NCBI GenBank assembly: GCA_035301445.1
Contig: DATGUH010000153.1
Span: 8,196-72,195, forward strand
Reading direction: 5' to 3'
Source of the DNA: Pseudogracilibacillus sp.
GTDB lineage: Bacteria; Bacillota; Bacilli; Bacillales; Amphibacillaceae
Length of the DNA: 64,000 bases
Within the stretch, counting starts at the first letter, position 1; every line of letters starts with the position of its first letter. The notes beneath the pieces were generated by a model. The model was not told where the DNA came from. It ran no database searches and saw only the letters and a program-made list of their open reading frames with translations. Positions 1-64,000 of the stretch are shown here, piece by piece. The position numbers and the translations under genes are program-made.

Positions 1-1206
1 TGCTCTTATGCTTAAATTCTTGTTGGATGCAAGGACTCGTAATTTATCCATCCAAGTGGCTCCAAACACTTTTACACGACCAATGTGATATTTATCTTCG
101 CTAGATTTATCAGGACCCTTTCTGGCATAAATATAGCCACAGGAACATTCGAATGTACCGATAGGAGCTGTTGTTTTAAAATCTCTTGTAATCTTTACAT
201 TACTGATTACCAATTGCTTATAATGATCGGCAGCCTTATTTAAGCATGGCCAAGGACCTTTACCGAAAGGACCTAAATCCTCACGAACACGAAAAAGTTC
301 TTCTACGTCTTTTCCTAAAAAGTACAGAAAGAATAGATGGCGCAAAGGATGGACATGACGCTTTTCGTTGCGAGTTAATACCTTGAGCCAATTGTGTTCA
401 TCTTCCCCGTTAAAATTCGATTCGTACTTTTCTAGAAATCCTTTTGGGAAATTCACTTGAAATGCATCAAATAACTCTTTTTGCCTTACTTGGTTTGATG
501 TAGTAATTAAATTTTTCTCTTTAAGAAGCATTTGATACCTTTTAAAGATTTCCTCACGAGAGAACACTACTATATCAACATTTAACAGTTGATATGCCAT
601 TGTCGCTAAATTTACTTGGATATCAAATCGTTCAGGGTACACCACCTCCTGTATAACAGATAAATCCATTTTTTGTACCTCAAACCGAATAAACTTGATA
701 CGACTATGCTCGGTAAATTCATCTGGATATTTCTTTAGTTGTAAATAATGATGCGCACACAAGTCTATGCCCTGTAATTGATGCTCCCTATGAATGTATG
801 GTTCTCCGTATCTATCAATATCACCCTTGGCGCATTGTGAGCAGTAGTATAATCCATCTTTCTTGCAAATACCTCCTGCAATCATGCCAAGTCTCGTATA
901 AAGACCCTTTCCGTCACCTTGAACGTCCCACAGAATCTCTTGCTGTCGCTGTTTAGAAAGGAATGGAGCATAAAACGGATAAATAGTATGTTTTGCTAAC
1001 AGACTTTCTACCGAGTAACGGTTTCCTATTTGTTGAGCTAAAGCATCAAAATGGCTACCAATCTCTAAACTCGGTATCACAGAACGACTTTGAAACACTT
1101 CTTCCAACGTATCTTTGTAATCTATATTTCCACTATAAAAATGATAACGTGCAATCGCTGAATAAATTAATTCATCGGGATATGGATCTGTAAAGAATGG
1201 CAGCAT
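1..1206 (-). CDS. tnsD: TnsD/TniQ family target-selection protein (partial, 3' end outside window; absent from ORF track)
   Basis: Manual translation from ATG 1206 (RBS GGAGG): MLPFFTDPYPDELIYSAIARYH... with TniQ zinc motif YCSQC...HREHQL..IDLCAHH, HVHPLRHL, GPWPCLN and CSCG; frame open to position 1. Confidence 0.9.
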   Translation of the reverse strand, partial: MLPFFTDPYPDELIYSAIARYHFYSGNIDYKDTLEEVFQSRSVIPSLEIGSHFDALAQQIGNRYSVESLLAKHTIYPFYAPFLSKQRQQEILWDVQGDGKGLYTRLGMIAGGICKKDGLYYCSQCAKGDIDRYGEPYIHREHQLQGIDLCAHHYLQLKKYPDEFTEHSRIKFIRFEVQKMDLSVIQEVVYPERFDIQVNLATMAYQLLNVDIVVFSREEIFKRYQMLLKEKNLITTSNQVRQKELFDAFQVNFPKGFLEKYESNFNGEDEHNWLKVLTRNEKRHVHPLRHLFFLYFLGKDVEELFRVREDLGPFGKGPWPCLNKAADHYKQLVISNVKITRDFKTTAPIGTFECSCGYIYARKGPDKSSEDKYHIGRVKVFGATWMDKLRVLASNKNLSIRA

Positions 1207-1217
1207 TTGCTTCCCTC

Positions 1218-2909
1218 CTAGTAGAACTCCTTCAAAGGTTTTTTAATGTATCCATTTGCTTTTAATAATTCATAGGGGTGTTGCTTTTTTTCCAATGCTT
1301 GCTTTCTTAGCTTTAGTAATGGTAGAACCTCTACATTTTTTACTTTTGCCTTTGCTTTTTGATCTTTCTTTTGTTGATTTAAGGCAATCGCCTGCTGAAT
1401 CGCATCTGATTTAAGTTGATTAAATTCAGTATCAAGTGAATTTTCTTCAACTATTTTTTGTACGAGTTTTTTTATATCATTCTCTTTCAAACTATCAAAA
1501 ATACCAAGGGCTGCTACTTCAACACTTAAGTTTTCGATCATGTCTTGACGTTTATACTCGATTCTATTTTGTCGTTCCTTAAACGCCTCCTGAATACGTC
1601 CTGCTATTTCTGTATTTCGCTTATGGTTCAGCATAACTTCATCCAGGTTGATCATGATATCTTCATATTTCATCATATCGGCAATATTGTTTGTCCGAAT
1701 AGCTGTCATCATTGGTTGAATCGTTTGCATATCTTCTTTCGCAGTCTTTTTCAGTACTTGTGGCGTAATGATTTCATTCGGGTTGCCCTCATCAAATAAT
1801 GCGCGTTCTTGTGCTAAAATAAATAAGTTCATAGCAACAGCAGTAATCCCTTGGCATTCGTAATAAAATGATTTCTTTAATTCCTCAGTAAGCTCAGAAT
1901 AGGTTTTTAAACACTGTAATTCCCAAAGAGTTTCTAAGAAGAACTCCCATTCTTCACTATTTTCCGCCATACGATCCCAAATAATAGCTCCATCACTTGC
2001 AGCTCGTCTTGCCTGCCTGAAATTCCCCTTAAATAGTTTTTGTGCCTTAGAAGTACCAATTAATACGGTTGGAATGCCAACCGTATTAGATAGCGTTACA
2101 AAGAAATTCAGCATTTCTTCCTGATCATTTTTAGAATGTAGTAGGTGCTGGATTTCATCAATTACCAGAACGCCAATGCCATACATGCTTGCTAATGAAG
2201 TCATGTGCAATAACATGGTCGATGTCACTCGATTTAAGTAACCGAATTTCTCAAGATATCTTGTTCCTAACAAGTCATCAATCGCTTTAAAGAAACTTTT
2301 ACATAGAGTAGATAAGCTTCCATCATAAGGACAGTCAATTTTAAGCCATACAATTTGGGTCCGATTAAACGGTTGTCCCTTGTATTCTTCATGCTTGATT
2401 ACCTGTGGATACATAAGCAAAAGACGTTCAATTGCCGTTGTTTTACCAATTCCAGAAATACCAATAATGGATAAACTATCGGCGGTCGAGCGAATATAAT
2501 CCAGTCTTTCATCGATATATTTATGTGTGGTCTCTTCTTCACGCAATTCATGCAATACACGAATACGCTCTAAAAATGTTATGTCTAAAGGATTACGTGC
2601 TAAGTAACTCCTACGAATCAACGTTGATAAACGACGTTCTACCTCGAAGTGAATAGGCAAGGGCTGGATAAAATTCCTCACACGTTTTAATACGTGATAG
2701 CGAATATTCGTTGCACTTAACTTATCTTGCCTACTAATTCGTGGGGTCACCATAAATCTTTCCAACACATCATCCTCACTGAAAATCGCTGGAAGAGCTT
2801 CGATGAAAGGATTATTGGTATATTCACTTAAAGGTTGTTCCTTATAGGTACCTTTTTCAAATTCTCCTTTTAAAACAACCATGTCATTTGTTTTTCCCAA
2901 ATTCCTCAT
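1218..2909 (-). CDS. tnsC: TnsC AAA+ ATPase transposition regulator
   Basis: NPFIEALP, Walker A GISGIGKT, WLKIDCP, Walker B VLVIDEIQH; lies between tnsB and tnsD. Confidence 0.93.
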   Translation of the reverse strand: MRNLGKTNDMVVLKGEFEKGTYKEQPLSEYTNNPFIEALPAIFSEDDVLERFMVTPRISRQDKLSATNIRYHVLKRVRNFIQPLPIHFEVERRLSTLIRRSYLARNPLDITFLERIRVLHELREEETTHKYIDERLDYIRSTADSLSIIGISGIGKTTAIERLLLMYPQVIKHEEYKGQPFNRTQIVWLKIDCPYDGSLSTLCKSFFKAIDDLLGTRYLEKFGYLNRVTSTMLLHMTSLASMYGIGVLVIDEIQHLLHSKNDQEEMLNFFVTLSNTVGIPTVLIGTSKAQKLFKGNFRQARRAASDGAIIWDRMAENSEEWEFFLETLWELQCLKTYSELTEELKKSFYYECQGITAVAMNLFILAQERALFDEGNPNEIITPQVLKKTAKEDMQTIQPMMTAIRTNNIADMMKYEDIMINLDEVMLNHKRNTEIAGRIQEAFKERQNRIEYKRQDMIENLSVEVAALGIFDSLKENDIKKLVQKIVEENSLDTEFNQLKSDAIQQAIALNQQKKDQKAKAKVKNVEVLPLLKLRKQALEKKQHPYELLKANGYIKKPLKEFY

Positions 2910-5040
2910 CTCGCTTCTTCTTTAATTTTTGCATTAGTCGTGAGGATGATTTCTTAGGTGGTGTCTCATCGACCTTTTCTTTTGTAGCGAAGTCAATTAC
3001 TTCAGCTGATTCACTAACCTTATCAGGTGATAAATCAAATTTTTCAGATTCACGGTTTAATTGTTTTTCAACATCCTTGTTATCACGAATAGAAGCTATT
3101 TTGGCTTTCTTACTCGTTGGTTGGTTGTATGATTGTTTTTTATTTTTCACAGCATTTTTAATGATCTCTTCCATTGCTGCATCTGTATTTACTGTGAGTT
3201 GAATTTGATTCGTACGTTCTATTTCTTCTAGTTCGTTTCGAAGTTGTTGTTGGAAGACAATTTCTTCCAATAAATCTTCTTTATATTGCTGACTTGGTTC
3301 TAACAAAATACACGTCTCAAAGTCCATTCCGTTATCATGGGGAATATAGATTTTTTCGACGTGTCTAGGATCATAAACAACTTCTACACTTCTATTTTTC
3401 AACTTCAAATACCAATCCTCTTCAATCGCTCTTTGAGAACCGTATAGAAGGTTTTTAAATTTTATTCCTGCCCTTGAAATTGTTGCTTTCCCTCTCGGTA
3501 GCACGTTCAAGCGAAGAATATTTCTATCAATTGTTCTTAGCCTTCCCGTGCGATTTTGAATGCCCCAACTCCATAAATTAATTGGCGTTGGAACTAACCC
3601 CTCTGCGACCATTTCTTTTTCAACAGGGTATTTATCAATGACTTTTTGATTGTGATGCAGCGCCATTGTAATAATAAGAGACGTAAACTCCTTTAAATTC
3701 AGCGTAGCATTTAAGCGATAATCCTGATCTCCACGCTCTCTATATTCCTTTTGAATCGCTCCAGGTGCCTTTTGCTTCAGCTTACCGTTAAACGTACGAA
3801 ATTTCCTTTCAACAATTCCTTTTAAATCTCCACGATAAGCCGTAGTATTCTCAATTTTAATATTAAGATTGTTAATGAGATTGTCTACCGAATAACCTTC
3901 AAACTCACCTCGGTCAGCGATAATTATTTCAGGCAAATGATGTGTTGGCCATTGCTCAGGAGTTATATCAATTCCATATTGCTTACAAAATTCCACCTTG
4001 TCTGCAACCATATTATCTAAAGCCATCATTGCTCCGATCCATGATGGACCTTCTAGTCCGACATAAAGCCCTGTGATAATACGTGAATATACATCAAGAA
4101 CAGCATAAATAACTGGTCGTCCAATTACTTTATTTACATCAAGCGAACTAACTAAATAGATATCAGCAATAGTTGCGTCAATCTGGAATCTAGTTCCAGG
4201 ACCATTTGTTTCCGATTTAGAATTACCTAAAATTGGACGATGCTTCAATTCATACTCTTTCGTACTTTTACGAAATTGAATATCTTTTTTTGGATCTTCT
4301 AGCTTTTTAAACCAATAGTAAAACTGATGGTAAGAGGGCGTTCGGGTAGCATCCCAAATACGGTATTTCAGCTCACCGTTTTCCTTGTAGCGATCAGAAT
4401 AGAAGTCACGTAGCATAAAATTATATACATCTTTTAAAGAATAGTTATTCTTTTTCCTGTAGTACTTATTGATAACGTGTTCAATTTGGACCTTAACTTC
4501 TTCTGTAATGTTAATCCCAGTTTGATATTCATTATTTAAATTTACTCTTCTAGGACGACCAACTTTTTCTTTCGTTAAAGCTTTCGTTTTACCTTTACCA
4601 CCTGAATTAGAGTAGTCAGGTAACATGGCGTTTTTTGTCATTCCACGCTGCCAATAGCGAGTTAGCAACTTTTTAATCTTTGTCTTACCTAAGTTGCTAT
4701 CCCTAACTACTTCAATAATTTTATTCTCTCTCCCTTGTTTACGGAGCAAATCTTGCATATTAGGCACGCAGTATTTTTGTATAGTTTCCCAATCTTCTTC
4801 GCGCTTACGAATTTGTACCTCTGTTAAATCACCTTCAGAAATCATTTTTGCATAAGGATCACTAATTGCTAACAGTTCACCTTGCTTGATGTCTGTGGTT
4901 AGGCTAGAGTATAGCTCTTTTCGTGGCATAGCACTGCTGGTGTCAATATTAACTATATATACATGTGGTTCTTCAATATCTATTACCCGAATTCTCTTTG
5001 AATCTGTTACATATTGAAATACCTGATTAATATAAATCAT
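2884..5040 (-). CDS. tnsB: TnsB DDE transposase
   Basis: RYWQRG..NAMLPDY, GPGTRFQIDATIAD (D), IIADRGE (D), KGIVERKF (E); 718 aa. Confidence 0.94.
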   Translation of the reverse strand: MIYINQVFQYVTDSKRIRVIDIEEPHVYIVNIDTSSAMPRKELYSSLTTDIKQGELLAISDPYAKMISEGDLTEVQIRKREEDWETIQKYCVPNMQDLLRKQGRENKIIEVVRDSNLGKTKIKKLLTRYWQRGMTKNAMLPDYSNSGGKGKTKALTKEKVGRPRRVNLNNEYQTGINITEEVKVQIEHVINKYYRKKNNYSLKDVYNFMLRDFYSDRYKENGELKYRIWDATRTPSYHQFYYWFKKLEDPKKDIQFRKSTKEYELKHRPILGNSKSETNGPGTRFQIDATIADIYLVSSLDVNKVIGRPVIYAVLDVYSRIITGLYVGLEGPSWIGAMMALDNMVADKVEFCKQYGIDITPEQWPTHHLPEIIIADRGEFEGYSVDNLINNLNIKIENTTAYRGDLKGIVERKFRTFNGKLKQKAPGAIQKEYRERGDQDYRLNATLNLKEFTSLIITMALHHNQKVIDKYPVEKEMVAEGLVPTPINLWSWGIQNRTGRLRTIDRNILRLNVLPRGKATISRAGIKFKNLLYGSQRAIEEDWYLKLKNRSVEVVYDPRHVEKIYIPHDNGMDFETCILLEPSQQYKEDLLEEIVFQQQLRNELEEIERTNQIQLTVNTDAAMEEIIKNAVKNKKQSYNQPTSKKAKIASIRDNKDVEKQLNRESEKFDLSPDKVSESAEVIDFATKEKVDETPPKKSSSRLMQKLKKKRDEEFGKNK

Positions 5041-5876
5041 CCGTATTTCACCTTCTCTAATTTACTTTCATCAACATACTTAACATCAGTTGGCTTCTCT
5101 AAATCAATTGGCTTGTACATATCTGTAACCATAATTTTTTTGGCAAGCAAATGATAAAACAACGTAACACCACTACCGAAAGGCAAGTGTGTATCTGCAT
5201 CAAACTCACTAGCAATTTCTCGGATACTTTGCGAATTATTCAATAGACGACTCATAAGAGACAATGATAAATCATCAATTTGTTGGTCAGCCATTTCTCG
5301 ATATACATCATAGTTCCGAATATCAAAATAATCATGGATATAACTAATATTTCTAGCCACGGTCTTATCAATTTCTTCCTCTGTTACGATACCCCAACTA
5401 ATGCCTCTACGCTCCCAGTAAACCCGTTCAATTTCGAATTTCTCTAACACACGTTCTTCTAGAAGCTTATCTTTCATTTTGATAGTATGAGCAACTTCAA
5501 ATACACCTTGTCCCTTGTCAACTGTTAATAAAAAGTCCGTTGACATAACAATCGGATCGCCTGTTTTTGGATCAGCTGGGTGTTTAATTCCAAGCTCTTC
5601 CGCAATGACAATTGTCTCTTCTTGTGGTAATAAAGGAAATTGTTCACGAATATCTAAAACGGCATCGGAAAATTCAGTCAAATAAAAATAATTTCGTTCC
5701 AAATCCGATAAAAACTCATGTTGTCTGCCAGTTTTTATACCTTTTAATCTCGTTGACCGACCTAGTGAGGAAACATCTTGAATTTTTAGCCATGGCTGAT
5801 AATCTGCCCCACTGCCAGTTCCTCTACCTTCTTTGATCCACTTATCTATTTTAGATGTTCTTTTTCTTTTCGCCAC
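5037..5876 (-). CDS. tnsA: TnsA endonuclease
   Basis: EGRGTGSGADYQPWL, HEFLSDLER, DIREQFPL, MSTDFL, EKFEIERVYW motifs; GTG start with AAAGGGG RBS. Confidence 0.94.
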   Translation of the reverse strand: MAKRKRTSKIDKWIKEGRGTGSGADYQPWLKIQDVSSLGRSTRLKGIKTGRQHEFLSDLERNYFYLTEFSDAVLDIREQFPLLPQEETIVIAEELGIKHPADPKTGDPIVMSTDFLLTVDKGQGVFEVAHTIKMKDKLLEERVLEKFEIERVYWERRGISWGIVTEEEIDKTVARNISYIHDYFDIRNYDVYREMADQQIDDLSLSLMSRLLNNSQSIREIASEFDADTHLPFGSGVTLFYHLLAKKIMVTDMYKPIDLEKPTDVKYVDESKLEKVKYG

Positions 5877-5895
5877 AAAAACACCCCTTTAGACA

Positions 5896-5924
5896 ATCAT
5901 ATCCAAAGGGGTGAAACTTCGCAA
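5896..5924 (-). promoter_or_regulatory. sigmaA-type promoter for tnsA, with -35 overlapping the innermost TnsB site
   Basis: TTGCGA (5924-5919), 17-bp spacer, TATGAT (5901-5896). Confidence 0.7.
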
Positions 5925-6002
5925 CTTTTTTATAAACATCGCGACTTTGTTTTAAACATCGCATCTTTTTTACAAACGTCGCGACTTTATTTCAAACCTA
6001 CA
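5915..6002 (-). repeat. Transposon right end: 8-bp terminus plus four contiguous 20-bp TnsB-binding sites
   Basis: Minus strand: TGTAGGTT / TGAAATAAAGTCGCGACGTT / TGTAAAAAAGATGCGATGTT / TAAAACAAAGTCGCGATGTT / TATAAAAAAGTTGCGAAGTT; the AATAAAGTC core resembles Tn7 TnsB sites. Confidence 0.92.
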
Positions 6003-6417
6003 TATAGGGTACAAAACGCTTTAACGCATGGCCAACCCACACTAAACATTTTGTACGGAGATTCAAACGAATAACCGCACCGCCTAAAACGAGCGATGAA
6101 ACGCGCTCAGGATAATCGTCTGCAATCGTCTGCGCTACAATCGTTCCGAGGGACATCCCAACGATATGGGACTTCTGAATGTGTAACTCATCTAACACGT
6201 CGACAACTTCTTTTGCGATTTCTGTAAAATTATCGCCCTTTTCCCACAGCCCACGCTCAGATTTTCCATGACCTCTCAAATCCAATACGAGTACATTGTA
6301 TTCTTTTCGAAATGCACGAACTTGCTTAAACCAAGTAGATGAACTCGCTCCCGCTCCATGAATAAATGTCACCCATGGCACGTCTAGTCCGATTATATAT
6401 GTTTTGTAATGAAGCAT
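5998..6417 (-). pseudogene. Alpha/beta-fold hydrolase truncated by the transposon insertion
   Basis: FIHGAG, DLRGHGKS and GMSLG nucleophile elbow present; the ORF stops after about 139 aa at a TAG supplied by the transposon end (TAT A|TG TAG); the acid/His half of the fold is missing. Confidence 0.85.
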
Positions 6418-6631
6418 TTTATTCATCCTCCACAATCATTTACCTCTTCATTATATCGATATAACAAAGAGCTAATCCTCTTTAACTTATCATGACGTCC
6501 ACCCTTTCTCAATTAATTATAGAGGATTCCATCATACCTACTTTCCCTTTTTGTCAATCTTGTGGCGATTCAATCGTTATTTGCATATAAAAAAGCCAGA
6601 TGCACTACGCACATGGCTCGTATACCTCATA

Positions 6632-7144
6632 TTATTTTTCAAGTAATTTTAATGATTCACGGTTAAACGCTGGGAGATCTGCTGGTGTTCGACTTGTCAC
6701 CAATTGATTTTGACATACAACGACTTCTTTATCTGCAAAATTAACGCCCGCATATTCCATATCGACTTGAATCGATTTATAACCTGTTGCATCCCGACCT
6801 TCTAATGCTTTTGCGGTAATGAGTAATTGCGGTCCGTGACAAATTGCAAAGACTGGCTTATCACCGTCCATAAATGCTTTCGCAAATTGAACGAATCGGT
6901 CATCTGCCCGTAATTGGTCTGGTGAAAATCCACCAGGTATTAATAATGCATCAAAATCTTCTGGTTTCACTTGATCAATTCCTTGGTCAGACGTGAAGAC
7001 TTCACCTTTTTTCCCTTTAATCTCTGCACCAGCTTCTTTTTCAATAATCACGACTTCATGTCCTGCTTCTTGAAAGGCTTTTGCTGGTTCCGTAAACTCA
7101 GAATCCTCCACTAAATTTGTCATGACCGTTGCAATTTTTGCCAT
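6632..7144 (-). CDS. PfpI/DJ-1 family protein (YfkM/YraA-like glyoxalase III / general stress protein)
   Basis: EDSEF, DALLIPGGFSPDQLR, FAICHGPQLL; RBS AAGGAGG before ATG 7144. Confidence 0.9.
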   Translation of the reverse strand: MAKIATVMTNLVEDSEFTEPAKAFQEAGHEVVIIEKEAGAEIKGKKGEVFTSDQGIDQVKPEDFDALLIPGGFSPDQLRADDRFVQFAKAFMDGDKPVFAICHGPQLLITAKALEGRDATGYKSIQVDMEYAGVNFADKEVVVCQNQLVTSRTPADLPAFNRESLKLLEK

Positions 7145-7182
7145 TGATTCAAACGCCTCCTTAAGATCATTGTCTTCTATGT

Positions 7183-7207
7183 TTACCACGTTCTATACAT
7201 TCAAAAC
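7183..7207 (-). promoter_or_regulatory. Putative sigmaB promoter for the PfpI gene
   Basis: GTTTTG-N13-TGGTAA against consensus GTTTAA-N12-14-GGGWAW; the gene family is sigmaB-controlled in Bacillus. Confidence 0.45.
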
Positions 7208-7222
7208 ATACAACCATCAGCT

Positions 7223-7822
7223 TTACTTACGAAACTTCGATACGTACTGATTGCCCTTTTCATAAAAACGCCACGGATAATGAACCGCTTCCCCACTATT
7301 CCCAATACCAATACGTGGGCTTGTTTCAACCTCTCCTGTAAACTGGCCTTCCGCAATATATAAAGGCGGCTTCGTCCAACAATGCCCGTAATACGCCTTT
7401 GTAATATTTAACGCTTTTGTTAACTTGCCAGGCCCATTCGTCCAATTGACTTGTTTCAAATGTGCCCCGCGATAATGTTTCATCTGCTCAAGCCCTTCAA
7501 TCGGTTCAACTGCGCGAATTAAGATTGCATGCGGTGTGCCAACTGGTCCCGCAACAACATTAATAAGTGTATGTGTATGCATTTCATAAGCATAAAGCTT
7601 TCCAGGTTCACCAAACATAATTTCTGTTCGCTTCGTTCGACGATTGCCAAAACTATGAGCCGCCTGATCCAGTGGTCCTTGGTATGCTTCTGTTTCAACA
7701 ATTTTAGCGACTAATACACCTTCAGGTAATTCATGGACGATAAATTGTCCAATGAGTGCTTCTGCTAATTGGAGTGCTGGTTGTTCAAAAAAATGTTGCG
7801 GAACAGGTTCGTACATATACAC
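7223..7822 (-). CDS. 3-methyladenine DNA glycosylase (MPG/AAG family)
   Basis: IVETEAY.GPLDQAAHS, AILIRAVEP, TNGPGKLTKAL, SPRIGI, PWRFY. Confidence 0.92.
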   Translation of the reverse strand: MYMYEPVPQHFFEQPALQLAEALIGQFIVHELPEGVLVAKIVETEAYQGPLDQAAHSFGNRRTKRTEIMFGEPGKLYAYEMHTHTLINVVAGPVGTPHAILIRAVEPIEGLEQMKHYRGAHLKQVNWTNGPGKLTKALNITKAYYGHCWTKPPLYIAEGQFTGEVETSPRIGIGNSGEAVHYPWRFYEKGNQYVSKFRK

Positions 7823-7884
7823 ACCCTCCTTTTCTTTCGTTATACTACAATTAAGACATGCTATTTTTAAAGGGGGATTTTTTC

Positions 7885-8181
7885 ATGAAAAACTTACAAC
7901 AAGACATTATTCAATTTGTCGAAAAGAGAAACTGGACGAACAATCAAGATATACGCAATTTGGCCATATCGATTAATTTAGAAGCAAGTGAGCTATTAGA
8001 GCATTTTCAATGGTGTAATGCAGCTGAAGCTATTCGTCAAGAAAAAGACGAAATTGCAGAAGAAGCAGCCGATATTCTTATTTACTTACTTCAGTTTGCC
8101 CATTATGCCGATTTTGATTTACAAGAAGCGGTAAAGAAAAAACTTGCTAAAAATGAACAGCGTTTTCCAATCCACTCATAA
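7885..8181 (+). CDS. MazG-like nucleotide pyrophosphohydrolase (dCTPase type)
   Basis: F..RNW..NLAISINLEASELLEHFQW...EEAADILIYLL...K..KNEQRFP; RBS AAGGGGG. Confidence 0.85.
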   Translation: MKNLQQDIIQFVEKRNWTNNQDIRNLAISINLEASELLEHFQWCNAAEAIRQEKDEIAEEAADILIYLLQFAHYADFDLQEAVKKKLAKNEQRFPIHS

Positions 8182-8189
8182 TTTGCGTA

Positions 8190-8231
8190 AAAATGACTTG
8201 CCTCTCACGATCAAAAGACAAGTCATTTTTT
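8190..8231. terminator. Bidirectional intrinsic terminator
   Basis: AAAAATGACTTG...CAAGTCATTTTTTT hairpin between convergent genes. Confidence 0.7.
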
Positions 8232-9118
8232 TATTTTAATAAACCCTTTTCCTCCAAAAACGCACGTGCAACATCTTCTGGTTTTTCCTCATCTAAATCG
8301 ACACGCGCATTCATCTTTAACATCTCTTCTTCAGAAATTTCACCAGCCAATGCTTGCAACACTTCTTCTAGTTCGGGGAAATCATCCAATGTTTCTTGGC
8401 GAACAATCGGTGCTGCATCGTACTTAGGGAAAAATGCTAAATCATCTTCCGTCGTTTGTAATTCAAATAACTGAATGCGACTATCAGTTGTAAATGCTGG
8501 AATAACATCGACTTCTCCGTTTTTCACCGCTTCGTACATAATGTTCGGATCTAAATCACGCGTATCGCTAAATTCCATCTCATATTCATCGATTAAATCA
8601 TTATATCCGTCTCCTTCACGTTCGTAAAACGAGTGAGGTCCTCCAAATACAACATCTTGTTTCTGAGAAATTTCTGCCACATCAGAGTACGTTTCCGCAC
8701 CGTCGAGTACTTCATTAGCATATGCCAATGTATAACTATTTTCGAATCCTAATGGTTCTAACCAAACGACATCAAATTTCTCTTTATATCCTTCTTTTAC
8801 TCGTTTATACACATCTTCTGATGATTCACCAGGTGCTGTATCTTCTTTCAATACATCTTTCAATCCAGTACCCGTATATTCTACATATAAATCGATTTCC
8901 CCTTTTTCAATCGCCGGTGTTAAAATCGATACTTCACCAAGACCTTCTTTGTATGACACGTCATAATCTGTTTGTTCTTCAATATAAATCCCGAGCACAT
9001 AGGGTAAAATAAACTGCTCTGTCCACGGCTTACCTCCAATAACAATTTCCTCTTTACTCCCACAAGCACTTAATAATAATACAATCCCCAACAAACTACC
9101 GAGCAATGATTTCTTCAT
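8231..9118 (-). CDS. Glycine betaine/osmoprotectant ABC transporter substrate-binding lipoprotein (OpuCC-like)
   Basis: Lipobox LSACG, GEIDLYVEYTGT, LGFENSY, FFPKYDAAPIVR. Confidence 0.88.
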   Translation of the reverse strand: MKKSLLGSLLGIVLLLSACGSKEEIVIGGKPWTEQFILPYVLGIYIEEQTDYDVSYKEGLGEVSILTPAIEKGEIDLYVEYTGTGLKDVLKEDTAPGESSEDVYKRVKEGYKEKFDVVWLEPLGFENSYTLAYANEVLDGAETYSDVAEISQKQDVVFGGPHSFYEREGDGYNDLIDEYEMEFSDTRDLDPNIMYEAVKNGEVDVIPAFTTDSRIQLFELQTTEDDLAFFPKYDAAPIVRQETLDDFPELEEVLQALAGEISEEEMLKMNARVDLDEEKPEDVARAFLEEKGLLK

Positions 9119-9139
9119 ATCGTCTCCTCCATCTATCAT

Positions 9140-9772
9140 TCAAATTCCTTTTGGTGTTACTTTTTTCTCTACCCATTTCAATACATAATCAAAAATAATT
9201 GCAAGAAGTGCTACAGGTAATGCACCAGCAAGTACTAACGAGTTATTATACGATTGCAATCCTCGATAAATCACATCACCTAACCCACCTGCTCCGACAA
9301 ATGTGGCTAATGTAGCAATGCCGACCGTTAATACAGTTGCAGTACGAATACCAGCCATAATAATTGGTAAAGCGATTGGAAGTTCAATTTTCACCAATAT
9401 TTGTTGTGGTGTCATGCCCATCCCTTTTCCTGCATCGATAATCGATTCATCGGCACTCGTTAGCCCTGTATATGTATTCCGTACAATCGGTAATAACGCA
9501 TAAATAATGAGTGCGATTAATGCTGTTTTCGAGCCAATCCCAATTAATGGTACGAGAAAACCAAACAGAGCTAAGCTTGGAATTGTTTGTAAAATCGCAG
9601 TCACGCCAATAATTGGTTCAGCAAACTTTCGATAACGTGCGACAAATATCCCTAAAGGGAGTGCAATAATCGTCCCTACTGCCAGTGCAACAAATGATAA
9701 ATACATATGTTGTAAGAAGGCTTCTAAAATGAAGTCCGAACGACTTGTAAACGTTTCCAAAAAGTGATTCAT
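9140..9772 (-). CDS. Osmoprotectant ABC transporter permease (OpuCB/CD-like)
   Basis: QTIPSLALFG, IIDAGKGMGMT..QIL..IELP, ATFVGAGGLG. Confidence 0.9.
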   Translation of the reverse strand: MNHFLETFTSRSDFILEAFLQHMYLSFVALAVGTIIALPLGIFVARYRKFAEPIIGVTAILQTIPSLALFGFLVPLIGIGSKTALIALIIYALLPIVRNTYTGLTSADESIIDAGKGMGMTPQQILVKIELPIALPIIMAGIRTATVLTVGIATLATFVGAGGLGDVIYRGLQSYNNSLVLAGALPVALLAIIFDYVLKWVEKKVTPKGI

Positions 9773-10740
9773 TTGACTGATGCACCTCCTTTAATCGACA
9801 TGAGCGCATCCAATAACATCGCATAATTTACATAGCCAAGGATTTCGCCGTCGCTTACAACCGCTAGTTGTTCATGCGGACCCGTTTTTAGTTTTTCAAT
9901 AGCGTCAGCAATCGTCTCATCAACCCTTACTTCCTCAACATCTCCAACGATTGTCTGCAGAAAATAATGTGACACATAAGAAAGTGGCATCTGGTCAAAT
10001 TCCAATTGACGCATCATGCGCTCTTCTCCAATAAAGGTTTTGACAAATTCATTTTTTGGCTCTCTAACAAGTGATTGTGGTGACCCCATTTGCTCAATTT
10101 GCCCATCACGCATAATGATGATATAATCAGCGATTTCAAGGGCTTCATCCATATCATGCGTAACGAAGACAATGGTTTTCTGGATTTCTTTTTGTAACGC
10201 TTTTAATCGATCTTGTAACTGCTCCCTACTAATTGGGTCTAATGCGGAGAACGGTTCATCCATTAAAATGATATTCGGATTACTTGCTAAAGCCCGACTC
10301 ACTCCTATACGCTGTTGCTGTCCCCCCGATAATGCTTTTGGATAACGTTCTCTAAATACCGCAGGGTCCAATTCGACCATACGCAATAATTCATCAACTC
10401 GTTCTTGAATTTGTTGTGGATCCCAGTTTAACAATTCCGGAACAAGCGCAATATTTTGCGCAATCGTCATATGTGGAATGAGTCCGATTCTTTGGATCAC
10501 ATATCCTATCGAGCGTCGCAACTCGATTTCATCACGTTCAGCAATCGGCTCCCCGTCAATGAATATCTCCCCTGTTGTCGGTTTTTCAAGACGGTTAATC
10601 ATGCGCATAAATGTCGTTTTCCCACAACCACTCGGTCCGATAATCGCCGTTAATTGGTTTGTTGGAATCGTAACAGATACCCCTCTTAATGCTTCCGTTC
10701 CATCCGGAAACTTCTTTGTAACATTTTCAAAAGTAATCAT
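9769..10740 (-). CDS. Osmoprotectant ABC transporter ATP-binding subunit (OpuCA-like)
   Basis: [30 protein letters not shown]-terminal CBS-like region. Confidence 0.9.
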   Translation of the reverse strand: MITFENVTKKFPDGTEALRGVSVTIPTNQLTAIIGPSGCGKTTFMRMINRLEKPTTGEIFIDGEPIAERDEIELRRSIGYVIQRIGLIPHMTIAQNIALVPELLNWDPQQIQERVDELLRMVELDPAVFRERYPKALSGGQQQRIGVSRALASNPNIILMDEPFSALDPISREQLQDRLKALQKEIQKTIVFVTHDMDEALEIADYIIIMRDGQIEQMGSPQSLVREPKNEFVKTFIGEERMMRQLEFDQMPLSYVSHYFLQTIVGDVEEVRVDETIADAIEKLKTGPHEQLAVVSDGEILGYVNYAMLLDALMSIKGGASVK

Positions 10741-10746
10741 ACATTG

Positions 10747-10786
10747 AACCATTCCTTTTTCACTAAAACCATTCCTTTTTCACTAA
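10747..10786. repeat. Perfect 20-bp tandem duplication spanning the RBS of the opu operon
   Basis: AACCATTCCTTTTTCACTAA twice (10747-10766, 10767-10786). Confidence 0.95.
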
Positions 10787-10883
10787 GTAGTCAATATTCT
10801 TACAAATTGTTATATGTATACCCTATGGTTTTATTCTCAATCATTGCACATGAAAAAATGACACCAAATCATTGATGTCATTT

Positions 10884-11528
10884 TTATAAATAATCCAAAT
10901 AACGTCCAATCGCTTGCCAATCCGCTTCAATGGATGGACGATGTGACGGTCGATAGAAAACAGATGCCGGGTGAAAGGTCGGAATAATCGTGAATGGTTG
11001 ATCCGTTAAATGATAATGCTCGTCTTCCAAATCTCTTAAGTATTGAATCGGTTTTTGTAATCGTTGCCCGTGCAATTTTGTCACTTTTGCATCAGATCCA
11101 ATAAGCCTTTGCAATCCTACATTACCGAGCGTCACAATGAGTTTCGGCTGTAAAATATCGATTTCATAATCTAAAATCGGCGCATGTGCTAAAATCTCCG
11201 TTTTCGTAGGCGGACGATTATATTTACGCTCTGTATACGTCCCGTCTCGCGCTCTTTTCTGTCCCCAACGATACGGACGACTGCGTACTGCACTTGTAAT
11301 GTACACATCTTCGCGCGTTAAGCCAATGGAATCGAGGGATTGCATCAATTCTTTCCCTGCTCGTCCGATAAACGGAATCCCGTCGACTAATTCAAACTCA
11401 CCAGGTGCTTCCCCAACCAACATGATCTTCGGATTTTTCGGACCTTCTCCATACACAAACCCTTCCACAGGCCGATCCCCCATCCGCTCAATCCCTAATT
11501 GCGCTAATGACTCCGGTATTCTAAACAT
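10884..11528 (-). CDS. Uracil-DNA glycosylase family 4-like protein
   Basis: MLVGEAPG...GIPFIGRAG, NRPP, IVTLGN, PTFHPA. Confidence 0.85.
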   Translation of the reverse strand: MFRIPESLAQLGIERMGDRPVEGFVYGEGPKNPKIMLVGEAPGEFELVDGIPFIGRAGKELMQSLDSIGLTREDVYITSAVRSRPYRWGQKRARDGTYTERKYNRPPTKTEILAHAPILDYEIDILQPKLIVTLGNVGLQRLIGSDAKVTKLHGQRLQKPIQYLRDLEDEHYHLTDQPFTIIPTFHPASVFYRPSHRPSIEADWQAIGRYLDYL

Positions 11529-11889
11529 CACCAAAACCCTTTCTTTCTTCAATTATGTATATCATCCCACATTTTTATGTTACTGAAACGTTTTTTAATC
11601 CGTATATAGAAAAGAAGCTACAATCACGTTGACTGTAGCAACTCTTTATCATACTTTGATTGCTGTAAAGTGCAGTAAAACTCATAATTGTTACTATTAG
11701 TAACATCATGTACATGACGAGTTGAGTAAACCTATCCATCTTGCATATTAGAAGTGAATCCTCTATCAAACAAGTTGAAATAATGTTTATTCAATCTATA
11801 ATATTCGTTTATTGTGAAACCAGTCATTCGTTCACCAATCATATAAATAACTGTTCGTAAATCATTGAATACTGATGTTTTCTTGTCTA

Positions 11890-12669
11890 CTACTTTACCC
11901 CTTGCAACAGATGGTTAATAAGCCATAGTGCACTTTGCTTCTTTACGAAATTTGTTGGTTCTGAATGAACGCTTGTAAATAGATCTGTAGCTTTCTTAAA
12001 AAGAACTTTAGAATGTGTAATTTGTCGGCATAATGTTGTATTCGATATATCTAACGAAATATTCTGAGAATCCGAAAGGTAAATACGCAGTTGACCATCT
12101 TTCTGGACGTTATATCCAGAAAACGCTTCTAATGAAATCCATGCATTTGAATTAACAGTAGGTGATTCCGTTGGAAAAAATACACTAATTGGAATAATCT
12201 CTTGGATTGTTCGAACACAAATCGGTAACTTTTGTTGAATGATAAGGTTTTCTTGTGACATTTTAACAGCTTCCTCATATGATGAACCATATACTCTTAG
12301 TGAATCCTTTATCACTTCAAAAGGCGATCTTCTAATCACTTCTTCTTTTTGTTCTTCAATGACTAGTGTGTGGACACCTTTCTCTTTTTGAATTGGAAGC
12401 AAAGCCAATGTTTTTGAAGAAACAATATAAACATTCTTCTCTTCTCGTTTTGGTTCAACTGGAGTTGTTTCGTCTGTTTCGTTCGCTTCATCTGTTTCAT
12501 TGACTTGGCTTATTGTATCATTTGTTTCATTTGCATAATTTGTCGTTTCTTTCATCTCATTCTTTGTGACACTTGTCTCATTTTCATGATTTGTTGTTTC
12601 TTGCATCTCATTCTTTGTCTCATTTGTTTTGTCTTCATTATTTGTATTGTTATTACAATCTAATATCAT
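11890..12669 (-). CDS. comK: ComK family competence transcription factor with N-terminal Asn/Glu/Thr repeat extension
   Basis: YIVSSKTLALLP, SPFEVIKDSLRVYGSSY, KLPI, FFPTESPT..NAWIS resemble recalled B. subtilis ComK motifs (FGSSY, KPPI, LFPT.SS...WIS); RBS GAGGGGG before ATG 12669. Confidence 0.75.
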   Translation of the reverse strand: MILDCNNNTNNEDKTNETKNEMQETTNHENETSVTKNEMKETTNYANETNDTISQVNETDEANETDETTPVEPKREEKNVYIVSSKTLALLPIQKEKGVHTLVIEEQKEEVIRRSPFEVIKDSLRVYGSSYEEAVKMSQENLIIQQKLPICVRTIQEIIPISVFFPTESPTVNSNAWISLEAFSGYNVQKDGQLRIYLSDSQNISLDISNTTLCRQITHSKVLFKKATDLFTSVHSEPTNFVKKQSALWLINHLLQGVK

Positions 12670-13152
12670 CAAATTTCCCCCTCTAAAATATAAAATGGAT
12701 AAACTGACTGACATTGATGAAAAATAACATAATATATTTTTGCTCAATCCCCCCACATCAGCATCAATATAGTAAAATACAAATTGAAACGAATATTTTT
12801 ATCATGTACAAATATAATATACCAAGTATTCTGAAAAAATCAATAGTTTAAATAGTGAAAAAGTAATATTTCAAACAAAATAATAGTCCTAAACATTCAT
12901 TACTTAATAACCTACTTAAGTTACACGTTTTACCTTGTTACTAAAATATCGACAATATAACATACATAAAAATCATATATACAGTAAATAAAGACACCAA
13001 TTTTCAAAATTCATTTAATAAACGTTAAAATCAATTCGTCACTAACATGCTTTTAGCCTTCGATATGTACATTTTATGTTCAATCAAATTTCTAGAAAAA
13101 TTGATAATCACCCCACCTACAAACACCCCTAAAACACTTTACATCAAACAGC

Positions 13153-13191
13153 AAAAAAGCCGAAATTGAATAAGCTTCATTTCGACTTTTT
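13153..13191 (-). terminator. Intrinsic terminator of niaP
   Basis: AAAAAAGCCGAAAT...ATTTCGACTTTTT hairpin. Confidence 0.65.
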
Positions 13192-13219
13192 CGCTAGTAG
13201 ATTCTTAATATATATTTTC

Positions 13220-14416
13220 CTACGTCAACTCCACCTGTTTCGTCTCCGTCCCTAAGATAATAACGGCGAGAATACCGATCAATATAGCACCGCAAAATAG
13301 GCCAAAGATGGTGCCGAAACCGTAGCCAGCATTTAGTAAAAACCCTACGAGTAATGGGCCGAAAATGCCACCGACACGTCCTACGGCAGCTGCTGCACCT
13401 GATCCCGTTGCGCGAATGGCTGTTGGGTATTGTTCTGGTGAGTATGCGTATAATGCACCCCATGCCCCTAAGTTAAAGAATGATAGAAGTGCACCGAATG
13501 TTAATAGTGTCGCAAGTGTTTCTGCATGTCCAAATGCCACTGCACTTAATGCGGTACCGAGTAAATAGGTTGAGAGCACAAATTTGCGGCCTACACGTTC
13601 AATAAGCCAAGCTGCTGTAAAATAGCCTGGTAATTGGGCAATCGTCATAAGTAACACGTAGCCGAAGCTTTCAATCATATTAAAGCCTTTCATCACCATA
13701 ACGCTTGGTAACCATAAAAACATGCCGTAATAGGAAAATACAACCGTAAACCAAACAATCCATAACATCGTTGTCCGTTTCGCATATGCTGGCGACCAAA
13801 TCGTTTTCAACTTGGCGAAGCCCGACTCTTTTTTCCTACCCGCTTCTTCAAATTTTGGCGAGTCAGGTAATTTTCTGCGTAAATAAATCGCATAAAATGC
13901 CGGTAATGCGGTAATGATTAATGCAATTCTCCAACCGTAATCAGGAATGATGAAATAAGCGATAAGGGCTGCTAAAATCCAACCGACTGCCCAGAAACTT
14001 TCAAGTAATACAACGACGCGTCCTCGTTCATGTGCTGCGACGCTTTCTGATACAAGCGTGGAGGCAACTGGTAGTTCCCCACCTAATCCTGCGCCAACGA
14101 AAAAGCGTAACAGTAAAAAAGCACCTAATGTCGTCGTTAAAGCAGACAAGCCACTGGCTACTGAGAACATGACAAGCGTCATCATAAACACTTGCTTACG
14201 TCCAATTTTATCCGCTAACATCCCGAATAGAAAAGCGCCTACTGCCATTCCAATCGAGTTCACACTGCCAATCCATCCCATTTGTTCTGGTGTTAAGTTC
14301 CAGTCTATCGCAACTGCCGCGATCACAAATGATAATATGCCTACATCCATCGCATCGAACATCCAACCTGTTCCTGCGAGACCTAATAATTTATTCCGTG
14401 AGATTTGTTGTTTCAT
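13220..14416 (-). CDS. niaP: MFS transporter, NiaP/YceI niacin permease
   Basis: GWMFDAMDVGILSF, LADKIGRK, GLGGELPVAST, LLESFWAVGW, QLPGY; NiaR-like site upstream. Confidence 0.82.
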   Translation of the reverse strand: MKQQISRNKLLGLAGTGWMFDAMDVGILSFVIAAVAIDWNLTPEQMGWIGSVNSIGMAVGAFLFGMLADKIGRKQVFMMTLVMFSVASGLSALTTTLGAFLLLRFFVGAGLGGELPVASTLVSESVAAHERGRVVVLLESFWAVGWILAALIAYFIIPDYGWRIALIITALPAFYAIYLRRKLPDSPKFEEAGRKKESGFAKLKTIWSPAYAKRTTMLWIVWFTVVFSYYGMFLWLPSVMVMKGFNMIESFGYVLLMTIAQLPGYFTAAWLIERVGRKFVLSTYLLGTALSAVAFGHAETLATLLTFGALLSFFNLGAWGALYAYSPEQYPTAIRATGSGAAAAVGRVGGIFGPLLVGFLLNAGYGFGTIFGLFCGAILIGILAVIILGTETKQVELT

Positions 14417-14435
14417 ATGCAACTTCCCCTGTCTC

Positions 14436-14466
14436 GTTATTGTCTTGACAGTTGTCATTATACCAC
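14436..14466 (-). promoter_or_regulatory. NiaR (YrxA)-like operator next to an extended -10
   Basis: TGTCTTGACAGTTGTC (14441-14456) resembles the NiaR motif; TGGTATAAT lies immediately upstream on the minus strand. Confidence 0.6.
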
Positions 14467-14565
14467 TGGGAGCGTTTATTACAATAACTTGGTAAAATAA
14501 TGAATTTTTCCAAATACTTTGTTATCTTTAATGTAGGGAAGGTTTTATCAATAGGGGGTTTTTGA

Positions 14566-15783
14566 ATGAATGAATCAAATCAACAAAATAGCGCGTTAAA
14601 AATCCAGAAAATTAGCTTTTGGGACGCTGTCAGTATTCTTGTCGGAACAGGAATCGGGGCTGGCATTATGAGCCTTGCCTACGGGGCGAAAGATGCTGGC
14701 TTTCCAGTACTAGTCTTTTGGATTGTTGTCGCTGGTTTATTTACAACCATTTCGATGTTATATATTGCGGAAGTTACATTGCGAACGAAGACACCTCATC
14801 AACTGAGTGGACTAGCTTATAAGTATGTTGGGCCGATTGGGTCTTGGATTATGTTCGCAGCGGTTTTTGTTAACTCTTTAGGTGCACTCACCGCCTATAC
14901 GACAGGTAGTGGCGATGTGTTAGCGAGTTTATTTGGTATTCCTAAAATTATAGGGAGTTTGCTCTTTTTCATTCCTGCGATTTTAGTCATTTGGTTTGGA
15001 TTGAAAATTTTGGGTGCTGCCGAAAAAATCATTACAATCGCTATGTTATTCATGGTTCTTCTACTTATATTAGCAACTTTTTTCGGGCCAAAAATTCAAA
15101 TGGCTTATTTAAGTTTCTTTAATATTAGTCACGCAATTCCTGTATTTAGTCTTGTGATTTTTACATTTATTGCACAATACACAGTACCTGAACTCGCGCG
15201 TGGACTCCATCATGATGCGAAAAAACTTCCACTTGCCATCATTGTTGGAATGGGGCTCACTGCTTTACTCATTATTTTAGTCCCTATGGCAGCGTTGGGA
15301 TTAACGGGCCCAGAACATGTAACGGAAGTCGTTACCATCGCTTGGGCGGATGCACTTGGACAATGGGCATTTTTCATCGCTAACATCTTCACACTTTGCG
15401 CTTTCATGACTTCTTTTTGGGCGATTGGTGGAACATTGCTTACAAATATTATTGATAAATTTAAATTTCCATCAGAGTGGGATCTTAAATACCGGTTAAT
15501 CAGTCTCTCAATCGTCGCAATCCCTCCTTTTATCGTTGCGTATACAGACGTCATTGGGTTTGTTGAAGTCCTATCAATTACGGGCTCATTTGCAGGTGCA
15601 GTCATGGGGATTTTACCTATCATGATGTTAAGAAAAGCGCGTAAAAATAGCGAGCGAGAACCTGAATGGAGCTGTGGTTGGATTGCACACCCACTGATTC
15701 AATATACAATAATCGTGTTATTTGTAGGAGCTGCCACGTACACGATGCTCGACCTATTACATATCTTACCAAGTCACTGGTAA
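14566..15783 (+). CDS. Aromatic amino acid permease family (TyrP/Mtr-like)
   Basis: ILVGTGIGAGIMSL, about 11 TM segments, AFMTSF. Confidence 0.8.
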   Translation: MNESNQQNSALKIQKISFWDAVSILVGTGIGAGIMSLAYGAKDAGFPVLVFWIVVAGLFTTISMLYIAEVTLRTKTPHQLSGLAYKYVGPIGSWIMFAAVFVNSLGALTAYTTGSGDVLASLFGIPKIIGSLLFFIPAILVIWFGLKILGAAEKIITIAMLFMVLLLILATFFGPKIQMAYLSFFNISHAIPVFSLVIFTFIAQYTVPELARGLHHDAKKLPLAIIVGMGLTALLIILVPMAALGLTGPEHVTEVVTIAWADALGQWAFFIANIFTLCAFMTSFWAIGGTLLTNIIDKFKFPSEWDLKYRLISLSIVAIPPFIVAYTDVIGFVEVLSITGSFAGAVMGILPIMMLRKARKNSEREPEWSCGWIAHPLIQYTIIVLFVGAATYTMLDLLHILPSHW

Positions 15784-16066
15784 TTGGATATCTGTCAAAA
15801 TCACATTCGCTATTGGGATGGCTACATTTTATTTTTCACGATAACACTTTATTGATCATAAGCGTAGGTAGAATGGTATAAGATATTGGACATCGTATGT
15901 ACATAGCACAAAGAAGATTCGTCATAGGGATGACATGATTCACATATGCAGTCATCCATGATCAGATGGACACGAGACGATACATCAAATCCGTTTGCCG
16001 AATGCTTGAGAAATCACACGCTATCAAACTGACATGTCCAATGAGGATGTACGATTTTTCGCACGA

Positions 16067-16113
16067 AAAAACTGTCCAGAGCTTCAGTTTTCACTGAAAT
16101 GCTGGACAGTTTT
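16067..16113. terminator. Bidirectional terminator
   Basis: AAAAACTGTCCAG...CTGGACAGTTTT. Confidence 0.7.
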
Positions 16114-16118
16114 ATGTT

Positions 16119-17072
16119 TTATAATGCTTCTTCTACTTCAGTAATCATTTCTTTAATTGATAATAATCCGCCGCCTGATAGGTACCAGTAGTTTGGATCT
16201 AAGTAGTAAATCGCATCGTTTTTATACGCATTTGTTTTTTCAACTAAGCTGTTTTCGATTGAATCTTTTGCACTTGCATCGCCGCCAACTGCTGCGTCAC
16301 GGTCGATGACAAATAATACATCTGGGTTTGTTTCTAAAATGTATTCGAATGTAATGTTTTGACCATGTGTTGAAGCTTCAATTTTCTCATCTGCTGCTTT
16401 GAAGTTAAATACGTCATGAATAAGCCCGAAACGTGAGCTCTTACCATATGCACTTACTTTTCCTTCGTTCCCTAAAACGATTAATGCTTTATCGTCAGAT
16501 GCATCTGCTTTCGCTTGGATGTCTTCAATACGCTTATCGATATCTGCTAATTCTTTCTCCATCTCATCTTCTTTTCCGAACATTTCAGCTACTAAATCCA
16601 TGTTCGACTTGAATGACTCCATGTAGTTTGATGTGTCTAAACCAACGAAAATTGTCGGTGCAATATCACTTAACTCATCATACATATCTGATTGACGACC
16701 AGAGATGAAAATCACGTCTGGATCCATCGCATGAATTGCTTCTAAATCTGGCTCTTTTAAACCACCAATATTTGTGTACTCATCACTTTCATATTTGCTT
16801 AAATATGAAGGAATGTTTTTCTGTGGAACACCTGCAACTTTAACATCTAATTGATCTAATGTATCTAAAATCCCAAAGTCAAATACAACAACTTTTTCTG
16901 GATTTTTTTCCACTTTTACTGGTTTATCATCTAATTCATGTTTTACTTCCATATATTCTGCATCAGACCCTTTATCGCCTTCTGACTTTTTATCATCTGA
17001 TCCACCACATGCTGCTAGTACAAGCATAACCGCAAACATCATCATTGCGATTGAAAATTTCTTCATATTCAT
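16119..17072 (-). CDS. yclQ: Siderophore (petrobactin-type) ABC transporter substrate-binding lipoprotein
   Basis: LAACG lipobox, KVVVFDFGILDTLD, GGLKEPDLE, STHGQ, WYLSGGGL. Confidence 0.85.
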   Translation of the reverse strand: MNMKKFSIAMMMFAVMLVLAACGGSDDKKSEGDKGSDAEYMEVKHELDDKPVKVEKNPEKVVVFDFGILDTLDQLDVKVAGVPQKNIPSYLSKYESDEYTNIGGLKEPDLEAIHAMDPDVIFISGRQSDMYDELSDIAPTIFVGLDTSNYMESFKSNMDLVAEMFGKEDEMEKELADIDKRIEDIQAKADASDDKALIVLGNEGKVSAYGKSSRFGLIHDVFNFKAADEKIEASTHGQNITFEYILETNPDVLFVIDRDAAVGGDASAKDSIENSLVEKTNAYKNDAIYYLDPNYWYLSGGGLLSIKEMITEVEEAL

Positions 17073-17094
17073 GATTTAAATACCTTCCTTTTTG

Positions 17095-17856
17095 TTATGA
17101 ATTAAAATATACACAAATTCTACAATTACTTAATTGCTTAATTGGGATGTCCATATCGTAAATTTCTCTTAATGATTCCGAGTTAATAATTTCATCCGTC
17201 GGACCATCTTTGACAATTTTACCTTCTTTTAACGCAACAATTCGATCTGAATAAACAGACGCGAAGTTAATATCATGTAAAACAATGACAACTGTTTTCC
17301 CTAAATCATTCACAAGCTGTCTTAAAATCTTCATAATTTGTACTGAATGCTTCATATCTAAGTTATTTAATGGTTCATCTAATAAAATATACTCTGTATC
17401 TTGCGCAATCGTCATCGCAATAAACGCACGCTGACGTTGACCACCAGATAGTTCCTCTAAATAACTATGTTGAATATCGATTAACCCCATATACTCTAGA
17501 GCTTGATCGATAAACTGAATGTCAACCTCATTGAGACGTCCTCTGGAATGCGGATAACGTCCAAATGACACTAACTCACGAATCGTTAACCGTGCATTCA
17601 TAAAGTTCGACTGTTTTAAAATCGATACGCGCTTTGAGAATTCATTCGATTTCATTTTCTTTGTATTTTGCTGATCAAGTAATACTTCACCAGTATCAGC
17701 ATCAAGCAAACGACTTACCATGGATAATAACGTCGATTTTCCAGCACCATTTGGTCCGATGAAAGACGTAATCTTTCCTCTATGAATATTCACACTGACA
17801 TTTTCAACAACGGCCCTTGAACCGAAAAACTTTGTAAGCTCACGAACTTGAATCAT
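17095..17856 (-). CDS. yclP: Siderophore ABC transporter ATP-binding protein
   Basis: GPNGAGKST, LSGGQRQRAFIAM, DEPLNNLDMKHSV. Confidence 0.88.
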   Translation of the reverse strand: MIQVRELTKFFGSRAVVENVSVNIHRGKITSFIGPNGAGKSTLLSMVSRLLDADTGEVLLDQQNTKKMKSNEFSKRVSILKQSNFMNARLTIRELVSFGRYPHSRGRLNEVDIQFIDQALEYMGLIDIQHSYLEELSGGQRQRAFIAMTIAQDTEYILLDEPLNNLDMKHSVQIMKILRQLVNDLGKTVVIVLHDINFASVYSDRIVALKEGKIVKDGPTDEIINSESLREIYDMDIPIKQLSNCRICVYFNS

Positions 17857-18803
17857 GTAGCCCGACTCTCCTTTAATAGTAAGTATATAAAGTAAATTCC
17901 ACCGACGAAGTTAATAATGACACTTAATGTTGTAGAGAATGTAAACACACGTTCAACGACCCATTGCCCACCTACGAGGGCTAAAATACTCATTGCCCCA
18001 GCGCCAATGATGAGTATGGAGTGTTTGTATGTTTTGAAAAATTGATACGATAAATTCGCAACGATTAAACCGAAAAATGTAATCGGTCCGACAAGTGCTG
18101 TCGACACAGCGATTAATACCGCTGATAAGATCAACATTTTACGGACGACTTGATCATAGTTGACCCCTAAGTTAATCGCCGTATCGCGGCCGAGTGATAA
18201 TACATCCAATTCATGAATGCTTCTCCAACCGATCATAATTGCAATGACGATAATAGCTAGCGCCCACCAAACAAGTTCGCTACTAATATTGTTAAAACTT
18301 GCAAACATTTTATCTTGAACATTTAGAAACTCATTCGGATCGATTAACACTTGTAAAAAGGTTGAAATACTTCCGAAAAATGTTCCGACAATAATCCCGA
18401 CTAATAATAAGAAATAAATCGGTCTTTTTCCTGATTTAAATAAAAACTGATATAGCAACAATGCGAATAAAATCATCGCACTTACGGATAAAATAAAATT
18501 CAATTGTTTATTCACAATCACTAAATGACTCGATCCAAGTGTGAAAATCACAACGGTTTGGAGGAGTATGTAAAGTGAATCAAATCCCATAATACTTGGT
18601 GTCAAAATGCGGTTATGCGTAATCGTTTGGAAGATTACGGTTGAATATGCAATGGCAACACCTGTCATCGCCATCGCCATCACTTTAATCGCGCGTCGTG
18701 GTAATGCATAATCATAGCTTCCATTTAATCCTTGGAATAAATACAATCCACAAAACGCTAGTGATAACCCTAATAATATCAAGATTTTCGTTGAATTACG
18801 CAT
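17853..18803 (-). CDS. yclO: Siderophore ABC transporter permease
   Basis: STVIFQTITHNRILTPSIMGFD, FecCD-type permease; ATG 18803 after GGAGG. Confidence 0.87.
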   Translation of the reverse strand: MRNSTKILILLGLSLAFCGLYLFQGLNGSYDYALPRRAIKVMAMAMTGVAIAYSTVIFQTITHNRILTPSIMGFDSLYILLQTVVIFTLGSSHLVIVNKQLNFILSVSAMILFALLLYQFLFKSGKRPIYFLLLVGIIVGTFFGSISTFLQVLIDPNEFLNVQDKMFASFNNISSELVWWALAIIVIAIMIGWRSIHELDVLSLGRDTAINLGVNYDQVVRKMLILSAVLIAVSTALVGPITFFGLIVANLSYQFFKTYKHSILIIGAGAMSILALVGGQWVVERVFTFSTTLSVIINFVGGIYFIYLLLKESRAT

Positions 18804-19746
18804 ATGCCTTCCTCCTAAACAACAAATAGAGGAAAATTCCGCTACCAATAACCCCTACCATTAAACTAATAGAAATTTCATATGGGTAAATGAGAATGCG
18901 TCCTAAAATATCACAAATGAGTAGGAAAATCGCACCTAATAACGCCGTATGTGGCAACGTCTTTTTTAAATGATCTCCTTGGAAGATCGAGACAATGTTC
19001 GGAATGATTAACCCTAAGAAAGGAATCATACCGACCGTTAACACAACCGTTGTCGTAATTAACGCAACAAGAATTAATCCTAAATTGACCACTCTTCTAT
19101 AAGAGAGTCCTAAATTTTTGGAAAAATCTTCTCCCATCCCTGCAACTGTAAACTTATTTGCATATAAATAAGCTAAAATGAGCACTGGGATACTAATGTA
19201 CAGCAGCTCGAAACGTCCTTTCATAATCATTGAAAAATCGCCCTGTAGCCACGCGGACATATTTTGAATCACATCTGCACGATACGCAAAAAACGTCGTT
19301 AGCGATGATAAAATATTTCCGAACATTAAACCAACAAGCGGAATAAAGATTGCATCTTTAAACTTAATGCGGTCTAAAATTTGCATAAATAACAGCGTGC
19401 CGGCTAACGCAAATGCAAATGCAACAACCATCTTTTCAATTGTCGACGCGTTCGTAAATACGAGCATAGAGACTAAAATCCCTAATCTTGTTGCGTCTAG
19501 CGTACCAGCCGTCGTCGGCGAGACAAATTTATTGCGACTCAATTGTTGCATAATAAGTCCAGCGATACTCATTCCTGCTCCTGCAAGAATAATCGCTACA
19601 AGTCTTGGTAAGCGACTAATTAAAAAGATTTCCGTTTCTTCGGATCTAAAGTCAAATAGATCCATTGGTGTAATGCGGCTAACACCTACAAATAAAGATA
19701 GGAATGAAAAGCCGATTAATGCAATGATTAAATAACGTTTTTTCAT
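18796..19746 (-). CDS. yclN: Siderophore ABC transporter permease
   Basis: SRLPRL..GLIMQQLSRNKFVSPTTAGT. Confidence 0.88.
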   Translation of the reverse strand: MKKRYLIIALIGFSFLSLFVGVSRITPMDLFDFRSEETEIFLISRLPRLVAIILAGAGMSIAGLIMQQLSRNKFVSPTTAGTLDATRLGILVSMLVFTNASTIEKMVVAFAFALAGTLLFMQILDRIKFKDAIFIPLVGLMFGNILSSLTTFFAYRADVIQNMSAWLQGDFSMIMKGRFELLYISIPVLILAYLYANKFTVAGMGEDFSKNLGLSYRRVVNLGLILVALITTTVVLTVGMIPFLGLIIPNIVSIFQGDHLKKTLPHTALLGAIFLLICDILGRILIYPYEISISLMVGVIGSGIFLYLLFRRKAYA

Positions 19747-19793
19747 GAGCAGCCTCGTCCAAAAAAATATTTGAATCTAATTGAGAATCAATG

Positions 19794-19875
19794 TTGAAAA
19801 CGATTATCATTTAGACTCAAACTTAATTATATCACGCGAAAAACCATTGTCAATCATAAATGAAAATGATTCTCA
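19794..19875. promoter_or_regulatory. Fur boxes upstream of yclNOPQ
   Basis: TGAAAACGATTATCA (19794-19808) and TGAAAATGATTCTCA (19861-19875) against TGATAATNATTATCA. Confidence 0.8.
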
Positions 19876-20038
19876 ATTAGTTTGTTTTATTTTTCTAAAA
19901 ACATTGACAGAATCACTTTTTCATTCAAAAAAAGAGTGAGAATCATTTCTTATTCTCACTCTTCTATGCATTTTTTTATTCGTTGCCAGTAATTGCTTTT
20001 CTTATTGAGAATCACTAATTTTTTTCAAGACAGCTAGA

Positions 20039-20917
20039 TTATTGAGCCTCGATTGCTTGATCTTTCACTTCGTCAGGTACAACGATTTCATCAATGCTAT
20101 TAATATCATTGACTTTTACTTTTAAATCTTGGACTAATGTCGTCTTATTCTCATCAACGATCATTTCAATATCCATAAACATATTATAAGCTTCCATATG
20201 GAACGTTTCTTTATTGATAAATAATTCATAATCGATTTCATTGATGACCATATCTTTTAACGCTTGTGCTTCTTCCTCAGCATCTTCTAAAATCCCTGTA
20301 TCTTCCACTTGGTCTTCGATCATTTCTTTAAACGAATCGCCATCCCCTTTCATACGTAAAATATATTGATTACCTTTTTCTTCTAATTCAAAGTCATTTT
20401 TATATGCTTCTAAATCTTCTAAGTCCACTTCGGAATTTTTCGCTAGGTCCATCATTCCTTGTAAATCGCCTGCATTATCTCCTGGTAACTTCATCCATTG
20501 GTCTGTTTGTGGCTCATGCATATAGACACCATCTTCCACAATGTACATTTCAATCGCCATTTTCCCATCACCGATGCCCATCTCTAGGTCTTGGTGCATC
20601 GCAAATGGTTCTTGAACCATTTCTACCGTCCCGTTCATTTCGTTTTCCACTTTTAATTCCATATCTGGCATTTCGATTTTTTGAGCTGATTGCATATCCA
20701 TTGACATACTTTCAATTTCTTTTGATGCTTCTGTTGCCTTATCAAAAACTTCCTCGACTGTTAACGGTTTACTTTTCTCTTCTTCAGCTTTCGCTTGTTG
20801 TTCCGTTTGTTCTGCTTCACCAGCACCAGCTGTTGGCTCCTCCTTGTCTCCTTCTCCACAAGCAGCTAATCCCAAGACTAATAGTCCAACTGAGAATCCT
20901 TTTAACCATTTTTTCAT
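20039..20917 (-). CDS. Acidic lipoprotein (DUF6612/LppX-like)
   Basis: LAACG lipobox; EMYIVEDGVYM...QWMKL; C-terminal IDEIVVPDEV. Confidence 0.75.
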   Translation of the reverse strand: MKKWLKGFSVGLLVLGLAACGEGDKEEPTAGAGEAEQTEQQAKAEEEKSKPLTVEEVFDKATEASKEIESMSMDMQSAQKIEMPDMELKVENEMNGTVEMVQEPFAMHQDLEMGIGDGKMAIEMYIVEDGVYMHEPQTDQWMKLPGDNAGDLQGMMDLAKNSEVDLEDLEAYKNDFELEEKGNQYILRMKGDGDSFKEMIEDQVEDTGILEDAEEEAQALKDMVINEIDYELFINKETFHMEAYNMFMDIEMIVDENKTTLVQDLKVKVNDINSIDEIVVPDEVKDQAIEAQ

Positions 20918-20954
20918 ATCATTTCTTCCTTTCTTTGTATGAGTTGTTAATTAA

Positions 20955-20982
20955 TGTACGACAAAGTTGGCAAACTGTTTCA
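20955..20982 (-). promoter_or_regulatory. ECF sigma (sigmaW-type) promoter
   Basis: TGAAAC-N16-CGTACA. Confidence 0.7.
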
Positions 20983-21149
20983 TTTTAGACGATATTCAGT
21001 AATTAAGGTCCAGAATATTTCGTCCTTTCTATGAGCATTTTCCTATCATTGCGGGAAATTCATTGTTTTTTATTTCGTGTTCCGAAAAAAATAGTCGTTT
21101 TTCTAATCAATATCCGCTATACTGTTTTTAATAAAGGGAGGGGAAATGT

Positions 21150-22868
21150 ATGCTGAAAGATTTTTTCTCATATTACAAACCACATAAGCGTTTGTTTATT
21201 ATTGACTTTTCTAGTGCGGTTTTTGTCGCATTGTTAGAATTAGCTTTCCCATTAGCTGTGCAATGGTTTATTGACCAATTATTGCCTAGTGGCCAATGGG
21301 GAAAAATTGTAACTGTTAGTATCTTACTGTTACTGATCTATTTGCTCAGTACGTTTTTACAGTATGTGGTTAGTTATTTAGGGCATAAACTCGGGATTAA
21401 TATCGAAACCGATATGCGCCAACAATTATTTAATCATGTGCAAAAACAATCTTTCCGATTTTTCGATAATACAAAAACAGGTCATATTATGAGCCGTATT
21501 ACAAATGATTTATTTGATATCGGAGAGCTTGCACATCATGGTCCAGAAGACTTTTTCATTGCCATTATGACAGTAGTTGGTGCCTTTATTTTAATGTTCA
21601 ATATCAACCCTGAACTGGCGCTTATTACGATCGTCATGGTACCACTTCTCATCATTGTCATTTCATTTTGCAATAAATTAATGAATCGTGCATGGACGAA
21701 CATGTACGGAAAAATTGCTGATGTGAATGCACGTGTTGAAGATAGCGTATCGGGTGCACGTGTCGTTAAATCATTTACGAACGAAGCTTATGAAATTGAT
21801 CGTTTTAAAGTAGATAACGGGAATTTCCGGACGGCTAAACTTGTTGCTTATAAAGTGATGGCATGGACAACAGCAAGTATGTATATGATGACGCGCCTCA
21901 TGACGTTACTTGTACTCGTCATCGGTGCATGGTTTACAGTAAACGGTAAACTGACGCACGGGGAACTCGTTGGATTTATTTTATTTACGAATATTTTAAT
22001 TAAGCCTGTCGACAAAATTAGTGCGCTATTGGAACTCTATCCAAAAGGAATGGCAGGGTTTAAACGATTTAGAAGTTTAATCGACCAAGAACCTGAAATT
22101 CAAGATGAACCGAATGCCATAGAGGTCGATCATTTACATGGGGATATTACTTTTAAAGACGTTCATTTTCACTATGAGAATGAAAAAGCAGTACTTGAAA
22201 ATATTAATTTATCGATTCGATCAGGTGAGACCGTTGCGTTCGTTGGGCCATCTGGTGCCGGGAAAACAACGATTTGTTCGTTAATCCCACGATTTTATGA
22301 CGTCAATGAGGGAAGTATCACAATTGACGGAATGGACATACGTCATATGACACAACAGTCCTTACGAAAACAAATTGGAATCGTCCAACAAGATGTGTTT
22401 TTATTCACAGGAACTATTAAAGAAAATATCGCCTACGGGCATTTACATGCAACTGATGAAGAAATTTTTGAAGCTGCACGTAAAGCGCATTTAGAAGATA
22501 TGATTCAACAATTACCAGATGGCTATGAAACACAAATCGGAGAACGCGGATTAAAATTATCAGGCGGTCAAAAACAACGATTAGCCATCGCACGAATGTT
22601 TTTGAAAAACCCACCTATTTTAATCTTAGACGAAGCTACTTCTGCACTTGATACAGAAACCGAAAAAATCATTCAGCAATCATTAAATGAACTTGCTGAA
22701 AATCGCACAACGCTTGTCATTGCGCATCGACTCGCAACAATTCGTGATGCAGACCGTGTTGTTGTCGTTACAAAAGATGGCATTGCTGAAGACGGCGCCT
22801 ATGATGAACTCGTTGAGAAAGACGGGATTTTTGCTAGATTGCATAATATTCAATTTCAACAAGTATAA
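21150..22868 (+). CDS. ABC exporter ATP-binding/permease fusion (YwjA-like)
   Basis: ELAHHGPED, GPSGAGKTT, LSGGQKQR, ILDEATSALD. Confidence 0.9.
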   Translation: MLKDFFSYYKPHKRLFIIDFSSAVFVALLELAFPLAVQWFIDQLLPSGQWGKIVTVSILLLLIYLLSTFLQYVVSYLGHKLGINIETDMRQQLFNHVQKQSFRFFDNTKTGHIMSRITNDLFDIGELAHHGPEDFFIAIMTVVGAFILMFNINPELALITIVMVPLLIIVISFCNKLMNRAWTNMYGKIADVNARVEDSVSGARVVKSFTNEAYEIDRFKVDNGNFRTAKLVAYKVMAWTTASMYMMTRLMTLLVLVIGAWFTVNGKLTHGELVGFILFTNILIKPVDKISALLELYPKGMAGFKRFRSLIDQEPEIQDEPNAIEVDHLHGDITFKDVHFHYENEKAVLENINLSIRSGETVAFVGPSGAGKTTICSLIPRFYDVNEGSITIDGMDIRHMTQQSLRKQIGIVQQDVFLFTGTIKENIAYGHLHATDEEIFEAARKAHLEDMIQQLPDGYETQIGERGLKLSGGQKQRLAIARMFLKNPPILILDEATSALDTETEKIIQQSLNELAENRTTLVIAHRLATIRDADRVVVVTKDGIAEDGAYDELVEKDGIFARLHNIQFQQV

Positions 22869-22917
22869 TTTGAAGAAATTGTGGGTATAGTGTTTGTATC
22901 CCCCTTTCTCTACCCCC

Positions 22918-22974
22918 AAAAAAGCTGCTCAGACAATCAATCCAGTGATTGGTTGTTCTGAAGCAGCTTTTTTT
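22918..22974. terminator. Bidirectional terminator
   Basis: AAAAAAGCTGCT...AGCAGCTTTTTT. Confidence 0.7.
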
Positions 22975-24244
22975 AATAACTCACAACGTATTGTTCATAT
23001 TTTTTACGATCCGTCTCCAACATTTCAACTGTCATCAATGTTCCATCTTCTTCATATTTGACAGACTTCACATTGGCAAATTCATTTAAATAAGAGACAA
23101 TTTCGCCACGTTCGAATGGGATAAATACTTTACATGTAATGTAAGAAGCAAATACGGCTTTCTTAATTACCTCTACTAGTTCGTCCACCCCTTCTCCCGT
23201 TTTCGCAGATAACCAAATTTGATTCCCTTTTACGGTTGGATAAGGAATTGTCGTTTGATCCGCTTTATTTAACACATAGATTGTTGGGATATTCTCAACA
23301 CCTACATCTACAAGTGTTTCATTCGTTACATCCATCATGAATCGGTGCTCTTTATGTGAAACATCAACGACTTGTAATAGTAAATCTGCGTCCCGTGCTT
23401 CCTCTAATGTCGAACGAAACGCTTTCACTAAATGATGAGGTAATTTGCTAACAAACCCAACAGTATCCGTTAATAAAAAGGCTTTGTTATCTGGCAGTTT
23501 TACTTTTCGTACAGACGTATCTAATGTTGCAAAAAGCATATCCTTTTCAAACACTTGCTTTTCTTCTTGTGCTTCCACTTTTTCAAGTAAACGATTCAGT
23601 AAAGTGGATTTCCCCGCATTTGTATAACCAACGAGTGAAACGACTGGCAACCCACTACGTTTTCTCCGCTTTCTTTGCGTTTCTCTTTGTCCCTCCATAT
23701 GGGCTAGCTCTCTGCGCAATTTGGCAATTTGATCTTCAATAATACGGCGGTCTAGCTCGAGTTTTGTTTCACCTGCTCCTTTGTTTTTGAAACCTCCTCC
23801 AGTCCCTCCACCTTGTCTGCTTAAAGAGGCACGTAAACCAACTAATCGTGGCAACATATATTGCAATTGCGCGAGATCTACTTGCATGCGTGCTTCTTTT
23901 GTACGAGCACGACGCGCAAAAATATCTAAAATGAGCATCGTTCTGTCAATCACTTTACAAGCTAAGCCATTTTCTAAGTTTCGAATTTGTGTCGGAGATA
24001 ATTCATCATTAAAAATGACTAAATTCGCGTTCGCTGTTTCATAAAAGCGTCGAATTTCTTCTACTTTTCCTCCCCCAACATAATGAGATGGATTTGGGCG
24101 TTCTAAATTTTGCGTCAGTTCCCCAACCACTTCTACATCGATCGCTTCTGCTAAATTCCCAAGTTCCTCCATTGAATAAGCAAAATGCTCATCTCCTTGC
24201 GTTTGTACGCCAACTAATATTGCTCGTTCCACAAATGTTTCCAA
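22973..24244 (-). CDS. hflX: Ribosome-splitting GTPase HflX (HflXr-like paralogue)
   Basis: DELSPTQIRNLE, VIDRT.LILDIFA.RA, GYTNAGKST, LFATLD, DTVGF, NKAD; TTG start after AAAGGAG. Confidence 0.93.
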   Translation of the reverse strand: METFVERAILVGVQTQGDEHFAYSMEELGNLAEAIDVEVVGELTQNLERPNPSHYVGGGKVEEIRRFYETANANLVIFNDELSPTQIRNLENGLACKVIDRTMLILDIFARRARTKEARMQVDLAQLQYMLPRLVGLRASLSRQGGGTGGGFKNKGAGETKLELDRRIIEDQIAKLRRELAHMEGQRETQRKRRKRSGLPVVSLVGYTNAGKSTLLNRLLEKVEAQEEKQVFEKDMLFATLDTSVRKVKLPDNKAFLLTDTVGFVSKLPHHLVKAFRSTLEEARDADLLLQVVDVSHKEHRFMMDVTNETLVDVGVENIPTIYVLNKADQTTIPYPTVKGNQIWLSAKTGEGVDELVEVIKKAVFASYITCKVFIPFERGEIVSYLNEFANVKSVKYEEDGTLMTVEMLETDRKKYEQYVVSY

Positions 24245-24307
24245 CGAAGCAACTCCTTTCTACTTGCACATTTTTTAATCTAAAAGTAATCAATAGCGAT
24301 TTCTCCA

Positions 24308-25006
24308 TTAAAGCGATGTATAGCGAATGGAGACATCCATTAGGCGATTTTTCTCTTGCTCGCTCCCCTCCATAAATGTGAGCGTACAATTATCCAATGG
24401 TAATGTTGTCTCATTCTCTACTGGAATATTTAACAATGTACTCCATTGTTTTATGCGATTCGTACAATTACTTGATTGTAAAAAGCAATTGGTAATTGCC
24501 AGTTTTTCATTTCCCGTTGTGATCGCACCCTCAGCACGCAATCTTTTCCTTTGCGCCGCTTCCGTTTGTTCCCATTCAATAAAAAAAGGGAACGGTAGTT
24601 CATTTGAAACCGGCTCTTCAATAAAGAGCATTTTCCATTTGATTTTTTCGCCTGTAGAGGTCATTCGTTCCGCATGAATGACACCTGATGTTTGATAACC
24701 TTGCCCGCTTAATCGTTCTTCTAGTTGTTCAATTTGTTCTACGCTTAAACAAATTGTTCCCCATCCTTCTTCTGAACGATCATAGCGATACAATTCGATC
24801 AATGGATTCGTAGATCGCTGAACTTTTTCATCGTCATCCACTGTTAGCCATTCAATATAAGCATTTTGTACATACATCAGGACATTTTGCGTCCCCCACT
24901 GTTTATGTTTCCCCCCAAAGACAACGTTATAACCAAATGATTGCTGCTCATGTACGATTTCTTCAGGCGCCTTCATTGTAAAATACACAATATGGTCTAA
25001 TTTCAT
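24308..25006 (-). CDS. VOC/glyoxalase-like family protein
   Basis: MKLDHIV, GGKHKQWGTQN, YIEWL, PFFIEW. Confidence 0.8.
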   Translation of the reverse strand: MKLDHIVYFTMKAPEEIVHEQQSFGYNVVFGGKHKQWGTQNVLMYVQNAYIEWLTVDDDEKVQRSTNPLIELYRYDRSEEGWGTICLSVEQIEQLEERLSGQGYQTSGVIHAERMTSTGEKIKWKMLFIEEPVSNELPFPFFIEWEQTEAAQRKRLRAEGAITTGNEKLAITNCFLQSSNCTNRIKQWSTLLNIPVENETTLPLDNCTLTFMEGSEQEKNRLMDVSIRYTSL

Positions 25007-25109
25007 GACAATTCCCCCCTCAATGCTTCCCTTTCTCCTTACCATACGATCTACTCTCTCTATTCTCGCACGTACGAATAGACTCCTTCAAGAAAGAGCT
25101 CTTTTATAG

Positions 25110-25140
25110 AAAAAACCTGTAGCAATTGCTACAGGTTTTT
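25110..25140 (-). terminator. Terminator of putP
   Basis: Perfect palindrome AAAAACCTGTAGCAATTGCTACAGGTTTTT. Confidence 0.75.
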
Positions 25141-25144
25141 GCAC

Positions 25145-26632
25145 TTATTTAGATTGTTCATCTTTTAATAGTTGTTGCGCTGCATCAAACTCTTGTTCAA
25201 TTTCAACATTTGGTTTGTATGTTGCCATACTGACAAAGTACGTAACGAGCCATGCGCCGATAAATCCTGGGATGATTTCATATAAGTTGTCTTTTAAGAA
25301 ATCAATATTTCCCCAAACTAATACGATTACAGCACCCGTAATCATTCCCCATAATGCACCTTGAGATGTTAACTTCTTCCAGTACAATGAGAGTAAAACA
25401 ATTGGTCCGAATGAAGCACCAAATCCTGCCCATGAGAATGATACAATACTTAGAATCGATTCATTGTTTGGCCATGCGAGGAAAATCGCGATAACAGAAA
25501 CGACCAGTACAGCCATACGACCTAAAAACACATATTGCTTATCAGATGCATCTGTTTTAATGACTGCTTTATATAAGTCCTCGATTAACGCAGAAGATGT
25601 AACGATTAATTGAGACGAAATGGTACTCATCACCGCTGCTAAAATTGCTGCTAACATAATCCCAGCAATTAATGGATGGAAAATAATTTGACCTAATACA
25701 ATAAAGACTGTTTCAGCATCATCTAATACGCCACCTGTTTGATGGAAGTATGCAATACCGATTAACGCTGTAGCACCAGCACCGATTAAACTTAAAAACA
25801 TCCAACCAATCCCGATACGACGAGCACTCTTTAACTCTTTAATAGAGCCAATTGCCATAAATCGAACGATAATATGTGGTTGACCGAAGTACCCAAGACC
25901 CCATGCAACCGCTGATAATACACCAACAAATGAAGCACCTGAAACGAAGCTCAATCCTGTTGGGTTCACTTCACGAATAGACGCTGCTGTTTCTGCAAAG
26001 CCACCTGTTAAAAACAATCCGAAAATAGGTACAAGTAATAATGCAAAGAACATTGTTACACCTTGTACAACGTCTGTATAACTTACCGCTAGGAAACCAC
26101 CAATTAATGTATAAAAAATAACAACTGCTGAAACAATTAATAGTCCCATATGGTAATCAAGTCCAAATGAACTTTCGAAAAACTTTCCGCCCGCAACCAT
26201 TCCAGAAGAAACGTAAAACGTGAAGAAAATTAAAATAACAATACTTGATACGATTCTTAAAACACGTGAGTTGCCTTTTAAACGGCTATCTAAGAAACTC
26301 GGAATCGTAATCGAGTCTCCCGACACTTGTGTGTACGCACGTAATCGTGGTGCGACTAACACATAGTTTAAATAAGCCCCTACCGTTAACCCAATTGCAA
26401 TCCAAGCTTCAACAAGCCCGTTTAAATAAATTGCTCCTGGTAATCCCATTAGTAACCAACCAGACATATCTGCCGCACCAGCACTTAATGCTGTAACTGC
26501 TGGGCCTAACGAACGCCCACCAAGCATATAGTCGGTTAAGTTTGTGGTCTTTTTATAGGCATAATATCCGATAAAGACCATTGCCGCCATATATAATACA
26601 ATTGCAATTAGTTGATAAATATCAGCTGACAT
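25145..26632 (-). CDS. putP: Sodium/proline symporter
   Basis: DYMLGGRSLGPAVTALSAGAADMSGWLLMGLPG, WGLGYFGQPHI. Confidence 0.93.
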   Translation of the reverse strand: MSADIYQLIAIVLYMAAMVFIGYYAYKKTTNLTDYMLGGRSLGPAVTALSAGAADMSGWLLMGLPGAIYLNGLVEAWIAIGLTVGAYLNYVLVAPRLRAYTQVSGDSITIPSFLDSRLKGNSRVLRIVSSIVILIFFTFYVSSGMVAGGKFFESSFGLDYHMGLLIVSAVVIFYTLIGGFLAVSYTDVVQGVTMFFALLLVPIFGLFLTGGFAETAASIREVNPTGLSFVSGASFVGVLSAVAWGLGYFGQPHIIVRFMAIGSIKELKSARRIGIGWMFLSLIGAGATALIGIAYFHQTGGVLDDAETVFIVLGQIIFHPLIAGIMLAAILAAVMSTISSQLIVTSSALIEDLYKAVIKTDASDKQYVFLGRMAVLVVSVIAIFLAWPNNESILSIVSFSWAGFGASFGPIVLLSLYWKKLTSQGALWGMITGAVIVLVWGNIDFLKDNLYEIIPGFIGAWLVTYFVSMATYKPNVEIEQEFDAAQQLLKDEQSK

Positions 26633-26898
26633 TTACACTTACCCCCTCAAATTTAACCTTTTCATTATAGCATGTCTTCTCTGATAATTGCACACGCTTC
26701 CAAAAAATAAAGTATTAAAATAATACAGACTCTTCTAACTCCTTTTTCGACTTATTTCCCGGGAAATGACCTACTTTTTACAATATAAGTCATCTCGGAT
26801 CTTTTTTCGACTTTTTTCGCAAATGAAACAGCATGTGAGGATCTCTACCTTTATGACCATTCCATACATTATTCTACTTCCTCTGAACAATGCAGCAC

Positions 26899-26923
26899 GT
26901 TTTAATTTTAAGATGTCGGGAAT
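26899..26923 (+). promoter_or_regulatory. sigmaB promoter
   Basis: GTTTTA-N13-GGGAAT upstream of the YdaT-like gene. Confidence 0.7.
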
Positions 26924-26950
26924 ATTTTTAAAAAAGGAGGGATCACATCT

Positions 26951-27313
26951 ATGCCATGGAATCAACAGAACTACCCTTCATCGTTTAACAACTTAACATC
27001 AGATGTCCGAAAAAAAGCCATTGAGATTGCCAATGCGCTCATTCAAGAAGATTATAGCGAAGAAAGAGCCATTGCAATTGCAATTTCCAAAGCGAGAGAA
27101 GCGATACAAGATGATGACCAAAGACCGCTTTATATCGTAAAGAAACGAGATGATGATTGGATTTTCATGAAAGAACATGGTCAAAAAGCAATTTATGTCG
27201 AATCAGTCAAAGAAGATGTGTTACAAAAAGCAAAGCCTTATGTGAATGAACAAAATGGTCGTTTGAAGATTTATCGTGAAGATGGCACGATTGAACAGAC
27301 GCTTTACGAGTAG
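26951..27313 (+). CDS. YdaT-like general stress protein (DUF2188)
   Basis: MPW...YPSSFNNL...VRKKAIEIANAL...RAIAIAISKA; RBS AAGGAGG. Confidence 0.82.
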   Translation: MPWNQQNYPSSFNNLTSDVRKKAIEIANALIQEDYSEERAIAIAISKAREAIQDDDQRPLYIVKKRDDDWIFMKEHGQKAIYVESVKEDVLQKAKPYVNEQNGRLKIYREDGTIEQTLYE

Positions 27314-27411
27314 CCATCCATTTAACCATCGAATCGTATATGACGTCACCACGAAATCGATTTGCCCATCATAATGTGTGCGCCTAAAGAAAGATTCTTT
27401 GTGAACAATTG

Positions 27412-27468
27412 AAAAGCCCTTAAGAGAACGTTCTCAAACTTGTATGCGAACAGCTCTTAAGGGCTTTT
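27412..27468. terminator. Bidirectional terminator
   Basis: AAAAGCCCTTAAGAG...CTCTTAAGGGCTTTT. Confidence 0.72.
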
Positions 27469-27469
27469 A

Positions 27470-29107
27470 TCATTTGACTAACTGCTCTTTTGCCATTTCT
27501 TGCAATTTGAATTTCATAATTTTCCCTGATGCAGTCATTGGATATGCATCTGTAAATTGAATATAGCGCGGGATTTTAAAGTGCGAAATATTTCCCTGGC
27601 AAAAATCTCGAATCGTTTGTTCAGTAACTTCTTTTCCTTGCTTTGGAATAATCCAAGCCATTAATTCTTCCCCATATTTAGGATCAGGTACACCAACAAC
27701 TTGAACATCCTCTACATCAGGATGTGTATATAAAAACTCTTCGATTTCTCTCGGATAAATATTCTCACCGCCTCGAATGACCATATCACGAATACGACCA
27801 GTAATATCGAGGTACCCATCCTCATCCATAATGGCTATATCACCCGTTCGCAACCAACCATCTGCGGTAATTGCTTCGCGCGTAGCTTCTTCATTATTAT
27901 AGTAGCCTTTCATGACATGATAGCCACGTGTCCACAGTTCTCCTGGCGTTCCAACTGCTGCATCTTCCTCCGTGGCAGGCTCTACAACTCTTACTTCCAC
28001 ATGTGGATGGGGTTTACCAACTGTAGATGTCCGTTTTTCAATCGGATCGTCTGTTGTTGTTTGCGTAATAACAGGTGATGATTCTGTTTGACCATAACAA
28101 ATTGTAATTTCATCCGCCCCCATCACATCAATCACTTTTCGCATCACTTCAATTGGACAAGTCGAACCTGCCATAATTCCTGTTCGCAATGATGATGTGT
28201 CAAAGGTTGCAAACTTCGGGTGATTCAATTCAGCGATGAACATCGTCGGTACGCCATGCAATGCTGTACACCGTTCATCTTGGACCGCTTGCAATACTTT
28301 TTCTGCCTCAAATTGTTCAATCACAACCATTGTGGATGCATGCGTAACGGCCGCCAACGTTCCTAATACACAGCCGAAACAATGGAAAAATGGAACGGGG
28401 ATGCAAACACGATCTTTTTCCGTTAACTTCATCCGGTCTCCAATGATTTTGCCGTTATTGACGATGTTATGATGTGTTAACATGACGCCTTTTGGAAAAC
28501 CCGTCGTCCCTGACGTGTATTGAATATTAATCACATCATCTGGATCTAATGACTGAAATCGTTCCTCTAATGCTTCATCAGAAACATCTTTCGCATAATG
28601 TAGTAACTCAGACCATGTATACATGCCTTGTTCTGTTCGCTCTGTCATGAGTATAATGCGTTTTAAATGTGGAAACGTTGTGCTTTCTATTGTTCCTTTC
28701 TCACTCAATTTAGCTTCTGGGCAAATCGCTTTGACAATCTCTACGTAACTTGTCCCTTTATAATCTTCATCTAATATTAATGTTGTTGACTCAGACTGTT
28801 GCAATAAATACGTTAATTCTGCTGCTTGATAATTCGTATTTACCGTAACAAGCGTTGCTCCCATCTTTCCTGTTGCATATTGACTGAGTAACCATTGGCG
28901 TTTATTATCGGACCAAATTGCGACATGCTCCCCTTTTGCAATGCCCATCCCCATAAACGCTTTCGCCAACTCATCTGTTTCTTCGTCAAACTGTTTATAC
29001 GTTTTCCGAATACCGTGTTCAGGATATACATATGCCTCTACTTCCGGAAACAATTTTGCTTGTTCCCTAACAATTTCCCCAACTGTTTTTTGTAATAGTA
29101 CCAACAT
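27470..29107 (-). CDS. AMP-binding acyl-CoA synthetase (YngI-like)
   Basis: QYTSGTTGFPKGVMLTH, YGQTESSP, TGD, RGGENIYPREIE, TASGKI. Confidence 0.9.
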   Translation of the reverse strand: MLVLLQKTVGEIVREQAKLFPEVEAYVYPEHGIRKTYKQFDEETDELAKAFMGMGIAKGEHVAIWSDNKRQWLLSQYATGKMGATLVTVNTNYQAAELTYLLQQSESTTLILDEDYKGTSYVEIVKAICPEAKLSEKGTIESTTFPHLKRIILMTERTEQGMYTWSELLHYAKDVSDEALEERFQSLDPDDVINIQYTSGTTGFPKGVMLTHHNIVNNGKIIGDRMKLTEKDRVCIPVPFFHCFGCVLGTLAAVTHASTMVVIEQFEAEKVLQAVQDERCTALHGVPTMFIAELNHPKFATFDTSSLRTGIMAGSTCPIEVMRKVIDVMGADEITICYGQTESSPVITQTTTDDPIEKRTSTVGKPHPHVEVRVVEPATEEDAAVGTPGELWTRGYHVMKGYYNNEEATREAITADGWLRTGDIAIMDEDGYLDITGRIRDMVIRGGENIYPREIEEFLYTHPDVEDVQVVGVPDPKYGEELMAWIIPKQGKEVTEQTIRDFCQGNISHFKIPRYIQFTDAYPMTASGKIMKFKLQEMAKEQLVK

Positions 29108-29180
29108 ACTCCCTCCCTTTCTTTTTCATTATCTTATAATTCCGAACTTTTGTCCATAAGGGAATATTCTGTAATCTCTA

Positions 29181-30758
29181 CTAATATCTGGTATTTTCTT
29201 TCATTGAAACAACATGACCTTGACGATTTTTATAAACAAGATGCGAACGGTTTAACTTGGTTGGCGAATCAAGCCCTGCAGCAGCTGCGATTCTAAATAA
29301 CCCCTCACGCATCGTAACAATATAATTCGTCACACGATATTTTTTCTCTTCGACGACGAGCCCTTTCTGCAATTTTGGATCCGTCGTTGCAACACCTGCT
29401 GGACAAGTATTTGTATGGCAACGTTCCGCCATAATACAACCGACAGAAATCATAAATCCACGTGCAACTTGAACTAAGTCTGCTCCAAGTGCTAAAGCGA
29501 TTGCCGCTTTATCTGGCGTTGTAATTTTTCCAGAAGCAATCAATTTCACTTCATCTCGAACGCCGTATTTTTTTAATGCATCATCCAATAACATAAGAGC
29601 GGAATATAACGGAAGACCAACACCATCTGCTAAATCCTGATACGTCGCACCTGAACCGCCTTCAGCACCATCTAGTGAAATAAAATCAGGTCCAATACCA
29701 GTTTCTTTTATATGTGCAGCGAGTTGTTCTGCATCCTCTTGACTCCCTATAACAATCTTAATCCCAACTGGTTTTCCGCTACGCGCGCGAATTTGATCGA
29801 TAAATTGAAATAAGGAATTATAATCATGAAACTCATTAAAGCGATTCGGACTATTCACTGTCGTAAATGGAACAACATTACGGATTGCGGCAATTTCTTC
29901 TGTAATTTTCTCACCTTCAACATGACCACCCCGCATTTTAGCACCTTGCGCCAATTTAATCTCGAACGCTTTCACTTGTTCAATCGCTGCTTTTTCTAAT
30001 AAGCGTTCCCAACTAAATTCTCCTGCTTCTGTACGGTAACCAAAAAGACCTGATCCAATCTGCGCAATAATATGTGCATCACCTGCTAAATGATGTTCTG
30101 ATAATCCGCCTTCTCCTGTATTCATCCATGCCTCTTTCGCCATCCCAATTCCTTTTGACAACGCACGAATCGCATGATCACCGAGTGCCCCATAACTCAT
30201 TCCGGATTGTCCGAGCAAACTCCGCACTTTAAAAGGCTTCTCACAATTTGGCCCAATCACAATTGCATCTTCTTCCGGTAACAACCAAGGTAGAGCTGCT
30301 ACCTCTTCACGATGTTCTTTTCGCGCGAATAAAAGATCTTCATCTACAACATAGCGCATTGACAGAATTGGTGGCTCGTTATCAGCTCGCATTTCTTCAT
30401 TTTGCTTTGTAAACATCGCATTGCGAATAAAATAGCCTGAACGATCAAAATCTCGTTTTGACCCAAATCCAATAACACTACTTAAGTATTTTCCGGGCAT
30501 GACCATATGCAAATACTCTTCCCGACTAAACGGTTTCCCTTCATGATCACTATCAAATAAATATTGCCGGAGCTCCGGACCCGTTTTTTCTAACGTATAC
30601 CGCATTCTTCCTAAAATCGGATAGTTTCGTAAAATTGCATGTTGCTTTTGTCTCCGATCATAAAAATACAGATACAGCACAACACTAATGGGAATAATCA
30701 GGACCAATAATATAATCACCATTGCTGTATGCGAAATCCCTTCTATCCACATCATCAT
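29181..30758 (-). CDS. FMN-binding glutamate synthase family protein (YerD-like)
   Basis: SGMSYGAL, NTGEGG, EIKLAQGAK, GCIMAERCHTNTCPAGVAT. Confidence 0.88.
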   Translation of the reverse strand: MMMWIEGISHTAMVIILLVLIIPISVVLYLYFYDRRQKQHAILRNYPILGRMRYTLEKTGPELRQYLFDSDHEGKPFSREEYLHMVMPGKYLSSVIGFGSKRDFDRSGYFIRNAMFTKQNEEMRADNEPPILSMRYVVDEDLLFARKEHREEVAALPWLLPEEDAIVIGPNCEKPFKVRSLLGQSGMSYGALGDHAIRALSKGIGMAKEAWMNTGEGGLSEHHLAGDAHIIAQIGSGLFGYRTEAGEFSWERLLEKAAIEQVKAFEIKLAQGAKMRGGHVEGEKITEEIAAIRNVVPFTTVNSPNRFNEFHDYNSLFQFIDQIRARSGKPVGIKIVIGSQEDAEQLAAHIKETGIGPDFISLDGAEGGSGATYQDLADGVGLPLYSALMLLDDALKKYGVRDEVKLIASGKITTPDKAAIALALGADLVQVARGFMISVGCIMAERCHTNTCPAGVATTDPKLQKGLVVEEKKYRVTNYIVTMREGLFRIAAAAGLDSPTKLNRSHLVYKNRQGHVVSMKENTRY

Positions 30759-30797
30759 AACCCCTCCTCATAACAATGTAATTCTCTACACTATTTG

Positions 30798-30824
30798 TTA
30801 CCCATATGTGATAATAAAGTAAAC
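30798..30824 (-). promoter_or_regulatory. Possible sigmaB promoter for the YerD-like gene
   Basis: GTTTAC-N15-GGGTAA (spacer slightly long). Confidence 0.45.
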
Positions 30825-30852
30825 GTTAATGAAGAATGAGGGGGATCTTTCC

Positions 30853-31584
30853 ATGACAATTCAATTATTAACTAAACACACGTCTGTACGAGATTATCAG
30901 CATATTGAACTTTCAAAAGAGACCGTGCAACAACTTGTTCGTGCCGGTCAACACGCATCAAGTGCTAATTTTGTCCAAGCATATACAGCAATTCACGTAA
31001 CAGATCGTGAATTAAAAGAACAATTAGCAACTTTAACGAATAATGCACAACAAATTTTATCTGCGGGTGCAGTGCTCGTTTTATGCATGGACTTTCATCG
31101 AATTGAACGAGGCGCTCAGCAAATCAATAAAACAATTGATTACACACTTGCAGAAGACTTACTCGTTGCGACGACAGATGTTGCTTTATTCGCCCAAAAT
31201 ATCGCAGTTGCAGCAGAATCAAAAGGCTACGGCATTTGTTATATCGGCGGTGTTCGTAATCAACCAGAAGCGATTGCTGAACTTTTACAATTGCCTAAAG
31301 GAGTAGCACCGATGTACGCGATGTCTATTGGCGTGCCAAATGAAGCCAATGATGTCAAACCGCGTTTACCTATTGAGGCCGTATTACATGAAAACCATTA
31401 CAATACAAAACAATATGACACATTGCTACCACAATATGATGAAACGATGAAAAAATATTACTTAAATCGTGGATCCAATCAAAAAAATACAAACTGGTCG
31501 GAGTCAACCGCAACGTTCTTAGGGAAACCGAGACGTCTTCATATGAAGAAATTTTTACAACAACAAGGCTTCGATTTTAAATAG
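30853..31584 (+). CDS. NADPH-dependent nitro/flavin reductase (NfrA/NfsA family)
   Basis: HTSVRDY, ASSANFVQAY, AAESKGYGICYIGGVRN, KPRLP. Confidence 0.9.
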   Translation: MTIQLLTKHTSVRDYQHIELSKETVQQLVRAGQHASSANFVQAYTAIHVTDRELKEQLATLTNNAQQILSAGAVLVLCMDFHRIERGAQQINKTIDYTLAEDLLVATTDVALFAQNIAVAAESKGYGICYIGGVRNQPEAIAELLQLPKGVAPMYAMSIGVPNEANDVKPRLPIEAVLHENHYNTKQYDTLLPQYDETMKKYYLNRGSNQKNTNWSESTATFLGKPRRLHMKKFLQQQGFDFK

Positions 31585-31623
31585 GAGATTGAATATGGAA
31601 TTTGAAAACTTACTGAAAAACTG

Positions 31624-32742
31624 ATGCATGACCCATTCGTAAGTGCAACAATTAGTCAACCACGCCTAAAATCAGATGATTTAAAACGTGTTCGTTTAAA
31701 ACCCGTAGAACTTCGCGGATCGTTATATATCCAATTTGAGTATCAGTATGAACGTGTACTCAATCATGAGAATATGTTAATCACTACGATTCAAGCAGAA
31801 ATAGATGCACTTGCAAATCGTTTTAGACAATTTCACATTGAATTTCAAGATGAAACCGTGCACATTCAAATTTCTAAAAAATATAAAGTGCTTTGGAAAT
31901 CTTCTGCGGCAACAACGAAAAAAGAAGTGAGTTTATCGCATAATCGTAAGAAAAATTATTTACTCGATGAACAAACACCTTACCCTTTTTTAATTCGTTT
32001 AGGGGTGCAATCAAAAGATGGTCAAGTACGCCGTCAACATTATGATAAATTTCGTCAAATTAATCGTTTCATCGAATTTATCGATGATGCACTTGATTAC
32101 TTGCCGAAAGACCGACCAATTCGCGTATTAGATTTCGGTTCTGGAAAATCCTATTTAACCTTTGCGTTGTACCATTATTTGCATATTGAAAAAGGGTTAA
32201 ATTTGCAGGTTACGGGGCTGGATTTAAAAAAAGAAGTGATCGAAGAATGTCAGCAAATTGCGGATGATTTACAATATAAAAACCTTTCATTTCTCGTCGG
32301 CGATATTAATGATTATAACGAGGAATCCGCTGTCGATATGGTCGTCACATTACATGCATGTGACGTCGCTACAGATATGGCGTTAGGACGTGCGGTTAAG
32401 TGGGGCGCAAAAGTCATTTTAAGTGTCCCTTGTTGCCAACACGAATTATTTTCACAAATTGAAGCGCCGGCGCTCGATGTGATGTTACAACATGGTTTAA
32501 TCAAAGAACGCTTTTCAGCATTAGCAACAGACGCTATGCGTGCGGAACTTTTATCACTCGTCGGCTATGAAACCCAGTTAGTCGAATTTATCGACATGGA
32601 AAATACGCCAAAAAACATTTTAATCCGTGCGTATCATACGGGGAAAAAGCCATCCGTAGACATGCGAAAACGTTATGAAACTTTTCGTGATTCGCTTAGT
32701 GCCAAACCATTTTTGGAACGCGAATTAAAAGACTTATTATAA
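31624..32742 (+). CDS. Class I SAM-dependent methyltransferase (Methyltransf_32-like); true start may be 31595 with a 1-bp frameshift
   Basis: DKFRQINRF, LDFGSGKSYLTF, VTLHACDVATD, VPCCQHE, TPKN. Confidence 0.82.
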   Translation: MHDPFVSATISQPRLKSDDLKRVRLKPVELRGSLYIQFEYQYERVLNHENMLITTIQAEIDALANRFRQFHIEFQDETVHIQISKKYKVLWKSSAATTKKEVSLSHNRKKNYLLDEQTPYPFLIRLGVQSKDGQVRRQHYDKFRQINRFIEFIDDALDYLPKDRPIRVLDFGSGKSYLTFALYHYLHIEKGLNLQVTGLDLKKEVIEECQQIADDLQYKNLSFLVGDINDYNEESAVDMVVTLHACDVATDMALGRAVKWGAKVILSVPCCQHELFSQIEAPALDVMLQHGLIKERFSALATDAMRAELLSLVGYETQLVEFIDMENTPKNILIRAYHTGKKPSVDMRKRYETFRDSLSAKPFLERELKDLL

Positions 32743-32758
32743 AAGGAGTCGATGAAAT

Positions 32759-33244
32759 TTGATGACAGAAACAGATTTGAAACATTTGCGTCGCTGTGTT
32801 GAACTTGCAGAAATTGCATTAGACAAAGGAGATGAGCCTTTCGGTTCGATGCTCGTTTCTGCTGATGGTGAAGTCTTAATGGAAGACCATAATCACGTTG
32901 CAGATGGAGATCATACCCAACATCCTGAATTCGCTTTAGCACGTTGGGCGGCTCAACATTTATCAGAAGAAGAACGCGCAAATGCGACCGTGTATACTTC
33001 AGGCGAGCATTGTCCAATGTGTGCAGCAGCACATGGTTGGGTCGGATTAGGTCGCATCGTCTATGCCAGTTCTTCCCAACAACTTACTGAGTGGCTAGAT
33101 GAGTTCGGTGTTGATTCGAGTCAGTCACGCGTTCGAAGCTTACCGATTCAAGAAGTCATTCGCTTCACCAAGGTAGACGGCCCTGTTTTAGAACTTGCTG
33201 AACAAGTAAAAGCGTTACATCGTCGCCTTCACCAAAAAGCATAA
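32759..33244 (+). CDS. Nucleoside/guanine deaminase family (zinc-dependent)
   Basis: GDEPFG, HPE, YTSGEHCPMCAAA. Confidence 0.85.
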   Translation: MMTETDLKHLRRCVELAEIALDKGDEPFGSMLVSADGEVLMEDHNHVADGDHTQHPEFALARWAAQHLSEEERANATVYTSGEHCPMCAAAHGWVGLGRIVYASSSQQLTEWLDEFGVDSSQSRVRSLPIQEVIRFTKVDGPVLELAEQVKALHRRLHQKA

Positions 33245-33251
33245 ACAAACA

Positions 33252-33287
33252 AGAAGCAAACCGATTAACAAACGGTTTGCTTCTTGT
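33252..33287. terminator. Bidirectional terminator
   Basis: AGAAGCAAACCG...CGGTTTGCTTCT. Confidence 0.65.
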
Positions 33288-33300
33288 TTAAAGCGCTTTT

Positions 33301-35235
33301 CTATTTACAATGCATCGCGTCCTTCGCTTCATACCAAGGGACGCTATACCCTTTACCTTTCGAACAAAAAATAGATGACGACGTATAAGCTGGGTCTGCC
33401 TCTTTATCGTATCCAATTTGTGCAATGACCTCTCCCTCATTGTGACAACGCGCATACCCACTAAACTGTAAACGAAGGACACCGCGCCCATTTGTAATGG
33501 AAGCAAAAGTTGTCGGATAATCCATAAACGTTGCAACAGGAACCGTTCCCGTAATCGTCGTTTGATTGCCTATCGTTTCTGGCGCCTCAAATTGCCCATG
33601 TGCTTGTTGAATATCCGATAATACACGACCAACAGTATCGAGGTGAACTTTGATTTTAAATGTATATAATGGCTCTAACACAATATTTTTCGCTTGCTCA
33701 AGCCCTTGACGAATAGCACGATGTGTCGCCTCTCTAAAATCTCCGCCTGCGGTATGTTCTTGATCGGCACGACCTGTAAGAAGTGTGATACGAACATCGG
33801 TTAACGTAGATCCTGTTAATAACCCATGATGTCCTTTTTCCAAAGTATACTGTTCTACTAAACGTTGATTACTGACGGCCAAATCTGTCACGTGACAGTC
33901 CGTCTGAAATGAAACACCTGTATTTCGTGGTGCCGGTTCTATTTTTAAATGAACTTCTGCATAATGACGCAACGGCTCAAAATGACCATACCCAATGACC
34001 GCTTTTTCGATTGTCTCTTTATATAAGATCGTTGGTGTGCCAAACGATACTTGTACGTGAAAACGTTCTTGCATAACTTGTTGCAATACTTCTAACTGAA
34101 TCGTCCCCATAACATGGACATAAATTTCTTGTGTTGTCTCATCCCACATCACTTGTAATGATGGATCCTCTGCATCTAATTGCTGAAAATAAGCGTACAA
34201 ATCTTTCGGGTGGATTGCTTCTGCACACCGTACAGTAGACGTTAATGTTGGGATTAATTCAGCAGTCGTTTCTTCTTCAAAGCCAATCGTGTCACCAATT
34301 TGTGCTTCTGATAATCCCGTCACCGCAACGATCATTCCCGCTTCCGCTTCTCTTATTCCAGTTTGCTTTTGACCATTCATCTGATAAATCCCTGTAATTT
34401 TTTCCGTGACACCATTGTACGTTACTTCATCCCGAATTCGAAGTGACCCTTGCAGTAATTTTATAAATGTTCGTCGTTGTCCAGATCCGTCGTGACGAAT
34501 TTTATAAACTTTCGCTTGTAGTGCCCCGTCCGCTTGATAGCCTGTCTGTGTAAATGTATCGAGCATCGATAAAAAGGCTTCTACCCCTTCATCTTGTAAA
34601 GCTGAACCCGTCATACAAAGGAAAAGTGATCGTTGTCGCACCATTTCCTTGATTTTTTCTGTCCATACGAATGGATCATACCCATCTGTAACATATTGTT
34701 CTAGCAACTGTTCATCTCGTTCTGCGACCAACTCAATCGTTTCTTCATCAAGTACATCTTCTCCATCACTTGACCATAACAGAGCGTCTTTCGTTAAATT
34801 TTGCTGAATATCTTGAAGAACCGCTTGTATATCTGCACCATCACGATCGACTTTATTCAAAAAGATAAAAGTTGGCACATGATATTTTTGTAATAATTGC
34901 CAAACAGTTTCAGTATGTCCTTCCACACCTTCGACAGCACTAATGATAAGAATCGCGTAATCCATCACTTGAATCGCACGTTCCATTTCCGGTGAAAAGT
35001 CGACATGCCCAGGTGTGTCGATTAAGGTATAGGTAGAATGATGATATGAAAATACCGCTTGATCTGAGAAAACGGTAATACCACGACTTTTTTCGATATG
35101 ATGGGTATCAAGAAACGTATCTTGATGGTCCACTCTACCACGCGTTCGAATTGTCTTCGTATGGTATAGCAGCTGTTCTGAAAAAGTTGTTTTTCCCGCA
35201 TCAACATGTGCAAGAATTCCTATCGTTTTATGCAT
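33301..35235 (-). CDS. Tet(M)/Tet(O)-related EF-G-like translational GTPase
   Basis: GILAHVDAGKTT, RGIT, DTPGHVDF, NKVD, YKETI, GHFEPLRHYAEV, LEPLY; 644 aa. Confidence 0.88.
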   Translation of the reverse strand: MHKTIGILAHVDAGKTTFSEQLLYHTKTIRTRGRVDHQDTFLDTHHIEKSRGITVFSDQAVFSYHHSTYTLIDTPGHVDFSPEMERAIQVMDYAILIISAVEGVEGHTETVWQLLQKYHVPTFIFLNKVDRDGADIQAVLQDIQQNLTKDALLWSSDGEDVLDEETIELVAERDEQLLEQYVTDGYDPFVWTEKIKEMVRQRSLFLCMTGSALQDEGVEAFLSMLDTFTQTGYQADGALQAKVYKIRHDGSGQRRTFIKLLQGSLRIRDEVTYNGVTEKITGIYQMNGQKQTGIREAEAGMIVAVTGLSEAQIGDTIGFEEETTAELIPTLTSTVRCAEAIHPKDLYAYFQQLDAEDPSLQVMWDETTQEIYVHVMGTIQLEVLQQVMQERFHVQVSFGTPTILYKETIEKAVIGYGHFEPLRHYAEVHLKIEPAPRNTGVSFQTDCHVTDLAVSNQRLVEQYTLEKGHHGLLTGSTLTDVRITLLTGRADQEHTAGGDFREATHRAIRQGLEQAKNIVLEPLYTFKIKVHLDTVGRVLSDIQQAHGQFEAPETIGNQTTITGTVPVATFMDYPTTFASITNGRGVLRLQFSGYARCHNEGEVIAQIGYDKEADPAYTSSSIFCSKGKGYSVPWYEAKDAMHCK

Positions 35236-35251
35236 AATGCTTTACTCACTT

Positions 35252-35914
35252 TCATGATTGTTCTAATGTCATTTCTTGAAATACATAGTGATCTTTCGTC
35301 ATTTTCGGACCGAATCGGACCGGAATACGATGTTGAAATATCGGACCGTTTACGACAACTGTATGAAATTCACCAGATTCTCCACAAGAATCGATACCTA
35401 ACGCTTCTAGTTCATCCATTAACTCAATTGTAAATAGTCGTCCAAGAAATCTTTCAGGCATCATTTTTGTGTTGACGACAATGATATACGCTTCAAAGCC
35501 AAGGGCAATAAATGCTTCTAATATCGCTCTTCTCGATTCCATCCATAATGGATGAATTGCAGTCATTCCTGCTTTTTGACATGTTTGTTGAACCCACGTT
35601 AAATGATCTTCTAAATCTATATCTCCAAATACGCCGTGAGAAATGCCCTCATGAACACAAGTTTTCATCGCATCAACAAATTGTTCCTCATAATGATTCC
35701 AATCGGCACGTCTAATCATTAATGGTACACCTAAAGCTTTTGCTTGCGCTTCCACCACTTCAATTGGTAGCGCATGTGATTTTGAATGTCCTTCTCCTTC
35801 TTCAAACATCGTCCAAAGCTTTTTCGGTATCCCGCCATTTTTAACTGCTCGTGCATAAGCCATCGCTGAATCTTTTCCACCACTCCACGATGCGACAAAT
35901 TCCATTTTATCCAC
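35252..35914 (-). CDS. Diphthine-ammonia ligase-like PP-loop ATPase (Dph6/DUF71/COG2102)
   Basis: SWSGGKDS, SKSH, GVFGDIDLEDH, HPLW, CGESGEFHTVV.NGPIF; GTG start after AGGAG. Confidence 0.87.
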   Translation of the reverse strand: MDKMEFVASWSGGKDSAMAYARAVKNGGIPKKLWTMFEEGEGHSKSHALPIEVVEAQAKALGVPLMIRRADWNHYEEQFVDAMKTCVHEGISHGVFGDIDLEDHLTWVQQTCQKAGMTAIHPLWMESRRAILEAFIALGFEAYIIVVNTKMMPERFLGRLFTIELMDELEALGIDSCGESGEFHTVVVNGPIFQHRIPVRFGPKMTKDHYVFQEMTLEQS

Positions 35915-36042
35915 TCGAAACACTCCTATTCCATCCATACTTTACTAGCAGTATAACATGTTTCATATTGTGACCATGAAACGGATTTGTTGATCTATCG
36001 AAAAAAGCTATGACCGATAAAGGCCATAGCTTTGTGTTCGTA

Positions 36043-37428
36043 TTAATCTCTACCAATCATTTTAGCAGGAACAACATACTCGTCGAATTGTTCTTCTGTT
36101 AAAAGACCAGTTGCAAGTGCCGCTTCTTTTAATGTCGTTCCGTTTTTATGAGCTGTTTTTGCGATTTTCGCTGCATTTTCATACCCGATATGTGGGTTTA
36201 ACGCTGTCACAAGCATTAATGAATTCGCTAATAAATCATCAATTTTCTCACGGTTTGGTTCGATACCTACTGCGCAATTATCATTGAAGCTAATCATCGC
36301 ATCGCTTAATAATTGAACAGATTGTAAGAAGTTATAAATGATTACTGGTTTATAAACGTTTAGTTCAAAGTTTCCTTGGCTCGCTGCAAATCCTATTGTT
36401 GCATCGTTCCCCATCACTTGCGCCGCAACCATTGTAATTGCTTCACTTTGTGTTGGGTTTACTTTCCCAGGCATAATTGAACTTCCTGGTTCATTTTCAG
36501 GAATTGTAATTTCACCGATTCCTGAACGTGGACCGCTTGCTAACCAACGAACGTCATTCGCAATCTTCATAATATCCGCTGCTAGTGCTTTCACTGCACC
36601 GTGAACGTATACCACTTCATCATAGCTCGTTAATGAATGGAATTTATTTGATGCTGATGTAAAGTTAATGCCTACTTCTTTGCTAATTTGTTCAGCCACT
36701 TTATCACCAAATCCAGCAGGTGCGTTTAGTCCAGTTCCTACTGCTGTACCACCAATTGCTAATTCTTTCATCGATTCAACACTGTCTTGAATCATTTTTT
36801 CTGTTTTTTCAAGCATGCGATGCCAACCGCTAATTTCTTGTCCTAATGTTAACGGTGTAGCGTCTTGTAAATGCGTACGACCAATTTTAATAATATCATT
36901 AAATGCTGTTGATTTCTCAGCAAAAGTTGCTTTTAGCTTATCAATTGCTGGTAATAATTGCTCTTGAACTGCAACAACACCTGCAACGTGTAAAGCCGTT
37001 GGGAATGTATCGTTCGAACTTTGTGATTTGTTAATATCGTCGTTTGGGTGTAGACGTTCTTCTTCGCCCCACTCCGCTAGTAATTCATTTCCACGATGTG
37101 CTAACACTTCGTTCATATTCATGTTCGATTGTGTACCACTACCAGTTTGCCAAACGACAAGTGGAAAATGATCATCTAGCTTTCCAGCAATTACTTCATC
37201 TGCTGCAGATGTAATGGCTTTCATTTTCACTTCTGAAATATTGCCAAAAGCATGGCTTGCAATGGCAGCTGATTTTTTTAACACTGCAAACGCACGTACA
37301 ACACGCATTGGCATTTTTTCTGTACCAATTTTAAAGTTTTGTTTACTACGCTGTGTTTGTGCCCCCCAGTGCTTGTCAGCTGGAACTTTGATTTCCCCAA
37401 ATGTATCATGCTCAATACGATAATCCAT
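36043..37428 (-). CDS. fumC: Class II fumarate hydratase
   Basis: [35 protein letters not shown]. Confidence 0.97.
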
Positions 37429-37520
37429 TTTTACTCCGCCTTCCATCTATGTAATATTCTCTTTCATTATACCATGCGAATACATCAATGCGACCATCAA
37501 TTGTACTGAAACTTTATGAT

Positions 37521-38723
37521 TTACTTCTGTACAGTGATTGGTTTTCGAACAAAGATTAAATAAATGAGCAATGCACTACTACTACAAACGATAATCACGA
37601 TGCCCATTGGCCACGCTGTTAGATCTCCTTTGATTCCAACAAGTGGTGATACGAGACCGCCACCTAAAAATGGAAGTAACCCTAGAAATGCCGACGCACT
37701 TCCAGCTGCATCTCCTTGCGCTTCCATGCCAAGTGAAAAGGCAGTTGTTGATACCATTCCTAAGCTGGAAACGACTAACAATAATGCAATTGCCATCATT
37801 GTTAAAGATAATTGTTGCCAAATGACGATGAGCAATAAGATGCTTCCACTGAATGATATGAGAATCCCAACCAGTAATAGCTGTATTTCTTGATATTTAT
37901 TAGCAAGTCGCGCGGTTATTTGTGCCGCAATGATAATCCCAAGTCCATTCAGGGCAAAAAATAGTGAAAATTGCTGAGGTGTCACATGATACATATTTTG
38001 CAATACGAAAGGTGAACCGGCGATATAGGCAAACATACTTGATGAAATAAATGCCTGCGTCAAGGCAATGCCCATAAACACAGGATCTTTCATTAAACGA
38101 CCAAACGTTGAAACAACTGCTAAAATGCCACCTTGAGCCCTTTTCTCAATAGGTAATGTTTCTGGTAAAAAGAAAAGTACCGCGATAAACATCAGTAAAC
38201 CGATTGCACCTAATGTGTAAAAAACAGTCTGCCAAGTCGCAAATTTTAAAATGAGTCCGCCGATGATAGGTGCTAAAATCGGCGCAGCACCGTTTACAAG
38301 TGCAAGTAAAGCGATAAATTTTGTTAACTCTTTTCCAACGTACATATCACGGGCGGAAGCTCTCGCGATTACAATTCCAGCTGCTCCAGAGATTCCTTGA
38401 ATGAAGCGTAAAGCGATAAACAACCAAATCTGCCCGCTAAATGCAATCAATACAGAAGCAACTGCATACACAATTAATGTGAAAATAAGTGGTTTACGGC
38501 GTCCATGAATATCACTTAGTGGTCCAAAGATAAGCTGACCGACTGCAAGTCCGATTAAGCAAGCTGTTAAACTTAATTGGGCGAGTGAAGTTGTTGTTTG
38601 TAAATCTTCCGCAACGGTTGGCAGTGCCGGTAAATACATGTCCATCGATAATGGACCGAACGCAGTGAGCGAACCCAGTAGTAAAACAACCCATACTAAG
38701 GATAATTGTATTTTCTGTCCCAT
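37521..38723 (-). CDS. Bcr/CflA family multidrug efflux MFS transporter
   Basis: GPLSMDMYLPALP, GPLSDIHGRRKP, APILAPIIGG. Confidence 0.9.
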   Translation of the reverse strand: MGQKIQLSLVWVVLLLGSLTAFGPLSMDMYLPALPTVAEDLQTTTSLAQLSLTACLIGLAVGQLIFGPLSDIHGRRKPLIFTLIVYAVASVLIAFSGQIWLFIALRFIQGISGAAGIVIARASARDMYVGKELTKFIALLALVNGAAPILAPIIGGLILKFATWQTVFYTLGAIGLLMFIAVLFFLPETLPIEKRAQGGILAVVSTFGRLMKDPVFMGIALTQAFISSSMFAYIAGSPFVLQNMYHVTPQQFSLFFALNGLGIIIAAQITARLANKYQEIQLLLVGILISFSGSILLLIVIWQQLSLTMMAIALLLVVSSLGMVSTTAFSLGMEAQGDAAGSASAFLGLLPFLGGGLVSPLVGIKGDLTAWPMGIVIIVCSSSALLIYLIFVRKPITVQK

Positions 38724-38743
38724 TTAAAACTCCTTTTGCATGT

Positions 38744-39319
38744 TCACGCTTCTATAATAGTTAAAAACTCTTTCACATCTGTACGCGGACGCGCTTCTGG
38801 GACATGATATGGATAACCAATCATTAACGTTGCAACAATTTTTTCTCCTGGTTTCACACCAATTCCTTCGCGGAATACCGGACTATAAACCCAGTCATTC
38901 GTGCGCCATACCATCCCAATTCCACGTGCCCATGCAGCTAATTGGAAGTTTTGTATAAAGGCTGATACCGCACCATAATCTTCATCCCACGTTCGTTGAC
39001 GGGGATCTTCTGGCATAATTACAACAAGTTGTAATGGGATGTCTTTATAATATTGCGCTTTCCGCAATGTTTTCTCTGTATGCTGTCCGCCTTCTTTCGG
39101 CTGTGAATCCATAAACGCTTGTGCAAATTTTTCTTTTCCTTCTCCTACGTACAATTGAAAGCGCCAAGGTTCTGTTATTTTATGGTTTGGCGCCCATTTT
39201 GCAACATTTAACAACTCAATAATTTCATTTGGATCAACTGGTTGATCCGTAAATTTTTTAATGGTACGTCTTGTCATAATATTGTTTTCAATGTCATTTT
39301 TTGCGATATAGTCACTCAT
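38744..39319 (-). CDS. Nitroreductase family protein (YfhC-like)
   Basis: RRTIKKF, WAPNHKITEPWRF, QNFQLAAWARGIG. Confidence 0.87.
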   Translation of the reverse strand: MSDYIAKNDIENNIMTRRTIKKFTDQPVDPNEIIELLNVAKWAPNHKITEPWRFQLYVGEGKEKFAQAFMDSQPKEGGQHTEKTLRKAQYYKDIPLQLVVIMPEDPRQRTWDEDYGAVSAFIQNFQLAAWARGIGMVWRTNDWVYSPVFREGIGVKPGEKIVATLMIGYPYHVPEARPRTDVKEFLTIIEA

Positions 39320-39361
39320 TCAAATTCCTCCCCATCTTTCATCTCCACATTACCGGAGAAC

Positions 39362-39410
39362 TGAAAATCATTCTCAATGAAGTATAGCATGATTCTAAAT
39401 ATTCGACAAA
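39362..39410 (-). promoter_or_regulatory. Fur box plus sigmaA promoter of the nitroreductase
   Basis: TGAAAATCATTCTCA (39362-39376); TTGTCG-N17-TATACT on the minus strand. Confidence 0.65.
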
Positions 39411-39427
39411 GTATGTTTTGATTGGGA

Positions 39428-39554
39428 TTGCCAGTGCCCCATCAAGTTCTATTAAGAGTTTCTTAAAGGGTTCTGCGTAAGTTTTTTATCGTGTTCTAAC
39501 TAAATCTGTCTCAATCTCTTTCAATGTAGGAAGTTTCAGAGTATTTGTATTCAT
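39428..39554 (-). pseudogene. N-terminal remnant of an ISLre2-family (UPF0236) transposase
   Basis: Manual translation MNTNTLKLPTLKEIETDLVRTR*KTYAEPFKKLLIELDGALA after RBS AGGAGAG; resembles recalled N-termini of Bacillales ISLre2 transposases; internal stop, truncated. Confidence 0.6.
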
Positions 39555-39562
39555 AGGGGTTC

Positions 39563-39778
39563 TCTCCTGTAGTAGTTGTGTGCAAACTTCACGATACAAG
39601 AAGAGAGTCCTTTTTTTCATGTTTAGATAGCTTGGCCTTCAACAGATGACCGCTAACCTATTGATTGAAGTGGAGATGTAGTGACGCCTGCGAGAACAGC
39701 ACGAGCTGAAGACCCCAAAGAAGCGTAACTTGAAACCATGCACATTGAAGCACGCCAATCGGAATGGACATCCATTTT
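39563..39778. repeat. Composite dispersed repeat, copy A (IS-like leader plus degenerate GC-rich hairpin element)
   Basis: 39582-39635 is 53/54 identical to 50889-50942; the adjoining ACCTATTGATTGAAGTGGA...GACGCCTGCG.GAACAGCACGAG.TGAAGACCCC is also shared. Confidence 0.9.
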
Positions 39779-39839
39779 CGCCTATCATAGCAAAAACCGT
39801 TAATTGAACAGATCCAATTAACGGTTTGGTTTCTAAGCA

Positions 39840-41102
39840 TTATAATTCTTGTCTTAACGCTTGAATCACATCGATTTTCGTTGCTTTTCTTGCTGGACGC
39901 CATCCTGATATGATAGCAACCCCGATACTAATGATTGAAGCAATGACAATTAATTGCCACGGAATATGTGAAAATGTAATATTGAATTCACCGATTTCTT
40001 CTTCTCCGAGCGCAGAAGTAACAATGATTGGTAATAAATAATTCGACAGTGCGCTAATCCCATAAGAGATGATTACAGCAATGGCTGTACCAATGATACC
40101 AATCCATGCACTCTCCATAATAAATAATCGCTGAATAAGCTTAGGACTTGCACCTAAAGATTTCATAACCCCTATTTCACGTGTACGTTCTGTTACGGCC
40201 ATTGTCATTGTGTTGAAAATCCCGATTGAAGCAATTAAAATTGCAATCGTTCCAACAAAGACGAGCCCAGCTTTTAGGGCGAGGAAAAAGACGTCTAACT
40301 GTTCTAATTCATCTACGACGGAATACGTATAAAAACCTTGGTCTTTAATAGCAGATGAAATTGCACTAACATTTTCCAATTGATCAGCATGGACGGCAAT
40401 ATTAGAATAGAATATTGGTTGGTCTTCTCCTACTTCTTTTGTTAAGATTTTTTCAATCTCCGGTATGATGGTTGCATCTGCATAGAAACTCATATCTTGC
40501 ACCCATTCTTTCGTCGGTGCTTTACTTCTACCAACAATGGTCATTTCTAACGGTTTGCCAACCTCTTCTCCTGCATGATTCAGCATACCGATTTGAATCG
40601 TCTTCCCTACCAATTCCTTGTCATACTGCACTGCTTCATCATCTACTTGCTTTTGTAGCGTTTCGGCAAAATGATACCCCACGACCACTTCATGCGGTGC
40701 TTCAGGCAATCTTCCTTCTTCAAGTTCAAAGCCTATCTTTTTCTTCTCCTCAAAATCTGAAATATTAAATGAAGCGCTACTTTCGAAATCATCGAGCGAT
40801 AAAATTGCGTCTGTTGCTAACGTACGTTCTTGTATCACTGCACGTACATGTTCAATGTCGCGGAACTCATCAACATATGCTTCAGGAAGTGTATTCTCTT
40901 CCTTTTCATAGACCGTAATTTCTGTAACTAAACCGTACTCTAATGCTTCTTTACGCAATGTATCATGTAAACCAAAACCGACAGAGGCAAGTACGATTAA
41001 AAAAGCCGTCCCCATCGTAGCTGCCAAAACAGTCATAAACACACGCATTTTATTTTTCTTAATATGTTGTCGAACAAAATCGACTTGGTCTTTAAATTGC
41101 AT
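39840..41102 (-). CDS. ABC transporter permease (MacB/FtsX family)
   Basis: 4-TM topology with large extracellular loop; GIFNTMTMAVTERTREIGVMKSLGA, GWRPARKA. Confidence 0.88.
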   Translation of the reverse strand: MQFKDQVDFVRQHIKKNKMRVFMTVLAATMGTAFLIVLASVGFGLHDTLRKEALEYGLVTEITVYEKEENTLPEAYVDEFRDIEHVRAVIQERTLATDAILSLDDFESSASFNISDFEEKKKIGFELEEGRLPEAPHEVVVGYHFAETLQKQVDDEAVQYDKELVGKTIQIGMLNHAGEEVGKPLEMTIVGRSKAPTKEWVQDMSFYADATIIPEIEKILTKEVGEDQPIFYSNIAVHADQLENVSAISSAIKDQGFYTYSVVDELEQLDVFFLALKAGLVFVGTIAILIASIGIFNTMTMAVTERTREIGVMKSLGASPKLIQRLFIMESAWIGIIGTAIAVIISYGISALSNYLLPIIVTSALGEEEIGEFNITFSHIPWQLIVIASIISIGVAIISGWRPARKATKIDVIQALRQEL

Positions 41103-41790
41103 ATTGTGCCGCTCCTTCCGTTAAATAGCCATCATGCATCGTGTACACACGGTCAGCAATACGCGCAACCTCGTCATCATGCGTAATCATGACGAATGAA
41201 ATGCCTCTTTTACGATTCAATGTTTGAATCAGTAATAACACATCTTGTTCTGTTTCTGAGTCTAAACTACCTGTCGGTTCATCCGCCAAAATAATCGGTG
41301 GATCAGTAATGAGCGCACGCGCAATGCTGACCCGCTGCTGTTGTCCACCTGATAATTCATTTGGATAATGGTCTGCTACATGATCTAACCCAATTTCTTT
41401 CATCATTCGTTCCACTTTTTCCTTTCGCTTTGCCTGATCCATTCCTTGTAATTTTAATGGTAATTCAATATTTTCAAATGTGTTGAGACCCGGCATTAGT
41501 TGGAAGTTTTGAAAAATAAAACCAAAATTTTCTAGTCTAAACTTGGCACTTTTCACTTCATTAAATGATGCAATTTCAACACCGTTAACATGAATTTCTC
41601 CGCGGTCAGGTTTCATAAAGCTAGCCAACATATGCAAAAATGTCGATTTTCCCGAACCACTTTTACCAACAATCGATACAATTTCACCGTCATTCACTTT
41701 AAAATCAATATCTTTTAATACATCAATCTTCTTTTCCTTCCCTTTCTTCCCAATTCGAAAGGCATGGCTTACATTTTTTACAGTAATCAT
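41092..41790 (-). CDS. ABC transporter ATP-binding protein (LolD/MacB-like)
   Basis: [27 protein letters not shown]. Confidence 0.9.
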
Positions 41791-42092
41791 TTGTCCGTCT
41801 CCTCCATTTAAGCGATGATTGTTAGTCTAAACTGCAAATCTTAAATCGGAGTAAGGATAAATCTGAAGAAATTCTTAAGTTTTTTAAGTCTACTAACAGG
41901 CCATGTTAAAAATTCTGTTTTTTTCATTGTTTGCGCAGTCCAGCGCGAACAATTTGAAGGGCCATATGCAAGAACTTCAAATAAAAAAGACGCGCTCAAC
42001 CATGTTTTGATTGATCACTCTCTTTTTCATTTCATAAATCAAAAAAGAAGCGCCTCTATGAATAGAGGCGCTCCGTTAACCAATGATGTTAT

Positions 42093-43664
42093 TTATCTTT
42101 CTTCGTTTTCTTCTTCAGGATTTGACGTTGCTATTTGAGCCACTTGGTCATTTTTCGACGCTTTTACTTCATCTGTTAAGGCATCAATGCTTGGACGGAT
42201 ATTATGTTTTCCTGAATAATTTTCCATCATTTCTTTTACATCGATACCAGTTGTTTCTTTAAGAGATTCTTGTAAAGATGACATTAAATTTGTCGCGTAT
42301 GAAGTGACACGGTTGGCACCGCCACCGCCTTCACCACCGCCTGTATCAACAACAGTAATCTTGTCGATATTCGATAATGGTGCTGAAACGTTTTTCGCGT
42401 AATCTGGGATCATGCGAATAATCATGTCAAGCATAGCCGCTTCACCGTACTCATTGAATGCTTCTGCTACTTTACGTTTCGCTTCTGCTTCCGCCACACC
42501 TTTCAGACGGATAACTTCTGCTTCTGCTTCACCTTCTGCACGTAATGCATCCGCTTTTGCAACCCCATCTAAACGAACTTTTTCTGCTTCTGCAGCTGCT
42601 CGTGCTTCGATACGATACTTCTCTGCATCTGCTTCAGCAAGTTGACGCGCCTTATCAGCTGCCGCTTGCTGCTCAATCGCATAACGATCCGCATCTGCTT
42701 TCTTCTTCACTTCAGAATCGTATTGCTTTTCACGACGTGCAATTTCTTTTTCCTCTAATTCGATTTGCTTTTGACGCTCAATAATTTGAACTTGCATTTC
42801 TTGCTCTGTTACTTCTTGTTTAGAGCGAGCTGTTTGCAATTCATACGCTTGGTCGGCTTTCGCTTTAGCGCGATCTTGCTCTAAACGGTATTCAGCTACT
42901 TTTAGCTGGTTTTCTTTCTCTGCTTCGGCAATTTCCGTTGCACGTTCAATTTCAGCGCGTTGTGCATCTTTTGCAGCTTCCGCGTTTTGAATACGTGTTT
43001 CTTTTTCTGCTACAGCAGTCGCAATATCCGCATCACGTTTTACTTGTGCAATACGTGGCTTACCAAGCGAGTCTAAGTATCCATTACTGTCACGTACATC
43101 TTTAATCGTAAAGGAAACAATGACAAGACCCATTTTCGATAAATCTTCTGATGCGACACGTTGTACTTCTTGAGAGAATAATTCACGGTTTTTATAAATT
43201 TCCTCTACCGTCATGGATCCTAAAATAGAACGTAAATGTCCTTCAAGTACTTCTCTTGCTTCATTTTCACGATCTTCTTTTGATTTCCCTAAAAATTGCT
43301 CCGCAGCCGTTGCAATTTCAGAAATCGAACCGCCAATTTTAATAATCGCAATACCATCTGCCATTACAGGTACACCTTGACCTGTATAAACTTCCGGTGT
43401 TGTAACTTCCAATTTACTTGAAAGCAAACTTAACGGCTCTGCTTGTTGGAATACTGGAAACACGAATGTACCGCCACCGCGAATGATTTTAATTTTATTG
43501 CCGCCTTCATCGGTATGTACATTTTTGGATCCTAAATAACTCCCCGTTACAATTAATGCTTCGTCTGGTCCAACTGTACGATATTTCGTAATATAGACCA
43601 ATACAATCGCCAGTATGATAAATCCGACGACTCCAAGGACTGTGATAATTCCTGGCATATTCAT
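42093..43664 (-). CDS. floT: Flotillin family protein FloT (YuaG)
   Basis: GPDEALIVTGSYLG, AAEQFLGK, EGHLRSILG, AEA-rich coiled coil, IDKITVVDTGG. Confidence 0.92.
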   Translation of the reverse strand: MNMPGIITVLGVVGFIILAIVLVYITKYRTVGPDEALIVTGSYLGSKNVHTDEGGNKIKIIRGGGTFVFPVFQQAEPLSLLSSKLEVTTPEVYTGQGVPVMADGIAIIKIGGSISEIATAAEQFLGKSKEDRENEAREVLEGHLRSILGSMTVEEIYKNRELFSQEVQRVASEDLSKMGLVIVSFTIKDVRDSNGYLDSLGKPRIAQVKRDADIATAVAEKETRIQNAEAAKDAQRAEIERATEIAEAEKENQLKVAEYRLEQDRAKAKADQAYELQTARSKQEVTEQEMQVQIIERQKQIELEEKEIARREKQYDSEVKKKADADRYAIEQQAAADKARQLAEADAEKYRIEARAAAEAEKVRLDGVAKADALRAEGEAEAEVIRLKGVAEAEAKRKVAEAFNEYGEAAMLDMIIRMIPDYAKNVSAPLSNIDKITVVDTGGGEGGGGANRVTSYATNLMSSLQESLKETTGIDVKEMMENYSGKHNIRPSIDALTDEVKASKNDQVAQIATSNPEEENEER

Positions 43665-43675
43665 TCCTCCCCTAT

Positions 43676-44221
43676 TTATGATTGGTGATTTGCGAAGCGA
43701 AATGGCTCATATTCTTTTACAACGAACGCGCCTTCCTTCACTTCAATGATTAACACTTCTTTGCCGTATTCAATCGGAATGTTTTCATATCCGACAGCAC
43801 GTTTATTAATGCGTCCGTTAATCGTCTCGATGACTATTTCACCATACCCATTTTCTGGGATTGAAATAATGACACGACCGACTTGCCCCATTAATTGATC
43901 ATCGGAATATACCATCGATACTTCCGCTGATCGTAAAGGTACTAAAACAAAGAAATAGAGTAATGTATCTAAAACAATTGCTATCGCAATCGCAACACCC
44001 AAAATAATGAAGCTATCCCATAATACGGTTTTCTCTAAAATATATGCCCCTGCACATGTAAATGTAATGAATGATAAAATAATGGCCGGGTCAAGTAGCG
44101 GGTGAATGTCTTCAACTCCATCCGTAAAGTCACTAATAAAGATGTACAATACCGTTGCGACACCAGCAATCATTAAGCCGTATAAATACACTTGCATAAT
44201 AGGTAATCCAAATAATTCCAT
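43676..44221 (-). CDS. NfeD family membrane protein (YuaF)
   Basis: 3 TM segments plus C-terminal OB fold (GQVGRVIISIP..GYGEI); directly upstream of floT. Confidence 0.85.
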   Translation of the reverse strand: MELFGLPIMQVYLYGLMIAGVATVLYIFISDFTDGVEDIHPLLDPAIILSFITFTCAGAYILEKTVLWDSFIILGVAIAIAIVLDTLLYFFVLVPLRSAEVSMVYSDDQLMGQVGRVIISIPENGYGEIVIETINGRINKRAVGYENIPIEYGKEVLIIEVKEGAFVVKEYEPFRFANHQS

Positions 44222-44253
44222 TGCCATCCCTCCTACTTGCTCTTTCATATTCT

Positions 44254-44281
44254 TATACGGTCAACTTACTAGAAGGTTTCA
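44254..44281 (-). promoter_or_regulatory. sigmaW promoter of nfeD-floT
   Basis: TGAAAC-N16-CGTATA; the B. subtilis yuaF-floT operon is sigmaW-dependent. Confidence 0.85.
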
Positions 44282-44471
44282 AAAAAGTAACGTTTTTTAT
44301 TTTTTTATTTAGGGAATCAAGAAAGTATGTCATAAAAATTTCACGATTTATTCAAATTCCCATTTCATCCAACACATTTGCGCATTTATATATGTATTTC
44401 AAGCAGTTTTTTTGGTATCATTGACTGTGCTGTAAAAATCTGAAACAGATTAATCACATTGGAGGTACATC

Positions 44472-45092
44472 ATGTTTAATTTTAATAAAACTGATCCATT
44501 TTTCACTGCACTACTTGAAATTGCCGAACATGTACGTGAATCAATTCATTACACATATAATTTTGAAATTACAAGTATCGCTGATTTAAAAGAAGTTAGT
44601 ATTAAAATGAAAAATTATGAGCGCGAAGGAGATACGTTAATTCACGAATTAACAACGAAGTTAAATACTTCGTTTATGACCCCTATCGAGCGTGAAGATA
44701 TTTTACAATTATCGATTAAAATGGATGATATTTTAGACGGAATGGAACATTTCATTGCGCACTTAGAAATGTTTTCATTAGTCGAGACGGATGAATATGT
44801 AGATTCATTTATGGAAAACATCGTGAAAAGTACAGATGAAATCGTCAAAGCACTTCAACTATTATCAAAGAAAAAACTTGTTGAAATGCGCGACCATGCA
44901 GTTCTGATTAAACAATTAGAAAGCATTTGCGATGAAGTTTACCGAACATCGATTAAACAATTATTCATTAACGAGACAGATCCAATTCGTATTATCCAAT
45001 TAAAAGATTCTTATGAACAACTAGAAGAAATTGCTGACTACTGCGAAGATGTTGCAAATACAATCGAAACGATTATTATGCGTAACGCGTAA
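44472..45092 (+). CDS. DUF47/PhoU-like phosphate transport regulator (YkaA)
   Basis: EREGD..IH...FMTPIEREDI..DDILD; upstream of pit. Confidence 0.88.
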   Translation: MFNFNKTDPFFTALLEIAEHVRESIHYTYNFEITSIADLKEVSIKMKNYEREGDTLIHELTTKLNTSFMTPIEREDILQLSIKMDDILDGMEHFIAHLEMFSLVETDEYVDSFMENIVKSTDEIVKALQLLSKKKLVEMRDHAVLIKQLESICDEVYRTSIKQLFINETDPIRIIQLKDSYEQLEEIADYCEDVANTIETIIMRNA

Positions 45093-45109
45093 GGAGGAGT
45101 TCACACGTA

Positions 45110-46108
45110 ATGGATACACTTTTACTCCTCACAATACTTGTCGTTATATTTGCACTCGCTTTTGACTTTATTAACGGCTTTCATGACACAGCAAACGCTA
45201 TTGCCACTTCTGTGTCAACGCGCGCATTAAAACCTAGAACTGCGGTCTTAATGGCAGCTACTATGAACTTTATTGGTGCACTAACATTTACAGGGGTGGC
45301 ACAAACCATTTCTAAAGATATCGTCGACCCATTTATGTTAGAAAATGGCTCACTCGTTATTTTAGCTGCGCTACTTTCTGCAATCGCATGGAACTTAATT
45401 ACATGGTATTTCGGAATTCCGTCAAGTTCATCTCACGCACTTATTGGATCAATTGCTGGTGCAGCCATTTCTGCTGCTGGATTTGGGATTTTAAATTACA
45501 AAGGGTTCATTAAAATTTTAGAAGCTTTAATCTTCTCCCCTTTTATCGCACTATTCGTCGGTTTTATTGTCATGTCGATTTTTAAAGTCGTTTTAAAAAA
45601 TCGTAATTTATTTAAGGCAAATAAACGTATTCGTTATATGCAAATCGGAACTGCTGCACTACAAGCATTTACACACGGAACGAATGATGCACAAAAAGCA
45701 ATGGGAATCATTACGATGGCACTCATTGCCGGTGGATTACAAACGACGGATGATGTCCAATTATGGGTACGTATCGCTGCCGCAACGGCGATGGGGCTTG
45801 GTACATCTATTGGTGGTTATAAAATTATTAAAACCGTTGGGACAAAAATTATGAAAATCCGTCCTGTAAATGGAGCAGCCGCAGACCTATCATCTGCTGG
45901 GATTATTTTTAGTGCGACACTCCTTCACTTACCAGTTAGTACGACACATGTCATTTCATCAGCGATTATGGGTGTTGGAACTGCACAACGTGTCCGCGAC
46001 GTAAACTGGGGTGTAGCGAAAAATATTGTCATGACTTGGATTATTACATTGCCAATTTCTGCTGCATTAGCTGCCATCCTTTATCAAGTACTTGCACTGT
46101 TCTTTTAA
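45110..46108 (+). CDS. pit: Inorganic phosphate transporter
   Basis: FDFINGFHDTANAIAT, PSSSSHAL, HGTNDAQKAMG, PVSTTH. Confidence 0.93.
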   Translation: MDTLLLLTILVVIFALAFDFINGFHDTANAIATSVSTRALKPRTAVLMAATMNFIGALTFTGVAQTISKDIVDPFMLENGSLVILAALLSAIAWNLITWYFGIPSSSSHALIGSIAGAAISAAGFGILNYKGFIKILEALIFSPFIALFVGFIVMSIFKVVLKNRNLFKANKRIRYMQIGTAALQAFTHGTNDAQKAMGIITMALIAGGLQTTDDVQLWVRIAAATAMGLGTSIGGYKIIKTVGTKIMKIRPVNGAAADLSSAGIIFSATLLHLPVSTTHVISSAIMGVGTAQRVRDVNWGVAKNIVMTWIITLPISAALAAILYQVLALFF

Positions 46109-46125
46109 CCAAATAAACATTTCAC

Positions 46126-46154
46126 TTGCAATTGATCGCGCTACTTGTTATGAT
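46126..46154 (+). promoter_or_regulatory. sigmaA promoter of the cold-shock gene (long 5' UTR follows)
   Basis: TTGCAA-N17-TATGAT with TG extension; about 105-nt leader typical of csp mRNAs. Confidence 0.75.
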
Positions 46155-46266
46155 AAAGAAGAATTATTTTTGTTCGAATAGTAGAACGGTCATCAAGACC
46201 CCTTCAAGACTTGAGCAAGGATAGTAACACATGTGTGTAAAACATACACACGAGGAGGAAACAAAG

Positions 46267-46467
46267 ATGGAACAAGGTAAAGTAAAATGGTTTAACGCAG
46301 AAAAAGGTTTTGGATTTATCGAGCGTGAAGAAGGCGACGACGTATTCGTACACTTCTCAGCTATCCAAGGCGAAGGTTTCAAAACACTTGAAGAAGGTCA
46401 AGAAGTAACTTTCGAAATCGAACAAGGTGAACGTGGTCTTCAAGCTTCAAACGTTGTTAAAAACTAA
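46267..46467 (+). CDS. Cold-shock protein (CspA family)
   Basis: [18 protein letters not shown]...[21 protein letters not shown]; RBS GAGGAGG. Confidence 0.97.
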
Positions 46468-46484
46468 TTTGAATTAACCTATTC

Positions 46485-46514
46485 AAGCCATTCTCTTAAG
46501 AGAATGGCTTTTTT
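46485..46514 (+). terminator. Intrinsic terminator of csp
   Basis: AAGCCATTCTCTTAAGAGAATGGCTTTTTT. Confidence 0.85.
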
Positions 46515-46519
46515 CTGTT

Positions 46520-46877
46520 GTTTACAAGGTTTTTTGGTGATATCTACAAAGTTTTTTGTGATATCTCCAGATCTCAGTTCAATACCTACAAGTTTTGTTC
46601 GTGAATCAACAAGTTTGAGATTTACCTGCAATTCTTCTTGCGTTATCTACAAATTTTCTGTTCAAATCAACAAACTAAAAGCTCGTATCTACAAATTACT
46701 AGCTGCTATCGACAATCGCCTCTTTATCGACAACTCATTGCGGGTTTTCTGCAAATTTTCTTGCGTTATCTACAGATCCCAGTTCAATACCTACAAAGTT
46801 TGTTCGTGAATCAACAAGTTTGAGATTTACCTACAAATCTTCTTGCGTTATCTTCAAATTTCTTTACATTATCTACA
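46520..46877. repeat. Array of about 17-18 units with 21-bp period: conserved core TATCTACAA plus variable linker
   Basis: Cores start at 46541, 46562, 46583, 46604, 46623, 46644, 46665, 46686, 46707, 46725, 46746, 46767, 46788, 46809, 46828, 46849, 46869; block 46562-46655 recurs at 46767-46860. Confidence 0.9.
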
Positions 46878-47150
46878 CCCCCTCTCCCTCTACCAACCCA
46901 ATTGCGAAATCAGCACTGACAAAGGATTCGATTTCTAAAAAAACGATCAACAAAAGCGTTGTTCATCACATCAGCTTTCACTGACTTTTATAAACAACTC
47001 TTTCTCGCTACTCTATTCTATATATTTCCCAAAACTCGCTATCTCTCTACTAGCAGTGCGCGCATTTCTAGACTGAAACATAAGACTTTTCTTTCAAAAT
47101 TCGATATGATGAACGTACTCACTTATTATAAAAAGAAGGAAGGCTTTCAC

Positions 47151-49298
47151 GTGCGAATTTTTTCTCAACTGATTTCTCGAGCATATAAATGGGTTGCCCT
47201 TTTTTGGGTTGCGATTTTAATAGCGATGGCCATTTTTGCGATTCGTTTACCGAATTTATTGGAAGGCGATGGTTTCCGAATGGATGGCGAACATGAAGCC
47301 GTTATGGATACCGTTTCGAAACAATTTGACATGCCTGCGGAAACAATGTTTGTCGTGTTTGATCATCAATCAAATGACACCATTAAGCAAACGCTTGAAG
47401 AAATTGAATCATTACAACTTACATCATCAATTGATTCACCATTAGAAGATCAATCTTTACAAAAAGAAGATGTGGCTTATGCGATGCTTCATTTTGATCA
47501 CGAAACAGATCATATGTCACAAATTGTGACTGATATTCGTGCTACATTTGATGGGCAAGATGGCATTACGTTAACCGGTGCTTCCCCGCTATCAAAAGAT
47601 ATTAATGAAGCCAGTCAAAAAGACTTAATTACTGCTGAAGCAATTGGATTACCTGTTGCCATTATCATTTTACTCTTTGCTTTTGGGACAGTTGTTGCGG
47701 CACTTGTGCCATTAGCGATTGGAATTACGACCGTTATTACCTCATTTGGAATTTTGACGTTTATCGGCGAGAAAATTGATTTATCCATATTCGTCTTAAA
47801 TATTATTCCAATGCTCGGCTTAGCACTTAGTATCGACTTTGCTTTGCTTTTCATTAGTCGTTATCGCGAAGAACGTGCACATTCTTCAATTGAAGATGCT
47901 GTCAAAATGACCATTCAAACAGCTGGACGCTCCGTTATTTTCTCAGCATTTTGTGTATTTATCGGACTTGGTGCGATGTTATTGATTCAAATTGATTTAT
48001 TCCAAAATATTGCAATTGGCGGGATGATTGTAGTGTCTATGGCTGTTCTTACTTCAATCACATTACTGCCTTCTATTTTATTATTGCTTGGCAATCGAAT
48101 TGATAAATGGCAAGTATTAAAAACGAAGAAAAACGGCACCAATCGCTGGCGTCAATTTGCCAATAGCGTGATTAAAAGACCTGTTACCATTACACTTGTC
48201 GCCATTATTTTACTAACGATTGCTATGATTCCTGTAAAAAATATGAAACTAACGATTCCAGAGCTAGATGCATTGCCAATGTCTTATGATTCTCGTGCGG
48301 CATTTGAATTAATGGAAGATACTTTTGATATGAAAGATACGTCTTCACTATACATGATTGCGAAACGTGCCGGCGGTTGGGAAAATGAAGACGGACTGAA
48401 CGCATTGAAATCATTAGAAGAAACGTTTGAACAAGATCAACTAGTGGAAGAAGTTACGACGATCTTCAGTGCGAGTGATATTCAATCTGTGGAGGAATGG
48501 AACGGGGCGATGAGTGTGCCGGAGATAGCCGCTTCGCTCGAACCACTCGTAGAACAATTTATTCAAGAAGATGAAGTGATGATTCCGATTACCCTTAATG
48601 TGGAAGGTACTTCTAATGCAGCACAAACTTGGGTTCGTGATTGGCAAAAAGAACATCCTGATTGGTCTGTTCAAATTGGTGGAGAACCGAGATTTAACCA
48701 GGAAATATTTGATGAGATTTGGGATAAAATCGGACTTGTTTTAACGGTTATTATCGCCTCGACATTTATCATTTTAATGATCGCATTTCGCTCTTTATTA
48801 ATTCCAATTAAAGCGATCCTTATGAATGTAATCGGATTGGCTTCTACTTTTGGCATTCTCGTATACATTTTCCAATACGGACATTTCGGATTGCCCGCGG
48901 GAACAATTGCGCTTATTATTCCTGTGCTCGTGTTCAGTCTTGTATTCGGATTAAGTATGGATTATGAAGTATTCCTGATATCAAGGATGCAAGAAGAGTA
49001 TGCTTCATCTTTTAATAACGATAAAGCTACAGTAGAAGGACTCGCAACAACAAGCAAAGTGATTACGTCAGCGGCGCTTATTATGATTGTGCTCACAGGT
49101 GCTTTCGCTTTTACAGACGTCATGCCTGTGAAACAAATTGGTGTTGGGATTGCGATTGCAGTCGCTATTGACGCAACAATTATTCGTTTATTACTCGTGC
49201 CAAGTTTAATGAAATTGTTCGGAAAATGGAATTGGTGGTTGCCATTCAATAAAGGCTTATACCGTCGAGATAATAAACGATTTGAACAAAAATCGTAA
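47151..49298 (+). CDS. MMPL/RND family transporter (YdfJ-like)
   Basis: GLALSIDFALLFISRYREE, TAGRSVIFS, FGLSMDYEVFLISRMQEE; GTG start after AAGAAGG. Confidence 0.9.
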   Translation: MRIFSQLISRAYKWVALFWVAILIAMAIFAIRLPNLLEGDGFRMDGEHEAVMDTVSKQFDMPAETMFVVFDHQSNDTIKQTLEEIESLQLTSSIDSPLEDQSLQKEDVAYAMLHFDHETDHMSQIVTDIRATFDGQDGITLTGASPLSKDINEASQKDLITAEAIGLPVAIIILLFAFGTVVAALVPLAIGITTVITSFGILTFIGEKIDLSIFVLNIIPMLGLALSIDFALLFISRYREERAHSSIEDAVKMTIQTAGRSVIFSAFCVFIGLGAMLLIQIDLFQNIAIGGMIVVSMAVLTSITLLPSILLLLGNRIDKWQVLKTKKNGTNRWRQFANSVIKRPVTITLVAIILLTIAMIPVKNMKLTIPELDALPMSYDSRAAFELMEDTFDMKDTSSLYMIAKRAGGWENEDGLNALKSLEETFEQDQLVEEVTTIFSASDIQSVEEWNGAMSVPEIAASLEPLVEQFIQEDEVMIPITLNVEGTSNAAQTWVRDWQKEHPDWSVQIGGEPRFNQEIFDEIWDKIGLVLTVIIASTFIILMIAFRSLLIPIKAILMNVIGLASTFGILVYIFQYGHFGLPAGTIALIIPVLVFSLVFGLSMDYEVFLISRMQEEYASSFNNDKATVEGLATTSKVITSAALIMIVLTGAFAFTDVMPVKQIGVGIAIAVAIDATIIRLLLVPSLMKLFGKWNWWLPFNKGLYRRDNKRFEQKS

Positions 49299-49359
49299 CA
49301 TCAAAATAAAGCTGTTCAGATTGTTAGTGATGACTACCTAACTGTCTGAACAGCTTTTT

Positions 49360-49545
49360 CTATAAAGAAATCCATTGATCGTAACTAGGTTGTTCTACTT
49401 GTTCCATAATTGCTGTTTGTTCATCTATTTGGTCTTTTGGCTCTTTTTTCATTTGATCAATCGTCATTTTCATGGCGACGTACACACCGCCAACAGTGAT
49501 TAGCACGATGACTAAAAGTACGACAACCAATGTTCTTCCTTTCAT
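49360..49545 (-). CDS. Small single-pass membrane protein
   Basis: N-terminal hydrophobic helix and charged tail; RBS GAGGAGG in the end of the upstream gene. Confidence 0.6.
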   Translation of the reverse strand: MKGRTLVVVLLVIVLITVGGVYVAMKMTIDQMKKEPKDQIDEQTAIMEQVEQPSYDQWISL

Positions 49546-49551
49546 AAAGCC

Positions 49552-50004
49552 TTATGCCTCCTCTTCTAATGTAAAACGTTCATCTTTTAAATAATTCACA
49601 GCTTCTTCGTAATCGCCAAAGCTATCTTCTAAATTTCCTTCATGGTAAAGTCCCCATGCATCAAGTTCTTCTTGTAAAACAAGCACATGTTGACCATCCG
49701 TCCATCTTTCAATAATCGGTTCGATTTCTGTACGAAGTCCTTCGATGGCATCTTCGACCATTTGACGAAGCACTTCTGCTGTCACTTCACGTATATTCAC
49801 AAGGCCACGTTCATCTGTTTGATAACCTGGAACATTTTCTAAGTAGACAAATCCATTTCCATTTGGATGTAAATGTTGTACGACAACCTTTTTGTCATAT
49901 AAGCTGTCTTCAAAATGATAATTTAATCGTTTCATCGATACTTCTTTTTTTGTTAATTGTGGAAACGTATCAATTATTTCCTGTTTTTCTTCAAATGTTA
50001 ACAT
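49552..50004 (-). CDS. Conserved hypothetical protein
   Basis: 150-aa ORF in operon context (HLHPNGNGFVY, GLVNIRE); no function recognised. Confidence 0.7.
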   Translation of the reverse strand: MLTFEEKQEIIDTFPQLTKKEVSMKRLNYHFEDSLYDKKVVVQHLHPNGNGFVYLENVPGYQTDERGLVNIREVTAEVLRQMVEDAIEGLRTEIEPIIERWTDGQHVLVLQEELDAWGLYHEGNLEDSFGDYEEAVNYLKDERFTLEEEA

Positions 50005-50025
50005 GTCTTCACTCTTTTCTACGCA

Positions 50026-50661
50026 TTATTCTGTAATATGAAGGCCTAATAATTTCGCAAAACCGATTGCTTGTCTCTCAGAAACAATACAATTAGACAA
50101 TTTTTCGATTGTGACTTCTATCGTATCATACTGATTTGTCGACAAATCGATGTTTGCTAAATTTGTTTCAATAAAGCTTGCTCGATGTAAAAGATTTCTC
50201 ACAAAAAACGTTTGTTTAAAATGACAATCAAAAAAATTACTTTCTGTTAAATCCATTTGGTGAAATGCAACATGGTTTGTACGTGATAAGCTAAAATCAC
50301 TATATTGCGCTTCACCATTTTCAAACAATACATGTCCAAATAACGCTTGTGAAAAATCTGCTCCCGTTAATTTTACACCTTTAAACTGACAACGATGAAA
50401 ATGTGTATTTTTTAATTGGGCATTTGAAAAATCACAAGTATCAAATAATACATCTGTAAAATGCATCTCTTCTAAGTTTGCACCATTAAAACGTACATGT
50501 TTAAACTGAACATCATTAAAATGAAGGGGCTCGTCACCATTTTGAAAAAAGCCACCAGCGAATTGAACGCGTTCGATATAGGGCTCACCTATCCACACAT
50601 CTTCAATACGCATTTTATCGTGTTGCATCGAAAAGATCGGTCGATGGATTTGCGTCAACAA
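50026..50661 (-). CDS. Pentapeptide repeat protein
   Basis: Repeats such as CDFSN/AQLKN/THFHR/CQFKG/VKLTG/ADFSQ; TTG start after AAGGAGG. Confidence 0.85.
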   Translation of the reverse strand: MLTQIHRPIFSMQHDKMRIEDVWIGEPYIERVQFAGGFFQNGDEPLHFNDVQFKHVRFNGANLEEMHFTDVLFDTCDFSNAQLKNTHFHRCQFKGVKLTGADFSQALFGHVLFENGEAQYSDFSLSRTNHVAFHQMDLTESNFFDCHFKQTFFVRNLLHRASFIETNLANIDLSTNQYDTIEVTIEKLSNCIVSERQAIGFAKLLGLHITE

Positions 50662-50674
50662 TCGTTTCCCCTCC

Positions 50675-50776
50675 TTATTTTCTCGTTCGCCATTCTGCAA
50701 TAATAATAAATGAAATTACAACGGCAATGGCCAATATATAAAACCAACTTGGTATACTACTTCCCCATGAAAACAT
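50675..50776 (-). CDS. Unannotated 33-aa small membrane protein
   Basis: MFSWGSSIPSWFYILAIAVVISFIIIAEWRTRK*; RBS AGAAAGGAAG; the stop overlaps the RBS (TAAGGAGG) of the next gene. Confidence 0.6.
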   Translation of the reverse strand: MFSWGSSIPSWFYILAIAVVISFIIIAEWRTRK

Positions 50777-50869
50777 TGGTAACTTCCTTTCTGCGAACAT
50801 TTTCTGTTTACTATACGTCTATTGGTAGTATAGCATTTTATTAACGATTCATCTTTTCATAACTGACAA

Positions 50870-51106
50870 CTCCCCTTTAGTGGTTGTCGCAAACTTCACG
50901 ATACAAGAAGAGAGCCCTTTTTTTCATGTTTAGATAGCTTGGTATTCAATATATGCTCGCTAACCCATTTACCTATTGATTGAAGTGGAATTGTGCTGAC
51001 GCCTGCGGGAACAGCACGAGTTGAAGACCCCACAGGAGCGCAGCGACGAGGAGGCTGAAGCCGTGCCCGCTGCAAGCACCACAATCGAAACGGAAATCAA
51101 TATGGT
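50870..51106. repeat. Composite dispersed repeat, copy B (IS-like leader plus intact approx. 136-bp GC-rich hairpin element at 50971-51106)
   Basis: Matches 39563-39778; hairpin bounded by ACCTATTGATT...AATCAATATGGT with inner GCGGG..GCACG / CGTGCCCGC arms. Confidence 0.9.
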
Positions 51107-51228
51107 GATTGGCTGTTACATTCTTCCCGTCTACTCGTGCCGGCTGTTAACCTTATTCCCACAAACTGTATATGCGTATTAATTGAAATGGCGATATAGT
51201 AAGAGGTCCGAGCTAATGGCTTTAAAAG

Positions 51229-51268
51229 GGCGCAGCGACGAGGAGGCTGAAATCGTCCCCGTAGAAAA
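51229..51268. repeat. Partial third copy of the hairpin element
   Basis: GCGCAGCGACGAGGAGGCTGAA is identical to 51038-51059. Confidence 0.8.
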
Positions 51269-51397
51269 CACGATAACCAATTCTGATGAATTTTTAAGTT
51301 ATTTGTTCATAAACATTTTACGCATACATTCACATGTCATTTACTGTATGTTCTTGCCTTATTCAGGTTAAAATAAAGATAGGAGGTGGTCTTACAG

Positions 51398-52546
51398 ATG
51401 AAAAGACTATTACTATTCCTCGTCATTCTCGGACTGTTGTACAGCGCAAAACCTTATTGGGAAAAGCCTGTTTCACAATATATTGACCTTGATTTTTTAG
51501 AACCAGTTGATGCGTCGATTGAGAAAGTGATGACAAGTGAACTTGTTGTCAAAACCGTTCATTTTGTGAATGATACAGTGAAAAAGGTAACGCATTTTTT
51601 TGTAGATGATGAAAAGGAAGGAAAGCCAGAAAAAGTGGCAGATCGGGAACTTTCACAAGATGAAAAACCGATTCTAACTGAACCTGTATCCACACACATT
51701 TCTATTCATAATATTGAAATCGGCATGCCAAAAACGACTGTGGAAGCCTCTCTTGGTCGTCCAGCTGATGCTTCTTTAAATGAATATGGAACGATGTGGC
51801 ATACGTATCACAAACAATACAACCAGTTTATGATGGTTGCATATGATGAACAAGATGATGTTCAAGCACTTTATACAAATGATGACTTAATTGCGACGAC
51901 AGAAAAAGTTGGTTTTAATAGTTCCAAGCAGCAAGTGCGAGCGCAATTTGGAGAACCTTTAACAGAAATTAAACGCGGGTTAAAAATCTACGTATTGAAT
52001 GAAGATAATGATTTTGACGTCTTTAAAGTAGATGATGTTTATATGTACGTGTTTTATGACGTCCATCGTGAAGAGAAAGTGACCGCTATGCAAATTGTTT
52101 CAGCCACAACAGAAGAACAAAAGCAAGATGTATACGCCGCGTCAAGTGAAGCATTACAAGAAGGATTTGAACGGCAATTATTCCACCTAACGAATGCAAG
52201 TCGTGTGCGTCATCAACTCGCACCTTTAGATTGGCATGAACATGCGTCCAAAACTGCTTATCGACATAGTGTGGATATGGCTGAGCAGAACTATTTCAGT
52301 CATCAAAATCTACAAGGACTTTCACCGTTTGACCGTATGCGCGAAGACGATATTTCCTTTCGTACAGCTGGCGAAAATTTAGCGTATGGACAAGCTAGTA
52401 GCATTTTTGCCCATGAAGGCCTGATGAACTCTGCTGGCCATCGAGAAAATATATTGCAAGACATGTATACGCATCTTGGCATTGGCGTTTCATTCAATGA
52501 AGAACAACAACCATATTTCACAGAACTATTTTTAAGTCCTTCTTAA
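51398..52546 (+). CDS. CAP/SCP domain protein with CAP-associated N-terminal domain (YlbC-like)
   Basis: LFHLTNASR, HSVDMAEQNYFSH, GENLAYG, LMNSAGHRENIL. Confidence 0.87.
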   Translation: MKRLLLFLVILGLLYSAKPYWEKPVSQYIDLDFLEPVDASIEKVMTSELVVKTVHFVNDTVKKVTHFFVDDEKEGKPEKVADRELSQDEKPILTEPVSTHISIHNIEIGMPKTTVEASLGRPADASLNEYGTMWHTYHKQYNQFMMVAYDEQDDVQALYTNDDLIATTEKVGFNSSKQQVRAQFGEPLTEIKRGLKIYVLNEDNDFDVFKVDDVYMYVFYDVHREEKVTAMQIVSATTEEQKQDVYAASSEALQEGFERQLFHLTNASRVRHQLAPLDWHEHASKTAYRHSVDMAEQNYFSHQNLQGLSPFDRMREDDISFRTAGENLAYGQASSIFAHEGLMNSAGHRENILQDMYTHLGIGVSFNEEQQPYFTELFLSPS

Positions 52547-52965
52547 GGTAATTCCAAAATGAAATGGTGGAAATAATACGTGCCAATGTAAATGAGTATT
52601 GAACCTATAAAACCCACGAAAAATAGAGAACCAACTAGAAAATAAATACTTCCTCTTTGCGTAAATGTATCGATCACCATTTCGTTTGGATTATTAGGAT
52701 TATAATACACTTGAACTTGCTTGCCATCCTTCCAAGGGGTTCTTTGAGAGATATTCGATTGTACTTCATACTGCACCCCGTCCACTTCATAACGGACAAT
52801 TGGCTTTGGATAACCAAGTCCATATGAAGAATTTTCAACAGCAATGGCATTGATTTTCTTCCAGTTCTGTACTTTTAAACGCTTTTTTATGCCCATCGTC
52901 AATAAAATCATCGCTACGAGTAATAGACTCGAACTGATGATAAGTACCGGTATAATTTGATCCAT
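52543..52965 (-). CDS. DUF3592-like membrane protein
   Basis: TM segment, PIVRYEVDG...VQVYYNPNNP, TM segment. Confidence 0.7.
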   Translation of the reverse strand: MDQIIPVLIISSSLLLVAMILLTMGIKKRLKVQNWKKINAIAVENSSYGLGYPKPIVRYEVDGVQYEVQSNISQRTPWKDGKQVQVYYNPNNPNEMVIDTFTQRGSIYFLVGSLFFVGFIGSILIYIGTYYFHHFILELP

Positions 52966-53037
52966 TTAGCATCTCTTCCCTTCCAATGAAAAAAGGAAGG
53001 TTGTCCACCATACGTCAATGGAACAACCTTCTTCTTT

Positions 53038-53721
53038 TTACTCACTTAATAAAATTTTCTCTAATGTCATCGGTGAAACAGCTTCACCATCTTTATACGC
53101 ACGCATATTTCCACCTGAAATTTCATCAATTAACATCAATTCGCCATTTGCATCACGGCCAAACTCTAATTTAATATCATATAGTTCTAATCCTTTTGTT
53201 GTCAGAACCTCTTTTACAACACCCGAAATCGTTTTTGTTAAATCCACTAATACGGCATATTCTTCAGATGTTAAAATGCCTAATTGCGCTAAACCGTCCT
53301 CGTTAATTGGCGGATCATTGCGCTCATCATCTTTTAACGTCACTTCTACAAATGCATTCAAAGGTTGCCCTTCTTCACAATAAGCTCCATAACGTTTTAA
53401 AAAGCTTCCAACTGCACGATAGCGACAAATGACTTCCACACCATGCCCAAACATCGTCGCATTTTTAACAAGCATCGTTGCGTCTTCATTATTTGACTCG
53501 ACAAAATGTGTTGGTATCCCTTGCGCTTCAAGTTTCTCAAAGAAATATGTTGTCATACGTAAACCTGATTGACCCATTCCATCAATGGTTAATCCAACTG
53601 TATTGGCACCCGGATCAAATACACCATCTTCACCTGTTACATCATCTTTGAATTTTAATAGTACATGGTGATCATCTGCTGCATATACATCTTTTGTTTT
53701 ACCGCTATATAATAGTTTCAT
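53038..53721 (-). CDS. purC: SAICAR synthetase, stand-alone copy
   Basis: LYSGKTKDVY, EVICRYRAVGSF, KDDERNDP, DIKLEFG, LIDEISGGNMR. Confidence 0.85.
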   Translation of the reverse strand: MKLLYSGKTKDVYAADDHHVLLKFKDDVTGEDGVFDPGANTVGLTIDGMGQSGLRMTTYFFEKLEAQGIPTHFVESNNEDATMLVKNATMFGHGVEVICRYRAVGSFLKRYGAYCEEGQPLNAFVEVTLKDDERNDPPINEDGLAQLGILTSEEYAVLVDLTKTISGVVKEVLTTKGLELYDIKLEFGRDANGELMLIDEISGGNMRAYKDGEAVSPMTLEKILLSE

Positions 53722-53758
53722 CCGTCTAACCCTCTCTATATGACCAAATTTTCGACCG

Positions 53759-53802
53759 ATAAGCGAACGTTATCATCTATACTTATAATAATATTCGTTT
53801 TT
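53759..53802. promoter_or_regulatory. PurR binding site (paired inverted PurBoxes)
   Basis: CGAAC-N24-ATTCG arrangement matching the B. subtilis GAAC-N24/25-GTTC PurR motif, upstream of purC. Confidence 0.7.
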
Positions 53803-53862
53803 AAGGAAAATTACAATCATTCTCCTTCAATTTTTTCCTTGTACCTGCAAATTATATGCACC

Positions 53863-54945
53863 TTATCTCACTTGATTGCGCCCTTGTCGTTTCGATTCGT
53901 ATAACTTATCATCTACTCGCTTTAATAATGAATCAATCGTATCTCCTTCTTCATACGCCATCACACCAAAACTCGCGGTTACATGACCAACTTCGGTAAA
54001 TGAATACTGCTCAATCGCTTTCCTTAACTGTTCAGCAATTTTAAACGCTTCCTTTTTCGATGCTTCTGTAACGACAATAAACTCTTCACCACCCCAGCGC
54101 CCAAAAAATTGATTTTCTCCAATTTCCTGTTGGATACAAATGACGATTTCTTGGAGGACTTGATCTCCTACAAGATGTCCATACTGATCATTAATATCCT
54201 TAAAATAATCAATATCAAAAAAGATAATTGAAAACGTTGACTGCGGTGCACGTTCGAAAAAAAGTGCTAACCATTCATCCATTTGATAACGATTACCGAT
54301 GTGTGTTAATGGGTCGATATATAATTGCTTTTTCATCGCTTCCATTTCCGCTTCTTTTTGAATCATTTTCATCGCATAAATTAAAATGACAATATATGAA
54401 AAGGTCGCAATCGTTAATTGAATAAAGAACGCTAACGCATGTGATGAAAAACGCTCAAAATAAATCCACACGGGTGTCATCGTAACGACCAATAAAAAGG
54501 CAGATAACGTCATGGCCATACGCTTTTTTAATACAGCGAATGTGTACATAACAACTAATGGCAACCAAATAACAAATAAGCCATCCCCTAAAATCCCTAC
54601 ACCCGATGCAAAATTTCGTGCAAATGAAAATGTAGCCATTGCGAAGTATATATACAGTAAAATTAAAATCGTATATTCCATAATCATCGTCCATTTATTC
54701 CAATAAGCTGTAAACCAACCGACAGTAAAAGCGATGATGAATAATACATTCATATAAAATGCAAAGTTTAACTGTTGATCATGCCATTGAAAATACACGG
54801 TAAAAATGGATGTTAATAAAATGCACGGTAACACAATTAAATATACTTTACGCTTTAATTGTTGAAAGTTCATGTTGCTCCATTTCATCTTTCCAATTCC
54901 TTCTCTCATATCATTCGTTTTTTTACGTAATTCATCGTTGTTCAT
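53863..54945 (-). CDS. Membrane-bound diguanylate cyclase (GGDEF domain)
   Basis: About 5 TM segments plus DPLT..GNR, DIDYFK.IND.YGH..GD, RWGGEEF. Confidence 0.9.
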   Translation of the reverse strand: MNNDELRKKTNDMREGIGKMKWSNMNFQQLKRKVYLIVLPCILLTSIFTVYFQWHDQQLNFAFYMNVLFIIAFTVGWFTAYWNKWTMIMEYTILILLYIYFAMATFSFARNFASGVGILGDGLFVIWLPLVVMYTFAVLKKRMAMTLSAFLLVVTMTPVWIYFERFSSHALAFFIQLTIATFSYIVILIYAMKMIQKEAEMEAMKKQLYIDPLTHIGNRYQMDEWLALFFERAPQSTFSIIFFDIDYFKDINDQYGHLVGDQVLQEIVICIQQEIGENQFFGRWGGEEFIVVTEASKKEAFKIAEQLRKAIEQYSFTEVGHVTASFGVMAYEEGDTIDSLLKRVDDKLYESKRQGRNQVR

Positions 54946-55080
54946 ATCCTTTTATGAGCCTACCCCTTTTTATAATCCCTACACGAGGGAGAGGCGTATG
55001 TATCACTTTATTTGCTTTATTTTTGCAATATGACATAATTAAAAGGTTATCATTATTTTTTTATTTATAAGGAGGCTGCT

Positions 55081-55944
55081 ATGTTCTTTTTAGAAGCAAA
55101 ACGGGTAATTGTGGTCATCTTTAGTGCGCTATTACTCGCCATTTCATTAAATTTCTTTTTAATTAACGCAAACGTCTATGCAAGTGGATTTACCGGTGCC
55201 GCGCAGCTTGCTTCTAGTGCATTTGCGGACTTTCTAGGCATTCACATTACAACCGGAACCATTTTGTTATTGATGAATATTCCTGTCTTTATTTTAGGTT
55301 GGTTTAAAGTCGGAAAAGGCTTTACTGTATACAGCATTTTATCCGTAATTTTTGCAACTTTTTTCTTAGAAGTGTTGCCAATTCTATCGCTATCAGATGA
55401 CATCATTTTAAATGCAGTTGCGGGTGGTGTAATCGGTGGTACTTCTGTTGGGTTAGCATTAAAATGGGGTGCATCAACGGGAGGACTTGATATTGTTGCC
55501 ATGGTCTTATCAAGATTAAAAGACCGTCCTGTCGGCATTTACTTCTTAATCTTAAATGGTGTAATTATTGTCCTTGCCGGCATTTTATATGAACCAGAAA
55601 ATGCACTTTATACACTCATTACACTTTATGTGACTACAACCGTAATCGATGCCATTCATACACATCATGTAAAAGTCACTGCGATGATTGTGACCCAAAA
55701 GCCAGACGAATTACAACAAGCCATTCATCATAAAATGGTGCGAGGGATTACCATCATTCCTGCTAAAGGTGCTTATTCCAAAGAGGATCGAAGTATGCTA
55801 TACCTTGTTGTAACACGTTATGAATTATATGATTTAGAACAAATTATTAAAGAAGCAGACCCACTAGCATTTACAAACGTTGTACAGTCTATTGGGATTT
55901 TCGGCCACTTTAGAAAAGACGGCGAAAAAATCGAAAACGCTTAA
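55081..55944 (+). CDS. YitT family membrane protein
   Basis: ASGFTGAAQL, GASTGGLDIVA, RGITII.AKGAYS, DPLAF. Confidence 0.88.
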   Translation: MFFLEAKRVIVVIFSALLLAISLNFFLINANVYASGFTGAAQLASSAFADFLGIHITTGTILLLMNIPVFILGWFKVGKGFTVYSILSVIFATFFLEVLPILSLSDDIILNAVAGGVIGGTSVGLALKWGASTGGLDIVAMVLSRLKDRPVGIYFLILNGVIIVLAGILYEPENALYTLITLYVTTTVIDAIHTHHVKVTAMIVTQKPDELQQAIHHKMVRGITIIPAKGAYSKEDRSMLYLVVTRYELYDLEQIIKEADPLAFTNVVQSIGIFGHFRKDGEKIENA

Positions 55945-55995
55945 AGCAATGATTGGTCAATGGCCAGCCATTGCTTTTTTCTTTATCAGATGTCA

Positions 55996-56571
55996 TTATT
56001 CTCGCCGCACAGTCATCCCTTTATGTTCTACTAAGTTCGACTCATAAACCATTAAGTAACAATCTTCTCGCTTTCCTTCATGCGCTTCCCATTCAGGCAA
56101 AATATACATTTTTTTAAATCCACATTTTTCATAACAATGAATTGCGCGGTCATTCCATACTTGTGGGTCGATCACAACTCGATCGGCATGTTTCACTTTG
56201 CATAAATAATGCGTGACCAGTTTCACTAAACGCGTGCCAAGTCCTTGATTCCAACACGACGGTTCACCAATGAACTGGTCCATTCCATATATCAATTCTT
56301 TTTGTTTGCCGTATCCATAAGCTTTACGCTGCATTTTGGAAAGTGAATAATATTGGATATAACCAATGGGGCGGTGATTATATTGCACTAAACATCTCGT
56401 TATCACTGATGATGGTTGAAAATATTTTTCTTGAATTTTTTCTAATGTATACTGTTGATCACGGCCTTCATAATACCGTAAAACATTTTTATCTGTTAAC
56501 CAATTTAATAAATAGATTTCATCACCCGATCGCAATGGGCGAATCGAGACAATCCCTTTCTTTACATACAT
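55996..56571 (-). CDS. GNAT acetyltransferase, AAC(6')-Ie-like
   Basis: WLTD..VL.YY.GRD, YGMDQFIGEP..W..G.GTR, DP...N.RAI..YEK.GF, LPE.E.HEGKREDCYLM.Y; RBS GGAGG before ATG 56571. Confidence 0.82.
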   Translation of the reverse strand: MYVKKGIVSIRPLRSGDEIYLLNWLTDKNVLRYYEGRDQQYTLEKIQEKYFQPSSVITRCLVQYNHRPIGYIQYYSLSKMQRKAYGYGKQKELIYGMDQFIGEPSCWNQGLGTRLVKLVTHYLCKVKHADRVVIDPQVWNDRAIHCYEKCGFKKMYILPEWEAHEGKREDCYLMVYESNLVEHKGMTVRRE

Positions 56572-56708
56572 ACAATCACATCCCTCCGAAAAGCAAATGT
56601 CTCTATTTCTCTTTGCCTCTACTATTCTATTACCAATTTCAAGGACCTTTACTCCTATTTTGGAAAATAAAACAGTGCCGCACATAATTATATGCACAGC
56701 ACTGTTTT

Positions 56709-57914
56709 TTAATTTATTTTTTGTAAAATCACGACTTTCAAATAATTCATTTCTGGAAATTGACGCATTGTCCTAAAGTCATTTGGCAATCCATATTCTT
56801 CTAAAATTTTATATTTCGTCTTCGTCGTTTTACATGCTTGGTCGATAAACGCCTTAAACTTTTTCATGCCAAAAGAAGCATTGTTCGTCGAGGCAACAAT
56901 AATGCCATTTTTTTCTGTAATTGCAATGGCATCCTCCATTAACTTTGGATAATCTTTTGCTGTACTGAATGTACGTTTTTTCGATCGTGCAAAGCTTGGC
57001 GGATCTAAAATGACAAGGCCAAACTTCAGTTCATGACGTTTCGCATAACGGAAATAATCAAATACGTCAAAAACACGAATTTCTTGTTGCTCATAATCAA
57101 TCCCGTTTACACTAAACTGTTCAATTGTTTTCGCTTCACTACGACTAGCAAGGTCAACACTAATCGTTTTAGTCGCCCCTCCAAGTGCTGCAGCTACCGA
57201 GAATGCCCCCGTATACGAAAACGTATTTAAGACTTGTCGGCCATCCGAATATTTATCACGAATGACTTTTCGAACGTCACGCTGATCTAAGAAAATCCCT
57301 GTCATCGCACCGTCATTTAAATCCACCGCAAAATGCATGCCGTTTTCTTTAACAATAATCGGAAAATCCCCGCGTGTTCCTTGTACAAAGTCATCTTGTT
57401 CAATATATTGACCGGATGTATCGAATCTTTTCTTTTCATAAATTCCTTTATACTCAGTTAGCTGTTCTAAAGCTTGATACACGAAGTCTTTGAAAGAATA
57501 AATCCCTTCACTATACCAACTTACCATAAAATAGCCGTCATAATAGTCAATGGTAACGCCACCGATCCCATCTCCCTCGCCATTAAATACGCGAAATGCT
57601 GTCGTTTGTGGATCATTAAAATAATGTATACGTTTATGAAGGGCTGCAGATATCTTTGCATTAAATAATGGAAAATCGATTTCTTCCTCTTCTTTTCTCG
57701 TTAACACCCAACCGATGCCTTTATTTTGTTCGCCATAATAACCTTTTCCATAAAAGCGTCCTTTGCGATCAACCAGTCGAATGATGCTGCCTTCTTTTCC
57801 TAATGCTTGTGCATTCAATACACCATTTCGCGGAATTAAAGGATGCCCTTTTTTCACAAGTTCTTCCGATTTTTCATTTAACTGTATATCAATGATTGTA
57901 TGCAATATTGTCAT
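56709..57914 (-). CDS. RlmI/YwbD family SAM-dependent rRNA methyltransferase
   Basis: FRVFNGEGDGIGG, TGIFLDQR, LNTFSYTGAFS, ILDPPSFA, YLK. Confidence 0.9.
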   Translation of the reverse strand: MTILHTIIDIQLNEKSEELVKKGHPLIPRNGVLNAQALGKEGSIIRLVDRKGRFYGKGYYGEQNKGIGWVLTRKEEEEIDFPLFNAKISAALHKRIHYFNDPQTTAFRVFNGEGDGIGGVTIDYYDGYFMVSWYSEGIYSFKDFVYQALEQLTEYKGIYEKKRFDTSGQYIEQDDFVQGTRGDFPIIVKENGMHFAVDLNDGAMTGIFLDQRDVRKVIRDKYSDGRQVLNTFSYTGAFSVAAALGGATKTISVDLASRSEAKTIEQFSVNGIDYEQQEIRVFDVFDYFRYAKRHELKFGLVILDPPSFARSKKRTFSTAKDYPKLMEDAIAITEKNGIIVASTNNASFGMKKFKAFIDQACKTTKTKYKILEEYGLPNDFRTMRQFPEMNYLKVVILQKIN

Positions 57915-57998
57915 CCATTCTATTTGTTATTTTCTTTATTATCGCATGTTTCCAGAAAAAGTGCGACGTGAAAAGATCTCCTTTGCACATGAACGTAC

Positions 57999-60179
57999 TT
58001 ACTGTTCATGATGATTTTCCGGTCGTTTCTGTTCCTTCAGTAACGTTTTCGAATACATTAATCCGCCAATGCCAACACCGATAAAGAGGAATGCGCGAAT
58101 TAAAATAGATATGGCGAATAAGTCGATAAAGAATAACTTGAATATGCTCATAAACAATAAAAACACGCCACCATATTTCACGGCTTTCCATGTTAAGAGT
58201 CGGCCGATTGATATTGAGACAAACGTAAAGATGAGCAAAATCGCCGTGTGTAATAGAAAATAAAATTCACGTTGCATATCTATATATAACGCAATAGATA
58301 TATACCATTTATTGATAAAAATAAAGAGAATGATTTGCAACATAAATCCCCATGAAGGGAGTGTTTTTGCCAACTTTGGTGATGTCCAGTAAAATTTCTT
58401 TTTCAAAATCGCTATTACAATTAAAACGAGAATCCCAGCGTATAAAAGCTGTACGAAAAAAGCGAAGGAGACCGATTGTTTTAAGTAACCTTGTGCAAAT
58501 GTGTAAATTGAAGAAAATACCATTGGAATCCCTAGTAAGAAATATAAGATGCAAGCCGCATGGACAATATATTTCCCATGTTGCCATTTGTAAAACTGAT
58601 ACATTGCGACAAGCACTGTCATCCAAACGAGGAAATACACATGCCTCGTCGTCACTTCTGAATGGTACACAAATACATCTTGCGAAACGATCAATTGAAC
58701 AAGCCTCGTAATATAAACGAGAAGTACGATTTGTGCCGCAATGAGCCAACGATCAAAATATTGTACCTGATCATGCAGCCACACTGGTGGTGAATCGTAA
58801 AGTGTATAGAAAAACAAAATGACTGAACCTAGTAAGATGAGCCACCCGATATGTTCAATTGAGAACACATGTGGAATGAAAAATGTTCCAACCACGGACA
58901 CCGCTGGAATTCCATAAACAATTGCGCCACTCACGAGCGTCCGTAACGATTCAAATTTCAATCCAATCCAAATACTAACGGTACCTGTGATTAACAATGA
59001 TAAAATGGTCATTCGCTCATCATCTAATCGCAACGTTACAAAAAACATCGCAATTGCTAATACCGAAACAGCTGAAAGAATACTTGCCAACTGAAGTTCT
59101 TTCTGACGATATACATAATAAGTAAGTACAATATAAATGACTGCAAAGGTGCTATACATCCATAACTGTTCCGTTTGCGTTAACATTTGGAACCAACCAA
59201 TCGCAAAAAGAACATTCGTGTAAATTAACGTTTCCGTAAATACATCACGCGGAATTTTGCGCATGAGATAGAATATCACAATCGCCGCATGTTGAATGCA
59301 TATAACGGTTACAATAAGCCAACGTTGATGGTCACTACTGTTCATCAACATATTGAAGAAAACCGTCAAATGGAATAATAAAAACGTTAGATAAAACGTA
59401 TATTTATGTTGTTCTTTAATCGATACATAAAATAAAGATAAAAATAACAGTAAAATATAACTATAAAATAGTGGTGCGTTAACCATAACTTCTTCCAACA
59501 AATACGGTAGTAAAAATCCGGCAATTGCTGAAAATAACGTCAGTACTTCAATTTTTGTTCGATTCGACAACCAAACACCAAATACGACATAGCCGATTCC
59601 GATGAACATAGCGATTGTTACTGGAAAATAACCGTATAAATAATGCGCGGCAAAGGTCGTTAACATACCGATTGCAATAATTCCGCCCAATAATGTTCCG
59701 CCGAAAATGGTATGCCCTTGTCGCATATATTTCATTCCTAAAAAGTACAACAACACAGTTGCACCATAACCTCCGACAATACGAAATGCATCTGTTAACA
59801 ATCCATAATCTGAAGCAACTTTTAATCCCCATAAAACACCAAGCAATAAAATGAACATAAACATACGTGGCAACCATTTACCTAATAACTGTTCAAAGTC
59901 GATTGGCTCACGTGTGGAAGCTACTTTTTCTTGTTGCATCGATTGTGCAGCTGTTACTGGTACTTTTTCTTGCACTTGATCTACACGCTTGCTTTCTTTC
60001 TCTTCATTTGTCGCGAGTGGGGATTTCAAACGCACTTCTTCTGTTGGCAAGTGCTCTACTTGTGTCGCATCTTGCTTCGACTTCATTGGATGCTCAACTG
60101 AACGCTCTGTTTTTAATAAAGAAACTTCGTGTTCTAATTGCTCAACCCGCCTTCGCAACGCCTCTAATTCATCTCTCAT
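57999..60179 (-). CDS. DUF2339 family polytopic membrane protein
   Basis: N-terminal coiled coil, FEQLLGKWLPR, many TM helices, C-terminal KLFFIDL. Confidence 0.8.
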   Translation of the reverse strand: MRDELEALRRRVEQLEHEVSLLKTERSVEHPMKSKQDATQVEHLPTEEVRLKSPLATNEEKESKRVDQVQEKVPVTAAQSMQQEKVASTREPIDFEQLLGKWLPRMFMFILLLGVLWGLKVASDYGLLTDAFRIVGGYGATVLLYFLGMKYMRQGHTIFGGTLLGGIIAIGMLTTFAAHYLYGYFPVTIAMFIGIGYVVFGVWLSNRTKIEVLTLFSAIAGFLLPYLLEEVMVNAPLFYSYILLLFLSLFYVSIKEQHKYTFYLTFLLFHLTVFFNMLMNSSDHQRWLIVTVICIQHAAIVIFYLMRKIPRDVFTETLIYTNVLFAIGWFQMLTQTEQLWMYSTFAVIYIVLTYYVYRQKELQLASILSAVSVLAIAMFFVTLRLDDERMTILSLLITGTVSIWIGLKFESLRTLVSGAIVYGIPAVSVVGTFFIPHVFSIEHIGWLILLGSVILFFYTLYDSPPVWLHDQVQYFDRWLIAAQIVLLVYITRLVQLIVSQDVFVYHSEVTTRHVYFLVWMTVLVAMYQFYKWQHGKYIVHAACILYFLLGIPMVFSSIYTFAQGYLKQSVSFAFFVQLLYAGILVLIVIAILKKKFYWTSPKLAKTLPSWGFMLQIILFIFINKWYISIALYIDMQREFYFLLHTAILLIFTFVSISIGRLLTWKAVKYGGVFLLFMSIFKLFFIDLFAISILIRAFLFIGVGIGGLMYSKTLLKEQKRPENHHEQ

Positions 60180-60264
60180 TTTTCACACCCCTTTATGAAA
60201 AAATGCCATCCAACTCATTGTATGAATGGCATTGCTTATTTATTGAAAATGAACACATCTGACG

Positions 60265-60996
60265 TTATTTCCTTTTCCTTGCATATACCCCCATTGCAGT
60301 ACACATAAACGCAGCTAACCCTTCTCCAAACTGATCAATATTTTTTGTAAAGCGCTCATCCGCGACATACATTTGTCCTAAACCCGCAAAAGCATCCAAA
60401 GAATACGTACCGATTTCATTTAATAGCACATACCATTCATGAATGGCTGCTTGGACCTCTTCAGAAGTTGGTTCAAGATGACGGACACGGGCCAGCTGTT
60501 CATATATGTCATTCATCTTTGCACTGAAAACCGCTTCTTTTCCGGCGATTTTCTCTTTTGATTGTTGAACAGCATCTTCTCCCCATTTTTGGATTGCTTC
60601 TTGTTCATATTGTCGATCATTGAAATTAAACCCTTTAAATTTCTCTTCATTCGTCATTATATAGTCTCCTTTTTCTTGTAGAATTGCTTTATCAATTGTT
60701 TCAATCATTTGTTCAAGCTGCTCTTTTTTATTCAATAATGCTTCTTTTTGATATTGAAACGCTTCAAGTCGATTGAAAGTTGGACTGTCCAATAGTTGTT
60801 TTATGGTATCCAATGAAAATCCGAGTGCTTTAAAAAACAAAATTTGCTGCAATGTATTCAGATTTTGTTCTGAATAGACTCGATATCCTGCTTCCGTTAA
60901 CTCATCAGGTACGAGCAAACCGATGGCATCATAATGATGTAATGTTCTAATACTTACACCTGCAAGATTCGCAAGTTCTTTAACGTGCATCTTCAT
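60265..60996 (-). CDS. MerR family regulator with TipAS domain (Mta-like)
   Basis: GVSIRTLHHYD.IGLL..GYRVY; YEQEAIQKWG, GLGQMYVADERF. Confidence 0.9.
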   Translation of the reverse strand: MKMHVKELANLAGVSIRTLHHYDAIGLLVPDELTEAGYRVYSEQNLNTLQQILFFKALGFSLDTIKQLLDSPTFNRLEAFQYQKEALLNKKEQLEQMIETIDKAILQEKGDYIMTNEEKFKGFNFNDRQYEQEAIQKWGEDAVQQSKEKIAGKEAVFSAKMNDIYEQLARVRHLEPTSEEVQAAIHEWYVLLNEIGTYSLDAFAGLGQMYVADERFTKNIDQFGEGLAAFMCTAMGVYARKRK

Positions 60997-61013
60997 TCAC
61001 CTCCTACGACTTC

Positions 61014-61044
61014 ATCATAAAGTCTGACGTTACGTGAGTGTCAA
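61014..61044 (-). promoter_or_regulatory. MerR-type autoregulated promoter with 19-bp spacer and dyad
   Basis: TTGACA-N19-TATGAT with dyad TCACGTAACGTCA in the spacer. Confidence 0.85.
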
Positions 61045-61149
61045 TCATTTATCATTGGACATGATCAGTTGGATTGATGTGTTCAGTTTTTTAATGAATC
61101 ATTCAATGCTTTTATAGCAAATCCGCAAAAGAAAAACCTCAGACATAGG

Positions 61150-62031
61150 CTAAGGTTTTACGAGTGGACGCTGGAAAGGCTTCCATTTTAGTTTTGTTTC
61201 AGCAATAATGATTGCGAAGAATATGATGATGGCACCAATCGTCATGCGCCATGTTAACACTTCACTTAATAATAAAACAGAGAAAAAAGTTCCCCACAAT
61301 GCTTCTGTCGATAAAATAATTGCAGCTTTCGTTTCTGTAATGAATTTTTGAGCCGCAGTTTGCAACACATAGGCAATTGTCGTTGAAAAAATCCCTAAGT
61401 AAACAAGTGGCATCAGTGCCTCCTGATGCATCGCAAAATGCATTTCCCCTTTTAGTCCTGTCACCATAAATCCGATACATGCTGCTGTTAGCATTTGCAT
61501 TAATGTTAATGCAATTGGATCCTCTTCACGCACAAAACGTGCCGTGTAAAAAATATGACATGCAAATGCTACTGCACATAATAATGTTAACAAATCACCG
61601 ATATTCATTTCGCCGTTCAATTGCAAACTAAGTAACGCAATTCCGATAATGGATAAAATAGCGCCCATTAATTCAAACAAGTCAATTTTTCGCTTATAAA
61701 ATAAAAATCCGATAAACGGAACGATGACAACATTAACCGCTGTTAAAAAGGCGTTTTTAGAAGGAGTTGTATATTGTAAACCGACTGTTTGCAGAGCAAA
61801 CGCAATGTACAAAATTGTACCGAGAAGCAGACCTTTCATCATTGTTCGCTTCTTCATACTTTTTACGCTCTTATGAAAGCATACACTTAATAATACAACA
61901 CCTATTAAAAAACGGCCCGCCAAAATTTGGTAAGGCGTATAAAATTCTAATGCCATTGCGCTAGCAGCGAATCCGCTTCCCCAAATAATTGCTGTTAGCG
62001 TTAACCCCAATTCCCCAATATATTTTTTCAT
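61150..62031 (-). CDS. DMT/EamA family transporter
   Basis: IWGSGF, QTVGLQYTTPSKNAFLT, GDLLTL, AQK...KAAII.STE. Confidence 0.9.
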   Translation of the reverse strand: MKKYIGELGLTLTAIIWGSGFAASAMALEFYTPYQILAGRFLIGVVLLSVCFHKSVKSMKKRTMMKGLLLGTILYIAFALQTVGLQYTTPSKNAFLTAVNVVIVPFIGFLFYKRKIDLFELMGAILSIIGIALLSLQLNGEMNIGDLLTLLCAVAFACHIFYTARFVREEDPIALTLMQMLTAACIGFMVTGLKGEMHFAMHQEALMPLVYLGIFSTTIAYVLQTAAQKFITETKAAIILSTEALWGTFFSVLLLSEVLTWRMTIGAIIIFFAIIIAETKLKWKPFQRPLVKP

Positions 62032-62063
62032 GAACTGTTCTCCCTAAGCTGTTTTTCTCGATT

Positions 62064-62672
62064 TTATTCGTCCAATCTTTTTTTCAATAAACTTTGCACA
62101 ACATGTGCTCTTCCAGTATGTAAAACGCCTTCATATCGCGTCACTTCTCCAATATAAAAATGGGCAAAGAAATACGACTCAAACGCCTCTAATATCATTT
62201 TGGGATCAATCAACATGGAAGCCACTGGTGGTCCTCCTGTACCATAGCGTAATTGTTCTTTTGTATACATTTCGCTAACATAATAGCCACCTACTTTTAA
62301 TGCCTGATTGATCCCCTTAAACGTACGCTGTAAAATGGGCTCAGGCACATGTCCAAAAATGTGCACAATAGCATCCCATTGTTCTGTTCCCCACTCCACA
62401 TCTTCCAAGTCACGTAAAGCTGTTTCAACATGAACGCCATGTTCTTCAGCTAATGTTTTCGTTTTATCTAACCCAGATTGTGCATAATCCCAAGCAGTCA
62501 CTGAAAACCCTTGCTTTGCCAAGTAAACAGCATTCCTACCTTCGCCTTCTGCAATACATAATACGTTCCCACCTGCCGGCAATTTATCCACAATATCTGT
62601 TACAAATGTATTCGGTGCTTTTCCATATATATACGTTTCTGATAAAAATCGTTCATGCCATTCATTCGCCAT
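62064..62672 (-). CDS. Class I SAM-dependent methyltransferase (TehB-like)
   Basis: WHERF...YIYGKAPN, LCIAEGEGRNAVYLA, GTGGPP. Confidence 0.87.
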   Translation of the reverse strand: MANEWHERFLSETYIYGKAPNTFVTDIVDKLPAGGNVLCIAEGEGRNAVYLAKQGFSVTAWDYAQSGLDKTKTLAEEHGVHVETALRDLEDVEWGTEQWDAIVHIFGHVPEPILQRTFKGINQALKVGGYYVSEMYTKEQLRYGTGGPPVASMLIDPKMILEAFESYFFAHFYIGEVTRYEGVLHTGRAHVVQSLLKKRLDE

Positions 62673-62726
62673 TAATGAACACTCCTTTTCCTCATCTATC
62701 GTATCAAAAGTGACGAACAGAAGGCA

Positions 62727-64000
62727 TTATTTCCGCTTATAGCGAACTTCTTCTGCAATGATTGTCATCTCTACTGTTGCTTGAACAATTTCTTCCTCCG
62801 GAACCGTGAATAAATCCCGGTCTAAAATCGTAAAATCTGCATCATAGCCAACATCAATTTTACCGCGAACATGTGCCAATCCAATTGTCGCTGCACTTCC
62901 TGTCGTAAATAACTGTACAGCTTCATAACGCGTTAACTTCTCTTCTGGTAAATACCCCGAATGCGTTTCTCCAATTTTTCTTCTCGTCACCGCTGCATAA
63001 ATACCATAAAGTGGATTCACATCTTCAATGGGTGCGTCCGAACCTGCTCCACAAATAAATCCTTTATCGATTAGTTTCCGCCAAGCGTAGGCCCAGTCTA
63101 ATCGATTTTTACCGAGTCGTCCCATCACCCATGGAAAATCAGAGGAGACAAAAACTGGTTGAATATCCAATACAATAGGTAATGCCAACATTCTTTCAAC
63201 AAGTTCATCACTTAATACATTCACATGAATGAGTCGATCGCGCTTTCCATAACTAGGTGGATATTTTTCGAGCAAATGAACAATTTTTTCGACCGCTCCA
63301 TCACCAATCGCATGGACGGCAACCGCTTCACCATAAGCACGTGCCATTTTAACAAGTTGCTCAATTTCTTCATCTGTGTGGACCGCAATGCCTTTCGTTT
63401 CTAATGCGTCACAGTATGGCGCTCGTAATAATGCTGTTCTTCCGCCAAGGGAACCATCGATAAAAAACTTCATTTCTCCTAATGTTAACCATGGCTGTGC
63501 AACTGTAATATCATCTTCCATCATTTGTTGGAAAACGGTGGAACGGCGGAGTAAATGCGCCCGAAAAGGATTGTCATCCGTCACGACTTGTTTAAAAGCT
63601 TGTAACGGTCTTTCATAGCTTGCATAATACCCAAGATCATCTGTCACGGCTCCTGTTAAACCTACAGACAATAAATGGTCGACAGCTATACGTAATGAGG
63701 TCGTTAATTGGTTCACCGTTGGTTCTGCCAATAATTGAAACACCAATTGTTGTGCCCCTTCCAATAAATAACCTGTCGCATGTCCCGCTTCATCACGAAC
63801 AATTTCACCATCATCAGGATTTTTGGTTTGATCATCTATATTTGCCAACTGTAAAGCTGTTTCATTTACTAAAGCGGCATGCCTACAAGTTCTTTTAAGA
63901 TAAATCGGATTTTCTGTTACCTCATTTAATTGCTTTGCCGTTGGAATCATGTTCTCTTCAAATTGGTTTTCATCCCATCCTTCGCCAATTAACCATTCAT
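62727..64000 (-). CDS. YtcJ-like amidohydrolase (5' part outside window)
   Basis: Frame open to the window edge (..EWLIGEGWDENQF..); KFFIDGSLGGRTA, HAIGD, RLIH, GSDAPIE, ADFTILD. Confidence 0.9.
   Translation of the reverse strand, partial: EWLIGEGWDENQFEENMIPTAKQLNEVTENPIYLKRTCRHAALVNETALQLANIDDQTKNPDDGEIVRDEAGHATGYLLEGAQQLVFQLLAEPTVNQLTTSLRIAVDHLLSVGLTGAVTDDLGYYASYERPLQAFKQVVTDDNPFRAHLLRRSTVFQQMMEDDITVAQPWLTLGEMKFFIDGSLGGRTALLRAPYCDALETKGIAVHTDEEIEQLVKMARAYGEAVAVHAIGDGAVEKIVHLLEKYPPSYGKRDRLIHVNVLSDELVERMLALPIVLDIQPVFVSSDFPWVMGRLGKNRLDWAYAWRKLIDKGFICGAGSDAPIEDVNPLYGIYAAVTRRKIGETHSGYLPEEKLTRYEAVQLFTTGSAATIGLAHVRGKIDVGYDADFTILDRDLFTVPEEEIVQATVEMTIIAEEVRYKRK

Follow-up and report, generated by a model that had tools for sequence, protein, structure and literature searches.

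Why should a transposon of a group that homes to the region behind glmS lie inside an alpha/beta-hydrolase gene? The question is posed by the left part of the 64,000-nucleotide stretch of Pseudogracilibacillus sp. DNA analyzed here (the window), whose position 6002 equals position 14197 of contig DATGUH010000153.1 (C153, also L001 among our loci); on this contig the element occupies positions 568-14197. Prototypic Tn7 is directed by TnsABC with TnsD to attTn7 after glmS, and by TnsABC with TnsE to replicating or conjugating DNA. The best overall explanation, to which we give a probability of roughly 60%, is that a complete Tn7-like element made a TnsE-type off-site insertion in the hydrolase gene, with the contig more likely a mosaic than the record of a rearrangement. 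The relevant features are as follows:

1-6002, minus strand: the part of the Tn7-like element inside the window (100.0% identity to NC_009130.1 over L001 565-14201)
1-1206, minus strand: tnsD, N-terminal 402 codons of a 622-aa protein (full protein: PF15978 TnsD, 3.5e-103; PF06527 TniQ, 1.8e-16)
1218-2909, minus strand: tnsC, AAA+ regulator of 563 aa (PF13401, 1.1e-22; PF05621 TniB, 8.4e-13)
2884-5040, minus strand: tnsB, transposase of 718 aa (PF09299 Mu-transpos_C, 7.5e-10; annotated on pLEW6932 as Mu transposase C-terminal domain protein)
5037-5876, minus strand: tnsA, endonuclease subunit of 279 aa (PF08722, 1.7e-21; PF08721, 1e-15)
5914-6002: tnsA-proximal (Tn7 'right') end, with four repeats 20 bp apart (5914-5993, family D2) followed by CCTACA
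5998-6417, minus strand: truncated alpha/beta-hydrolase ORF (PF00561, 1.5e-22), residues 1-138 of 264, with its stop from the element
6003-6007: TATAG, the would-be target duplication of a simple insertion; a second copy was not found, the far-end flank being ACTAC
9905-9909: TCAGC, target site of the same element in sequencing run X15 ('organism A'), inside a proV/opuA-like ABC ATPase ORF (9769-10752, minus strand) that is uninterrupted in the window

The element is 13,630 bp long and most of it lies to the left of the window, where a further 7.6 kb hold the rest of tnsD, tnsE, genes for a response regulator, a histidine kinase, an ABC ATPase and an ABC-2 permease, uppP/bacA and the far end. 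It combines TnsA, TnsB and TnsC with a TniQ/TnsD selector, as expected of a Tn7-like heteromeric-transposase element, and its termini are of the TGT...ACA type, with repeats clustered at the tnsA end. That cluster occurs in this assembly only at 5914-5993, and related repeats are found at the far end, which begins with TGTTGC. The tnsE gene is a 510-aa ORF overlapping the end of tnsD and matching PF18623 (TnsE_C) at 1e-17 (64.7 bits against a cut-off of 26.7); RefSeq annotates the product in the pLEW6932 copy as TnsE. Its similarity to the solved Tn7 TnsE domain (5d17) is weak (E 0.086). A loose clamp-binding pattern picks out QLVWLL at residues 181-186, conserved in Bacillus sp. SD088, which does not establish such a motif. 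The exact TnsD protein is recorded from 130 contigs and the exact TnsE from 122. Each of the 10 ORFs of at least 150 aa in the element could be assigned, none to cas genes or a second TniQ, and a search of the element found no CRISPR array-like repeats and no Rfam matches. Thus, it lacks the internal cas effector genes and CRISPR array of a CAST, and the RNA-guided route or second TniQ entertained in the initial annotation is not supported. To judge from family names, the cargo (two-component system, ABC transporter and UppP) looks like a module for protection against peptide antibiotics of the bacitracin type. End-like sequences occur at both L001 568 and L001 1746; a far end at 1746, with 568-794 as a separate mini element, was ruled out by the match to pLEW6932, in which the unit starts at 568.

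At the junction, the plus strand reads ...TTTCAAACCTACA up to the terminus and TATAGGGTAC beyond it, with the terminal ACA at window positions 6000-6002. On the minus strand, the hydrolase frame runs GTA CCC TAT ATG TAG, so that the element terminus supplies the stop codon (5998-6000), as the initial annotation had read it. The host sequence also has CA, the last two bases of the terminus; position 6002 is fixed because other copies of the element end at the same base, namely those of pLEW6932, one contig of run X15 and two JGI contigs (L081 and L082). The ORF at 5998-6417 is identical over its length (100%) to residues 1-138 of a 264-aa protein (P0001), and the best 120 longer homologues listed measure 255-313 aa. 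With a normal length of 264 aa, about half of the hydrolase gene is therefore missing. The exact 139-aa truncated product is recorded from a single contig, the window's own; the 90% cluster to which it belongs includes intact forms from 27 contigs or more. Contigs of three of the four sequencing runs compared (X1, X2 and X15) pass from the window flank into the intact gene, which in their loose ends reads ...AACAGCATATAGGG. The 3' half was not found in this assembly, and the gene is present in 0/22 other genomes of the host genus, which makes synteny unusable. A 126-aa product beginning exactly at Met138 is recorded from a 54.7-kb ENA contig and fits the expectation for the reciprocal junction. 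We conclude that the hydrolase junction, at codon 138, was truly created by transposition and that the gene is destroyed. The core of the earlier reading thus stands: tnsA-D lie inside the end, the terminus recurs in other copies, and only the N-terminal half of the hydrolase remains, away from any glmS-type site.

The other end of the element does not behave as had been predicted. The far end lies at C153 568, 7,628 bp left of the window, where TATAG and the 3' half of the hydrolase had been expected; both are absent, and the flank consists instead of ACTAC and the 5' part of a sensor-kinase gene, whose 3' part was not found in this assembly. The proposed TATAG duplication is thus unconfirmed, and the far end in C153 gives the result that the initial annotation had named as refuting its reading. 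The left flank comprises only 567 nt, the contig beginning inside the kinase gene, and differs at 14-16 of 567 positions from contigs of X1, X15 and X5, whereas the right flank shows no differences in any of the four runs. In all four relatives that have both (G002, G004, G005 and G009), the kinase and the window genes are on separate contigs; across five relatives, this synteny is weak evidence, as the contigs are separate and the DNA only 65-72% alike.

Other copies show what a simple insertion of this element looks like. Plasmid pLEW6932 of Staphylococcus sp. 693-2 (NC_009130.1) carries the same 13,630 bp at 100.0% identity, from TGTTGC to CCTACA, with a perfect 5-bp duplication, GATAA, on both sides. 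In X15, a 6,505-nt contig runs from the far end (L001 568-842) through 3,104 letters into L001 15000-14196, and a second contig leads from the tnsA end into T and then CAGCAATCG..., which is window 9905-9926. Since 6805 + 3104 = 9909, exactly 5 bp (TCAGC) are common to both flanks. Both junctions of this insertion are thus seen, 3.9 kb from the hydrolase junction of the window. The same bacterial population holds further off-site insertions, in the proV-like gene (TCAGC) and in the sensor-kinase gene. A 5-bp duplication is present in pLEW6932 and X15, whereas the flanks of the window copy are ACTAC and TATAG; the four off-site flanks GATAA, TCAGC, TATAG and ACTAC have no sequence in common. 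In X1, X2 and X5, the summed contig depth rises from the flanks to the element by a factor between 5 and several hundred, a ratio not taken as a copy number, and the element contigs of X2 and X5 end exactly at both termini. Together, the excess depth and the contigs stopping at the termini indicate that the element has many contexts in those samples. The dominant tnsA-end flank in X2 and X5 carries TTATT 25 bp in, which is what the stop of a glmS gene would produce; at five letters this is a hint only, and a scan for a 30-mer of that flank gave no match.

Where does an element of this kind normally go? Loci of 17 TnsD relatives (57-76% identity) were fetched, and in 12 of them the glmS stop is followed after 24-26 bp by the tnsA end; of the other five, one lies in tandem behind a glmS-sited element, another falls within an IstB-like ORF and three are unplaced. 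None of the 17 is in a hydrolase. An identical tnsA end lies 24 bp after the stop of two different glmS genes (both JGI contigs, L081 and L082). In Bacillus sp. SD088, whose TnsD is 87% identical, the tns genes follow closely on glmS; the position of the tnsA end was not found in that genome. A search for loci related by TnsD returned one locus only. By these sequence comparisons, the TnsD of the element belongs to a group homing 24-26 bp downstream of glmS, where this same element is also placed in other hosts.

This landing site appears to be missing from the host. No glmS was found near the junction, as had been noted from the window, nor anywhere in this assembly, and tblastn with GlmS of the same family against the host's own genome gave no match. 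None of 23 genomes of the genus, 13 of them at least 90% complete, scored above the TIGR01135 cut-off, an absence by search in a set without complete genomes of this species; glmS was present in 66 of 81 genomes of the family sample and in 14/14 controls. With the genus lacking glmS, the TnsD route has no target here, and this is most likely why a homing transposon has cut the hydrolase instead of its usual landing site. We then scored the hydrolase flank against a position matrix built from the 3'-terminal 60 nt of 12 glmS genes adjoining related elements. At the 25-bp spacing it scored -61.9, against 75-93 at real sites, and 11.5% of genome positions were as good; the best of 11 tries at spacings of 20-30 bp reached the top 1.3% of genome positions. 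The X15 site likewise bears no resemblance to the matrix. A pseudo-att at the hydrolase flank, one of the earlier proposals, was rejected on these grounds, the matrix signal being absent both there and at the X15 site. Nor does the locus resemble a dedicated in-gene attachment site of the Tn6022/comM type, given a truncated product from one contig and no extra selector gene. A literature search found no paper linking Tn7-like elements with 'lacks glmS', and for Sporosarcina with glmS, judging by titles and abstract openings, 'glms' appears to be a statistics term.

In prototypic Tn7, the TnsE route recognizes replication structures rather than sequence. By elimination and context, TnsABC with TnsE, the second route of the element, most likely made the hydrolase insertion: an intact tnsE directly follows tnsD, and the targets are unlike the att site and unlike each other. 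Of the routes proposed initially, a TnsE-like pathway is the one that gained support. In a host without glmS, the TnsD route would be targetless, leaving that of TnsE. Both insertions mapped in the window (2/2) have the same orientation, the replication fork there probably moving from right to left, and the kinase operon looks lagging-strand encoded in two of three relatives, which would give the same polarity; the argument from orientation thus uses two firm sites and one inferred from relatives. On the other side, the GC skew of C153 keeps one sign across 102 kb, with no replication-terminus signal. The plasmid copy bears on the preference for conjugal plasmids, yet pLEW6932 is typed as non-mobilizable. 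The known biology behind this reading is given in the available portions of PMC4678854, PMC5371812, PMC11406308 and PMC10293859; it counts against the reading that, according to the accessible part of a review, TnsE function outside prototypic Tn7 has no test behind it (PMC11406308).

Two other ways of choosing the hydrolase have to be set against the TnsE route. That TnsD itself chose a new or pseudo attachment site within the gene would agree with the geometry, as the hydrolase reads towards the tnsA end like glmS at attTn7. Yet this is highly improbable: the flank is unlike the glmS-site matrix at every spacing from 20 to 30 bp, relatives (12 of 17) and the identical end (2/2 JGI contigs) lie after glmS, the truncated product comes from one contig, and the same element sits at three other unlike sequences (GATAA, TCAGC and ACTAC). 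An untargeted insertion by the core machinery, with TnsC firing without a selector, or the action of some other unrecognized selector, would leave TnsE uninvolved. It would explain targets with nothing in common and a C153 without terminus signal, and gain-of-function mutants of Tn7 TnsC insert randomly without TnsD or TnsE (PMC4678854, in the portion available). We nonetheless regard it as unlikely, since the proteins are the common form, found on more than a hundred contigs each and with their end at glmS elsewhere, and thus not obviously those of a deregulated variant, and since the two mapped insertions share one orientation.

The unmatched flanks require a separate explanation. Prototypic Tn7 moves by cut-and-paste and shows target immunity. 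We give an even chance to C153 being a path of the assembler through two different insertion alleles or strains, the kinase and the hydrolase junctions being joined through the common element. This would account for flanks that are the 5' parts of two different genes (ACTAC against TATAG), for a left flank that is only 567 nt long and differs at 14-16 positions beside an unchanged right flank, for an element with many contexts in the samples, and for the Met138 product expected of a reciprocal junction. Against it, the 3' halves of the kinase and the hydrolase are both missing, exactly as a deletion between two copies predicts, from an assembly that is 86% complete. A real rearrangement in one genome is accordingly a serious possibility, though we would bet against it: two copies, in the kinase and the hydrolase, would have recombined, or an adjacent deletion would have ended exactly at the far terminus, so that a single copy remained between the 5' parts of the two genes, and the DNA from one gene to the other was lost or inverted. 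Consistent with this, both junctions are exact to the terminal base, the two 3' parts are absent as a deletion predicts, and in C153 the kinase fragment is still oriented as a lagging-strand gene. Less easily reconciled with it are the differences of the left flank from a strain with an identical right flank, the separate contigs of the four relatives, which would make the deletion large, the cut-and-paste movement and target immunity of the prototype, which disfavor nearby second copies and adjacent deletions, and a contig that ends 567 nt past the element, within a gene. Among the contigs listed for the four runs, none bridges C153 567/568 or 14197/14198, Logan contigs being prone to drop rare variants, so that the assembly is the sole witness to the hydrolase junction. 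Could that junction, then, be an assembly or library chimera carried by no cell? The want of a bridging Logan contig, the intact dominant allele in X1, X2 and X15 and a summed depth over the element in X1 more than 100 times that of the hydrolase flank would suit such an artifact. We consider it very improbable, as the element is joined at precisely its terminal base, the same as in pLEW6932, X15, L081 and L082; the overlap of host and element there is 2 bases, too short for a false overlap; and another contig encodes a product that begins at Met138.

Returning to the preferred reading, of TnsE-type insertion and a mosaic contig, a wider scenario is conceivable, to which we give somewhat less than even odds. 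Genus-wide loss of glmS would have removed the homing site, and an incoming element, acquired from staphylococci of litter or manure communities, would have been forced into the replication-directed TnsE route, producing polymorphic, gene-breaking chromosomal insertions, at least three in one species and apparently of the same fork polarity. If true, nature would here have run an experiment on TnsE-type targeting in Gram-positive bacteria, on which we know of no mechanistic data.

Comparison with known systems places the event among those already described for Tn7: an off-site TnsE-type insertion is an ordinary event in an instructive setting. Prototypic Tn7 shares the five genes and their order, the TGT...ACA termini, the repeat cluster at the tnsA end and the duplications of 5 bp. 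It likewise homes to a position some 25 bp beyond the stop codon of glmS, with its tnsA end adjoining that gene, and has a second route, independent of sequence, by which copies reach plasmids and, on rare occasions, chromosomal genes. In contrast, the proteins of the window element are very distant from those of E. coli Tn7 (E 0.086 for TnsE against the solved C-terminal domain), the host is Gram-positive and without glmS, with only the second route open, and the cargo is a two-component system, ABC transporter and UppP rather than an integron. Closer at hand are the glmS-homing elements of Bacillales (for example in Bacillus sp. SD088 and on Bacillus cytotoxicus plasmids), which belong to the same clade (TnsD 57-87% identical) and have the same hairpin before tnsA, with tandem arrays and leftover ends at glmS; the B. 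cytotoxicus plasmid elements are about 80% identical in DNA across tnsE-tnsB. They differ in cargo, and their chromosomal copies are at glmS. The pLEW6932 copy, although identical in length, sequence and termini, sits between a recombinase gene and the ars operon with GATAA duplicated, whereas the window copy is chromosomal, in another bacterial family and without a matching duplication. Elements of the Tn6022/AbaR type in comM are likewise Tn7-like, inactivate a gene by insertion and carry tnsE; they enter comM by design, at one conserved position, using TniQ and TnsF (PMC11406308 and PMC10293859, in the portions available). The hydrolase insertion, by contrast, is not recurrent, and such a selector is absent. 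A paper mentioning pLEW6932 (PMC6747052) does not contain the term Tn7, and among the matches listed for Tn7-like, Staphylococcus, TnsE and glmS, none concerns this element; the supplementary tables of surveys (PMC8649781 and PMC10293859) may list the element or its sites.

The locus shows how a homing transposon behaves in a host without its homing site: ordinary genes are hit, a harm that homing normally avoids. Rules by which a Gram-positive TnsE selects its targets could be extracted from a set of natural junctions. The contig also carries a caution for insertion sites taken from metagenome-assembled genomes, as a contig through a mobile element with multiple contexts may join flanks that were never on one molecule. 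Finally, an element whose cargo probably protects against peptide antibiotics is common, at 100% identity, to a Staphylococcus plasmid and a different bacterial family, and metagenomes from soil, farms, compost, faeces and poultry litter contain it as well.

The element was examined in an assembly of 195 contigs (86% complete), in which the window is C153:8196–72195 and the contig extends 8.2 kb to its left. The features within the window that bear on the insertion are the following.

1–1206, minus strand: start of tnsD, with the expected Pfam domains; the remainder lies in L001, the left part of the contig
1218–2909, minus strand: tnsC, with the expected Pfam domains
2884–5040, minus strand: tnsB, with the expected Pfam domains
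5037–5876, minus strand: tnsA, with the expected Pfam domains
5914–5993: four repeats at 20-bp spacing inside the element terminus, from repeat analysis
5998–6417, minus strand: alpha/beta hydrolase fragment (PF00561, 1.5e-22)

The forward strand across the tnsA-side terminus reads ...TTTCAAACCTACA|TATAGGGTAC, with the ACA at 6000–6002, and the hydrolase frame ends there as ...VPYM, its stop codon being element sequence, just as the initial annotation had described. Its reading of the hydrolase as an N-terminal remnant also held: a search limited to longer proteins recovered 273 relatives out of 712 candidates, the best 120 of which measure 255–313 aa. The best relative, an intact protein of 264 aa, is 100% identical across the fragment and goes on as ...VPYMLLYKIF..., and thus the gene was cut at codon 138. 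C153 is the sole recorded source of the truncated 139-aa product, its 90% cluster holds intact forms from at least 27 contigs, and a 126-aa product beginning exactly at Met138 lies on a separate 54.7-kb contig.

A plasmid megablast returned a single full-length match, pLEW6932 of Staphylococcus sp. 693-2 from poultry litter, with 100.0% identity over L001 565–14201. There the element spans 13,630 bp, from TGTTGC... to ...CCTACA, with GATAA flanking both sides; these bounds fix the element here as L001 568–14197, and the repeated flank shows that it transposes and makes 5-bp duplications. The RefSeq annotation of pLEW6932 features the same genes, TnsE included, and the element sequence as such is already in RefSeq. 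The full TnsD has 622 aa (PF15978, 3.5e-103), and a 510-aa ORF overlapping tnsD contains the TnsE C-terminal domain (PF18623, 1e-17), so that a tnsE-type gene is indeed present left of the window. The cargo there comprises a response regulator and a histidine kinase, an ABC ATPase (best NCBIfam model of the lantibiotic-protection type, with a score below that model's cut-off), an ABC-2 permease and an undecaprenyl-diphosphate phosphatase. Cas genes, a second TniQ, array-like repeats and Rfam matches were looked for in the element and none was found, which speaks against the earlier suggestion of an RNA-guided or second-TniQ route encoded in this region. In every respect tested, it belongs to the Tn7 family.

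We then compared insertion sites among relatives. A TnsD match was found in 59 of 401 genomes sampled from the order, and the tnsA side was fetched for the 17 best matches (57–76% identity). By hand count, the tnsA end lies 24–26 bp past the glmS stop, with glmS reading towards it, at 12 of these loci; one further copy directly follows the far end of a glmS-sited element in the same contig, another is inserted in an IstB-like ORF, and at three the end falls beyond the fetched stretch. In Bacillus sp. SD088, whose TnsD is 87% identical, glmS is just upstream of the tns genes. The exact tnsA end (its last 33 nt) occurs in two JGI metagenome contigs, each time 24 bp past the stop of a glmS, the two glmS sequences differing from each other. 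The element is thus a Tn7 relative of the usual glmS-homing kind.

Several of these loci have features of their own. The element in the IstB-like ORF, with TnsB 86% and TnsC 86.5% identical, is a natural off-glmS insertion in the same clade. Two of the three whose tnsA end falls beyond the fetched stretch (L039 and L049) have about 9.7 kb between the tnsC end and the tnsD start, which implies that something was inserted in their tns operons. SD088 (L060 13521–18320), the nearest relative with a name, carries a different cargo, with a 592-aa ATPase-like and a 543-aa helicase-like ORF. Beyond its far end come 5 bp (TGTGT) and then a residual, gene-free tnsA-type end, the remains of a decayed tandem array at glmS.

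The hydrolase flank bears no likeness to this usual target. With a position matrix derived from the final 60 nt of 12 glmS genes, real sites score 75–93 bits and the flank −61.9 at the normal 25-bp spacing, a value reached by 11.5% of all genome positions; even the best of 11 spacings places it only in the top 1.3%. The hydrolase as a disguised attachment site was rejected on these scores. Insertion away from a glmS-type site is confirmed, and a new TnsD attachment site or pseudo-att, which the initial annotation had entertained, finds neither a matrix signal nor a truncated product from more than one contig. The assembly nowhere scores higher than −2.2, the glmS family model has no hit above cut-off in this genome, nor in the 23 genus genomes examined, 13 of which are ≥90% complete, and tblastn of a same-family GlmS gave no match in the genome. 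Of the 81 genomes in the family sample, 66 are positive with this model, as are all 14 controls. Thus, the host lineage appears to lack any attTn7. The genome does possess nagB (C113:6078–6791), and several other genera of the family are also without glmS in the sample.

At the far end, the 567 nt left of L001 568 code for residues 86–271 of a 535-aa sensor kinase that reads into the element and is native to the genus (98% identical in G004 and 94% in G002, two of its genomes). The flanking pentamer is ACTAC, versus TATAG at the tnsA end. Hence in C153 the element is bordered by the 5′ parts of two different genes without a duplication, and the prediction of TATAG followed by the hydrolase 3′ half fails. 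We examined sequencing runs picked by the host flank (window 6003–12000), four of which were compared over L001:1–15000 as Logan contigs. Their summed contig depths, which are not copy numbers, were as follows.

X1 (soil): element about 4,300–12,500; left flank 158; right flank 28
X2 (farm): element about 270; left flank 45–70; right flank 51
X5 (poultry litter): element 61–73; left flank 12; right flank 9
X15 ("organism A"): element 0–9; left flank 12; right flank 8.5

Element depth is far above the host flanks in X1, X2 and X5, and comparable or lower only in X15. For X2 and X5, contigs of the element begin precisely at 568 and end precisely at 14197, as expected if the element has several contexts per sample. 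The window flank continues into an intact hydrolase in X1, X2 and X15 (LLYKIFAYII or LLYKIFSYII in translation), and the left flank into an intact kinase in X1, X15 and X5. Among the Logan contigs listed for the four runs, which drop rare variants, none bridges either C153 junction. As a side observation, the ABC-transporter cargo (L001 2625–3893) reaches a summed depth of 468 in X2 against 270 for the remainder of the element, about 1.7-fold, and may occur in other contexts in that sample too.

We consider it about an even chance (probability about 0.5) that C153 is a mosaic, the assembler having entered the element from a hydrolase allele and exited into a kinase allele from a different cell or strain. 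Compared with the X1, X15 and X5 contigs, the left flank has 14–16 differences in 567 places, and the right flank has none in the four runs; C153 opens within the kinase gene; the element clearly occurs in many contexts across these samples; and the Met138-start product exists on its separate contig. A real rearrangement between two element copies, to which the absence of both the kinase 3′ part and the hydrolase 3′ half from the assembly lends weight, is possible but more doubtful. Mosaic or rearrangement alike, the junctions are exact to the terminal base, and each thus reflects a real transposition event.

A second insertion was recovered from X15. A single 6,505-nt contig contains the far end (568–842), 3,104 letters, L001 15000–14196 and the intact hydrolase, while a second leads out of the tnsA end into T+CAGCAATCG... 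(window 9905–9926). As 6805 + 3104 = 9909, the two flanks share precisely the 5 bp TCAGC. This organism carries the element, oriented as in C153, within a proV-like ABC ATPase gene (9769–10752, minus strand), 3.9 kb from the hydrolase site; it is a simple insertion with a 5-bp duplication. Its flank likewise shows no likeness to the glmS site.

Off-site insertion via a second pathway is textbook Tn7 behavior. Here the element is complete and intact and its off-site targets lack a common sequence; by elimination and from context, the off-site insertions would have been made by TnsABC with TnsE. Among the alternative routes listed in the initial annotation, a TnsE-like pathway is the one retained, as a probable route given the tnsE-type ORF. 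Passages of PMC4678854, PMC5371812 and PMC11406308 describe Tn7 TnsE as directing insertion into replicating DNA without sequence specificity, in a single orientation relative to replication, and favoring conjugal plasmids, termination regions and break repair; parts of PMC11406308 and PMC10293859 present TnsE as common among glmS-homing relatives. The fork across C153 runs right to left, judging from GC skew and gene strand, and hence meets the tnsA end first in both mapped insertions. The kinase operon is apparently lagging-strand encoded in two of three relatives, which would mean the same polarity; a shared polarity is suggestive only. The case for this route is weakened, or left less secure, by the weak similarity of the element's TnsE to the solved TnsE domain, the lack of a firm clamp motif in it and the absence of a replication-terminus signal from C153.

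Gene-disrupting Tn7-like elements are known, such as Tn6022, which enters comM via a dedicated selector according to parts of PMC11406308 and PMC10293859. The hydrolase insertion is an ordinary kind of event in a context of moderate interest. Three aspects are new: the setting, in that this host genus lacks the homing site; the occurrence of several polymorphic off-site insertions within a single population; and the 100% identity across bacterial families. Our literature search, which covered main texts, found no paper that describes the element of pLEW6932 as a Tn7-like transposon, or that deals with Tn7-like elements in glmS-less hosts.

The termini show further peculiarities. The end-like sequences at L001 757–794 (right-end-like, ...TCTACA) and 1746–1826 (left-end-like) were rejected as true ends, being internal by the bounds of the pLEW6932 copy; the outer end at 568 is used in all three independent copies seen. 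They enclose uppP/bacA (862–1683), and the second is 73% like the outer left end (568–648); it looks as if the element grew via its outer left end, thereby capturing the phosphatase gene. A Klebsiella quasipneumoniae plasmid record (NZ_CP031260.1) matches the left 5.2 kb (L001 568–5758) at 99.9%, the match beginning precisely at the far end and carrying no annotated features; either this stretch was transferred between phyla or the record is contaminated. Finally, an inverted repeat immediately ahead of the tnsA start (window 5882–5913, CCCCTTTGGA...TCTAAAGGGG) recurs in most related elements compared. The more distant of them (L050, L045 and L040) have other arm sequences that still pair (AACCTCTT...AAGAGGTT), which looks like compensatory change.
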